Shown here one piece after another: positions 1 through 64,000 of a DNA stretch of 64,000 bases. The DNA is from Laetmonice hystrix (lineage: Eukaryota): NCBI GenBank assembly GCA_965235115.1, contig OZ249436.1, positions 10,602,001 to 10,666,000 of the forward strand, in the 5' to 3' direction. The translations under genes and the position numbers were made by a program. Within the stretch, counting starts at the first letter, position 1, and each line of letters begins with the position of its first letter. The notes under the pieces were generated by a model. It did no database searches and was not told the DNA's origin. It worked only from the letters and a program-made list of their open reading frames with translations.

Positions 1-3000
1 GTGTCACCAAGTGCGTTGTGGTGAACATTTTAACATGTTTATAGTCTGCTTCTACTGGTGAGCTGTATCGGACAATGTTACAGTTACGTTTGTATGACAA
101 GTCATCGACTAAAGAGCGGGTTACCCGTGCTCATTAAGTACAAACATTAAAAACGCTGCTAAAGTCGTACGATGTTAGTATTGAGGGGTGCCGAGACGGG
201 CATCGGGTATTATGGCCGCACCCGCCATCTAATTACGCGACGTGAGCTGTTTCGTCAACCACATATCGATAACGATGTCTTGAGTTGCATCGCCTGACTC
301 TTGCTTATCTATAGTCCTTGACAATCGTCATAGCTAGAGTCTGCTACCCACTTGTATGACGTCAACGGCTCAAGTTATATGCATTGGTCTATCATATAGT
401 TTTTTTGCGTTAATGATAGCCCAGTAGGCCTATAACTTTTACTTTTGTCAGTCTGGCCATGTGAATAAAGAGAAGGCAGCCCTTTGATGTCTGACTGGAA
501 TTCATTAAGGGCGCATTAAACATGTCTAATACATGTATTGTATAGTCTACACATATTTTACTCAAGTCAATTTGTCTGGGGAATGTTTGCAATGAGCTTC
601 ACGAAGCACAAAGTATCATTGACATATGAAATAAAATGCTAACATTGTATTGACAAAACTAGAGCACTGAATAATCTTATTTTCCTGTACACCCTTACCG
701 CCACCAACTTTTACATAACTATAACTCGGAGATAACTCTACGTTTGTGCCCGAACGTTTACAACAGTAAGAGATACAAGCATACAAGGCAAGTGCACCGA
801 CGGAAAAAGGTGTGCCCATAAAGTTCAGCGCGTGCAGGCCTTTATCAGAGTAGCCTAGACCTAGTCGTACACGCGTAGTGTTTACCCGATAACAGGCTCT
901 ACATCTTCGCCAACTATGTTTACTATTTTTCTCCCCTTTTCAACCTTATTTATACATAGGTCGAGGCAGGAGTGGGCGAAGTGTTTTGGTGTCGATTGAA
1001 TTACCACCACCTAACCCACTTGTTGAGACTATTGCCTCGGCCGACAGGCTGATACGTTGGCTACTCCGACCGTATACAGGGAGATTCATGGCCTGCCTCC
1101 TAATTTATCCTACTAATAATAGGGTTATATAGGCATTATAATTATAACAAGATGGTCAAAGTGAAAGCAAGATGTCACTTTTTAATTCAAGATCATGCCC
1201 ATAATGTTGGTGGCGCAGAAAAAAAGAATGGCCTTTTTATTTTCGCCTCTTCGAAGGTATCTGATCATAGAAAATGATTAACCATTATTTAAGCACCAAG
1301 AGACATACAAATTATACGCATACAACACAACTTAGGCATGCATGCAGTCTCTTTGTAAGATAATGGAACCAATTCAAACCAATTTCCTTCTGTCATTCCT
1401 AAATTTCGGCTACGCTGGTTCTCAACCACCAGTATAGGCTAGGCCTAATTAAAGAGTGAACGACATATACAAGGTGGTGTTTTTGTCATCATTTCTAAGA
1501 AAGGTGGAGGTGGGTAAACATATCAGGATAAGGAGAAACGTTGTAGTAAAAGCAGCCACTGTAGTATTGTTGATATACATGTGTCAGCAGTGCCAGGTCG
1601 GCCCTGCCCCTACGCACCCAAACTCTATGAATATTTGTCACACATTCTCCGAATCGTTTTGTTTGTAAACAAGTCTTACCCGGGGGCGAGTCGACTCCCT
1701 ATACCCGGCCTGAGTGCATACCCTGGCCACCACTGCGGAAGAACCCAGTCACAGTTACGCAACGACAAAACCCCTACAAGACACATCAGACGTGTCAAAA
1801 CCCGGGCACCTGTTCCACCCAGATTATATTAGGGTTATATGCTGGTCACCCAAAACCGTCCCCATGATAGGGGTTGGGCGTAAAAGAGAAAGAATAAATT
1901 GGGTACATCCCCGTGGTAACCTAAAACCCAAGAAATATGGTCGGGAGTAAAGATCCATAGCCCTGACCTCATCCCTAACCCCGGTCCTATACACCTCCCA
2001 AAAACACATCCCTATCCCTATCCCTGACTTTAAGCCGAATCCCTACGGTACCCACAAACTTTGTCTGGAAGTTACCATGGAGGAATAACCCGCATAATTG
2101 CTTGTCAGCTAAGACGAATGCGATAGCATGCTTCCCCTTTTAGGCTACCGCCGACCCCCTCCCACGCCACCCCACCCAACCCAGATTGGTGATATATGAC
2201 CATAATTATGCAATGGCTGTGCATGTAAACAGATACCATTTATACCCCGTGATACTCCCCCCCCCCCTCCCCCCGCCGCGGGTTGAAATTTCTTCTACTG
2301 CAGTGCCCTCAGCACCTCTCAGAAAGAAGACTATAGGCCTAATGTGCAGTCGTCAAGAGTGTGGGTTATTCAGGAATTATTTAGACCGAGAGTCTTTTAT
2401 TTTGAAATTGTCGGACAGGAGCACGTTCTGTCATTGACAAGGAAAACAAATTGTTTTGAAGTGACCAATATTAAGTTGAGTCGGTTTGTACCTTACATTT
2501 TGTTACCCCTAACATACAGATTGTTGGTTAAACCAGCCAAGCAGCTTTCTTTGGCCCACTTTTATCATACACTCCGGCCAACAATGTAGAGCGCGCAATC
2601 AAATTAAAAGATTTGTAATTATATTTCTGGATGTTCGAAGGCATGTGAAAACAAACAATTTATATGACAAAATGGCCATTAATTACATTGCGCGAATGAA
2701 ATGCATTCTATTTTGAGATCCACCACCCACGCCGAAATATGATATTTAAAGGGAAGAGTTTTGATTAATCTATTAATTTTGTTTTGTGTATTCCGCTTGT
2801 TTACATGGTATGACATGTTTGTCGGTTATTGTGCTGAGCTGCGACATGGTGAATGACGTCATGCAGAGTGGCGGACCGCTTGCCCAGTCGATATAGGCCC
2901 CCTCTAGGCCTACTGCCGGCAGGGAAAGGGGGTCTGGCGCTAAGTTTAGCACCGCGGATTCGTCTTGGCTTTCGGGTACAAATACAACGTGCATGGGCCT

Positions 3001-3098
3001 GGTGGAGCCCACACAGAAACTACACAATACGACGGCGTTTTCTTATCAAGTATTCTCACGTTCGGCAATCTTCGGCCGTCCGTAGAAAGGCCTCTCAC

Positions 3099-4242
3099 AA
3101 TCGGAACGACCGAGTCCATTTCGGGAAATAGACTCGGATAGTAAGAACGCCGTCTTGCTTGGCTGACGTCACAAAACTATTTTCAAAATGGCAGGTGATG
3201 TACACACAGACATGTGTCCGGGGAAAAGCGACACTGCACCTACCAGTGTTACATGCTGTCTGTGTGTCGAAGGCTGTAGGGCAAACGAAGGCTGTCACTC
3301 GCATATTGTACCGCACTTAGAAAAACTTCCAAGGGAGTCTCCATTGAATTCGTAATCTAGGCTATCGCACACGTGTGCGCTAGAGATCTATGGCTATGGC
3401 TATGGCTATGACATGTTGTCATTGTGTGGGCGCCGCCATTAGGCCCTATATGGTAAAAGTCGGACTGTCGAAATCGTATTGTGGCATCAAATTACGTGAA
3501 TTGGCCGGATCAGAGAGCACACCACATATCCGGCGGATTCTATATGACCGTAGAATTCTAACTTTCACTGTCCGAGTCAATTGGAACGAACGAGCCATTT
3601 CCGGTTTACTTTGTTTTCGGGAACTAGACTCGGACAGTGAAAGTGTAGAAATTTGACGGTCATAATATGCGGGGAATCCGCCGGATAGGCCTATGTGGTG
3701 TGCTCTCTGATCCGGCCGATTGAAAATTTAGTGCAGTCGATTGAACAACTGTTTTAGGTGTTGTGTGCATTTAAACAAGTTTTCCCCGACTGTACATGTT
3801 GATAATGAGCAAACAAGTAACAGGTTCACATAATTCGATGTCACAATACGATTTCGGCGGTCCGACCTTTCCCATAATGGCGGCGCCCACACGATGACAT
3901 GTCATAGTCATAGCCATCCATTGGCATATAGTGCACACGTGTGCGATAGATTACGAATTCAATGGAGACTCCCTTTGAAGAATTTCGGAAGAAGTGCGGT
4001 AGGCTTACAATATGCGAGCGACAGCCTTCGTTTGCCCCTCAGCCTTCAACACAGAGACAGCATGTAACACTGGTAGCCTATAGGTGCAGTGTCGTTTCTC
4101 CCCGAACACGTGTCTGTGTGTACATCACCTGCCATTTTGAAAATAGTGACGTCAGCCAAGCAAGACGGCGTTCTTACTATCCGAGTCTATTTCCCGAAAT
4201 GGACTCGCAAAGTAAACCGGAAATGGCTCGGTCGTTCCGATT
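3099..4242. mobile_element. About 1.15-kb foldback (long imperfect inverted repeat), probably a non-autonomous DNA transposon
   Basis: 3099-~3570 is the reverse complement of ~3630-4242 with indels (e.g. AAGGGAGTCTCCATTGAATTCGTAATCT / AGATTACGAATTCAATGGAGACTCCCTT). Confidence 0.75.
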
Positions 4243-4795
4243 GGGCCTCTCACAGATTATCACTCACGGCCCAAATAGGAACATGCGCGCCACCTCACTC
4301 GTTAGATTACTACACTGGGACACAAAGTAGGCCTAGTGCGTGCACTCGTGTAACATCAGAGCCGTAAATTTGAAGAGAATTTGGCCGAGGCGAGTACCGA
4401 AGGCGCGAGTCATTCATGTGGGAGGCCTCCTCCAGAAAATTTTTGCAATACAATTTTGTTTATTTTGGAAATATAGCCGAGGCATCTGCGTCTGCTGCCT
4501 CAATGCAATTTACGGCCCTGAAGATGGTTGCTGTTATCGTAGAGGTGCGTCAAGCAGTGATATTTCTTTATTTAACCTTATGCTGGATGCTTGTCTTTGA
4601 ATTTATACCACAGGTTCAACGGGTGTCACGGGGAAATCCGACATAGCTTATCAAAACAAGTAGGCCTAATTCGGCAAGCGGTGTCCTCATTCTGGAATCC
4701 TCGGTCATATCTTCGAAAGTAGCCTCGGGTGAAATAGGCGCCATTTTGAGCATTGCATCGCGGGTACATTTAGTCGGGACTCTCGCCAGCATGGC

Positions 4796-4977
4796 CAGGG
4801 CCGTAGCCTGCGGGGGGGGGGGGGGGCAGGGGGGGGGGCAGCTGCCCCCCCTGGGATTTCCATTTTTTTTGTTTTTTTAACCCACACCCCGGGCCAGCTC
4901 GACCGGCGCAATGACGCGCTATCACTTGGTAGGCCTACTGCCCCCCCCCCTCGCATTTGGGCCAGGCTACGGCCCTG
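4796..4977. mobile_element. G-rich MITE, 5-bp TSD
   Basis: TIR CAGGGCCGTAGCC / GGCTACGGCCCTG; TSD ATGGC on both sides. Confidence 0.8.
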
Positions 4978-5563
4978 ATGGCAGTGCTTGTAGTATTTTG
5001 CCTGCATCAGGCATGGAAGCAACTAAAATAGGCCTCCAGCGCTTTCCCCAGAGTCAGTGGGCAATATTACGATAGTATCATGTTCATGATACAAGTAGCC
5101 CTACCATGTGTCGTGTTGTTGTCGTTCAGGGGCGCGGCCATATTTCTTCCCATAATTTGATAAATTACCATATCACGCCCATTTAGGTAAATTAGGTGAT
5201 TCATTTCTCTTCTTCAAACGTTCCCCTTCATACCAGAAATTTATATTTGCACATACAACGCCGAAGGACCAGGTTTCTATAATGCACTACTTCCTGGCTC
5301 GATGGGATATGACGGTTCACTCAGTGCCTCGCTACACAGGTCGATTTCGCCATGTATCTGGTTGCCAATGGCGCCCATTTCACACGAGGGTATATGCAGA
5401 AATGACGTCATATGCCCGAGGGAATCCCGAATGCATACGCCCCTGCGCCTTACCCAGGTTCCCGTACGATATATTTGAGCGTTCATTTCAGCAAAAGGGC
5501 GCGATCGTGAGCGTGCTCATCAAGAATATCTTATGCATTCTAGAAAATGGCTTATTTGGACAT

Positions 5564-5710
5564 CAGCACTGGCGTATCCAGGGGGTTTCCAAGTAGGCCT
5601 ATCCTGGAACCACCCCCTTGCCCATGCCACATATAATATGATAACATGGAAATTTGATCATTTCGACCCCCCCCCCCCTCCCTTAGCGACAAATCCTGGA
5701 TACGCCACTG
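5564..5710. mobile_element. MITE, 5-bp TSD
   Basis: TIR ..TGGCGTATCCAGG / CCTGGATACGCCACTG; TSD GACAT. Confidence 0.7.
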
Positions 5711-8700
5711 GACATTGCATTCTTATTATTTGGGTTTTCGTTCATTGCTAAAAAAAGGTCCAGTTCGGGCGAAGAGGCATGGTATAGGCCTATTTCAGTA
5801 AAGCATAGATCTCGATCTTTAATGTGGTACCCTCACATTCGACACGACGTAATGCAGCACCCGTTATAGATACATTGACTGCCAGATAAAGAACTGCCAA
5901 TGCACTCACGCCCAATGCCAATCCTTGACAAACGACCGCGTGGGAGTGAAACGACACAAGTGCCACTCTTGAATTATAACTAATACCTTCCCTGGAAATT
6001 GAAATTGTTATTTATCTGACAGGTGCACTAAAATAAAGTCACATGCCATTTAAAAGTGCTTTCAATTTGCCGGATATATTGTTTTATTGATATGTTTACT
6101 GTTCTCTCATTACATTATAGAGAACCCCTGTAAACTATATAGGCCTATAATTATGTAAACGCCCATCCACGTATCTGTATGTTTGTGAGCGTGGGTCATG
6201 CATGCTTGTTTTGGTATATTGACGTGAGAACCGGCCAATTAAAAAGGACTGCAGAATTATCAGTCAGGTACAGGGTCCTGGCTATACCATCTCTCTCGTT
6301 AGTCCTCCCCAGTGCTCCGTAACTGGGTTATAAAAAGATGTTCGTATATTTAGCCGTCTCTTTGTTTCATTCTTTCAATTGTTTCCCGGGGAGGTATGTT
6401 TGTACTTCATACTTATCATTACCCTTGGAACTCTTAGAACATTATTAGGTTTCGCTTGGAGTAAGCAAGTTATAACAGTTAAGATACTGACAACATGCAG
6501 GGAGTGAAAGCAGGCATTCAGTCACTTTCTCACCATTGTACATTGACCGACTTATACTTGATACACTTCTACGTTCACAGAAACCAGAAATAACAACGCG
6601 GAATGGCTGCGATATGCACCCAAAACCTACGACCACATTGTTGATTCCAATGAAGATGTAATTGCATTTTGACGGCTGAGCGTGCCTCCAGAGACGGACA
6701 CTCGCTTTGTCGACATCAGACTGCCTGGAGTGTGGGGTTCGCCATCCCGCCCCCGTACTGCTGCCGAGATTAACTATTATGGCAACAGTGTTGTCATTTG
6801 TTGGCACAAATCGTACCAACATCTTCGGCTGGGGCATTGATCTACATGAGCATGTCTTTAGGGGGCTGTTGTGTTTGTTGCGGTATACGGGGGCGGACAG
6901 CTTAGGTATCCAGGTTAAACTATATAATGTCCCCTTTTTGCAGGCAGCGTGCGAAACCATACTCTCCATATACTACTGACGCTGGTACCGGAAGCTGATA
7001 CCATCTCGTGGGTGTACAGCCGACACTGCGACTGTCGCCCAACGATACTTGTATGACGGCTTTACAAGTGCAAGATCTATGGATCACGTACCAAGTCGTT
7101 ATCAATGGATAAAAAAAACTGACAGATGAGGAAATTGTGAACCGGGCGTTCCTAACGACTTGTGCTGAACCATTCAATGTGAGAACATCATGCCAAAGAC
7201 TTTTTTCCCCCTGTGAAGACGACTTCAGATTAAAAGTTGAAAAACGCTTTAAAATAAACCATACATACAGTGTGTATCTACTTCAATTAGTTTTTGAAGG
7301 AAACTTTCCTTTCCATTAAAGTGCAAGTGCTCGACAATTCCCAGATTGCGTGACATGTAATCATAACGTCTTTAGCAGCATGCGCTTGAGTGACAGTTTG
7401 ACGTTTTGTTTGCTGTGGTCTGTCTTTAGGACATAATCATACCGAGACACTTAAAGTTATCATAATTATTCCTATTACCGATGTTATCTTTTTTTTAAAT
7501 GTACAGATTATTTCAGTCGTCTTTAATATTATATCATACACGTAATCATCGTTACCCTTAGTCCATTCCACCTTCAATGTGAATTTCAGGGTGTTAACTT
7601 TTTGTTGTATCCTTGTTTTGTCGTTTTGTAAAGACAAACTGACCTAATCGGTTGTCAGAAAGAAAAGGCCATATAGGCCGTCACCTGTCACAGCTTACCA
7701 CCGTCCCAACCACTTCTCTATAACCAACCCTACCATGATACCCGGATCTTATTGGTGGCCGCCCCTTCACGAGACAGACACAAGGCGCAGCATGGGAGAC
7801 TGCTGTCAAGTATCCTGTAATTACGATACAATAGGCCTGTCGACCTTGTCTATGACTGGCTGTGGCGTCATGCCAGCTAAACACGTATGTCGTAGACTCA
7901 GGAAGTGGCTGTCGTATAATGACGGACTTTAACTACTAGACAGCCCAGGGCAAGCAGGCCTACAGCAATCTGAGACCTACCGCTATCAGCCTTTCAAGTT
8001 GAACTTGGAGGCTTACAGGAATTGGCTCTCGAAACGTCTTGCCCTGCGATTTACATAAAATAGTATTGCGAGGAACCTAGAAAGCAGAGAAGCGATCTCC
8101 TATTGTTCTGCAGTGTAGTAATCGTGACATCAAAAGTGTACACACAACTTTATAAGCAAAAATTTATGAGAAGAAGACGAGAAAGAAGAAGTGTTCTATA
8201 AGGAGTTGTTAGTCTAACTTAAATGACTCATTCTCAACAGGCGCACCATCAAGGCTCAGGGAATGACGCGACGCCCTCCCTCCCCCGTTCCACATGGATG
8301 ACTGACTGATGAATCCGAAGGTCGCCCTATATTTCACCTACTGTGGGGGTACAACACTGCGTTCCAGGTGGTTATTTTGTCTAGACATCTCGCGCTTCAA
8401 ACAGATCCGGCCCCCATATGGCGATATGCACCTAGTGCACTTACCTTCTCTTTTTTCAGCCTATTCAATAATTTCATGCGTATTTCTTCCAGGTGAATCA
8501 TAGCGTTTATATACACTTCAGGCACAAATCAACGAAAACTGAAATTATCCCTATAAATAGACGCATGAGTCATAAATATAATCTGTTAAGTCGCAGGAGG
8601 AGGACGCCTTATCTTCCACGATATTCATGAGTTGTTTACCATCGCATTGTATAAGGGTCTGTTTCTACATCACACCTTCCTTAATATAAAGGGCCTGAGG

Positions 8701-9899
8701 TCTTGTTTAACATTTCAGGGTGTGTGCAGACAGCAACCGCCAAGTTACGTGTGCTATCCAAGATATTTTGCTTACAAATCTAGCGCCTATAGTATAGGTG
8801 TAGGTCGACTTGTCGTTTGGAGGGCTCGGCGCTTTATTGAGAGAGGGTATGAGGCTGACCTCGACATATAGTATTACAGATTTTCATTTTGATCGATTGG
8901 GGTACGTTTCTAATCGCAAGCATAGGAAGATAATTCATCACCAAGAATGGTATTCGATCATTCCTATACATATTATGTATGATGAAAAATGAAACATCGG
9001 TCATCGGGGCCTGTACCGATAAGATAAGTTTAACTCTGCAAGATGCTGTTCAGGAGGAAAAGCGGCATTTTGTATATCTGCCATATTCATTTCTTTCCAA
9101 GTTACTTACCGCTTTCGTCTTAGCCATCGTCCATACAATGTTTTTGGTTATTCCTACGTAAGCTATAGGGCGGGGGAGTAACGCACCCTTTTGGTAAATT
9201 TGACTCACATGCAAGCTGCATCATTGTGAAGTCATGCACATAGAGGTCTAATAGAGGGGCGGTATTATATTCTCTTCAGTGTCAGTTTTTACAAACTTTC
9301 TTTGACCGCCGCGACTTAACAATACGTGTCACACGACTAGTGACAGACATTAAAGGTGTGATAAGTAACAGTGTCTGATCGGTGTTATAATGACCAAGAG
9401 TAGCCTATATGTCATAACCACAGGTGATTACATCTAGTCAACTGCCCATCCCTTTTAAAAGGGCCACACAGGCATGCTGGTGTTTGCTTTGTCTGTAGAC
9501 AACCACGGTTCTGCGTCAACAGCGAACATGAATAACATTCCTGGGGGTGTCCGTCGCTTGGCAAGGGAAACTTTTTTCAGGGAAGTCGGGTTAATCTGAG
9601 TAGCTGAAGCATGGAGATGTTCGGAACTAGTGTTGTCACTGGTTTTAACTTTTTCCCACTCAGTCAAATCTTTCTTTGTTCTGAACACCCATCACCTACC
9701 GTGCAAGATGAACTATATGTATGGTTGGCAGGTGTGGGCATCTCCACTTCATGACATGCTCGCCTACGCGGAGTATGCCCCTCAAGTCGACTAAACAATC
9801 TTGTAACATAGACAGACCGCCTTACATAATAAAGAATTTATCTCTATGCGGTAAGTACAAAGTTCTTGCCGCACAAAGAGTGGTAAAGCGGTTAAATCA

Positions 9900-10430
9900 A
9901 AGGCATCCCTGCTCCCGCGGTGGGATAGAGTCCTAAACAAGGGACGTAAATTTGTCTAAAACTTTATAGGAAGGTCATCCATGCCCTCCGGAAGAACCAA
10001 ATGCTGTTTTTGTTTATAGGGGCTTCCCCCGGCCTCGAGCGAAATCTGATGTGCACGCTTGGTGTTCCTCTTTGAATTAGTCACTAAAGGGCCATGTCGC
10101 TGACGGACAGTTAGGTCGTCCCCGTTGGTGCATCTTTTATCATGCACCCTCATGTGTGATAAATCTTCGTGATCCAAACATAGCTAACATATAGTTCACA
10201 CCAAGGATTCCCTGCCCCTTCGACTTGCTTTGCTTGCTGAAGTATCTCAGAGTTCCAGCGGTATGGCACCATCAAATATACTGCTTTTCCTGTCAAACTA
10301 AGGTCCCTGACCTTTCTTCTTCTCCTCAGAGGCCAGCCTATTAATGATGAGGGACTTAAAGCCACTCGAGTTCGCAAGAAATCAGGGTACGTTGGACATT
10401 CGAGAATAGACGGAGAATACAATTTGTAAT
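9900..10430 (-). pseudogene. Decayed Crypton-like tyrosine-recombinase fragment
   Basis: Frameshifted pieces DFLRTRVAL, EKKKGQG, MFGSRR..HE and SKRNTKR resemble the Crypton/DUF3504 consensus as I recall it; judged by eye only. Confidence 0.3.
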
Positions 10431-11005
10431 ACATAAAGTCATATTAAACACGCAAACGTTATCAGCTTGTTCAATAATCGTCATATACATTATCATACTT
10501 TTAAAGCAGCCAGTGAGAACCATTTATCTTTATTTTACGTGTTGCTATAGTTGCAGGAACTTCTCCTATTTCCTCTTTGTTCTCATTGAATGAGTCTTCT
10601 TTTCTCGTTCAATGAATTTAAGGGTGAATTGGGCAAGGGGGGACAAACGAAAAATTTGCGTTGGTATGAACCGCCTTTATAGGGACGGAAACGCCTCTGC
10701 GGGAAGCAGTGACCAAAACTTTAATAAGCTGCATGCATCCTGTAATATCCAGCACCTTCCATAGGATATATCAATACATGTATACGTGTATGCCGGTGGT
10801 GGACCTACCACATACAGATCATTGAAAACCCCGTGCCTGTGGCTTGTGGCTTTTCGTGTGATTTTGTCATAATTGTAGCAAGGCACCGCCCTCGCTTCAC
10901 TATATCGGCTCGCATGTGTAATTATTAGGGAGCGGATACTGAATGAGATGATAGTGGAGACGTGAGGAGGGGGGCATGATGTATGCATACTCAGGCCAGA
11001 CGCTT

Positions 11006-11042
11006 TATAAGGGGAACTGTTTTCCACCAGACGCATTCAGAC
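11006..11042 (+). promoter_or_regulatory. Follistatin core promoter (TATAA plus Inr-like TTCAGAC)
   Basis: TATAA at 11006-11010; pyrimidine-CA element about 30 nt downstream; 95 nt further to the ATG. Confidence 0.5.
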
Positions 11043-11133
11043 ATTCACGACTCCGGTGACAGCTCCGTCTACCGGCTGCCTTGGAACCATTTTCTGCGCG
11101 TGCCAGCACTTAACGCACAGACAACTTGAAATA

Positions 11134-11212
11134 ATGCTGTCACTTCACAAATGTGTTTGGGACATTACGTTCAAACTCCTCATGCTGTCATACTTCACCA
11201 AGACATCGCTAG
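11134..11212 (+). CDS. FST: Follistatin exon 1 (leader MLSLHKCVWDITFKLLMLSYFTKTSL)
   Basis: ATG lies downstream of TATAA (11006); the exon ends CTAG|GTGAGT in phase 1 and joins exon 2 as SL-A-GLCW. The leader is only moderately hydrophobic. Confidence 0.72.
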
Positions 11213-14200
11213 GTGAGTATTGAATTTAAATAGCTCATATAAACTTTCCCCCCATTATTATCCGGTAACAGACCTGACGGCAGTGCACAGAGCAAGAAGA
11301 TAAGACAGTGGTGCAAAAGCATAAAGCATAAAAAAAGCATGACCTTTGCACTGCGGCATTCAGTAAAAAAAGATAAAAGGTGTGTGTGACTAAATGCTTA
11401 CACCTGTTGATGAGTGTTTCTGGGGAAACCAAACACGTGATGACGGAATTGTAGATGTTGTGGTGAGGGTATAATAGATCGTTCATTGTTTATAAGTTAT
11501 ACTAGTTCTGGATATACCGGCAGGTGTAACTAATAGGTCTAGGCCTGTAGGACATACAGACTTGGCCGGCGATCCGTGCATGGAACGCGGAACCGCAGAA
11601 CATGAAAAAACAGCTGACAGAGGTTGATATTGTCGAGCACCGGCAGCCTTCAAATGATCACTTCACGACTTTAGGAAGATCTGAGGACGGAACAAAAGTC
11701 TTAGCCAGAGTCTCTGGCCAATAAAAAGGGAAACACATGACCGCGCGCCCCTCCCCCAGCAATTACGGTACACGCCTGAGTCTAAAGCCACGTGCATGCT
11801 GGCTTGTGGGGATAACATGGTAACGGGGTTTTACAGCTAGACGCTGTAGGCCTACAAGAATCATACATTGACCCTATTCCTCCATACCGGACATTGACTC
11901 TATTTTGATGTCTAAAGGCTAGCCAGTTTTCTGTTTGGTTCGTGTAGTTTAAACAAATAAATAAAGGTTGGATATTGTCTTCATCCAAGTCACAACAAGA
12001 CCAGTGGTTGAACATTTGCAGGGGTAGGTGGGGGTGAATCCCCTTGAACGACCGGCACCAAAATTAAATATGACATAAGGTAAGTTTTCTGGTAGGCCAT
12101 AGTAAGCAAAAATCGAAATATATATCGCGAAAGTTGGTATGTGCTCACATTTTAGGTACCTAATTTATGTATAGGCTACTCATCACAATTAGGGGGCCAA
12201 CACACTCATGCACTTTCGGAATCGGCTGACCAGCCGGCCGCATTAGTGGATAAGACCCTTTAAACAACCAACCCACTACCACCAACTGTATAACACCCTA
12301 GGCCTACATATTTCCAAAGGGAAGATAGTTTCCATAGATGATTAAAGGAGGGGATTTATGTCGGCAGAATCAATCTGTCACCTATAGATGTTACACTATG
12401 GTTCTCATGTCCACAGCTTTGTGCGGCTCCTTCTCCACCTCTAAAATGGTAGCATATAGAAGAGTCAGTTACGGGGACGTTGTAGCAGTCAGAACGTCAG
12501 TCGGCCGCTGACAGCAACGCACTACAGACGCCGGACATGCGAGTGGTCTGGGCTGGCCCACTCGGCAGGTTGCATGACTTTCCGTTAGCCCTTCTCCGTC
12601 AAACCATGCAACTCATCAGGTTTACATCAGCATTCTATAATCGTTTCTTCGTTAGAAGTAGCGTTAGTGTTGTTTGAAAAGGCTTTATAAATCCGCAAGC
12701 CGCATTGCCCGTTAGATCCTCGTTACGTTTTTCCCGTTGCATTGGAATCTCTCCTGTCTCAGTGTGGAGCGTCCAAGTAGGCCTATACTTGGCACTGTGT
12801 TGATACATTTCACGCCAATCTTTCCTCTGCCTACTTGGCCTGGTCCTCAGGTCTGCGGACGCGTCTGGTAGGCAGGGGACCAGGCTACTGCCTACTGAGG
12901 TTCATGTCTTTCCGGGTGTGGCATCATCTACTTCCGGGTGTTGCATCATCTACTTCCGGCTGTGGGAGGGGGTTCGAGTACTCATGCACACCAGGTGGTG
13001 TGGCGAGGCTACACCTTCTTCATGTTATAACTGATAATGCAATAAAGAAACCATACCAAACCCCTTGTCAGCTCGATTATAAGCCTACACGACGATGCAC
13101 TTGAAGAACTTTGAATTTACTATAAATGACGAGTAGACGTGTGGTAGGCCTACATTCCGATATGTGACCGTCTCACCAAAGATCATGCAACTGAAACCAC
13201 TTGAACATTCATTTGAAAGAAATATAGCACGAATGAATGAGGAGCAACTTGAATGGACATATTGGCTACTTCTTGGCTTAATCTACATGATGATAAGCAC
13301 ATCCCTGTGTCTGTCGCACTAGGTCTTGGGGTAGATCTACTATCTAGACCAGTTTATAAATACGATCAACCAGTCGCCTAAAAGTGAAGCGAACATGACA
13401 TGCCTACTAGACCTAAAACGATTATAGTAGGCCCCTAGATCACTACAGGAAAATTTCAATGAAGTCATTCAACGCACCCACCTCCTTACGATGACCTTGT
13501 GATTCAAGTTCAAGAGCAGGGAGGAAGGCCTTCTATAAATCATATGGCCTTAGGACCTGACCTATAAGGATTTATAGGAGAGAATCGTTTTAAGGTTTCG
13601 CCTCCCATTCTAGGATATGAGCATTTCCCATGGGCACATGCTGATTCCTGGCCAGCAACAAAACGTTGTAGGTTCCTTTCTTCATCACCGCAAAATTAGT
13701 AATAATAATTAAAGAACTACATGCTAATGATCTGTATAGAGTAAATGTTGAAGGAGTTTTCTGGTATAAGCAACACTGATGTCTGGATACGCGAAACGCT
13801 GCGTCCTATTTGTGTACCGGAAGCTACAACCCTTGACGTGGCCCCTAATCTGTCTATCATTTTATCATCCCCACCTGGCTGGACTTGAAAGGTTACATAT
13901 GCATTTTTTTCCACACGAAGACAGCGGGAAATTGGGAAAGGCGCCGACAACAATTATCTATGGCGGACATATTCGGCGATTCATGAAGCAGCTTAGGCCT
14001 ACTCCTATAGGCCTACAAATCCGCTGACATTCATATGCGTACTAGAATTATGAAGCTATCAAGTGATTCATAAGCTTGGCGGCTGGATTGTATTAGCTCG
14101 GCTCGTATGGATAACGTGTTGCCAATGGCACTATAAGTTTGTTTTCTCTCTCTCATAATAAGTTTATCTAAGTCGGACAAGGTCGTTGGCTCTACAACAT

Positions 14201-17200
14201 GGGTGGCACAGATATAGATCGCACTGAACAACAGAACTCCGTGCACCTGCCACCGTTCATGAACTAATCGGTCACAACAGTCTGGTTCACTCAACCTGAC
14301 CAATATTTTGCGTCTGAAGAACTGTGACATTCCGCCGCCTCTACCCAACCACCCGCGTGACGTCAAGGGGGAGTGTCACTTCCCGGCCAATCACGCTGTC
14401 GCTAGTCGGTGAACCGACTCACTGATAAACTCGGCCTGAGGGAAAACACAGACACGAGGCCAATTGTTGTGCTCAGATCAGTGTCAACAAGTATTTTAGA
14501 TACCACCATCCCCCAACCACCCGCCACCTACCCTCAGACATATAGGTCTAGTTCGATCTACAAAATGTAGGCCTATGTAATGTAAGCCCTAGAAAGGGGC
14601 CGTCAGGAGAGGATCCAGAACTTTAGAGATCGGGTAGGGGGGAATCTGGCAAGGTGGTCAACATGGTCAACTTTAAAAGATCAAAACCCGTGGGTGGATA
14701 CAAAATGAATGCATGACTGGATCTAAACCCGTGGATGGATACAAAATGAATGCATGCGGGTTGTTTACATTTCAACTTATTTGTCCACGCCACACCCCTA
14801 CATCTCCCCCCCCCTCTCTCTCTCTTCACCCCTTCTCTCTCAAAAATGACAATAAATCCCGTTTACCACAATCGTCCAAAATTGTACTGAAATCCCGTAG
14901 TCCGATGATTGGTACCATGTCAGACAGTGCGGCCATTGATCAATCAATGATAAGTACCACGTCCAATGTCCGACCGACCTACAGAGAACGTATGCTAGCT
15001 GCCCTCCCTCCGAGAAATAGTCCGGCCCGTCACGTGGTTACGGTAACGTCCCATTCACACACACCCATACGCACATCTATAAATATGTGGCCCACGTGGA
15101 ACCTCTCACAAACACTGGATGTCAAGTAAAGTCACTAACCAAACGTTGCGCCATTTATTCACTTATTCCAACAGTGTGTTGAAAAAAGGCGTCGTCACCC
15201 ATGTGAAGCCTGACTTTGATTTCATATCCATCGGACTGAACATTATAAGCCTGGAACAACTTTACCACTTGGAGGTTCTGCTTAAGTGTCTCTCGGTCGT
15301 GCCGCCTGAAGTGCGTTTTACTACAGATTTACTACAATTTGTACGCTGCCTACTCAGTCTTGTCAATGGACTGCCAGTCAGTGGCGTACCCGTCACGTAT
15401 GTATTACGTTCACCAGCTCCAGACTCTGGTCGCTATCGTGGTTGGCATCTGCGCCGTATCGACAGAAGGTAGGCCCTGTAAAACATTCTGTTGCACATTG
15501 TAGCCGTGGCCACCTTTTTCATATATTGCTATAATACAACATAGGCTTATTGTGAGTAATACTCCGTGTGTATGGTTATACTTATAAATTATGGGGAATA
15601 TGTCACTAAGTTGATATGCCCTATATGTATCGAAGTAATGTATAGGCCGTATGTGTATTAAGATGGTCAAGGTGGCAAAGCTAACATATTTTTGGTATAA
15701 GCCATCAACGATTTTTCTCGCCAACAACTGAGAGTTCAGAGCGCTGCAATGTGTGATGGACATACAATAGCCAAATGTCAGTGTACGGCCGGGAGTGACA
15801 ACGTCCAAGCAATATTTTAGCCTGTGCGTGTACGCTGTCCAGAATTTGGGCAAAATGCCAGCAGACGGATACGGTTTCGTTTTGCGACGGCCCACATTAT
15901 AGGTCTACAGTTCGGCAATTGTCCTGATATGGTTCACTGGTTTGTTGTTGCGTCTTTTGCTCATCGAGACAGTTCGTAGCGCCACCTGTAGGCAGGTGTT
16001 TACCCTGGACGTAACCGTTGACCGGTGTCAGGGTGATGTCGGTGATGGCACATGATCATTGAGACGTATCTAGAGTGAGTAATTGCCGGTCATGTCAGGC
16101 CGACCGTTCCGAGGTAATGACTCGTTTGTGAGATCACCACCTCCCACTCCGGCCGGACCACACAAACCAACACCAACGAATCACGACGGTGTTCCGCTCA
16201 CCTGCGCTCTGACCCGATGCTTGCATCGGATCATCGACACGCCCTCTATTCAAACGAAACGGCCCAAATGTCCACCCGGGAGAAATGTCGAAGACTGCGT
16301 TTTGTTAGTGGATCCGCACAATAAAACACAGGCTGTAAATCAGTTACCTTTAAGTGCCCGTCGTATTATGCCGGGAAGCCCATGGCGAAGGGAAGCGATG
16401 TCATATTTTCTATAAACCACTTATTGGTGCGTGCTGTCGGTCGCGGGTCACTCAGTGCAGAGCATCACAACACGTAGCCATGTGGTGTGGTTGATACGGA
16501 AGNNNNNNNNNNNNNNNNNNNNNNNNNNNNNNNNNNNNNNNNNNNNNNNNNNNNNNNNNNNNNNNNNNNNNNNNNNNNNNNNNNNNNNNNNNNNNNNNNN
16601 NNNNNNNNNNNNNNNNNNNNNNNNNNNNNNNNNNNNNNNNNNNNNNNNNNNNNNNNNNNNNNNNNNNNNNNNNNNNNNNNNNNNNNNNNNNNNNNNNNNN
16701 AACGCGAAGAAAATTTTCATTCTGTTTCTGCAGATCGCGCGAGAAGAGAAATCGCGAGAAATCGCGAGAAATCGCGAGAGTTGGCCGTATGGGCGCCGCC
16801 ATCTTTGTTAGGGTCGCCCGAACGAGTGGCCAGGGTCTGTCAGCGGCCGTGAACGAGGAGGCCGCCCCGCTGGGTCTGTTGGCGGGCCTCGCTGGAACGG
16901 CCGCCCGGTGCCCGAGGGCAAGCCACGCCGGGCGTGCGTAGTCTGTTCCTGTCTGACTCTGATCTATATAGAGTGCAAAACTGCGTTGATAAGGCAGGCC
17001 TAAATATGATCAGATATCTCTTTCAGATGCATATACTATAGGCCCCTAGATGATGATATCTGGATTCAGTTCTTATTGTATGGTAGGCCTAATAGATCTA
17101 TTCTAGGCCTACATTTCATTTCTGCTTGCACATCTATAGCTGCGTTAGACGCCCGGGACCGCGGGGCACATGTGCCTCGATAGGCCTAACTGACGGTCGC

Positions 17201-20200
17201 TGTCAGAGATATAGGGGCCTAGGCCTAGGCCTATGTGCGACATTAGGCCTAGCGTAATTTTAAAATCCAATGGCAATGCTTCTTGGGCACAGACCAGTTC
17301 ATGTTCAGGTTCACTATTTTCGGGTCGTATTGACCAATTTTATTGATATAGATCCAGTGGCGGATCCAGGAGGGTGCAGAGGGGGCGCACCTTCCATCTC
17401 GCCCGAAGTGCCCTTTTCTCTCCTCCCGTGCCCTTTTTTATTTTTACGAAAGATTTTTAAAATTTAAATTTCCAATGGTCTTGGCCTAATTAATTTTTTT
17501 TTCTGGGGGAGGGCCCCCCCCCCCATTCATGGCTTCGCGCTTTCGGCGCTCGCATCATGGGGGACACCCCCTTTACCAAATTCCTGGATCCGCCCTTGAC
17601 TGCCCCCAAATTTCTAACTAGGCCTAGGCCTACGGCCCCTAGCTGTTAGATCTATGTGCATAGGCTATATGCCACTTTTATTTGACTGTTTAGGCTACTC
17701 ACTGGGGGGGGGGGGCGGTTTGAGAAATTGCCCTTTTTCCATAGCACCCCCCCCCCCCCGGTCTTGAAAATCCTGGATCCGCCCCTCTGTACTGTAGATC
17801 TAGTGAGTAGGCCTAGGCTATAGAGTCTAGATCTAGGCCTAGGGCCTATTTTTCACAAGCTATTAGGCCTAGTAGGCGGATTTAGGGGGGCACAGGGGTC
17901 CCCCGAAATTTTCAAAGGCAGGGTTTTGGTCCTCCTATAGGCCTACTGAGGCCTTCTGAGTGAGGGAAACAAAATAGTCTACAGCCTACAGGGGCGGATC
18001 CAGGATTTTTTTTTTTTTTGGGGGGGGGGGGGGGGGCACAGGTGTTGGCGGACGAATGGACCCATCGCTACCTGACATGATGCCGGGCAAGGGTCACTCA
18101 GTGGGGGGCGGGGGGGGGGCAAACCCCTGCTTTTGAAAAATTTCACAGGCCCCCTGTGCCCCCCCCCCCTAAATCCGCCACTGGCTACCATTAGGTCAAG
18201 TCGGAGAATACACGAGTTTAAAAATAACACTTCGTCACAATCTAAGCCTCGTTTTGAAGTTGCGAGTAAACAAGCCATGCAGCGGCGTCCACGAAGCCAC
18301 TATTCCACAACCGGGAAGTAAAGTTGCGACAGATTTTTCTGGCTGTGATCTTACAGATACACATGGAGGGTAGTCCGACATGTGCAGGCCTAACACATTG
18401 TGTGAAGCGCTGTGCATGTCGGACTACAGGCTGTCGATGTGGCCGTGAAGCAAGCGCAGCCGGGCTGCGGCCGGCAGTGTGCAGACTGTCAAGTCAGTGT
18501 GTCAGCGGGCCGTACCCGGCTTGACTCATCCTCCCCCTCCACTCGAACGCCTAAAATGTCAATCAACATCCGACTGTCCCCTAATTTGTATCCCGCATGT
18601 GTGGAAAACCATGTACGGACCCCCGTCTTCCCCCAGCGGTAGACCGGCCGCCCGGCATGCGCTCTGTCGAACCAAAGATCTATGAATGGTCGAACTATAA
18701 TCAACTGGTGTACTAAATGCAATATGGCGGCGCCCATGCCACCAACTCTCGCGATTTCTCGCCTCTTCTCGTCTCGCGAGNNNNNNNNNNNNNNNNNNNN
18801 NNNNNNNNNNNNNNNNNNNNNNNNNNNNNNNNNNNNNNNNNNNNNNNNNNNNNNNNNNNNNNNNNNNNNNNNNNNNNNNNNNNNNNNNNNNNNNNNNNNN
18901 NNNNNNNNNNNNNNNNNNNNNNNNNNNNNNNNNNNNNNNNNNNNNCGTAGGTTGACTTGGCAGCAGACGATCCAAGCTGGACAAGCTGCGGGGGGGAGGA
19001 CATTGGAAGCAGTCTAAAAGCATGCCGACACAGGGGGTGCTCAGAGATTTGCTCACGGAAACAACAGATAGAAGAAAGCAAAAAAAGAAATAGAAAGGGG
19101 GTTTCCTTTCTTATCGATTGTTTGGCTAGGACATGGCCCATCTCGAAGATTCCCAATATAGGCCTAACCGTGTTTTGTAGCAATGAAAACACTCTTTTCC
19201 GTAGTGTCCTATAGGCTAAATGTTTTTTTTAAAGTTCCACAATGCAGCACTTATTTGTTTCTGATGCCTATCTTTTTCAGCGGGACTATGCTGGATGGTG
19301 ATGGGGTCGAGCGGCCTTTGCCGTGACTTGCTGGACATAGGCGTTACCCGCGAGCAGTGCTGCAGGGGCGGTGACGTGGACCGATCGTGGAGTCCACAAA
19401 CTAACCTTTCGGGGGGAATACTCTTCTACTGGCAAGCGTTTGGTGGTGGCGCACCGCAGTGTCAGCGGTGTCGAGGTGAGTGACACGCCTTCAGGCTCTT
19501 TATGACAAAAAAAGTGAACCACAAACACATTATTTTCTCTGGTTTCCAGCAGGGGCTGACGTGGGGCACTGAATGTGGATACCTGAATTATTGGGGTGGG
19601 GGGTTGGGGAGGGGGGCGTTTTCAGCTCAGTTGAAGCATACGATGCTCGGGAGGGAAAAATAAATTTTGCTCTGGGTATAGTTGACACCTCTCTAATAAG
19701 ACTGTTAACTCTCATTTGTCGTTCACCATTTTCCCTACCTTTTGCCCTTTAAATGTTGTATTTAGATACTGGTGGTAGACATTCATAGTTTTATATGTCA
19801 CGAAGTGGTTGGCCCTGGTGTTCTATGTCTCACATCTTCGTCACCCGTCTTAAACCTTATCCCATCGTCCTTCAGACAACACAGTTTCACAATCACCAGG
19901 TCAGTGATTGCCTATACCTTATGAAAAGACTTCTGTGCCTTATATTCCGTATTGTCCGTCGTGCCCATTTCTAGGTGAGCCATCCCTGGTGTCCTCGGAG
20001 AGGGGAGTTGATGAGGATGATGAGAATTTGGGTGTCACATACGAAGACTATGAGTCTTCGGAGCTGACAAAAAACCTGGGTTCTGGAGGTGAGCAGCTCC
20101 CCTCTCGCTATAAGTGGCTGAAGTAAGACACTGGGGAAAACGAAGAAGAAAAAAAGGAAAACATATACACAGCTTATTAAGAACCGCTTTGAAACTGTGT

Positions 20201-23200
20201 TGATGCTACTAATGCTAGGATTGATTTTGTTGAACCAATATAAGTGTTTAGTCTCCGAGGCCAGTTTGGATAGAGCCAAGCTTTTTGACATGGCTTTTTG
20301 TCCTTTACAGCATGTTTCACAGATGTGCAGTACGGATTTGCGCAGTACTATTGTAGGCCTACGTTTTGTCACTGTGATGAATGCTTCCACGTTGATCCTC
20401 GGCTTTCAAATGATTCAAGTATCACTGACAACAACGATCAAGGAAATGAGTGCCCCAGCTTTTATTGATGACCATCTCAAATTTGGTTGTAATAATCTGT
20501 TTTCAGAAATATGAAGAACTTTATGTAAAATGATGTCTATATTAGTCGCTCTTTTAAATTAATGAAGAAGAAAAATGACAGATTGTGTGTCACTGATTGG
20601 TCAAAGGCAACCCCTATCGTTTATGGGTCAAAACAAACTGCACAAGTCACGCACCTTTCAAGTATGCTGTATGTGAGTTGGTGTATTGTAGTATGCATTC
20701 GCTTCCTTCCTATTGTATTCTGCCTACCGAACAATGCTGAAATAGGTCTCCTCATGTTGTCAAAAGCATGACGTTATGTACTGGAAACATGATATGCTCT
20801 CGCATGACCTGCTTCCTCATTCCACATCTTCTGTAAAATTAATTTGGAATGTTTGAGTAACCGTGTAACTTTAGAGTGAGCACAACAGGAATGCCACCCT
20901 TTCTCTGCGGCTGTACTCGATTGGGCACGGACCAACGCTAGAATATTTCTCGAATTCCTGTTCAGAAGGCAGTAAAAGTGTTAATGTCCGAAAAAGAAAC
21001 CTTTTCTTTTCAATGAGACACAACTATGTGGACCAGTTACCATATACCAAGTGACAATTTATTCGCACTGTCTTTACGAAATTAATGTAAAATCATACAT
21101 ATCCATGGACCTTACCATTAATGACACGTATTTTCTTACTACGTTTTGCCCTTACACCAATAGAGAGGTGTCGGTAAAAGGGGTGGGGGCCATGCCCCCT
21201 AATACCTCTAGAGCCGCCCCTGTCAAGGCATAGGTTGACCAGAGATGGACGGCTCCTGGCTTCAGGCTCGGTCCCCACATCTATCAGTAACTTCCGATAC
21301 CCCTGCAATGGTTTTAAGAGCTGATCAGAAACAGGGACGTAGGTAGGGAGGGCACGATTTTTAATAGATCTCCAAAAATAATGAATATTTGATGGTATCA
21401 CAATCTATTGAACTGCAAAATACATAGATATCGTAGGCCTATATGAAACTGGTATAGGCCTATATATCTGTATTCAGTCGTTACCCTTTTTATGGACTTG
21501 TCACTTAATGTCCTAGTGCCGTGCTTCGCCCCCTACATTTCTAAGGTGTGCCTAACCAGATTCAAAAATATTGCGAATCACGCACCTTGTATGCACAAGT
21601 ATGCTGTATGCTGTAGGGGCAGACTGAACAATGCGTTTAGAGGGTCCACGACTTGTCTATGCGGGCACAATGACGTTGTAACGGCCAAAATGGGTCCTTG
21701 TAAAAACGGCACTTAATTAACCACGTTAGGTACGGCCCTGCTTTTTGTAGCACAATGCCAGCTATGACCTTTTGCGATAACCTATGTAAGGTCATTGCGA
21801 ACGAATGCGAGTATGATCTACATGTAAATTACAGTCAACTGCAGCTTTCCTGAGGCTCCCAATTTACTGAGTTAACCATTAACATTCGTGGACAACTGGC
21901 AGGCGCGCGGGGGCATTCTTGTGGGGGTTCGGGGTAGAAAATCGAGATTGAAGGTATAATTTTTAGAGGACACGGCCTGCAGACATGGCCTGGACAATAT
22001 AGAACAAAAAGAATAGTAGGCTACATCCGTGCAGTGTGCGGCTGGCCAACCGCAACGAGTGACGGCAGCTCTTCAGCATCATCCTCAGTCGTCGTATATT
22101 GAGACAGGAAGTCGTCGTTACTGACACCCAAAGTGCAGATATCAGCTGGCCTGAATATCTATATAGGCCCCTAATATGCTTCATTTCTATTCTGATAAGA
22201 AATGCTAAAGACTTTTTAGGTTCGGGTTGTTTTTATCCATCTTAAAATCAATTATTGGTTTATGACTAGGCCTCATTCTGGAACTGCAACCAATGCAATG
22301 TATAGTTTGGCGCAATGACGTATTTCTTGGTTTTTACTTTGGTTGTACAGACACTTGTGAGGGCGTCAACTGTGGGAGGGGCAAAAAGTGTCGGATGCGC
22401 CGTGGCCAGCCTCGATGTGTTTGCGCCCCCGATTGTTCCCAGCAACACTTGCGCCACCGAGGTTCTGTCTGTGGAAGTGACGGACGAACTTACCGGAATC
22501 ACTGCTCTATGCTTAAATTCAACTGTAGACACAACAAGAACATCCAACTCAACTATTACGGAAAATGCAAGCGTAAGTATATGCCTATATACATAACGGT
22601 ACGTCTGTTCTGAGAAAAAGTTTAACTTTAAGTAGACTCCACGAGGGAGAGCATAATAAGTTTAAGATAGTCCCTTCTTCCAGAACCTTAAAACAATGAT
22701 TTTTTGGATGTTTGTGTGTGTGTGTTTTTTTTTTTTGTTTTTTTTGTTTTTTTTTGGGGGGGGGGGCGCTCGGAGAATACGTTCTTATCCCCTCGCCCTG
22801 AACTGTGCCTGGATGTTTGTGGGGGGGGGGGGGGGGGGGGGTGTTGGGGTTGGGGGGGGGGGGGTGTCAAACTGATACATTATTATGTCCTGTCGGGTTA
22901 ATTGACTCACGTCTCCTTGCTATAGATGTGCACTTTTTCATAACATAATGAATGCAGATATAAAGGGGAGTAGGCCTATACTCTATCATCCACCAAATTG
23001 ACCGGATGACTGAATGTTTTTCTTATTGATTCTGGTAACACATCCTATGAATAGACAGCTGTGAAATTCCCCTGTTGGTGGGGAAATTACAAAAACTAGC
23101 TGAAGTGCCCACAAACACGATGAATGGCACCATTTGCAATCGTTTGAACGTTGTGTTATTGTGGTCTAAATCAACCCCAAAGATCGAGGACGACACTCGA

Positions 23201-26200
23201 GACAACACTCGAGACTTGATATCCTACTAGGCCTGGGTGGACTGATTTCCTCAAGAAAAATGACATTAGGCTACACGTTCAGAAGATTATCGTTCTATTG
23301 GCCCCTTAAAGTGACAAGTAGGCCTACGTCACATCATGTGTCAGTGGGTAGCAATCTTACGGCATTGATGAGTTCCAGTAAAGATTATTACTTGCCCGTT
23401 ATCAGAGTGCCAGCCTACCACCTGTACTGATCACTGATCACTACGGCTAATGTGAGCACGGTGATGTGAGCCAGGCTAGCTGTAACGACCAGCCGCGGCC
23501 GGCCGGCCAGCCAGTCTGTGCAGTGCAGCGACAGGATCCGTGAACCGAGAGGGTTAGCGGGCGCAGTGCACGGACGCTTGCTATTGGCTGACAGGACGAC
23601 GCCAGACATGTACTCAGAGGACATCCCCAGACAAACTGACCCTGCCCAGACGGACAGTCAGTTCTACAGCTGAAGGCGAAACGCAGTTCTTCTCTAATTA
23701 TAGAAGTTTCCCGCCATCACATGTCTACAGGACACGGAAAGAACCGAATACACCCGAGCCGAGCGTCACCCCTGTCACGATTATATATGCACTCTATGGA
23801 AACGTCAATGATTTGTCAACTTGACGAAGGTTACAAAGTGCGTGGACGAGTCAAGACTAGTAGGCCTTAGCTAAGTTAGAGAAGGAAGGGAGGGAGGGCT
23901 CGTACGAACCCCAAGTACAGCAGAGTAGGCCAAGGCCCCCATAGGTCTATTCTATTATTTGTGTGCGAAAAAGAAGAGAAAACTATGTGCCCCATAGAGA
24001 CATCCGTTGTTGTAGAGATCCTATGTCCCTGACACGAGCTAGCGACCTAGAACATGGTGAATATTATTGAACGAGGAATCACGGAGGGAGAATGTGGTGA
24101 AGGTTGGCACCTCCACGTGTGCCAACTACATAGCGAGGACTCCTACTTAAAAAAGAGCGAGAAAAAAAAGGACTTGCGTCACTGCCTTGATTTCGATCTG
24201 GGCCAACACCTGTGTGACACCCGACATAGAAGGTGTTTATGAACGTGCACTGGTTGTTAAGTCAGAACTATGCAATTCGTGACCTTGTAAAGCGCCTTTT
24301 TTATGCTCAACAAAATCGTGTTTCATCTCATGTTCAGTTATGCCAATGGCAATTTCCATTGGGGCCCTAATGAGGAACGTTTCATAACGAAACTGGTATA
24401 ATTATGTGGGTCGAGTCGTAAAGCAGTTGTGAATTTTGTTCAGGACAGGTTAATATAACTTAGTCTGGCTACATAAAGTTCAGTGACGTAGCCATAGGGC
24501 GTACCCGGCGTACGCCCCCCGTTTGGCTTCTCTTTTCTTTTTCTTTTTTTGCATTGTTAAAGACCTTTTTTTTGCTTGTCAGATTTTCCTTAAAAAAATT
24601 TACGCCCTCCTTTACGCCCCCCCTTTCACTAACCTAGTCTAATTCCTGGCTACGTCACTGAGGTTATGTGATATCATAACAGGCCTATCCGAACTATCTT
24701 ACATGTGTTATTAAAGGATATTGCTAATACAAAAAATATGCTGTGTAGCTATACATCCTGATACTATTCTTTTTGCGACATATTGGCCAGGATTTAAACG
24801 TGTCATGTGGTTATGTATTACCAGGTTCCTGTCTGGAGGTGCGGTGTGGCGCTGACAAGTTTTGCGTGGCCGACCAATACGGGCTGCCACACTGTGTGAC
24901 GTGCAGCATGCGCTGCCCGTCTTCGTCGACCCTCGACAGACCCGTCTGCGGCACGAACGCTATCACCTACCCGAGTCTCTGCCACTTCCGAGAGATGTCC
25001 TGTCGGCAAGGCTCCGGCGTTACGATAGCCTACCTTGGACCTTGCCGAGGTAGGAATTAAGCTTAAGCATTCAAAATGCAATATACATTAAAAAGAAAGC
25101 AAAGCCATGAATATAGTAATAGTTATGAGGTTAAAAAGCTCGTAACTAAGAAAAAGAGCACGGACCAAGGACAGCCTCCCGTTGGACTCTTTAGCATAGT
25201 TCCATTTCAATTTTTTTTTGGGGGGGGGGGGGATTAGGCACGGTAGGAAAAGATCCACACCTGTTGTTCTCCCGGAAGGTTTTCCATGAAAAATGAAAGA
25301 AAGAAAGATGAATCATAGTAACTTCCAATCCAAACTTGGAGAGGAACTTTTAGAAAGTTGTATTCTCTGTCTTGAAGATGGCGTGACCTGTGCCAACCTG
25401 ACCTGCCAGCCTCACCAACGCTGCCTTGTGGACCCTTGGACAGGGCGGCCGCAGTGCAGTAACTGTAACACAGAGAGCATGTGCCGCTACATGGAGTCAA
25501 GCACAGCAGGTCCCATCTGTGGAACGGATAGCAACACATACACGTCCTGGTGCAAAATGCTGGAAACAAGCTGTAGTCAAGGCATCGTCATCAAAACACT
25601 ACACAACGGGGCCTGCCATCGTGAGTTCGCATATTTCGAGTTCGTGGTTCGTCAACAACTACGGTGGCTGGGAAAGGACATGCAACAAATAATTTTTTCG
25701 TTTTCCCGACTTTTCACTTCCGTTTTCCCGACTTTTCACTTCTGTTGTCCTGACTTTCTTTTGCATTTGTTGAAAAAAAGTCGGGGGAAAAAAATGTCAA
25801 CAAAATACAAAAAAAGTCAGGGAAGCGGAAGTGAATAGTCAGGAAAACGAAAGTGAAAAGTTGGGAAAACGAAAAAATATTTTTTTTGCATGTCCTTTCC
25901 CAGCCACCGTAAATAACGATAAACTCAGAGGGAAAAAGTAAGATAAAATTCGTACTTTCAGCAATCGTAATTCATGACCACGGTATTGGAAAAATATTCT
26001 TGCGCAATTCAGTTCAAAAGTTAACAATTTGGTGAAGAATCCTGTTAAAAATAACACGAGGTCGCATTTAGGTCGTATTTACCAAGATATTACCTGCCGG
26101 TTTTTTTTTATTAGTTACTTCGTTGTTCTAGCATCGTCCCTTTCAAAGCGTAGCTAGGTGTTAACCTGTTTAACTTCTCCGTTGCTGAGAGACGGTTTTG

Positions 26201-26276
26201 TTGATGTATTTCAGATGGAGCGGCAGGCTCGATGGATGACTACTACTATTCCTCCAGTGGGGGATCACTGGATTGA
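11134..26276 (+). CDS. FST: Follistatin, spliced CDS join(11134..11212,19281..19475,22351..22572,24825..25049,25378..25620,26215..26276), 341 aa; optional extra exon 19975..20088
   Basis: All five introns are GT..AG and phase 1, and the frame is continuous. Architecture is leader, N-terminal TB-like domain, three FOLN+Kazal follistatin domains and a short tail. Motifs such as GGAPQCQRC and [15 protein letters not shown] match vertebrate FST GGAPNCIPC and TCENVDCGPGKKCRM. Confidence 0.95.
15700..15900 (-). mobile_element. RTE-type LINE 3' relic
   Basis: WHFAQILDSVHAQAKILLG..SRPYTDIWLLYVHHTLQ..KNR*W resembles the RTE ORF C-terminus (GHxARM...KxILxG...RPxxxW). Confidence 0.4.
16503..16700. other. 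Assembly gap (198 N)
   Basis: N run. Confidence 1.
17355..17598. mobile_element. G-rich MITE
   Basis: TIR CAGTGGCGGATCCAGG / CCTGGATCCGCCCTTG; no clear TSD. Confidence 0.65.
17870..18183. mobile_element. G-rich MITE (same family as the partial copy at 54056)
   Basis: GGCGGATTTAGGGGGGGCACAGGGG / CCCCTGTGCCCCCCCCCCTAAATCCGCCACTG. Confidence 0.65.
18781..18945. other. Assembly gap (165 N)
   Basis: N run. Confidence 1.
19281..19475 (+). CDS. FST: Follistatin exon 2, N-terminal TB-like domain
   Basis: tttttcag|..GLCWMVMGSSGLCRDLLDIGVTREQCC...SWS...FYWQAFGGGAPQCQRCR..|gtgagt. Confidence 0.95.
19975..20088 (+). CDS. FST: Candidate alternative follistatin exon, 38-aa acidic linker
   Basis: catttctag|GTGAGC...GGAG|gtgagc; 114 nt, phase 1-1, no stop; encodes GEPSLVSSERGVDEDDENLGVTYEDYESSELTKNLGSG. 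Confidence 0.6.
22351..22572 (+). CDS. FST: Follistatin exon 3, FS domain 1 with a basic heparin-binding-like motif
   Basis: tacag|..[28 protein letters not shown]...VCGSDGRTYRNHCSML...GKCK..|gtaagt. Confidence 0.97.
24481..24660. mobile_element. MITE, degenerate 5-bp TSD
   Basis: TIR CAGTGACGTAGCCA / TGGCTACGTCACTG; flanks AAGTT / AGGTT. Confidence 0.75.
24825..25049 (+). CDS. FST: Follistatin exon 4, FS domain 2
   Basis: accag|..SCLEVRCGADKFCVADQYGLPHCVTC...VCGTNAITYPSLCHF...YLGPCR..|gtagga. Confidence 0.96.
25378..25620 (+). CDS. FST: Follistatin exon 5, FS domain 3
   Basis: tgaag|..GVTCANLTCQPHQRCLVDPWTGRPQC...ICGTDSNTYTSWCKML...NGACH..|gtgagt. Confidence 0.95.
25662..25909. mobile_element. 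Tc1/mariner-type palindromic MITE in follistatin intron 5
   Basis: TIR CGGTGGCTGGGAAAGGACATGCA / TGCATGTCCTTTCCCAGCCACCG; TA TSD; interior also self-complementary. Confidence 0.8.
26215..26276 (+). CDS. FST: Follistatin exon 6, C-terminal tail HGAAGSMDDYYYSSSGGSLD*
   Basis: tatttcag| acceptor, phase 1, stop TGA at 26274-26276, followed by AT-rich 3'UTR-like sequence. Confidence 0.75.
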
Positions 26277-29200
26277 ATCCGTTTGTAAACGGTGGAAACA
26301 ATAGATAGATTCATGCTGGCCAGATCTGTTACCAAAGTGTCATCGGCAATTTCTCTGCTGCCGTTAGTCCCGTTACCAGTTTATGTTGATCAGATGGGCA
26401 AACTCTGGTACTGCTGATGTCCGACATTCTGTTCGAAAACTGCCGTTTCATAGCTGAAGTCTTGCCGCAGTTTTGCTCAACCTGCTCCAGTTAAGGGAGA
26501 GATGGCAGTAGTGTCCTCCGCTATATTTATGACAGTTTCAGTAACCGTTGCTCGCAGACTAGTATGAGGTCTTCAGTCTATACCATTATATTGGCATTAT
26601 ATAAGACTGGTAATAGCAGGGAAATATATTGATTCTTGTGATATGCAGAGCGATGACATAGGCATGCACTTCGTTAGGTCCATGACTGTAGAGGTTGAAA
26701 CGAAGCGCGCGTTCACATTATATAGGCTACTGGGTGATAACTTTCCGTGAGGAGTTGAGCCAAAATTTCAAGTGCAAAAGACAAGAAACGTTAAGGCTTG
26801 TTTAGAATGAGCGCCATGCACGTCGCCAACATAGTAGGGGGTAGTCGAGGGCTGTGAAATTTCTGGTGATAGACGGTGCAAGTGGACAAGGGCATTCTCC
26901 TTCTGGGGGGTAAGTACCCCTATACCTGCTGGTGTCAAAACATGACATGCAAGCTACCCGAAAGAAGCCTTAACCGATCTACCCAGACACTTGTCTAAAA
27001 GGTGTTTGGTGGTAGCATGCATTCATCGCGTGGAGATTACATTACGTTCCAAGCATCACCTATAGCTTCCCGCTGTGAACGTGCGCTGTTATTCACATTA
27101 TATATGTTGTACATAGCACTTGTCTTGTGATTGTCCGTTTTAGTATTGTAGTTAGCAGAGGATACGTTCGGGTGACATTGTATTGAGGAATCTCATCTTT
27201 GTTGTATATCATCAGTATTGTTGAGTTTACCTTACCGAGGTTGGTACTTAGTTTGCACATATTCATGAATGCGGTTTACTGTCCGTCCACATGACGTTAC
27301 TATTAGTGGGGCAGGCAGTGGATAACAGCATTGATTGACGTCCATTATTGTAGTTTTCAACTTTCAAGAATTTAAAAGCGAGTCCCATGGGCGTATATCT
27401 TTACATTACTTTACACAAGTAAGATATATCAACATATATAATATAGTCGTTCATTATGAGCCGATCAGACGTATAAATAACATTCCATTTTAGTGTGAAC
27501 TAAAATGAAGTCGATTAGAACGTCATTTCGTTCATTCCTTCTTTTAAACTTAAGTGGTCTTTTTAAATCAATGTAGTGCTGAATAATAGTTGACTGAGTC
27601 TGGGTGCAGAACATGGCTACTTACTGAGAGATTATTTATCGGTAATATTGGATGAAAATTAAGTCGGTATAGCTTCTCATCTACACCTCTTCATGCACGA
27701 GTCATGCCTACATATCTGTTTAACAGTGACTGACTTGGTTCACGCTGTTGCCTATATGTAAATGCACATTTGTGTCTAACATTCAGTTACACGTTTCTCC
27801 TTGGAATTCTTTTCTGCATGCCAGTATTTGTATATGATTTCGATGCTGTTAGACTTTCGCCCGTTTATTAATTTAAATCACGCAAATATTATTTGTAAAA
27901 GGGTCTTTCCTTTCTGGTCATTATTGCTAATAATGTGTTATGTCCGACGTTTGGGGAGAGGTAATTGCTATTAAATATATATTCAATATATCACTTCGCC
28001 AATTTCTGATAGGCCTGAGAAATTACCATGTGTTCCTGGTTCGGCAATCGATTGGCAAGATGAGTTGGTTTCGTCAAAAATATCGAATTTATTAATTTCT
28101 TCCATTTAGAACCATCTTCTAGTCTTTATAACCGATGAAATGATTTTATAGCTCGAGCAGGTCGCCTCAAAATACATTTTAACATGCTACGAAGAGGTGA
28201 AAATTACAATAGTATATTATCCATATTTTGTTTACTGAAAGTCAATGCGGATTTTACTGAAGGAACTTTAAGTTGTGGGGACACATTCGCCCTGCCTTGC
28301 TCATATTTCCCCGGGGGAAAATAGAAAGCTAAATCAAATTTGCTTCTGGAGATCTAGACATCCTTACTGTAAAATAACTGAATTTCCAGTATTCTATGCA
28401 TGTATTGAACAAATTATGGCACATTTGGTGTACGGCAAGCTAAGAGGGATAGAAAGGTTTCGACTCATGTCAAATATGTTTCCTCCTGGTCTAGCTCCAA
28501 CAGGTGCAGAGTTGGACATTTTTATATCCTGTAACCTCTAGATATTTAGAACAGAGTACCTGAGGAGCTTATCTGAGTTATATTGAAACTAAAAGGTAAT
28601 TAAAGGGAAGAGATATTGCTCACTTTTTATACTTAAAAAAAGAGTATAATTAAATTTGTTTGTATTCATTTACGCATACTACAAGTAGAGTCACGGCCTG
28701 TTGCGCAAAGAGGCCCCATATAATTAATCCTACAAGTGCGTGGTGTACAGTTTCATTTGTAGACATAATTATTCTGAAACGGAAAGCAAATCATGTCATA
28801 GATAAGAGCACAAATTACCGAGTTATCCGTATTGATGTACAAGCTCTATACCCAAAAGGATTGATATTTTAATAGTCAAGATTTTTTCCACTTATTTAAA
28901 GTTGTATGTAAATATATACTCAATAAAAACATTCGTGTCCGAACTACTATATTCACGGTAATAATTATTCATGCTGTATTACGCATATAGATGTATTCCC
29001 GATACTAGTGTACAATTAACGGTGTTTGAAGTGAAGTCCATTTTGGCCAGTCAGTCCTAGCACTACCTCATGCAGTTGCAGTATTACACTCACTCTAAGA
29101 ATTCATGTTGTGAGCTCAGTTTTCCTTTGCTTGCACCTTCTCAAACACCTTCCATTATTTTGCTGCTTCCAGGAAGATGCCAATAGGAACATTTCGTTAA

Positions 29201-29570
29201 TTGCTAACGGTAGATCTACTCTGTACTCAAGAAGCGTCATATTGTACGGCACGGCCAGGATACGAGTACCGTTATATATGCATCCTGAGATGTCGAGGAG
29301 AGAAAATGCTTACTGCATGTTGTATACCAGGGTGTAAAAACAAGTGCTTTTCATACGTGCATGGGAAATGACTATTGCGATGGCGATTGCTACCATCACG
29401 GTACTAAACTTAGTACTTTATCATTGTATATCACTTCATCCGTTTCCCCTGTGCTAATATCGGTCATATTTACTTGGACGCTCGCCCCCGCGCGCATGTA
29501 CAGTGCATGGTAAATGCTTTATGCAAGTTTTTAATTTATACAACATAGACTGTGTGGATATATTATATGA

Positions 29571-29623
29571 AATAAATATTTTCATTTTATAAACCAACTG
29601 TGTGTGCGTTCTCTCGAAATAAA
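29571..29623 (+). terminator. Candidate distal follistatin poly(A) signals
   Basis: AATAAA at 29571 and 29618, with a GT-rich stretch after the first. Alternative signals are AATAAA 28922 and ATTAAA 27970. Confidence 0.45.
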
Positions 29624-30140
29624 GTCAAGACACTGAAATGCCTTTAAACTCATACTTGACTTGGAAGGGTGGACAGGGGGCTGAACGCGGGGAGGTACCA
29701 CCACATAAAAATTTGCCGAACAATTTGGGGGCGGGTGGCAGGGTTACTTTGATATTACAATCCTTTCAATAAATATTATCTAAATGATAAATAACTAATA
29801 TAGACGTAGAAACCCCTTTTTCACTAGATTAGTTCTCCATTATCGTTACCATTTGCGCTGACCCCTATAGCCAAAGGTATTTTGCTGGAAGGTATATTGC
29901 GTCTGATATTGACTTATTTGATAACCAATAATTATGACACCAACCAGAGCTCGACAACTGAATCACCACTGTACCCGAACGCCCACAAGTACAGATAACG
30001 TAGTAGTAAATTAATACCAGTCCATTGTTAGTAATCCACAAGAAATAAGTCTATTTACACTCCTTAAAGACATTCTCCTACAATACAATTTCAAGCCATA
30101 AACTACAAACAACAAAATGCAAGATGACACTTATATTCTG

Positions 30141-30206
30141 TTTATTAAACAAGGGCTATAACCCCCAACAACGCTGATAGTTTTACGTTTTTATTTACAG
30201 TTTATT
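30141..30206 (-). terminator. NDUFS4 poly(A) signal cluster
   Basis: TTTATT on + (AATAAA on -) at 30201, 30190 and 30141, 105-170 nt past the stop codon. Confidence 0.6.
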
Positions 30207-30310
30207 GAAGCACTTATACGTTCCTTTTACCGCCACGTTGTCTTGCGATCCGCCCTGCACATAGCGGTGTAAAGTACAGTCATTTATCTGGTGGCGCAAA
30301 CTCTTCCCGC

Positions 30311-30414
30311 CTATTTTGTGCTCACCCTTGTCCTCTTGTTCCATGAAAAGTTAGCGCCATATGACTTCGCTCGTGGCACCTTCACCTTCCTTTCGTCCAC
30401 ATGAAAGTCCCAGC
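30311..30414 (-). CDS. NDUFS4: NDUFS4 exon 5
   Basis: [34 protein letters not shown]; keeps the C-terminal RVS motif, a PKA site in mammals. Confidence 0.97.
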
Positions 30415-33400
30415 CTGTAGAAAAAACATTCCCATTATATCAAAGTTGTTCTCAGTTAATCTTGTCAAGATGAAGAAGATTGTAAACGGAACCCTTTTTT
30501 GACTAATAAACAGATCTCCTTATTAAAAAATAATCATTTCATTGTCTGCTCTTCTCGGAATGCACAAAGTTTTATTTGTGGATTAAATATCGTGAAGTAT
30601 CCACACACTAATCAGACGATATGGCGAGGTTGTTCTCTCGAGTAAAGAAGTAGAGAAGGAACTCAGACAGACTTAGTGCCTTTCGGCGCGCTCAGCGGTC
30701 TTTACTATAGTGTGTCTATAATCCTTATGGGAACGGATCCTCTGCCTTGGATAAGGACTTCAGTCTAGCTCGTCAGACTGTCAGGTAGACGTCTGGCCAC
30801 CTTAAACTATTGCCTTCATGTCCCCCACCCGCTAATGAGTACCCCCGGTATATCATAGAGGGTAACCGGCAACTACTGTATTATGAAACTATTTTATTCT
30901 GTCCCTCCTAGACATGAATTGAAGAGTTTTAGGTGCTCAAGCCGCCTGCCCTCACTTTTCTAGAGCAGAGGACAACCCAACATGATAGTTGCCATAATAT
31001 AATATCAACAACATCAAGTCGTCCGGGCTGTTTGTCTAAACGTTTCCGATCAGACTCCACCAGTAAATGTTATCAACTAACTACACACACATAACTAGTG
31101 TCAGATCGAAGCCTTCTGGACAGACAGACGAAGGACAATATTATTGCTGTCTATCTGTCGTAACCTAAGTGATTTAGAGAGAGATATATGGCCATTCTTA
31201 GTACACAAGAGTCAAAAGGACAAGTAAAACTGACAGAAAAGAGAAGATTAAACGCCTGATATAAGTCACCATTTCCATATACTACAACACACGACGTGGC
31301 TCGTTTTTTCTTTATTAATTGATTTTTATGTCTGCCATTCTCCAGAGCTTTTATATATATATATATATCGGAGCTTACATATTCATCCGACCATCATTCC
31401 GACTGACCTGGCTCAATAAGAAAATGGCAGATGTTTTTTTAAGATATTGCTCCAGACGTCAATTCACGCGGCTGAAATAAATCCAGCAGCCTCCAGTTTC
31501 CTGATTTGAAAAAAGACCTTAATGAACTTCTCCTCATAAAAGTCGTTTTATATGTGGTTCCTTTTTCGCAGACGTCGACTGACCTTTCAAAAGTACCTCT
31601 CCGCAGAGACTGGATATAGAACAAGGTAGTATACTGGGGCTCGTTTTAATTTCATTTTCTTCCGTTTTTTTCGCATCCTCCCGGCTTGGGATATTACACA
31701 GTGGATTTGTTTTGGCAGTAAAGCAATATTGTTTTCCACATCCTTCATTGGCGTTCTACTTTGTGCACTCTGCCTTTCAGAGTAAATAGATGTCAGGAGA
31801 AGTTTCTTTAATCATCTCCTATATATAGCTCGGGATAACTTGGCATATCACTTTAAAAGTTAACAAGCTTGTGAAGTTTACAGCCCCCAAACAAGACCTA
31901 TTCCGTCTTGAACATATGATATGATTGTCACTAAGTATTGGAAGGTGACTTAAGGTTGAAGAAATAATCTTAAATGAAACTACATAGGCCTATATGACTT
32001 TCTATCCATCACAAAGAGTAGTGATGGGGTAATAACTTTCAAAGTACAAGCCACTGTAAATATGTATGACCCCTATTGACCTTTTAAGGCCTGGAAAGTT
32101 CAAAGAATACGTCCCGCTACGTCATACGTAGAATTTTCTTCCACTGTTTTCAACCGTCTCTGATCATTATGTAACGTTTCATACAATTTCACCCAGACAC
32201 TTCTGAGAAATCGCTGTCGTACGGACCGAGGGTAAGTTGAAGCCCCCACCCCTTCGGGTTGGAGGCCAATAAAAGAAAATCTTCAGGTGAGCCAGTCTGC
32301 AGATCTCATCAGCGCCATAGTTGGTTGGCCCACATCCTATAAGGTTCTATAACAGCGGATATGATGGAGACGCCCATCCCTCACACTGACCATGCCTCTT
32401 TTTCGAAGCTCTTTCCACCGGATATAGAAACCAACTGAAAGCACCAATATACATCTGAGGTCCTGATATTCATTAACCTGTGTATTTTGTTTATTGAAGC
32501 ATGAGATATTAAACAAATACACGGGTGTTGACCAAACACTCATGTTGTCACCGGGCCGGCTCAACTTGATTGGAGCCCGCCCGTCTAGACATGTGTACCG
32601 GAAAGTCTCCCCTACCCGTCCAGGGGTGTAGCCAGAATTTTCTGAGGGGGGGGGGGGGGGGGGGGGGGGGCTGAGATCCGCGACGAGCTGAAACCCGTTT
32701 CATCATTGAAAATTCAATCTTTACTGGTTCCGAAGCCTGGGTTGGGGGGGGGGGGGCGAGGCCCCCTTCGCCCCCTCCCCTGGCTACACCCCTGCCGTCT
32801 CCTTCGATTGGCCCCAACTCCGCAGACTTCCGACCACTCTACCTGAGACCCATCCCCCCACGCTCGGGGTTGAATCGCTTCCAGTGATTCCCCCCCTTAC
32901 GACAGCCCGCCTATTTTTCATCGGAGAGTAGATCGCAGCGTCATCTGCGTTGTTAGACACGAACCAATCAGATTACAGCACTGCCTGAGGCGCGATTCAT
33001 AAAAATTAGCTTGCGAAAGTTATTGTTGTCGCAGCAAGATGGCGAAGCCAACGATGGCAGCAACGGGTAGGCATTAAATCGTGACAGTGGGAGGAACAAC
33101 TTTGAGTTGTCAGGGCAGCAAGAACACACACTATTTATAACTACATTGAAGATGGCTGCCAAGCGGCCATTTTGAATGATATCATAAATCTATTTGACGT
33201 GCATCTTCCTCAGACCGCCTCGGAACACTGGGTCAAGTTTCATACAATTTGACCGATACACTTATGAGAAATTGCTGTCTACGGACGGACGTAAATACGT
33301 ACGTCCGTGTACAGCCCGACTTACTGATGGTAAATTGGAAGCCCCGCCCCTATGGGTTAGAGGCTAACAAAGACAGATGATTTTATTGAGACTTGGCTGC

Positions 33401-36400
33401 TAAAATTATGAAGTTTCCTGACAATCTGTGCTGACCTCAAGAGTGCTCTCACAGTGCTCAGAACCTTGCAGAACACAAAAGGCAAACTACAGAGTAATCT
33501 TCTGATTATATCTTAGAGAATTACATCGATTTTGTAATGTTGAAAGGAAGTATAGTCGTCATAAGAAATACAGTAAATTCATCTAAACCTTCAGTATATC
33601 ATTATAATGTACATGTACCGGTGCAGTCTGTCATCTGAACATGCTACAGCACACAGTGACTTCATTCATCAGCACATGTCTGCATTTCTCAATCATCAAT
33701 ATTATAACATCAGACTGCAAGTTCTTTACCAATTAATCGACCATTCAGTCTTGATCTGACGATTTGGGTATAATATCATTCATCATCAAGTCAAATCTAA
33801 CAAACTTCCCATCCAGGCCTGACCAATGGTGCCTTTCCAGTATTTATAAGGGTTTGTATATTTGCACTACCAGCAGCTATCATATGCTCACATAGATATG
33901 ATTCGCCGTTCACCCTTGCAAGACTGAAGGTCAAAGAAGATCACATAGCTCTAGACCACCCAAAATAGGATCTGCAAGAACTTTTACAATTTGATTCAGC
34001 ACCAAAAGTGGATAGGTTCTTATTTCGTTAGCTTAACAACAAAGAAAAAACCTATGCTCTATGGATTCTGTGTTGCAATGAAGACGACGACAAGCCTGTC
34101 TTTCTGGGCCCATTTCTGTCAGACTGGGTCACAGAGCGGATCGGCTGGCTGCAGGCTCTCGCTTCATGTCTAGACTACACAGCACTGCCTTTGCTCACCC
34201 CATTCTTTAGCCCACATCCTGCAGCTAGCGACAAGGTTGGCTGGGCCAGACAACCTCCTATCCATTACACATCAGACGATATCTTCTCCCATTAGAGCGA
34301 TAAATTCTGCATTGTTTTCCCGCCCATCGGCTCTGTCTAAACAAGATTATTGAGGGTGGTCTTTTCGACGGCTAATGTAATCAGACTGTCACACGTGCTG
34401 TTGACACTGTGAGGCGGGATACATAGCTCGGCATGACTTGTCCATTAGACAAGATAGATTGCATTTCATGACATTTTGAAATCCCTCGCAAATGGTATCA
34501 TTTATGTTTATGTTCAAGGAATTAAATCCTACCGCTAGGTATCTCCAAGTCGAAGGCGTTATAAGTGGCGACAGCAATGTAAGATATGCAAGGCCAAAAT
34601 TGTCTCTTGACTCTCGACATGAATGGATGTGGCCCAACGCTGCTCATCAAATCTGACTGAATCCATGCTATTATATCGAAACACCACTGAAACATTTTCT
34701 CCCCTTTTCTTCCTTCAGACTTGAGGTCTGGACCGTCAAATGTTTGGGGAGGACGAGGTTGCTAAATAATGAAATCATCGAGTTGTGATGTGCGATTCAG
34801 GATCCCAGCTTCCTTAGTTTCTGTTGACGTGTCTACCCTGTGCTCTGTTTATATAAGTTACGTCTGTCTGACCGGGCACAGAAGGAGAATTGTTACTGAT
34901 TATAGAGTGAATGTCGCTGGGTTTCAACTGGACTTATCACTCATACCAAGTATCAATCTCCTGTCTGAGCTGAACAACAACAACAACAAAATGAAGAAAA
35001 GCACCTACCGTTCTTTTCACAGAACGCTACGGCATCTTCTTGATCTGTAAACTCAAGGACCATGTTGGAGAGTGGATCCCCACTGCAAAAACATAACAAT
35101 TTAACCCTTTTACTCACCATTTCTTTTCTCCCTGATTCAATGATGGCTATTTGCCTTAGCGAAGCAGAACAGAAACGACGTAATCCCGACTCTCAAGACT
35201 ATTCAGATGGCAACTTTGGGATATCTGAACTTTTTTCTTGAAAGAAAAATGAACTGATGATAGTGGTTTCTTGGCACTGACCTTGAAGCCCATCCCATCA
35301 ATGGGTTTTCCCACCGTTCCCTGGTGTCGAACTCGATGCGCCACCTGCTGGTCTTATTTGAGCCGGACTGCATGGCGTTCTTGGCGGGCGAGAAGATGCG
35401 AACATGTCGAGTCTTGATGTGTTCCTCTGGTACTCCGGATAGTGCCGAGATATCATCCTGCAAGCAGCACAAGTCGACCGACTCACCATGGGTTCCTTTA
35501 ACGGTTAGCACCGATCAAAGTTAGCAATTGGCTGAATCTCTCCGGTCGGGCAGCCCATCCGGTTTCTGACCTCGACATCATGAAATATGAAAAGTACCAT
35601 GGCGGACGATGACAGATTAACGGTCCCCTGGACCCTACGAAACGGTCCATTTTAACGGCCAGGAATACGTACCACGGCGGACAGATGACAGATTATAACG
35701 GTCCCGTGGACCCTACGGAACGGTCCATTTTAACGGCCAGGAATACGTACCACGGCGGACAGATGACAGATTATAACGGTCCCCTGGACCCTACGAAACG
35801 GTCCATTTTAACGGCCTGGAATAGTACCACGGCGGACAGATGACAGATTATAACGGTCCCCTGGACCCTACAAAACGGTCCATTTTAACGGCCTGGAATA
35901 CGTGATTAATACAATGACATCATAATTGCTAATGGAATTTGTGTGATCATCTCAAAGGAATATCTAAAGGTCAGCAAAAGATGTAGATGATACGTAATAT
36001 GAAACCATACACGAGTGATAATGATATAAACTTTATGGTTACCTCCATCATTTCCCAAAACTTTGTGATTATATGTATCAACAGTTTTTCAAGTAATTAC
36101 AACATAAAGTTGAGCGACCCAAGATGATACTCTCACACAACAGATCATTTATCCAGGCGCCCTCAGGGCTCGGGTGAGAATAGGCTCACATCCAACACTG
36201 ACATTGTAATATTTTAATATCATTCCCTCGGTGACCTGGGAATCTAGTCCCTTCTTCCCTCCTCTATAATCTACAACCATGATCTCGCCATGAGGATAAC
36301 CTCAGATATCGACATAAAGGAAAAGCTCACTCTCTCACTCACAAACATTTCCACATTTTTAAAACAATATTTCACACGTATCACATAGCAGCCATTACAT

Positions 36401-39400
36401 ATACTGATGCCTCATATTAACTGTACGCGATATATAAAGTTTTTCTTCAATCTGGCCAAACAAATGCCACAGGTTACAGCAAATTTAGTCTCGTTGGTTA
36501 CAGACAGTACCTCAAAGAATGTCTTGCCAAATCGCCTGCCATGGGCACGTGAACTTTTTATGAACTCGTCGACTCCCGCTATTGTGTTTTGAGTTTCCAT
36601 TTCTTTTTTTTCTGGCAATTGCGAGTTGCGATGTCTCTGATGCCCAATTTGCGAGTGATTTGTTTTGGTGCGCGCGCTCGCGTCAAAATAGTTTTTGGGT
36701 GGGTTTCCATCGGAGTTCACGTTTCACGTGTCACGGCTCACGTTTCACGCGTGAACAGAAAAATGTACCAGTCATTTTCAAAGTGCAGGTTCCATAGTTG
36801 TTCACGTGTCACTCTTCACCCTCATGTCACGAGTCACGCGTCAATCAATGATCGAGCTGGCTCGTTTTCTCTGACGTGAAACGTCAACGTGAACTTGGTG
36901 GAACCCGTCAAGAAAGTGAACCGTCAAGCGTGACACGTGAACTCTATGGAAACCCAGCCTGAGATATTGCAGTAATTTCCACCAGACGCGCGCGCGCACA
37001 TCAAGGGAAAATTACTACTTTTGACCGTAACGCTTCTTAGTCAACCATAAACATTCCAATAAAGTTCATGACGGCAAGTGATTTGATTTTATACCAGACA
37101 AATAAAGTCGACAAATATCGGTGATTAAGCCTGATATAGTGAAGGTCACGCTTCCACTTCTGTGACCTTTACGCGCCCCATGCCCTGGTCTCGGCTTCCT
37201 CAACATTTTGACTTGCGAGTGACTGGTCCGATTTTTACAATAGGTCAGGTAGCGGCGGCTGAGACACGACCATATAATCTGTACCTGAAGTAGCCACATC
37301 ATCCTGTCACCGAGTGAGAGACCTTGAACACTCTCTAAGGCAAACTGCATAATGATTACCTCTTATGCAACCTCCTTCTGCAGACTCTCATCTGAACCAT
37401 TTCTTTTTTATTGCAGCTGAGATGAACGGGGGCAATGACCTTCGGGCCAGGCCAACAATGGCCGACGGATAGTATATTAGATCATAAACATTCCAGTGCA
37501 CATGTCGAGGAGTTTCAGAGGACTTCTTGACCCTAGGAGCCCGTAGATGTGAGAAACCTTTGCAGAAAAACACAACAACACCTTCGGCGACACATTGATA
37601 GCTTTTTTATGAAGTTTAAATTGGCAAAAGACATTCACATCAGTGCATACCGGCATCCAAAAGTGTTCTTACATTGGAACCGCATGACAATTGCTCTAAC
37701 TGCCAGGTTCTTGAGATACTTCTATGGGGCAGTTGCCATAAAAATTGTACTAAGAATAGGGGCAATAAGCATTTCAATGTTTTTCTACCAGATTTTTGCT
37801 ACTCTGCCCGTAGCTTTGAGTCTAAAGAAGTAAAAAACGGTACAAAATCCACAATATCTTTTGTCTGTAAAGTAAACTTCTAAATGCTAAAATGGTACGA
37901 CCACCTCTTCTATTTAAAAAAATGACAAATGATTAATGAGTAATAATAAATTGTAACAATAAATCACCTGTTAAGTTTATTTTCTATACTATTACTCATA
38001 TATTCCTTTGTTTGAGCAATATATGTTCAGATATAATATATTGGGACAATGGGTTGATCTTGTTACGAGATCTTTTATAAAGGTTGAGTCTGAGAAAGGA
38101 CGGGTCGGACCTACTGGTATACCTGAACCACCATTCCACTACCACTTCTGGTCTCCTGGGCATATCTGAGCGGTCTAGGTCCGTTAGTCCGACAGCCCAA
38201 TAGTCCGACAGCCCACTTTGGCTGTCGGACAAATGGTCTGTCGGACCAATGGGAAAATATAACTAACCCTAAACCTAACCTTAACTCTAACCCATAGGGT
38301 GTCGGACCAATGGGCTCTCGGACCAATGGGCTGTCGGACCAATTGGCCCACACCAATCTGGGCACCTGATTGGTGCCAACAGAGAACCTAAGTGCCAACA
38401 GAGAACATATCAAAGAGAATCAGGTGGGAGGAGGAACTGAATATCCGCACTAACGGTAATGCTTGTAAAGATTCTCCGATCTTTTCTTGATCCAAAGGGT
38501 AACTTATTCAAAACTTTCTGCAGTTATAAGTTTTTCTGATAAAAAGACAGTCAAATATAAGGTTCTTAAGTTAAAGGCAAAAAGATTTGCCTCTTTTTGT
38601 GGAATGCTGTGATTAAGAAGAAGCAGGCTGATGCAAAAACACAGGCTGCTTTCCTTGATTTAGTGACTCTTCCCTCAGTATTTCCGAATTAACCTCAGCT
38701 GGTTTACTTGGAAATGCCTGCTACAGAAACGGACGTATGTTTCTAGGAAATGGCCATTTTACCCGATGACCTGCGTATCGCGCCCATGTGAGAGGCCAAT
38801 CACTCAGTGATGAAGCCTGGCTCCGTGTCAGAATTGATACTGATTAGGCTCCACACACACTAGATGACAGAAACTGGGTGCGCATTCATCGGCTGATATG
38901 TCAGTGCGCGGTGGCGTGATATTTCCAGACACTATTTGAAAGTTAACTCTGATGTCACAGACGCTAAACAAGATTACAGGAACCGACAAAACATCTGGTT
39001 TTCACACTGCGCTATACAGTTCTTTCTAAAATTGATGGTGGAGAGGCAAGACTAGTAGTAGGCCTGGTCTAAGGCACAGACAAGTTCTGTTTTTTTTTTT
39101 TTGTTTTTTTTTGGGTGGGGGGGTGGGGGGGGGGGGGGGGTGGAGGCTGAACACGGGGGGAATTTCCTTTATCTAAGAGCTACATAACTTTTTTTCAGTC
39201 GCTTTGAAATTGAGTCAAATTTTTCCGATGTGCTCTATAGCCCCATCACCACCACCACGAAGCTAGTGCCGCCAATTTCCCAACTGAACTGATGCATACG
39301 TTTTCGTGACGAGTTATATTTTTGTATAGAATTCATGCCGTCATCGAGTAACCATTACTTTTTAAGCAGGGTCGTCCCACTTCTTTGTTCGCAAAATCTA

Positions 39401-39490
39401 TATATCGTGAGCTGACAGAAATAAAATACCTTGTCACTGTAAGATGGTGAGCGGGAAGGGTTTTAATCTAATAAAATGTCGGGAAGACAG

Positions 39491-39524
<34 letters not shown>

Positions 39525-42500
39525 GCGAGGGCCCAATGCCGGTTGTTGTCCACTTTTTGTGCACGTTCTTGTCTTGTGATGCAACTGGACTTCACCAATG
39601 GCTAGTTATGCAATAAAATCTCAGTTGCATCGATTATTACGCATTTATTAGGCAAAGCCAAGCAGGACGATTGAAAAGTCTGTGATACTGATCATCTGAC
39701 GCAAGCAGTTTATTTCTTATATTGCTCACGCCAGTGATTTCGTGCGATGTGAACTCGTTTGCATGTACAAAACACATGTAAAAGATGCAAACACAATAAC
39801 ACTGAATATACGGCATCAATAATTCCTTTAACTATCGGTAAAATACGGTGTTAGGCACGTCGGTTTATTTTTCCACTTTTGTTTCAAACAGACATCAATC
39901 AACTCATTAGCTGAATGTAACTTAATTGTCCAATGTAGAGTTCTCTGAGTGGATGCAGAGACAGACGATGGGAATGATCAGGCCCAGGTTAAGTGTACTT
40001 GTTTGGATCATTATCGTGGCTGGTCATGATGCTGCAGGCCAATACTGCAGCTAATCTCCTAGTCACACAGCGTTAATGATCCATGGCATTCATCCGTCTG
40101 ATCTAGATCAGAACGAAACTAGATCAATCCTTGTCATGCTATAGCCCAGACAGATTAACACTTCAGTCCCCACCTGCATCTATTGTTTGGCCCAAGTTTG
40201 TAACTCAGCCGAGGTTACTATTTTTTAATCTATCTGGACCAGTGTCTGCCCCAAGGCCACTGTGTTGTGTCGGTACTGGTGGCACCCTAGACGGCAGCCT
40301 CCTGGCATTCCGTGATCTAATGCCAGCCTGCAGAGTTACAAGTAACTATTGGAAAGGTTATATTCTGCTACGTGTGGCCTCAGGGGAGCCGCCATCATCC
40401 AGGCCAGTGTATTGCCATCAGCCGCGTGCAGTCCATATTCCATCTACTCTAATAAGTCCTTGTTAGGACTTCCGAATCAGTTGGACATCACCAACAGCAA
40501 GTAACCCGTTGGTTAACTAGAAACTTGACGCTCTCCATCACCGATGGTCGGTTGCCGCCTAGAAGGCCCCACGGCGACTCGGAGGAAGCAATCAGGGAAG
40601 GCCCAGTCTACCGAGCGACGCTCGGCCATTTACCTACCTCCTCCACCAATCAGGAATCGATCTGGGCCAGACAGATCCATCGCAGCAAGATGATAGTGTT
40701 ATCAGGTTGGATAATTGCAGTAAATTAATCCCCAGTCATGCATCGCTTCCGAAGTGCTTCACCATAGATACAGGCAGGCCACGGTCATTCACCCCAAAGA
40801 TGATTGGTTTCTTCCCCAAGCCCAATACAGCACTGCAATTGAAAAGACTTTAGATATTTTCGAAATCCCCGCTCTCAGATGGGATCTGTGACTTTATTAA
40901 GTCACCCAGAAACCGTCTGTGTTAACCAGTATTTGACGACCAATAATGTTTAAAAACTTTTCCATATCTGCCTCTTTTCAAATTGAGATTGGATTTTGTT
41001 TGTGCTGTTTTTATTTTTGCGAAAATATGTCATCTCCACTAGGCTCAACACGACGTATCCCACATACGTTACCGAGTCAATCATGTAAATATGTCATCTC
41101 CACTAGGCTCAACACGACGTATCCCACATACGTTACCGAGTCAATCATGTAAATGTGTCATCTCCACTAGGCTCAACACGACGTATCCCACATACGTTAC
41201 CGAGTCAATCATGTAAATGTGTCATCTCCACTAGGCTCAACACGACGTATATCCCACATACGTTACCGAGTCAATCATGTTTCTCTCAATCAGCAGGGGA
41301 CAGTTATCACGAACGGAGTGCCCGGGGAGGGGGGGGTTCTCTAATTGTAGGGGGAGTTTCATACAAATAAATCTAACTTAATAATAATTGGGGAAACCAA
41401 TGACAATTTTTAGTGTGAAAGGTCGATCTCCCACACCTGGCTCAACACCGGCGACGTGATGGTTCCTGTCGCTCCGACTGTCTTCTTTTGCATTTCTCCC
41501 TAGAGGATTGGTAATAAACGTTGCCTTGTTTTCATAAATTTAAACTGCGCGAATTTAAGAATACCTTGAAGTAAAAATGCGCGAAAATGCGCGAAAATAA
41601 ATAACCCAGTACCTTCGAGCTCAATGCTCTCCTGCGACGAATTTCTACTTTGGGAGGAACAAAATCAAAGAAAGCTCATCCCTGATGACGTATTTAAGAT
41701 ATTTAAGAAAAAAACACGTTTCATGCATACACAACAAAACTTTGTACGTACATGTAAGTTCAAGAAATGCTTTCAAGTCACCTGAAGTAATACATAGGGG
41801 CGGATCTGCGGGGGGTTGGTGGGTGGGTGGGGGGGGGGGGGGAGATGCGGGTTGCAACCTCACCGCTTATGAGCCTTTTTTTAAATCTTGCAATTTCTAT
41901 CTTTTTTTCGCTATAAAGATCGAACCAAAACATCTACACCCCCCCTCCCCCGCGTTACCAACACCGGAACTGACTTGATGCTTATACAATCCCAAAGCTG
42001 CCATGATTCTGGGGGAGTTGTGTCTCATTGAAGTCTGAAAGAAGCATTCGGTATCACGCTGGGATAACCAGAGCGGCGACTCATCCTCATGTCTGTCTAA
42101 CACACAGACTTATAGAACACACTAAATCTCAGTACAAAATGGCCATCAGAAATTTACCATGTACCCCCAGTACACATTATAATCAAAGAACGTCTACTGA
42201 TATCAGTCGACGTTCTTTGTTATAATTACAGACAACTGAGAAAAGGAGGTGAGCAAACAAAATCAGCATGCAGCAGTAGGTAGAGATATAATATCGTGTA
42301 CCAGACACACGGACAACACATTTTTGGCCAGGTGCCATCCATATTCTCGGAATTACTAATACCTCCTAGCGAAGCAGGGCCAAACCAAGCGACACTGACT
42401 CGGCCGATACTGACCACTGGCCCCATTCCAATCAATTACTCATTTCAAGTGGATAGTGATCGACTACCCATCACATAGTCTCAAAAATGGGTGGGGAAAT

Positions 42501-45500
42501 AGCTTGAGGGTAAGGCGGGTGTGTTTAGTAACAAGATAAAATATTCTCGTGAGGGCAAAAGTTATGTTTTTGTTAATCTGGAAAATCAATGCAACTTTCC
42601 AGACTAATTCTGAAAATTAATTATTTTCACAGCACCATACAAATGATTATGACTGCAACATGTTATGTTTGACATATTGTAGTTTTTTTTCTGTTTCTGA
42701 AAAAACTATAGCGTAGTAAGGGCTGTCAATTGTATACCGGTATCTGATATAGAATTAAAGAATTTGTGGTGAAATCTCGTGCCAAATCAGGTGTCCTTAG
42801 TGCACTGAGTCATCGAAACCCCCACTCTGATGTATATATTTTTATGTAAGTAATTTAACAAACTTAGACACATCATAGGCGGCGTCCATCAATTGCATAT
42901 ATTAGTACTTGGTACACACATAAACGATTCCAACCTTTGCCTTTGGTCAAACTCGTGTTTTTGAATCATCTAAGACCCGCCTTGATATGGGACATTTAAA
43001 GTTCAAAGTTCTCAACAGTTACTGGCAGTATTTTATGTGAGGCAGTGAAATGTCAAAATTGAAGGAATACAAGTAAGATTGAAGTTACTGACAGTGTATA
43101 TAAAATTTAATAACAATAATGTCTGAAGACCAATTTGATATTCTGCTGGCATGATGAAGTGTTAGTACGAGTGGTTAACAAACGTGGAAGAGTTTTTTTT
43201 CTATGTGAAGGTCAATCCATGAAAGTAAAGATGATAAATACTAACACGTTTTGGATACAAAACAACATCAAAGAGAAGTACACGACCATGGCTTGGAGTT
43301 GACATCCATGAAACAACCCCGACTCTAAAAAATGCTTACATGGGAAACTTTCTTGGAACCGATGGCTCAGACTGCGTTACCTTCATTTTATGACCATTAA
43401 AATGGCTATGAACTTTCCGGGGACATTATTATTCCTCTCCTTGTTTAAATACTGACCTCCTTTGATATTTTTTACTTCAATTTCTATTTAAGGCTGAAAG
43501 ATATACACACTTATCTCCTGTATATTACCAGTACCAAATAAATCACTTCAAACACTTCATTAGCTGTATGTCTTAAAGTGACTAGACCAAGAACGTTTCT
43601 ATATATATATCTGTACTGTCTGAGACAGGGCGATATCAATTCTGATTAACTTAGCTGAGAGGCAGACTGGCATACCAGATCACCTCAATCTCGGTCAGGT
43701 GTCACTTCATGACAACTGCCCTAATTTACCCACCTGCAAATATATGAATAAGTTCCCAGATTCATCAGAAAAGCAACAGAAGGCCAAGCATGCAATGAAA
43801 GTGATATCATCACGACATTCTACAACAAGCTCCGCCAAGCAGGATATTGTAAATATAACATGATCATCAAACAAGTCGGGCTGTCGTGCCACCCGGCCAT
43901 CATCCTTGTTGGGCTTGTTGACAAGAGTCGGCTGATTGTCAGCAATGCCAGTTGGCCACTACCTATTGTCTGAATGGGATGTAGCCGTACCAGGAACCGG
44001 CATTTTTCCAAACTAGGCTCACCTACACATCCGTATTCTGTGAATCTCCATCAAACTTGCAATGGTGAAAAAACCCATCAATACCAGTAATTAGAGCTAC
44101 TTTACCCATAGCTTCAGTCCCTTTGTTGAATGAAGTTTATTTGTTAACCTAAACCAAAAGGACGCCTACTTCCTACTCTCAAAATTCTTCACTCTACTTT
44201 CCAATTTCTGGATTTAGACAGTGTTCCATATGACTTACCAAACCCCAACCCCGTTTCCTATTTTACAGGACCATATATACAACCCTAAAATTTAAAAAAC
44301 ATATAAAAATAAACAGAGTAGAGCCATCAAACGTGAATTGTATGACTCCATGTAAGAAACAATCTTTTACCATTCATATCCCAGAGAAAAAGATTTTCAA
44401 TTTATGAATACAAACACTGTTGACATACATTCTATAAACTTGTTGAATTTAAAAGGATTTACCTTCTCCTGGATTTCAATCTTTGGGATCGTCTGCAGCG
44501 CAGTAAACTTGACATCGGAACGCTGGCATACTGTCGCAGAGAAGGCCCTGCATCAAGGAAAAAGAAAAAGAAAACACATCTTTCAAGTAATAATTATAAC
44601 AAAAGTATCTGCTCAATGCACATCCATGCATCAAATTATAACATGATTGAATATATGTAGTTTACGACTGGTACCATTACGGTGTTACGATTGTAGATGA
44701 ATGGCAAACTGTAAAACATTCTTAAGCGGCATGTTCTTAGAACTCTAAGTCATATGGGGCAGAGAATTGGATTTTTCTTCCATGATAGGCATTAGATCAG
44801 GACATATTCAAGAGATGATACAGGGAAATTAAGAGGAAAACTGACTACCAGTAGTATATACAAGTTCCTTAATTGATATGTGATACATGGGTTGACTTTT
44901 TCAATGATCTAGTTAAAATGTAAAAACTAAAAAAAGCTGTGCAAAAGCTACAAGGAAACCTGACCTACAACTATTTTTTTGACAGTCCTAATCAGAATAT
45001 CAGTTTATCATGGATTTTGTTTAAATAGAAAAAGTTTATGGTACCCTGTTTAGTTCTCGGAACACAGTTCCTCCAGGATGTAACAATCCATCAAACACCG
45101 TGAAATGTACAAAAACCATGTGCAGCCAATCGGTCTTAACCATGTGTTTTATACTCTGTGTGTGGTCGTTTGGCTAACACCTATCAAAATCATTAATAAT
45201 CCATCTCATTTGACTCATAGCAGTACGTAGCTTTTAAAAACCAACAGATAAGGTTATCATGTCAGAAATAATCAGTATATATATTCCAATCTGTGGCAAT
45301 GAAAAACGCTATGATGATGAGGAACGCATGTGCATGATTTTTACAACCAATTTAATTTAAAGTTGAAAAGCTGACTATTGCATTATTTCCAGTCAGCAAG
45401 AAATCACAACCAAACTGGCACCAGTTGATTTTTTTCTTGACTACTCTTTAAGCAAACGATTTTTGGTTAGCAAGAAAACCGACCCCATTAAACTAAAGAG

Positions 45501-48500
45501 ACACTTGGAATAGCCATAAACTAACCCAAAGATACAACATTTTAATCACTGAATTATAAATACAACAGCTTCATCAAAGGCCGGCCATGTCTCGATACAT
45601 CTATGTTGAGGGGCAAGTTAAAGATCCCTTGGCCTCTATTGAATCGAGTAGGGGTTCGCCCCGGTGTGCACGTTTCTTCCTATCATCTCGATTCTCCTCA
45701 TTATCACCCAATGGATTTCACCGACTCAGTTAGTTAACCTTGTTGTCGCCTTAGTATAGCTGAAATACTGCTGACTGGGCGTTAAACACCAACTACTCAC
45801 TCATTCTCTCTTTATGAACAGCAGGTTTACCATTGAGATTGGTTGTTATCTGGGGTGTGTAGGTGGATGTACTTATCTACTGGGATCTGATTAAAACAAA
45901 CTTGTACTTTTCCTTCAAAGTGTATCAATTTGGAGCAAATTTCCTGGCCCATTCCTGCCTATAACTCTATACTTGCAGCACATGAAGTACATCCTAACTT
46001 GGATGTACTGCGCTGTAACGTGCTGTGCTAGCACAGTAATACAATAGATCAACAGTGATGTTCCATTATGTAAATATGTAATTTCAGGGCTAACATTATT
46101 AATTAATTAAACCTTTAAGTACATGTATGTGATGAGAAAACATTAAATAATTTGTAAAGGGGTACAATTATTATATTCTTAGACCCAGTATGCTGGGAAA
46201 TTGTTTGAACCGCTAAAACCGAAGTGGGTTGATGAATGTGAATCCAAATAAATGAGCGTTTTTGAGGCAGTGTATGACTTATGATGTACACATAACAACA
46301 GCCATATATCTGTATAAAAACTGCAGTGGTGCTTGTTGCCTCAGGCTCCATCTGGTGGCAAACTAGTGAACTATGTGCCAATAATTTAACTGAGGTAGTA
46401 CTCCTGGTAGTGAGTAACAATGCCAATGTATGGGGAAGAATCACATCCCTGTAACAGTATGCAGGTAACCCAGTTCACTTCAGAATATCCGGAAACAGAA
46501 AATTGGATAGCAGTCTACTGGAATCGTACCCTGGCCCCAAGATTACTGCAGCCATTCACATCTTTAGCAATAAGGTATCAATGCTCATGCCCACTTGGCC
46601 AGCGCCAGCCATAAAAAGGACGCTTTGGTGGTGTCTTTGTACTGTTTGATGTATATTGTATTTGTAGTTGAATTCTAGATCGACGTTTTTAGATTGGCGG
46701 TTACAACTTCAGATCACCTCGATTACCTAGACTGCAGCACTGGAGGCACACCTGCAGTGCGGGGTGTACATGTGTGTTGACTGTAATTCACGTCAAGTTC
46801 CATGGTATGGCCAGTTTCGGTGGGCTTCTATAGTCTTATTTTTGTATATTTAACAGGGGTGGAAATTGGGGGAAATCACCTACTAGCCAGCAGGGCTAGA
46901 AAGGGGGTAGAAATGTAACTAGCCCTGCTGTAAATGAATTAGCCAGCAGGGCGAGTTCACGTGAAGGGTTACTCGCCATCCACGTGACCACTGCCCAGCC
47001 ATTCAACCCACAGAAATCTGTACAGTCGAAGGTGCTACCTTGTGGCTCTAGAAGGTCTGGAATTGGGCAACTGGAGAACTTAGAACCTACTGAACATTCT
47101 AAGTTCTCTGCCCAGTAGTATCATGTCGACTGCCATTGTGGGGGCAGGCGATTGCAGGAAAAAAATCACTCTCCCAATAATTTTAGACAAATCACCAGCA
47201 GGGCGACCTGAATGGTCAGACAAGGTCGCCCAACAGAGGTTTAACTCACCACGGGCGAGCGGGCGAGCGTTAATTTTCACCCCTGTTTAACCAAAAATAA
47301 GTGTTGATATCGACGCTGTAAAGTACCAATGTGTGAGTGAAAAACATTAAGGGCATCCTTTCAATTCTTCTTATTGGTAAATCAATTACATTACCGGTAC
47401 TAACAGTTAAATTTTAAACAGGAACCGTCATTGATGTGTTAAAATGTGGAATAGTGGCATACACATGTCTTATTTAATGCACATAATACATTCCAGGCTG
47501 CTCACGGGGGAAAAAAATTTCCACACGCACTTTATAGCCTTTCTTTTGCAAAATGAACACAGAAAGGTTCAAATTGCGCGCGAATTATGTTAATGAGGTT
47601 TTGACGTCAAATCGAGAACACTAAGTCTTGCCGAGAGGAAAATGGCGGCCACAGTGGTAAACACGAGTGAGGATAGTGCACTCCTCCTCCTCGTTTAGGT
47701 CCTTGTCTAACTTTGAAGATTTTGTGCTACCGTACCAGAGTAGCAGGATAAGACTGAAGTCAGTAAAGATTATCACCAACAACAGGCAGAACCACTGCAG
47801 TTTGGGCCGTACATCACGGTTCGAACCTGATCGAGGCCGGTGGATGGGGCAGTGTAACTGACTGACGCAGTGACGGGGGAGGGGGAGGGGGCATGGCCGG
47901 ACTAGTCTGTCAACTGCATGCAGTTGCTGACGGGGCCTGTCCACCAAGTCCACCAAATAGCGGAAATTACACAAATTCTGATTGCTCTTTCGATCAGATA
48001 ACAAGTTTAAGAATTGTCACCAGTCAGCATGAAATCATCGCCGATGACGATGCGTTTCCATGCTTTGTTTACAAACACCGACCGATCCGTGGCCACACAC
48101 ACACTGAGTCTGAGTGAAACGGGAATGGTAGGGTGGAAACAGACCACTAACTAATGCCAAACTTGGGCGAAATTGATGTAAATCGAGATTTAATTGACAT
48201 CCATGACCATGGCCCATAGAGTAGGCTACTATATAGACGAGATCTAGGCTTTTCGTGACAACTAGATCTAGGCCTAGAGGTAAACGGTGGCGGATCCTGA
48301 CTGTCACTCAGTCTCAGGTAGCTTGAGCGGCAGTCATTGCTTTGTTTGCGGCTGTTCGCGGCTTCCGACGGTCACCCTCGCAGCTACACTGCCGTTACAG
48401 TCAGGCATGAGCTACAGTCAGGCTGCCATGGTGAGTTTGTCTTGACTTTGGGTCCGCCCCTCCTACAGACCTATAAAGATTAGGTTAAACCCAACTTGTA

Positions 48501-49429
48501 TTTTGCCCAGTTGTCGGAACAATCGGCAGCACAACGTACAACAGGCTTGTGCCAAGTTGTGGGCGGTGGCTCCCAGACCCAGTGGCAGAGCGCTCTCTGG
48601 CCTTGACAAATATTTTTCGGATGCTGCTGAGTGCTGATTACTCCAAGGAAACTCAAATAATTTGTTGTCCTGGTGGTCACAGAACATAGCTACACACCGT
48701 CGGGACATTTTTCTAACTTAAAATGTATTTTATAAAATGAATATCACTCTAGATCACAGGCTATGTAACGCCTCGAGCAGTGGCACACACAGGGGAATCC
48801 CAAAACGTCACAAAGACTGTTCTCGATTTGACGTCATTATCTGGTGCGGGTTTTGATGGCATTTCGTTTCTAGGGCCGTTGCTATGGGCCGTTCTAATTA
48901 ACGGGTGGACATAATAAAACGCAATTAACGAATTTTATTCCTCTATCGTATTACATTCAGTACATATCACGAGATGCCTTCTAAATGACAGTTGACGGTA
49001 CATCTTTAAATTAATATATTATAATAATATATTATTATAATATATCTAGGCCTATATATTATATTAATTTATGTAGGCCCTAATTGTTCTCTAATAATTA
49101 ACCATCGTTTGATTGCCATAAAATATAATCTCTAAGCCTATCCCTCTTCCTGCCTGTGTCTATAAGGACTAAGTATTTTAGGCCATGGCAATACATGCAG
49201 CAATGTGAATGTCAATCATCTCAATGATGAAGCTGAAAGGTCACGCATTACCATACATCACTCTATCTTCTACTCCTGTATTCTACAATGCATTTATTAG
49301 AATACAGTCGGTGGGTCCTAATCGGTTCATTTCCGAATTTCAAAGGAAGCTTGGCTACGTCTAAACAATTATTTACCTTGAACATGTTGACTGTCCTAGG
49401 AAACATACGAGCCTTCTCGACAGCGCCAT
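30311..49429 (-). CDS. NDUFS4: NADH:ubiquinone oxidoreductase subunit S4, complement(join(49377..49429,44463..44547,35282..35457,35009..35082,30311..30414)), 163 aa
   Basis: Continuous frame over 5 GT/AG exons with intron phases 2,0,2,1 as in human. Peptides [33 protein letters not shown] and [17 protein letters not shown] are near-identical to human NDUFS4. Confidence 0.96.
32130..32280 (+). mobile_element. 3' end of a Helitron/Helentron-associated (HINE-like) repeat
   Basis: TTTCATACAATTT..GAGAAATCGCTGTC..ACGGAC, then a GC hairpin and an A-run; related copy at 33150-33372. Confidence 0.4.
32621..32794. mobile_element. G-rich MITE, 5-bp TSD
   Basis: TIR CAGGGGTGTAGCCA / TGGCTACACCCCTG; TSD CCGTC. 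Confidence 0.85.
33150..33372 (+). mobile_element. 3' end of a HINE-like repeat, second copy
   Basis: AAGATGGCTGCC..GCCATTTTG..TTTCATACAATTT..GAGAAATTGCTGTC..ACGGACGGACG..terminal hairpin AAGCCCC..GGCT. Confidence 0.4.
35009..35082 (-). CDS. NDUFS4: NDUFS4 exon 4 (74 nt)
   Basis: [24 protein letters not shown]; ttttgcag| and |gtaggt junctions. Confidence 0.96.
35282..35457 (-). CDS. NDUFS4: NDUFS4 exon 3
   Basis: [58 protein letters not shown]; cag| and |gtcagt junctions. Confidence 0.97.
35594..35902. repeat. Minisatellite, 4 x 75-78 bp
   Basis: Unit GTACCACGGCGGACAGATGACAGATTATAACGGTCCC.TGGACCCTACG.AACGGTCCATTTTAACGGCC.GGAATAC starting at 35594, 35669, 35747 and 35824. Confidence 0.95.
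36697..36959. mobile_element. PIF/Harbinger-type MITE inside an older inverted repeat
   Basis: TIR GG(G/C)TGGGTTTCCAT..GAGTTCACG / CGTGAACTC..ATGGAAACCCAGCC; the flanks carry mirrored GCGCGC tracts. Confidence 0.65.
38178..38349. mobile_element. MITE with subterminal GTCCGACAGCCC repeats and a CCTAAC-like core
   Basis: AGTCCGACAGCCC x2 on the left, TGTCGGACCAATGG x3-4 on the right, central AACCCTAAACCTAACC. Confidence 0.65.
39491..39524. repeat. (AGAA)n microsatellite
   Basis: About 8 perfect units. Confidence 0.95.
41023..41280. repeat. Minisatellite, 4 x 64 bp
   Basis: Unit TGTCATCTCCACTAGGCTCAACACGACGTATCCCACATACGTTACCGAGTCAATCATGTAAAT(A/G) at 41028, 41092, 41156 and 41220. Confidence 0.95.
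43120..43380 (+). mobile_element. Highly decayed LINE reverse-transcriptase thumb fragment
   Basis: [12 protein letters not shown] and PWLGVDI pieces resemble QDLxxLxxW..FNxxKC and YLGV motifs across frameshifts. Confidence 0.3.
44463..44547 (-). CDS. NDUFS4: NDUFS4 exon 2 ([29 protein letters not shown])
   Basis: Long polypyrimidine tract plus CAG acceptor; AAG|GTAAAT donor; phases 2 and 0 fit the neighbouring exons. Confidence 0.85.
45575..45805 (+). mobile_element. SINE relic with a Deu/Nin-like central domain
   Basis: GTTAAAGATCCCTTGGCCTCTATTGAATCGAGTAGGGGTTCGCCCCGGTGT resembles the Deu-domain core; tail TAGCTGAAATACTGCTGACTGGGCGTTAAACACCAAC followed by short tandem repeats. Confidence 0.55.
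46420..46612 (-). mobile_element. tRNA-derived SINE relic
   Basis: On -: A-box-like TGGCCAAGTGG and B-box-like GGTACGATTCC with tRNA-like spacing; no intact cloverleaf. Confidence 0.4.
46854..47285. mobile_element. MITE, 5-bp TSD
   Basis: TIR CAGGGGTGGAAATT / AATTTTCACCCCTG; TSD TTTAA. Confidence 0.8.
47418..49005 (-). mobile_element. Kolobok-like DNA transposon relic with a frameshifted THAP domain
   Basis: TTAA flanks with degenerate termini (..ACCGTCA); 19-bp internal IR TGACGTCAAATCGAGAACA at 47602 and 48818; THAP-like [15 protein letters not shown] and WEPPP..VVRC..YKLGL at 48480-48708 (-). Confidence 0.5.
49377..49429 (-). CDS. NDUFS4: NDUFS4 exon 1 (presequence [17 protein letters not shown])
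   Basis: aacaatATGGCG start; ends AG|GTAAAT in phase 2; Arg/Ser/Leu-rich with no acidic residues, as expected for a mitochondrial presequence. Confidence 0.75.
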
Positions 49430-49959
49430 ATTGTTTTCCGCGACTAGCAGCGACACCTGTTGGAATATATTTGCCAACAGAGGTCGTAGTGGTAGCTGTA
49501 CCCGTTCAAGCTCTCCGCGGTCTCCGCCAGAGTCGCTAGGGGGGGCAAGCGTACGGCAGTGAACGTGAGCTGGGCTCAGCGTTCTGCTTGGCCTTGGCCT
49601 CCTAGCGGAGACCCCAGAATATAGTCTTTAATTTCCTCAGACTAAAGAGATAAATATGGATGGGTCCTCAAGAAACTTGAATAAAAATTACTTTGGCCAC
49701 TTGGGGATGATTTTGTGCTGATAGTGTGCATTAGGCCTTACCCGTTTAATTGTTAACCACCACAGGAAAGTAACGCAGGACATAGCTTTGAATTAATGAT
49801 TAATTAATAATTAATTAATGAATTAAGATATACAGTTTATACACAGTTTATTTGACTTCATGTAAAATATTACACGTGAAATGGACGGACTTAAGAATAC
49901 ACACTTACAAATGCTTAGTATAACACTATCTGTATTGTATATAATTGTAACAAAATACA

Positions 49960-50089
49960 CAGGCCGTAGCCAGCTTTGTTTGGGGGGGGGGGGGGGGGGG
50001 TCTGAGGACGGTGGGGTGGAACTCGGCAAATGCCGAAGCCTTGCTCCGGGTTCGGGACCCCCCCCCCCCTCTCAACGGCTACGGACCTG
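49960..50089. mobile_element. G-rich MITE, 5-bp TSD
   Basis: TIR CAGGCCGTAGCC / GGCTACGGACCTG; TSD ATACA. Confidence 0.8.
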
Positions 50090-51049
50090 ATACACACATC
50101 TTTTGAAATATGAATTAAGTTCATAATGTAATTCATAGTCACACAGACTTTGGGTAAGTTCTCCACAACATAAATGTCTTTGGTTTCTATTCTTTAAATT
50201 GATCACAGACCTGCCACAATGGAATGCCTAGTTTTCAATCAGGATTTTTAGCTAAGCTTTGTGGAGCAATTTTATATTAGAACTATACTGGGACCTTAAT
50301 TGACGGTTGTTAAAATAGAGAATATAGGAATGACCTGACTCTGGAGGAGTAGCTTAAATCCAGTAAATCCAAAGACGTATAATTTTGTAGGACACAAAAT
50401 ACCGTATGTAAAATGCTAACAATTTGTTTCAAAAATCGAACTTACTTGCTACAAAGAAAGATTCCACACATCAAAGAAAGAGAATGGCTTTGTCCAAAAT
50501 GTAGCTATGTTTATAAACATACTGATTGTTTAATAAGATTCAGAGGATACTGAAATCCAATATAATTATATTACAATAGTGTATGAATGTTTTTCTTTGC
50601 AAGATTTGTGCAAATTAAATATAATAAATTTGATTACTGATGGAGTACTGGTATTTTTCTTTAATCTACTGTGATTACCAGTATATATTACCAGTACATG
50701 TAATTAAGGAACTCACTTCGAGAATGGCTAGCTAGGGGCAAACTGGGGAGCCCTCCCCAATAATATGCCATGACTTCTGTGACCGAAGCCCTGCTTTCAG
50801 GTCCTAAAGGACCAGTGTGAAGGTCACAAAATTGTGCAAGATGACATTGTGTAATTTGTTTGCATGGAAAAAATATTTGTAAACCATAGGATATAAATTT
50901 CCATGACTTTTGCAATTTTTTTCAAATTTTCGGGATTTCCAGTCCTGCATTTTGTCAACTCCTGTAAAAATCCCTGACTTTACAGGCAACAGTGATTCGT
51001 TCACACGACACCCTGAGTATTATTATTGGACGTCAGCTGTCAGATCTCC

Positions 51050-51232
51050 TCAAACTCGACTGTCTTTCTGAGATGGGTTATTAGTGTCCTTGGTGTTGTC
51101 ATCTGGAGCTATCAGGAAGACATTCAGCTTGGTGAAACCATCTCGGACCAACTCTATGTCTTTCAGACTGCAGAGATGAAGGGCCCAGGGACGATCCTCG
51201 CATGCTTTGGACAACTGGAGCTCCTCTCGGAT
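51050..51232 (-). CDS. ARL15: ARL15 exon 5
   Basis: atccag|IREELQLSKACEDRPWALHLCSLKDIELVRDGFTKL...RV*; candidate AATAAA on - at 49847-49852. Confidence 0.9.
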   Translation of the reverse strand: MREELQLSKACEDRPWALHLCSLKDIELVRDGFTKLNVFLIAPDDNTKDTNNPSQKDSRV

Positions 51233-54200
51233 CTGGATTACAACATGTTTTGTTTGTGATTTCATGTCTGTCCAAATGTTGCATGACTGATAAATCATTT
51301 AGGTTATTTTCATATACATTGTATATTAAAGTTAATTTGTGCATTTTTGATTTTCTGGTCTTCTCTGCAAATTAAAGCAAAAACTGACTATCTCTTATTT
51401 TAATGGCAAAATGCAGACAGTGGCTGTTAGGTTAGATATGGCCTTAGACTGCATAAATCAAAAAATGTATACCCACTGAATCGAGAAATCTAATGAACCA
51501 ATGAATTTCATTGGTTGTTCAAGTCAATACCAGGTTTGAAGAAAGTATGAACTGTCTAAGCGGGTTTCCATTGTACTAAGTTTCATCATAGCAGAGCACC
51601 AGAACAACTACAGAGCAATGAATCTTTTCTTGGTTTAGTTAAAAAAAACAACTCAATACATGCAAAATACCATACCGTATTCATTGTGGTGTCTGTAGCA
51701 GCTGGCAAGAGCTTACATTACACTTTGTACTCACCTGTTGCTCATTTCGAGCAAACTGCTTGTCTTGGCAGTTGGCAAGGATGAGACAAGGCAGGCCTTG
51801 CAGAGCATTGCTTGACAGGACTTCATGCAATGCAGATCTGGCATCCTCAAATTCATCACTAGGTGAAGCACTATCTATTACAAATATCATCCCTTGTGCA
51901 TCTTTGTAGTAGTGGTGCCAGAATGGACGGACTTTTTCTCCTCCTGCAAGATCAGCAAACAAAGAAATGGCCTATATAGGATGCCATTACGGTTAAAATT
52001 TTATGTGCAAAAATATTGCTCTAAAAAAAGAAAAAGATTTCTCAACAATTTTTTTTTTATCTAGAAAACTTTTTAAACTACATTTGTATCTAGAAACAAT
52101 CAATACTCTTGGGAAAAGCCACCTTTGTGGGTTTAGACCTAAGGAGCCCCTTTAAAGTTAATATGTTTATGTAGATTTCCAAGAAAGTATGAACTGTCCA
52201 TTGACTTGTACAAAACTAATTACTAAACTTGTATCTAGAGATATTTCAGAGAACTATAATTGCAAACTAACCTCCTATTTCTTTGATGTTCAGTATACAG
52301 TTGGGGAACTGTACAGCTTTGATGATGAAACCTGAAATGAGGAATTAATGCCTGAAATTTTCTTATCGGAGAGCTATTGGAGAACACTAAGACCAAGTTT
52401 GGGATGGTATATCTTCTGAGTTATGCAGTGATTCTCACACCAACTATACCTTTTTGTAAACTAAATACCATAATTCTATATTAGTTGTGTTTTAAATTAC
52501 CATTGCAGAGTTCCATTTTAGTAAGAGCAATATATGTATGTGGTAATTACCTGGTAATAATGGTATATCTCAAATGTCCTAACACAAGTCAATAGGAGGC
52601 TGTTGAACCTTATGGTTAAAAGCCTATAGTGTCAAGTTCAGCAGTATATGAAAAAAAAATTCTATAGTCTTAAGTAAAAACAAACAGTACACCTAATAAT
52701 AATGGTACTACCTGTTGTGGGCTCAATGCAGTCTGTGCTTTCCTTACAGAGTAAAGCGATGAGTGCTGACTTGCCTGCCTCTGTAAGTCCTAAACAGATA
52801 ACTTCAAACTCTGGTCTCGGCCGCCCTGATGCTTTGCAACACATGCGACAGAACACCTATTTAAAACATAACTTAAAGAGTTATAGTACACGTATTGTTA
52901 TAATATATCAAGCATCAAAATAACCTGTTTCACATCGCAAATTGCTATACAACTGATGCATTTTGCTAGTCATTTTCCAAAAATGTTCAGAATAATTTAG
53001 TACTATCTGCAAAGTGAAACTTTTATTTTGCAAGTCAAATTTTCTGGATTATTTTGCGCCTTGTATATATAGCTCAATTTTTAGGTCTTTCTACACTACT
53101 GACTACTGAAATGTTGGCAAAATTTTGCAGGCTTTGTCATAAGAAAATCACTGGAGAATGATTATCACGCTTCTGGAATGGCTCGGGAGAGCCACTCACG
53201 GCACTGGAGTGCTGACTGACCCAGTTTTCTCTTTCATACAGACATTGGGGGAGCGTGATTATCACTGTCCCCAATACTAAATCAGGAGCGTGATGGAGCG
53301 TGAGAGCGATCGTGCTCCTCTCCTGACAAGCCCTGCGATTGGCTGTAACTAATGTGAATAAATCCTTATTATGGCGACTAGATGGTTGGAAATTCCCAAT
53401 TCCGTGATCATAGAAATTGACTGCTGCTAGTCTACTTATTTGGATAATTTGAAATGTGCCACTGAATTCTTCCCATGATGATATCAAGAAAAAAAGTCTA
53501 GCTCGCAGGAGGTAGGGTACTGTACTCTCCTGTTGAAATATGCCAGAATATGCCAAAAGATGCTGAAATACACCAAACTGCCGGTGTGGTATACAGTCAG
53601 ACCCTGTTAATCCGTGCTTCTTTAATCCGTATACCTCACAATTCGAACACACTTTCTGGTAACCTCTTCTACTAATTTCTATTTAAAATGATTCAGCAAA
53701 CCATAGGTTTCACATTCTGAACACATTTTAATGGGCACTAAGCTGTTCGGATAAACGAGATGTGACTGTGCATGTACCGTAGAGTGTAGACATATAGGGA
53801 AGTGTATACAGCCAGCAACAGCTAAATATGATTATCATAATTAGTTTGACTAATTACTGAATTCAAATAATTTGCTTGGGTTAGGGTTAGGTCAGGCCTA
53901 GGGTTAGTCTTATTTTTGTATAGTCGGCTATTTAGCCATGGAACATTATCCAATACAAATGTATTGGCAAACTTGTTGAAAATGTCGTAGTACTTAGCTA
54001 GGCGCTTGCCCAGGCTGGGTAGTGCCTAAGCCAGTCATAATAGTATACAATAATCAGTGGCGGATTTAGGGGGGGCACAGGGGGCCCGCCCCCCCCCAAA
54101 TTTTTCAAAAATAGGGTTCTGGTCCCCCTATACTGAGTGACCCTTGCCCATGTCAGGTAGCTATATATGGATCCATTCATCCATCCATACACCTGTGCCC

Positions 54201-55751
54201 CCCCCCCCAAAAAAATAAATAAAAATCCATAAATCGCATAGTGGGTTCAGGGCTTAAAGGGAGTCGTAAAATTCATTTTTTCGATTTATGGCAGTGTTAG
54301 AAACATATGATTCGCACACCTTGGACTCCCAGTAACATCATGTGAGACTGTTATGGCCCAGCGACCAGTATTTAGTAAGGAAAATATGCCAAATCTCTCG
54401 CAAATACGTAGCTCAGAATTAGCGAGCGGCCCACAGGATATTTGAGTTGGCCGCAGTCGGGCGATGATGACGCGTGATCACGTGACTTCCGGGTGTACAT
54501 GCGGTATTTAGGTCAACGCTAGACGAGAGGGAGATTCCCTTCCACATCCGGAAGTCACGTGATCACGCGTCATCATCGCCCGACCGCGGCCAACTCAAAT
54601 ATCCTGTGGGCCGCTCGCTAATTCTGAGCTACGTATTTGCGAGAGATTTGGCATATTTTCCTTACTAAATACTGGTCGCTGGGCCATAACAGTCTCACAT
54701 GATGTTACTGGGAGTCCAAGGTATGCGAATCATATGTTTCTAAGATTGCCATAAATCGAAAAAATGAATTTTACGATTCCCTTTAAGTCAGCTGGCGAGG
54801 CAAAGCGGGGACTGTTACATAGGGCAGGCTAGCTGTCACTGTGCTTCACTCAGTCTCACGAGTCTGCATGGCTGACGTCAGTCAAGTCGCTGCCTTTCTG
54901 GCGAACCGTCGAATATGGGGTTTAGACGGAACTGAGAAAAACGCACTTGAAGCTTTGCACTTTTCTCAAACATCCTCAAAATCAATCTAACATTATTTCT
55001 TTTGTTATTTTTATGGGAATCGAAAAAGTTCTACGTGACTTTATGTCATATTCCACGCATATTCGATGCATATTCGACGGTTTGCCGGAAAACTTTTATC
55101 TCGCCCGTGAATATTTGACGTGTTGCTATGGAAACGATACGTGATCACTGATCATATCATTACCTTATTTGGGCATAAATTCTATATTCGACGGTTCGCC
55201 GTGAAAAAATGATCAAGTACGTACAAATAATTTCCGGGAGAACCGTCAAATATGAATATTCGACGGTTCACCAAAAAGTAAATCAAAGACAATTCATATT
55301 CGCCAAAGAACCCGACGTTAATATCTCGCTACTTTTTGCCCGGAGCCCCCGAGGGTAGGCCCTAATGAAATTTTCAGATTTCTTCAAAATTATTAAGAAT
55401 CTAGGGCCTACTAAAAACTCAATTTCGCCAAAACCCCCATATTCGACGGTTCGCCAGAAAGGCAGCGAAGTGTGCGACTGTGCCGTGAGAGTGAGAGTGA
55501 GACTGTGTGACTGTCAGTCACACTCAGTGTCACTGTCATTGAGTGAGTCAGTGACTCAGTGACAGTGTGTGGAGTGATGTTGAATGTTCTCTGGAAATCT
55601 CACAATTATACTCACAGAATACAATCCAATTTTGCAAACTGCACAGGCAAGGTGAAAATTTTCTTGGGCTGACGGCATATTTAATAATTTAGAAATTCAC
55701 AGTCTTTACACGAACACATTCGTGTACGGAGATAGGTATTCTTGACTTCAT
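51050..55751 (-). CDS. ARL15: ADP-ribosylation factor-like GTPase 15, complement(join(55710..55751,52712..52856,52272..52331,51735..51943,51050..51232))
   Basis: Internal exons are 145, 60 and 209 nt, the sizes I recall for human ARL15. Diagnostic motifs: CRMCCK cysteine cluster, GLTEAGKS P-loop, KEIGG switch II, ANCQD G4 box. Exon 1 is inferred. Confidence 0.92.
51735..51943 (-). CDS. ARL15: ARL15 exon 4
   Basis: GGEKVRPFWHHYYKDAQGMIFVIDSAS...LPCLILANCQDKQFARNEQQ|gtgagt. Confidence 0.96.
52272..52331 (-). CDS. ARL15: ARL15 exon 3 (60 nt)
   Basis: GFIIKAVQFPNCILNIKEIG versus human GFSIKAVPFQNAILNVKELG. Confidence 0.95.
52712..52856 (-). CDS. ARL15: ARL15 exon 2
   Basis: VFCRMCCKASGRPRPEFEVICLGLTEAGKSALIALLCKESTDCIEPTT; aatag| and |gtagta junctions. 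Confidence 0.95.
52924..53066 (+). repeat. Dispersed repeat of about 145 bp, copy 1 (copy 2 at 57749-57891)
   Basis: CCTGTTTC.CAT.GCAAATTGCTATACAACTGATGCATTTT...GATTATTTTGCGCCTTGTA is shared by both copies. Confidence 0.85.
54258..54782. mobile_element. Kolobok-type palindromic MITE (525 bp)
   Basis: TTAA TSD, AGGGA termini, near-identical inverted arms of about 239 bp around a spacer of about 47 bp. Confidence 0.9.
54888..55467. mobile_element. Non-autonomous DNA transposon with 4-bp TSD and subterminal repeats (CMC/Chapaev-like)
   Basis: TIR CGCTGCCTTTCTGGCGAACCGTCGAATATGGGG / CCCCATATTCGACGGTTCGCCAGAAAGGCAGCG; TSD AAGT; several internal ATATTCGACGGTT copies. Confidence 0.8.
55710..55751 (-). 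CDS. ARL15: ARL15 probable exon 1 (MKSRIPISVHECVR)
   Basis: Phase 0, GTAAAG donor, length close to the 16-aa human exon 1. An in-frame upstream ATG at 55838 is an alternative start. Confidence 0.55.
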
Positions 55752-55870
55752 TTCTAACCTTACGCCTTGACTGTCACCGGAAGTACACAAACTTGTTGGG
55801 TCACGTATCTTCTCGCACAACCTCACGAGAGAGGACATTTTCACGGAAGGCACACATTGACTCACGAAAA
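55752..55870. promoter_or_regulatory. Bidirectional promoter between ARL15 and RNF126/115
   Basis: 119 bp between divergent ATGs; CCGGAAGT ETS site at 55777-55784; four TCACG at 55801, 55823, 55841 and 55862. Confidence 0.6.
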
Positions 55871-55951
55871 ATGGCAGAGGCAGCGGTAGATCAAAGACCG
55901 AGCAGATTCTTTTGCCACATGTGTTCAGTTTCGATAAGTCCAACACTGCCG
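55871..55951 (+). CDS. RNF126: RNF126/115 exon 1
   Basis: [27 protein letters not shown]|gtagga. Confidence 0.93.
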
Positions 55952-58900
55952 GTAGGATTTCCTTCTTCTTATATCGTTATTTATTGTTTTGTATTTGAAG
56001 TATGAACGATTAATTCGTGAGTAATGCTATGCAATGACCTCTTTCTCTCGTTACTACGTGACAGCTAGGAACCCGTTTGTTGCGATTCCAATGCCCAAGC
56101 GTTACGCCTAGAATTACAATAGGCCTCTGCACTGGCACTTTTACTTAGTATTATGGCCACTTAGTTACTGATGACGTAGCCTTTGCATAGGCTTTGAATG
56201 ATAGGTGATATGGCCCAGAAGTACCATTATCTATACAGGCGCGGGTCCGGGGGGGAGGGGGGGGGGGCTCTCGGCCATTTCCCCCCTCTCTTCCGATATT
56301 ACTTAACTCTTTACTTTACTTTAGCATGCATTATAATCAGTGGGGGATCCAGGAATTTGATAAAAGGGTGGGGCCCACCTTGTGACATAGTACGTCTACT
56401 AATACTATACCAGGGCTCGAAAAAACCTACGTCCGGTCGTCTGAGACAACTAGAATATGTCTCTGGGCAAGTAAAATTTAAGGTTTGTGTAGTAGTAGTA
56501 GTAATCTAATAGTATGTCTTGGTTACAACTTGCCCGAAGGGCAAGTAAAACTGGTAGATCTTTTTTGAGCCCTGTATACATACTACTACTAGACTGCCTA
56601 GACAAGACGAATTATTAGCGCTGTGAAAATGTACCAGTCGGAATGAACCACTGTCCAGGTTAAATGTTTTATGTCCGCATTGAAAAAATTGGGAGTGTCT
56701 CTCGGCACGACAGTCGTGCCGATACGGAAATGTATCCGCACGATTGTGCGGATGGAAGTGTCTAAAGGGTTAAGGTTAGTCCAATCCGCACAGTCGCCAG
56801 TCCGTACGACCGTCATGCAGATGGCGTCGCCAGTCCGCAGTCCTGCTACGACCTTCGTGCAGATAGCCTCGGCCGAAAAAATATGTGCCTCACACCCTCC
56901 CTCCTCAAAATACCATCCAGTAACCCGGTTCTAGCTGTCTGTCGTCACTGACCCGGGGACATTGTGTCACCACATCTCCTATACTTTCAACAACCAATCA
57001 TCTGTCTTCTTTCATACGCTGCAAACGTGCCTTAGCGACTCACAGAGTGTAGTAAGGCCTAAAATCTGGCCGAAGAGCGCTTGTAAGAACTGTCCTGATT
57101 AGTCGCCAGGTTGTTGGGCGAGCGTCCGGGATTGGTTAAACAAGTTTCGCTCACGTTTATCCCAGGGCATATACGTTATGCACGCACTGGCAACATTACG
57201 CACAGGCCCGCGGGATGCAAAATACATGTCTAATACATATTGTTAATTGGCTCGTTTTACAGGACTACACGTGTCCAAGATGTGAGTCTGGTTTCATAGA
57301 AGAAATAGAGGACATGGCTGAGTGAGTTTATTTGTCGCATCTTTTTCAAATCTTATTAAACTGAATGTGTAAACCTGTTTCTTCTGCAAATGTCAGTAAT
57401 GATTAATAATTATCTTGCATCTCTCTAACAGCACAATTAAAGTGTTTGGTATTCCATGAATTGGGGCCCAAAGTAGTATCATGCTCAGGGTTAGAAATTA
57501 GGCCAGAAAATCTGGGAGCAAGCTGGGTTCCCAAAATTTGAAATCTGGGAGCCTAGCAAGAAATCTGGAGGTCTGGAATTTTAGAACTACTGGTCGCAAT
57601 TACAGAAGTAGCAGGGCATTTAAATTACCACATTTATAGGGCTTTCATAAATTTATTAATTTTATAATATTTATACATTTGCCACTTGATGCTGATGAGC
57701 TGTCACTGGCTGATTTAAAGCGAAGATCTACTTCAAGCAGCACAATAACCTGTTTCGCATTGCAAATTGCTATACAACTGATGCATTTTCATAATCATTT
57801 TCCAGAATGTTCAGTATTTAGTTTAGTACTATCTGCGAATAAAACCTTTAGTTTGCTAGTCAAATTTTCTAGATTATTTTGCGCCTTGTACTTAGGATGG
57901 TATGTTATCACCAGGCTTATCTACTGGAGAGTTTTGGTAGCCGTGCAAAAAATCTGGGAGCTCAAGGCTCCCGTTAATTTTGATGCCTGCTAAGGTTTGG
58001 TTGATCGAAAATTTGCCTTTGTTTGCACCTGTAAGGGACCTGGGACTGGTGGAAGAACAGCCAGCTCAAAGCCAACCCTCTGATTTGGACCCAGCTGCAC
58101 AGTTTGCAGAGGTAAGTAATCAAAAGTAAATCTGTAAGTTAAGCCCAACACACACTGCGATTGCTTGCAACTCCTTGCGACGCACCCATTATGACCTAGT
58201 TTTGGAACAAGCTCATCTTCACAAGGTGCAGAATGGAGTCTTGCGATGGTCGCAAAAGTTCTGGCACTGTCAGAATGTTTGCGACAGTCGCAGGCTGTTG
58301 CAGTCCACTCATTTTCATAGTGACAGACTGTTGTGAGATTATCGTGTCGTGTGTGTGTTGGCCTTAAGAAACAGACTTGTGCATTTTATATGATGGTCAC
58401 AATAATAAGTTATTCATGGTCAAAGGTAGTGCCTAGGTTGGGCAGTATCAGATAGTTTCAATTAATGGGCAGTGTCGCAACATTATAACAGCATCGCAGC
58501 CAAGAGTAATTAGGACGATACCAAATCAACATAGCTACTGGAAAGACTATTCTTACCTGTATGCAAAGAAGGCGCTTCAGTTTCAACACTTTTGATGTTA
58601 AAAATAGGATAAAAAAATTGCACTTATTTTTGACAGCTATGGGGAAGGACCTTCCTAGAAAGCCTACATATGCAGACAAACAGGCCTAATGAACGCTCCA
58701 ATGATAGTGACAGCAGTGATCCAGAAACTGACCTGAATATTGGTGCTGACGGGGAGGCTGATGAACCTGCAGCGACGACCCTCTTGCAGCGTGGTAACCC
58801 CTTCCCACGTAGTGTGACATTTAGGCGGATAGGTGGCCAACAGACAGGCCATCACCCAGCCATTGAAAGGTAATATTGATCATCGTAATCTTTAGGTTTT

Positions 58901-61900
58901 ATAAATTGATCACTTGACATAGGACAAGTGGACTACAAAATTCCCCTTGCCAGGCTCTGAGTGGTTTTTGTTGTGATGTTTGATTTAAACGATAGATCTC
59001 ATTCTCAGAAACGGAGTAAGCTACCAGGAAAGTATTGCAGAGTAGATGCTCCATCCATTTTGGTTCATCACAGAGCAGGGTTTCCAGGGCCCGGTTTGTG
59101 ATACTGATTTAAGCTGCCTTGCTTAAACCAGTGACAACTAGCCAATCAGTTGCGTTAAGCTTAAGCAAGATGTCTTAGTATCACAAACCGGGCCCTGGAG
59201 GATTTGAATCATTTCATATTTCAGGGGAAGTCGACAGACGTAAGGGGGGATAGGGGTAGGTTTTGGAAAAGAATGCTGCCACAAAGATATCAAACTCTGC
59301 ACAGTGGTGGCGCTCCTGTCCTCTCACAGGTGGAGCGCCACAATATTAAAACATGCTGTGACACACAGGATACATTATGAGTCTTTCTAGGTAACCGATT
59401 TGCGTAACCTTTTGGCTATGCAAACAAATTTTACATAGTCGTTTTTAGGGGTTGTTCACGGACTCTAGTGCCCTGTTGTATTATTGATGCATTTATCTTT
59501 TTTAGCATAGTTCAGCGATTATTACGGGGACTCACAGAAGGGGCTATGTTTGGAAGGGGAGGTTTTCCAGTGTAAGTAACACTTTTTTTTATTCTAGAGT
59601 TAAGCATTCATTAGTAGAAGCCTAAAACTGAAATATTGTTTGATTAAATATAGAAAAAGTTATTGGGAAATACTATTACTATGTGATTGTTACTTATCCT
59701 GTAAATAAAAATGGCTGCAAAGACATGTAAAACAATGTCTAAAATGATTGTATTTTGGCAGTACATTGGGATGTTAACCAGTTATAGCTGATACCTAATG
59801 TAATTCTCTCCAACCTTTATAAGGTAATTACGTGGACTCGTACAATATTCTTTTTACAGCAACACAATGTTCAGCCTGTATGGAAACCCAGGTGACTATG
59901 CCTGGGGTGCTGGTGGCCTAGATCATATCATCTCACAGGTATGATGCGTTATGCTATTGTTCAGTGGGATTTTTATGGCTTATGGTCTTTTCTTGTCAAT
60001 TTGAGAGGTAATGCTTTAGTTAAGAGTGGGTTTATAAGATTTGGATGTTTAATGGCATATTTCTACTGTTACAGCTGCTTAATCAGTTAGATGGCACAGG
60101 GCCCCCTCCTGCTGCTAAGTCACAGATTGAAGCACTACCATCAATCAATATAACACAGGCCCAAGTTGGTGAGTACTTGAATGTTGAACTTCAATGTTGC
60201 TGTCTTTCATTCTCATAAACAGTAGACCACTGACAATTGTGCCCTTTCGTAACTTCATTGCCTTATTGTAATAAAGTTGCATCCATGTAACGAGGCCCCT
60301 GCTGCACATGGTGCTTTCCATATTGTAAGCCAATGCCAATTCTTCGGAACGGTACGATGTCTGTCAGGTTTGACTTCAAGCCACAGTGGGAGTATATAGC
60401 GACATAAAATACATTTCACCCCTAGCTATATGATGTCAAAATATGTCGATGATCATGCACTCACCTATATACGTGAGAAAAATGAAATAGTAGGACTCCG
60501 ATATAGGCCACTGTCATCAACAGAGATGCCAGAGTTTACATTTTGAACCAGTGCGCCAAGGGTAAAGATGCAATTTCCCATAATTTATACTACTTTGGAA
60601 ATCCCTGCTTGTGTTTTGAGTTTTGAGTTGTGGCCAATCGCATGCATCCTGGACCTGTAGTGGAAGTAGACTTCTCATATGATGATGTGTGGGCATAGGA
60701 GGGGATTCCACTGTAGACTAGCATTGTTGACAAGATTTCTAAGTTTAAGTCTAGGATTAGTGGTGTGGTTAGGCTCTTGAGATGCCACTGGTGTTCAGGG
60801 CTTGCCTAATCATTTGCCCGGACGCCCGGGACAACCAACCACTTTGCAGTGATGGGCTACCGGAAGTTGTCTAGGTAAAACCAAGTGGGCAACTAGTCTG
60901 TAACAAGCAATCACTATTCTCATTCTACCAACCCTTCCGAGGTATTTTCGCACACTCTGTCACTGTGTATCCATTCTGCCAATAAATATCAATCGTAGCT
61001 GTCTAGCTGATTTTCGTCACAACTGAGTCTGAAGCACTATGAGTGCTCATGATGATGGGATGATGGGATGGTCAGTGCCACCTTTTCGTGCCCTGCAGTG
61101 GTGGGTCACCACCAGTCATTGTTGGGCAACCAGATTGCAATCCTTGGTAGCCCACTGGGCAACCACCTTCCAGTCAAATTTGACAAGCCCTGGTGTTTGT
61201 GCGTTTGATTTTTTGAACTCCAGGAGGTAATTGTGACATTATATACTCCTGGGGTGCATTTCTGAGTGTTGTTAGTTTGTCGTATCGTTAACACCAATGT
61301 ATTTTCAATGGGGATTTTAATGCATGACAGGATAACTATGGATAAGAAATGCACCCCTGGATATGAAACTATTCAGTTTGAGAATTGTGTTTGTACTGAA
61401 TTAAGTAAATATCAGTGTGTGTCTCTCTCTCCAGATAAGAACTTGCAGTGTAGTGTATGTATGGAAGACTTCAAATTAGATGAACTAGTTAGGCGACTGC
61501 CATGCAACCACCATTACCACTCAGACTGTATCACGCCCTGGCTGGAGCTGGTATGTATAATACTATAATTGTATTTAAAAGTTAAGGTTGAAGTTGATAG
61601 TTGCATGGTTTCCATTGGGCTTGTGAGAGTCATGTAGTTTCCATGCTACCAATTACCATCTTAAATTTATAAATGTAATGAGGAATTGCTTTTCTCAACA
61701 GCACGGGACTTGCCCTGTGTGCCGTAAGAACCTTGATGGTGAAGACACAAGTACGGGACCAGCAGCTGGCACAGCCCCGCAGACTGCAAACCTTAACGGC
61801 AACCAAGCAGGATCTAGTTCACAATCGTCAAGTTCGCAGCAAGAATCCTCATCACAGTCTGGTCGGAATATGTCCAGATTTGACTTTATTGATGAATATG

Positions 61901-61905
61901 ATTGA
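55871..61905 (+). CDS. RNF126: RNF126/RNF115-family RING-H2 E3 ubiquitin ligase, join(55871..55951,57263..57321,58036..58111,58637..58869,59506..59571,59860..59938,60075..60168,61435..61550,61702..61905), 335 aa
   Basis: N-terminal zinc ribbon RFFCHMC...[36 protein letters not shown] segment, and RING-H2 [17 protein letters not shown]. The frame is continuous. It is probably the single pro-orthologue of RNF126 and RNF115. Confidence 0.94.
56411..56574. mobile_element. MITE, 5-bp TSD
   Basis: TIR CAGGGCTCGAAAAA / TTTTTGAGCCCTG; TSD TATAC. Confidence 0.85.
57263..57321 (+). CDS. RNF126: RNF126/115 exon 2
   Basis: tacag|[19 protein letters not shown]..|gtgagt. Confidence 0.95.
57749..57891 (+). 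repeat. Dispersed repeat of about 145 bp, copy 2
   Basis: Direct-orientation homologue of 52924-53066. Confidence 0.85.
58036..58111 (+). CDS. RNF126: RNF126/115 exon 3
   Basis: gtaag|..[25 protein letters not shown]|gtaagt; phases 2 and 0 fit. Confidence 0.85.
58142..58364. mobile_element. PIF/Harbinger-type MITE
   Basis: TIR AGCCCAACACACAC / GTGTGTGTTGGCCT; TTA / TAA flanks. Confidence 0.7.
58637..58869 (+). CDS. RNF126: RNF126/115 exon 4
   Basis: gacag|[10 protein letters not shown]...HPAIE..|gtaata; open frame. Confidence 0.88.
59085..59197. mobile_element. Harbinger-type MITE
   Basis: CAGGGCCCGGTTTGTGATACT / AGTATCACAAACCGGGCCCTG, a perfect 21-bp IR; CWG target. Confidence 0.75.
59506..59571 (+). 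CDS. RNF126: RNF126/115 exon 5
   Basis: tttttag|..[21 protein letters not shown]..|gtaagt (human has IIQQLVNG here). Confidence 0.88.
59860..59938 (+). CDS. RNF126: RNF126/115 exon 6
   Basis: [26 protein letters not shown]|gtatga. Confidence 0.95.
60075..60168 (+). CDS. RNF126: RNF126/115 exon 7
   Basis: [31 protein letters not shown]..|gtgagt. Confidence 0.95.
60796..61192. mobile_element. MITE, 5-bp TSD
   Basis: TIR CAGGGCTTG / CAAGCCCTG; TSD GTGTT; interior shares GGGCAA/TTGCCC motifs with 56411-56574. Confidence 0.8.
61435..61550 (+). CDS. RNF126: RNF126/115 exon 8 (RING-H2)
   Basis: [38 protein letters not shown]|gtatgt. Confidence 0.97.
61702..61905 (+). CDS. RNF126: RNF126/115 exon 9
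   Basis: caacag|[15 protein letters not shown]...DEYD*. Confidence 0.95.
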   Translation, partial: HGTCPVCRKNLDGEDTSTGPAAGTAPQTANLNGNQAGSSSQSSSSQQESSSQSGRNMSRFDFIDEYD

Positions 61906-62153
61906 AACTTTGTATAATAATTTAACCCTAAATTTCCAATCCCTTAATAATATGTGTCAACTGTGAGGTAGAATGCCGGTTTGTTTTCTCTATCTGTCAC
62001 TCTCTATAGTGAAGTGTACAGAACTGATGAAAAAAGCCAGGTGGCAGTCTTCTACACCTAGTACACTGTAAAAATACTAACCACATCAGCCAGGAGTTCC
62101 TGAGTTTTTCTGCCCAGAACTGTACATGTATGAATTGTTCTTCCCATATCGCC

Positions 62154-62536
62154 CAGTGCTGCAAACAGGTTTCACCAACCTGGTGGTCAGACTGGACCAG
62201 TAAGTCCAGATGCTTAGTGGTCCACCTCAAATTTTGGTGGTCCAACCTAACAACGTAAGAGACCATTTTAAAAAAAAATTATAAATGGCTCTTAAATCCT
62301 TGCTACCTTTCAATGTAATTGATCTCTAGCTTCCATAAGACCTCCCTTGCCTCCCTCTCCTCCTCTCCCTCCTCCAACTGAAACCCATCTTTGAAAGTGG
62401 GTCAGCACCACTTGTGCTCCCCCCCTCCCAGCCGGGTCCTTGGTCGCCAAAGTGGGCGAGTGTGACAGACGTTTTTGTCAACCACTCCAAGACTTGGTCG
62501 CTTGGGCGAGTGGGCGACTGTCCGTTTGCAGCACTG
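62154..62536. mobile_element. MITE, 6-bp TSD
   Basis: TIR CAGTGCTGCAAAC / GTTTGCAGCACTG; TSD ATCGCC. Confidence 0.85.
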
Positions 62537-63756
62537 ATCGCCTTATTGGTGAGTCCATAAAGGTGGCTTCAAAGGGACATTTTTAAGGGAATTGTATCAG
62601 TAAGGGGCAAAAATTAGACCAAAGTGCCCAGTTTAGGTGTATCAAAGGCAAAAAAATAATTAAATGCATGCGCTAACCCATCAAGAATCCTGAAGCTATT
62701 CACTTAAATTTCGATCTTGTAATAGGAAGTGTCATTTGCCAGTGTAATCAAACAACATATTTTTCTGGCCTTACTGATGCACATGAGTCAGTCAAACGGT
62801 CAGTCAGATCAATTCTGCCTGTTCACGATAACACATTGTTTACCCACAGTTCAGGTGAAGGTCACTTCGTTTTTTTATGTGAAACATAGTATGTGACCTT
62901 GCTGTTTTGGGGAGCTTTTCAGTTGGTAGAATTAATTGTATTTCTAAAGTTTCATCATTCTGAAAACACATCTAGAGCATTCCCAAATCTATTGAGTGGT
63001 TGCTTAGCTCCTTGTAGGTGAAACTTTCAGTAAATCTTCCAGCTGGAACCTACCATGCCCCCCCCCCAAAAAAAAAAGAGCTAGTGAAGTTCATTACGAT
63101 AAAAGGAATATGTTTGTGACTGGACAGCAGTGAGTTTGAATCTAAATTTTTACATTCAAGTGAAATATTTGTGAGATTCAACATCAGTATTGGCTAGTTA
63201 AATCTGACATATATTACCAGATGTTAGGACAAGAGAAAAACATTTGGATGGCAGATTATATGGCAGAAAGATTCTCTGTAATTTAAACTACGGAGGGGTC
63301 CGTCTCCGATTGATTATTATATTGCGTTGTCAGTTTTTAAAAAACATTTCAGTAGGATAAACCCACGGGAATTTAAACTTGTACAGCTTGAGCGACATGT
63401 ATACGGTTCAACATATGACAGCATTTCATGCATATCCCAGAAATATTTTAATAGACACAAGCCATTGACATAAAAGGGTGAAAACTTTACAACTGTGGCA
63501 AATACAGGTTATTTTTCATGCAGATGAAAGGGCGGGGGGTTGGGATCGTTGCTATGCTACAAGGTGTAAGCTGGTTCTAATTGTGTCCTTTTGAGTTTTG
63601 GTTTTTATGTTTGTACACAATTTAAGAAGTACGTTCCTGTAGATTATATTAAGTCAGTTGCAGCTCCTATAGTTGATATAATACTGGGTATAAGTGTAGA
63701 GTGAGAACGCTCATAAAGGTGGTGAAAGGACCTAAAATATATCTGACTAAGGCACT

Positions 63757-63992
63757 CTATAAACAGTTGGGGACAATTTTATGGGCTGCTGTATAGGTTC
63801 TTGGGATAGAGACAAACCTTTGTGGTTTTGCAGTGATTCCTTTGTTGCGATATATCTCTGGTATTTGTCGTTTGTTTGAAGTCAATATAAACGTCTTTGT
63901 CCTAGAACTATTCACAACGTATTTACTATGAAGGACATCTAAATTCAGGAGACCACTGGTACCCAACAAGGATTGTGATAGTTGTTCGTTAC
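63757..63992 (-). CDS. Possible terminal coding exon of a further gene convergent on RNF126 (unidentified)
   Basis: ttacag| acceptor followed by 78 open codons ending ...HKIVPNCL*; no family recognised. Confidence 0.25.
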
Positions 63993-64000
63993 CTGTAATT

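What the first reader, a model, noticed from the sequence alone, without database searches (positions are those of the whole stretch)
19975..20088. Candidate recursive-splice exon that inserts a 38-aa acidic linker into follistatin
Seen: intron 2 contains a 114-nt phase 1-1 cassette (CATTTCTAG|GTGAGC...GGAG|GTGAGC). It adds GEPSLVSSERGVDEDDENLGVTYEDYESSELTKNLGSG (11 acidic, 2 basic residues) in frame between the N-terminal domain and FS domain 1. Its first six bases are GTGAGC, so joining it to exon 2 (..CGAG) rebuilds a 5' splice site nearly identical to the native exon-2 donor (CGAG|GTGAGT). Established: AG|GT..AG junctions are the signature of recursive splicing and RS-exons; vertebrate FST has no exon here; the acidic tail of FS315 masks the basic heparin-binding site in FS domain 1. 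Inference: a splice switch gives a canonical 341-aa form or a 379-aa form whose acidic patch (possible sulfotyrosines in YEDYE, possible Ser-Gly GAG site) sits next to GKKCRMRR. This could be an independent route to cell-bound versus diffusible follistatin.
Basis: partly seen in the sequence, partly recalled or inferred. Interest (0 to 1): 0.82.

Follow-up and report, generated by a model that had tools for sequence, protein, structure and literature searches.

The report
Likely extra acidic exon in follistatin
Inside an intron of an invertebrate follistatin gene lies a 114-base stretch that looks like a real, frame-keeping optional exon adding a very acidic 38-residue linker. No RNA data could be found to show it is used, and it is absent from the same intron in four other lophotrochozoans.

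Summary
Window 19975-20088 is a 114-nt phase 1-1 open frame, TCTAG|GTGAGC...GGAG|GTGAGC, in the 2875-nt intron 2 of a follistatin gene. I rebuilt both the 341-aa and the 379-aa model.

It is more than a chance pseudo-exon:
- Its splice-site scores sit within the range of the gene's real sites. It ranks 4th of 24 open phase 1-1 candidates in 128 kb, above three real exons.
- Its codon log-odds are in the top 0.14% of stop-free non-coding windows.
- Its synonymous codon choice alone equals the coding mean (top 3.4% of the null).
- It is single-copy and is not part of a tandem repeat.
- Joining it to exon 2 rebuilds GAG|GTGAGC, the same nine bases as its own donor. It therefore meets the sequence definition of a putative RS-exon, as in Ubx m1/m2 and the EJC-repressed RS-exons.

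Against it:
- No RNA run holds it, or even the follistatin exons.
- No close relative was reachable for comparison.
- 100 of 104 homologues have a 3-residue ND-FS1 linker.
- The orthologous intron of Capitella, Lingula, Pinctada and Mizuhopecten has nothing like it.

Verdict: probably (about 0.5) a lineage-specific alternative exon of RS-exon design. Recursive splicing and heparin-site masking are untested.

The parts
15366..15468 (+). Follistatin exon 1: start codon and signal peptide (MDCQ...VAIVVGICAVSTE), donor AAG|GTAGGC, phase 1
   Evidence: Found by a scan for ATG-started hydrophobic ORFs ending at a phase-1 donor. It completes the 341-aa model. Inferred, with no RNA support.
19281..19475 (+). 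Exon 2: follistatin N-terminal domain, ending CGAG|GTGAGT (PWM donor 11.5)
   Evidence: Pfam FST_N 2.1e-19. tblastn with Lingula follistatin. Splice scores.
19938..19974 (+). Candidate 3' splice region of the cassette: pyrimidine-rich tract, CTTAT branch-like motif about 33 nt upstream, and TCTAG acceptor (PWM 3.69; the gene's real acceptors score 0.69-7.05)
   Evidence: Sequence. Scores. Codon log-odds here are -0.40 per codon, non-coding-like even though the frame is open.
19975..20088 (+). The 114-nt phase 1-1 cassette encoding (G)EPSLVSSERGVDEDDENLGVTYEDYESSELTKNLGSG. Purine-rich core GATGAGGATGATGAGAA.
   Evidence: Single copy in the 627-Mb genome. Codon log-odds 14.7 bits, top 0.14% of the non-coding null. 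Synonymous-only score 4.4, equal to the coding mean. No variant in three DNA runs, but that test had no power.
19975..19980 (+). GTGAGC at the cassette's 5' end. Joined to exon 2 it gives GAG|GTGAGC, a regenerated (recursive) 5' splice site with PWM 9.93.
   Evidence: The nine bases are identical to those of the cassette's own donor.
20086..20094 (+). Cassette donor GAG|GTGAGC (PWM 9.93; the gene's real donors score 5.8-11.5)
   Evidence: Only 9 donors this strong occur per strand in the 64 kb.
22351..22572 (+). Exon 3: FS domain 1 with the basic stretch GRGKKCRMRRGQPRC, the counterpart of the vertebrate heparin-binding sequence
   Evidence: tblastn 58% identity to Lingula FS1. Sequence. The heparin-binding role is inferred from vertebrate follistatin.
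24825..25049 (+). Exon 4: FS domain 2, phase 1-1
   Evidence: Kazal_2 1.6e-11. Boundaries.
25378..25620 (+). Exon 5: FS domain 3, phase 1-1
   Evidence: Kazal_2 5.5e-8. Boundaries.
25904..25941 (+). Putative last coding exon, giving the tail PTVNNDKLRGKK and a stop. There is no acidic tail.
   Evidence: Best acceptor after exon 5 (PWM 6.26). It gives the 341-aa model. Inferred only.

Best explanation
Window 19975-20088 is most likely a genuine, lineage-restricted, frame-preserving exon of the follistatin gene. It is probably included in only part of the transcripts. It belongs to the "RS-exon" design, in which the exon begins with a 5' splice-site motif.

Proposed mechanism:
- The exon is defined by its own acceptor (19974) and donor (20089) and is spliced to exon 2.
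- That junction reads GAG|GTGAGC, which is identical to the cassette's own donor.
- The next step can use either donor. The downstream donor gives inclusion and a 379-aa protein. The regenerated donor gives re-splicing and skipping, and the canonical 341-aa protein.
- Direct exon 2 to exon 3 splicing gives the same 341-aa mRNA.

Consequence of inclusion: a disordered, strongly acidic 38-residue linker (net about -9) is placed between the N-terminal domain and FS domain 1. FS domain 1 carries the basic GKKCRMRR stretch. In my model the protein has no acidic C-terminal tail.

Shown: the sequence anatomy, the frame, the splice-signal strength, the coding-like codon usage and the single-copy status.
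Inferred: that it is spliced at all, that inclusion is alternative, that re-splicing occurs, and any effect on heparin or ligand binding.
For: - Sequence and frame are as described.
- Splice signals fall within or above the range of the gene's real sites: acceptor 3.69 against 0.69-7.05, donor 9.93 against 5.8-11.5.
- At those scores only real exon 2 and the cassette qualify in 128 kb. At the loosest thresholds it ranks 4th of 24, above real exons 3, 4 and 5.
- Codon log-odds, trained on 19 kinase-domain segments of this genome against the window's non-coding DNA, are 14.7 bits. That is the top 0.14% of 17,787 stop-free non-coding windows and the 74th percentile of coding windows. Only one other locus in 128 kb is as high.
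- The synonymous-only score is 4.4, equal to the coding mean, against a null mean of -3.4. It is in the top 3.4%.
- The signal switches from -0.40 to +0.39 per codon at the acceptor.
- The cassette is not a repeat or a junction minisatellite.
- DNA contigs span exon 2, cassette and exon 3 in this order.
- The four orthologous introns yield no false candidates under the same scan.
- Expressed RS-exons are a documented class: Ubx m1/m2, and thousands of putative ones in mammals (PMC8605326, PMC6224609).
- In Lingula an acidic Tyr-rich tail segment (DAFNVDYYDAS) is itself optional, through an alternative acceptor.
Against: - No RNA evidence at all. No RNA run holds the cassette or the flanking exons, and no transcript-derived follistatin of this species or a close relative is in the protein collections.
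- 100 of 104 homologues have exactly three residues between the last ND cysteine and the first FS1 cysteine. None has an acidic insert.
- Capitella, Lingula, Pinctada and Mizuhopecten have no comparable exon in intron 2.
- The splice PWM is a generic, vertebrate-like one written from memory.
- The codon model rests on 11.8 kb of one protein family, and the null on a single 64-kb window.
- Acidity inflates the total codon score.
- Polymorphism data had no power.
Confidence: 0.5

Rival explanations
1. It is a chance pseudo-exon. An acidic, purine-rich open frame in the intron happens to be flanked by good AG and GT sites, but it is never, or only as noise, spliced into mRNA.
For: - No RNA support.
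- Nothing similar in 104 homologues or in four orthologous introns.
- At loose thresholds about 17 non-follistatin open phase 1-1 candidates occur in 128 kb, which is roughly 0.4 per 2.9-kb intron.
- The scan's readers look at very many introns, so rare coincidences are expected.
- Earlier notes say decoy splice sites are common in this repeat-rich genome.
Against: - The joint occurrence of top-ranked splice scores, a codon log-odds in the top 0.14% and coding-like synonymous usage is unlikely by chance. A rough estimate is below 1e-3 per intron.
- The cassette is not part of any tandem array.
Confidence: 0.28
2. It is a cryptic RS-exon (ratchet point). The site is recognised and spliced to exon 2 only as an intermediate, the regenerated donor is then always used, and the 114 nt never appear in mRNA.
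For: - The AG|GTGAGC juxtaposition is followed by a downstream donor 114 nt away, as at Drosophila ratchet points and vertebrate cryptic RS-exons (PMC8605326, PMC6224609).
- This reading fits the absence of any homologue with an insert.
Against: - The intron is only 2875 nt. Known ratchet points lie predominantly in long introns.
- Cryptic RS-exons are generally out of frame and not coding-like (PMC8605326). This one is in frame with coding-like codon usage.
- The regenerated donor is not stronger than the exon's own donor. Both score 9.93.
Confidence: 0.08
3. It is a constitutive exon. This species' follistatin always carries the acidic linker, and the 341-aa form is not made.
For: - The splice signals are as good as those of the constitutive exons.
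- In mammals most annotated RS-exons are constitutively included, because the exon junction complex represses the regenerated donor (PMC6224609).
Against: - The 3-residue ND-FS1 linker is kept in 100 of 104 homologues across Metazoa, which argues that a permanent 38-residue insert would be costly.
- The regenerated donor is strong (9.93).
Confidence: 0.07
4. It is an alternative last exon. Exon 2 splices to 19975, the donor is not used, and translation runs on to the stop at 20124-20126 (...GSGGEQLPSRYKWLK). The product is a short secreted protein made of the N-terminal domain plus an acidic tail.
For: - The frame stays open for 12 codons past the donor, and those codons are also coding-like at +0.35 per codon.
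- By blastp the cassette weakly resembles hymenopteran follistatin C-terminal tails. Only 1 of 300 shuffles reaches the score.
Against: - There is no + strand AATAAA or ATTAAA between 19665 and 24709.
- The donor at 20089 is strong.
- A profile of the hymenopteran tails does not single out the cassette (E 1.3, rank 2 of 2185 ORFs).
Confidence: 0.03
5. It is a relic of unrelated coding sequence, such as an old pseudogene or mobile-element fragment, or an exon of another overlapping gene. In that case its coding-like composition has nothing to do with follistatin.
For: - Earlier notes describe the genome as very repeat-rich.
- A high-copy repeat lies 1.1 kb away at 21208-21269.
- Coding-like composition alone does not say which gene it belongs to.
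Against: - The cassette is single copy at DNA and protein level in the whole genome.
- No Pfam hit on either strand and no protein in 5.8 billion shares words with it.
- No other recognisable gene lies near it.
- The coding-like signal starts exactly at the acceptor, and the frame matches follistatin's phase.
Confidence: 0.04

Closest known systems
Ultrabithorax microexons m1/m2 (re-splicing at exon-exon junctions; Hatton et al. 1998, as described in PMC8605326)
   Same: - It is a short, frame-preserving optional exon whose first bases form a 5' splice-site motif.
- Splicing to the upstream exon regenerates a donor.
- Choice between that donor and the exon's own donor gives skipping or inclusion.
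- Either way the product is a protein isoform differing by a linker between two functional parts.
   Different: - Ubx m1/m2 are 51 nt and lie in a roughly 73-kb intron, with re-splicing shown experimentally.
- Here the exon is 114 nt in a 2.9-kb intron, and nothing is shown at the RNA level.
Annotated (expressed) RS-exons repressed by the exon junction complex (Blazquez et al. 2018, PMC6224609)
   Same: It meets their sequence criterion: the exon-exon junction reconstitutes a 5' splice site scoring within the range of canonical donors. Incomplete repression is a known source of physiological alternative splicing.
   Different: Those were defined on annotated, RNA-supported exons with species-specific score thresholds. 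Here the exon itself is unconfirmed, and the threshold is taken from five donors and a generic PWM.
Vertebrate FS288/FS315 follistatin isoforms (alternative use of exon 6, the acidic C-terminal tail)
   Same: Alternative splicing would add or omit an acidic segment in a follistatin whose FS domain 1 carries a basic heparin-binding-type stretch. The rebuilt canonical protein is strongly basic with no acidic tail, like FS288.
   Different: - The segment is internal, between ND and FS1, and not C-terminal.
- It is not homologous by any test that held up.
- Binding effects are untested.
- No other follistatin examined has an insert at this junction.
Lingula anatina follistatin isoforms X1/X2 versus X3
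   Same: In a lophotrochozoan follistatin, an acidic, tyrosine-rich segment (DAFNVDYYDAS; compare VTYEDYESSE here) is optional through alternative splicing.
   Different: In Lingula it is an 11-residue piece of the C-terminal tail, removed by an alternative 3' acceptor within the last exon. Lingula intron 2 has no cassette.

Membership tests
Follistatin (FST) | N-terminal follistatin domain (Pfam FST_N) | tested here: met
   PF21333 E 2.1e-19, 69.9 bits, full length 1-63/63 on exon 2.
Follistatin (FST) | Three consecutive FS (FOLN + Kazal) domains, one per phase 1-1 exon | tested here: met
   tblastn of Lingula follistatin finds FS1, FS2 and FS3 in order. Kazal_2 hits on FS2 and FS3. The 294-aa core is 50-52% identical to Lingula and P0108 follistatins over its full length.
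Putative RS-exon (sequence definition of Blazquez et al. 2018) | Joining the exon to the preceding exon reconstitutes a 5' splice site scoring within the range of canonical donors | tested here: met
   GAG|GTGAGC scores 9.93 on a generic PWM. The gene's five canonical donors score 5.8-11.5. The threshold is approximate.
Putative RS-exon (sequence definition of Blazquez et al. 2018) | The exon is definable by its own 3' splice site and a downstream 5' splice site | tested here: met
   Acceptor 3.69 with a pyrimidine tract and a branch-like CTTAT. Donor 9.93, 114 nt downstream.
Recursive splicing (demonstrated) | RNA evidence of the intermediate and of use of the regenerated donor (junction reads, lariats, sawtooth pattern in nascent RNA) | not testable with these tools
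   No RNA run holds the stretch. Reads were laid on DNA contigs.
Intronic ratchet point (Drosophila type) | Location in a long intron, with poorly conserved, generally out-of-frame cryptic exon content | tested here: not met
   The intron is 2875 nt. The content is in frame and coding-like.
Alternative cassette exon | Length a multiple of three, with symmetric phase matching the flanking introns | tested here: met
   114 nt, phase 1-1. The 379-aa model has no internal stop.
Alternative cassette exon | Inclusion and skipping junctions both seen in mRNA | not testable with these tools
   No RNA data for this locus. No transcript-derived protein of this species in the databases.
Alternative cassette exon | Conservation of the frame and splice sites in related species | tested here: inconclusive
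   The exon is absent from intron 2 of four distant lophotrochozoans. No close relative was found in the protein, metagenome or run collections, so the informative comparison could not be made.
Follistatin acidic C-terminal tail (FS315 type) | Acidic segment encoded after FS domain 3 as the C-terminus | tested here: not met
   The segment lies between ND and FS1.
Follistatin acidic C-terminal tail (FS315 type) | Sequence homology to known follistatin tails | tested here: inconclusive
   blastp to hymenopteran tails scores 23.9 bits, reached by 1 of 300 composition-preserving shuffles. A profile of those tails gives E 1.3 and does not rank the cassette first.

The most novel reading that the evidence does not exclude
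This lineage has independently evolved the follistatin 'cell-bound versus diffusible' switch. In the rebuilt model the protein is very basic and has no acidic C-terminal tail. An internal acidic, probably tyrosine-sulfated linker is inserted next to the basic FS1 stretch by an RS-exon. Inclusion of that exon is set by competition between two identical donors, re-splicing against inclusion. The result would be an FS288-like and an FS315-like isoform, produced by a different exon and a different splicing mechanism than in vertebrates.
Probability: 0.12. Interest if true: 0.7.

Novelty: new variant of a known kind. Interest (0 to 1): 0.42.

Why it matters
Follistatin's architecture is among the most conserved of extracellular antagonists. 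That architecture is ND, a 3-residue link, and three FS domains. In vertebrates its bioavailability is set by an alternatively spliced acidic tail.

A second, independent way of adding an acidic module would be informative in three ways. The module would sit at the one junction that 100 of 104 homologues keep invariant.
- It would show that charge-based control of matrix binding is a recurrent solution.
- It would give a natural test of how much freedom the ND-FS1 hinge tolerates.
- It would add a protein-coding, short-intron example of an RS-exon outside flies and vertebrates.

If it is not expressed, it is a useful warning that a pseudo-exon can mimic several coding signals at once.

Tried and rejected
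1. RNA evidence. Two run searches, one with 3351 nt spanning exon 2 to exon 3 and one with the cassette alone, found only three DNA runs of one sample. Laying those runs confirmed the arrangement. They show about 34 variants in 3.7 kb and none in the cassette, where 0.5-1.2 were expected, so there was no power.
2. Relatives.
   - An exhaustive profile-free search with the ND exon found nothing above 52% identity.
   - Word-based searches with the cassette ORF and the ND exon found nothing.
   - A metagenome scan with the cassette ORF found nothing.
   - A metagenome scan with the ND exon gave two spurious loci that are not follistatin.
3. Homology of the cassette to follistatin acidic tails. 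The blastp result was suggestive but was not upheld by a profile search. Dropped.
4. Splice-junction minisatellite ("mirage") or other repeat origin. There is no tandem or dispersed repeat at the cassette.
5. Long-range RNA pairing of the cassette with the downstream intron. This concerned the inverted repeat 20027-20049 / 22110-22132. The duplex energy is not beyond shuffles, 29 of 200.
6. Antisense ORF 19971-20390. No family hit.
7. Rfam on 15-27 kb. Nothing.
8. Alternative last exon. No poly(A) signal for 4.5 kb.
9. A search for an acidic tail exon downstream of exon 5. None found.
10. The full spliced proteins were not sent to search, folding or complex tools.
Full report
**The observation**

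- Exon 2 of a + strand follistatin gene ends GTCGAG|gtgagt at 19475.
- At 19973-19974 an AG follows a pyrimidine-rich tract.
- The next 114 bases (19975-20088) start GTGAGC, end GGAG and are followed by gtgagc.
- Exon 3 starts at 22351.
- Read with the G left over from exon 2, the stretch encodes GEPSLVSSERGVDEDDENLGVTYEDYESSELTKNLGSG. That is 11 acidic and 2 basic residues.
- It leaves a G that joins AC of exon 3, so the frame is kept.

**The gene**

Exon 2 is a full-length Pfam FST_N domain (2e-19). tblastn with Lingula follistatin finds FS1, FS2 and FS3 in order at 22.3, 24.8 and 25.4 kb. I set the boundaries by eye and found a signal-peptide exon at 15366-15468 and a likely last exon at 25904. 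All introns are phase 1. The 294-aa core is 52% identical to a Logan transcript protein (P0108) and 50% to Lingula anatina follistatin. The animal is therefore a lophotrochozoan-like invertebrate with no close relative in the protein collections.

**Is it more than chance? Three partly independent lines say yes.**

*Splice signals.* On a simple PWM the acceptor scores 3.69, against 0.69-7.05 for the gene's real acceptors. The donor scores 9.93, against 5.8-11.5 for the real donors. At those scores, only real exon 2 and the cassette qualify as open phase 1-1 exons on both strands of the 64-kb window. At the weakest real-site thresholds there are 24 candidates. The cassette ranks 4th, above real exons 3, 4 and 5. 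The same scan finds no candidate in the orthologous intron of four other species.

*Codon composition.* I trained a log-odds table on 19 non-redundant kinase-domain segments from this genome against the window's non-coding DNA.
- The cassette scores 14.7 bits. That is the top 0.14% of 17,787 stop-free non-coding windows of the same length, and the 74th percentile of coding windows.
- Only one other locus in 128 kb scores as high.
- The signal is -0.40 per codon in the 22 open codons before the acceptor and +0.39 inside the cassette.

*Synonymous codon choice alone.* This measure is not driven by acidity. The cassette scores 4.4, equal to the coding mean, against a null mean of -3.4. It is in the top 3.4%.

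Further points:
- The stretch is single-copy at DNA and protein level in the 627-Mb genome.
- It is not part of any tandem array. That matters because earlier notes describe many splice-junction minisatellites in this genome.
- DNA contigs from three runs of one sample cross exon 2, cassette and exon 3 without a break, so the arrangement is not an assembly artefact.

**What could not be shown**

*RNA.* No RNA run holds the 3.35-kb stretch, or even the 114 bases alone. Earlier notes of this scan say one RNA data set exists for the species. It evidently does not contain assembled follistatin, so its silence says nothing.

*Relatives.* No follistatin above 52% identity exists in the 1.8-billion representative library. 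Word-based searches with the cassette ORF and with exon 2 found nothing. Metagenome scans gave nothing usable. Frame and site conservation in near relatives, the decisive comparative test, was therefore impossible.

*Polymorphism.* There are 34 variants in 3.7 kb and none in the cassette, which has no power.

**What the distant comparison says**

Among 104 homologues with a recognisable ND-FS1 junction, 100 have exactly three residues between the last ND cysteine and the first FS1 cysteine. The four exceptions are a pattern-matching artefact, two inserts that look like retained intron (they start with the G of the donor), and one 6-residue insert.

I fetched the follistatin loci of Capitella, Lingula, Pinctada and Mizuhopecten. 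Their intron 2 is about 50 to 1850 nt. It contains no acidic open frame, no phase 1-1 candidate and no tblastn match to the cassette.

If real, the exon is lineage-specific, and it sits at a junction that is otherwise almost invariant. That argues against constitutive inclusion and in favour of an optional isoform, or else of no function.

**The recursive-splicing reading**

Joined to exon 2, the cassette gives GAG|GTGAGC. These are the same nine bases as its own donor, and they score higher than four of the gene's five canonical donors. That satisfies the published sequence definition of a putative RS-exon (PMC6224609).

The closest precedent is Ubx m1/m2. There, optional coding microexons are removed by re-splicing at the regenerated donor, and donor competition, exonic elements and the exon junction complex set the outcome (PMC8605326). 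Such exons are not rare. Mammals may have thousands, most of them constitutively included because the EJC represses the regenerated donor (PMC6224609, PMC8605326).

The design is therefore known, and by itself it does not show that re-splicing happens. The intron is only 2.9 kb, unlike the long introns where ratchet points are typical. Cryptic RS-exons are usually out of frame and not coding-like (PMC8605326), and this one is neither. If it is used, it belongs with the expressed RS-exons. An earlier, unchecked note reports an expressed RS-type microexon in an RBMS gene of this same genome.

**Function**

In the rebuilt model the mature protein is very basic (about +18, pI 8.9) and ends PTVNNDKLRGKK, with no acidic tail. 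The cassette halves the net charge. No acidic open frame follows exon 5.

In vertebrates the acidic tail of FS315 lowers heparin and cell-surface binding by the basic stretch of FS domain 1. That is established knowledge; the FS288/FS315 tail difference is as stated in PMC7326492. Here the stretch GKKCRMRR lies just after the insertion point.

In Lingula an acidic Tyr-rich tail segment is itself optional through an alternative acceptor.

An FS288/FS315-like switch by another route is thus plausible, but it is inference throughout. So are sulfation of YEDYE and a Ser-Gly GAG site.

**Rejected leads**
- A resemblance to hymenopteran follistatin tails did not survive a profile test.
- An alternative-last-exon model lacks any poly(A) signal for 4.5 kb.
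- RNA pairing of the cassette with the downstream intron is not beyond shuffles.
- The antisense ORF and Rfam gave nothing.

**Verdict**

- About 0.5 that this is a real, optional, lineage-specific follistatin exon of RS-exon design.
- About 0.28 that it is an unused pseudo-exon.
- The remainder is split among a cryptic RS intermediate, a constitutive exon, an alternative last exon and an unrelated coding relic.

It is a new variant of known kinds, both an RS-type cassette exon and a charge-switching follistatin isoform. A single RT-PCR across exons 2 and 3 would settle it.

Noticed in passing
window 16500-16720 and 18750-18950 (intron 1): Two masked N stretches lie in intron 1. Both are flanked by related sequence containing the short tandem unit GCGAGAAATC (for example 16740-16775), so they look like two copies of one repeated element. 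The masked letters were not looked up.
   Followed up: no
window 16789-16941 (+): A GC-rich ATG-started ORF (MGAAIFVRVARTSGQGLSAAVNEEAAPLGLLAGLAGTAA...) lies next to the first masked stretch. It has the highest coding-like codon score of any unannotated window in the 128 kb searched (20.5 bits). It could be a CpG-island artefact, part of the repeat, or an alternative first exon. Lingula follistatin has alternative first exons.
   Followed up: no
window 21208-21269 (intron 2): A roughly 60-nt C-rich element reaches a summed word depth of about 1200-2000 in the DNA runs, against 30-60 for its surroundings. Many unrelated contigs end in it. It is a high-copy dispersed repeat.
   Followed up: no
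window 19665-24709 (+): There is no AATAAA or ATTAAA on the + strand for 5 kb across introns 2 and 3 of follistatin, although the window averages about one per 0.85 kb on that strand. This fits avoidance of premature polyadenylation inside the gene. Significance was not tested.
   Followed up: partly
window 20027-20049 and 22110-22132: A 23-nt inverted repeat, 83% complementary, lies between the middle of the cassette and a site 240 nt upstream of exon 3. By duplex energy against shuffles it is not beyond chance.
   Followed up: yes
L036 14261-14820 (Lingula anatina follistatin locus): Lingula isoform X3 drops the acidic, tyrosine-rich DAFNVDYYDAS from the C-terminal tail. It does so by using an alternative acceptor (GCTTCAG|GC) 33 nt inside the last exon. 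Isoforms X1 and X2 differ in their first exon.
   Followed up: partly
window 25621-25838 (+): The frame stays open for 72 codons past the exon 5 donor. This differs from vertebrate FST, where read-through gives the short FS288 end. Intron 5 retention here would add a long hydrophobic tail.
   Followed up: no
proteins P0011, P0113, P0120, P0127, P0141, P0143, P0161: Mollusc follistatins carry long, strongly basic C-terminal tails (runs of K/R) instead of acidic ones. Tail charge is therefore highly variable among lophotrochozoans.
   Followed up: no
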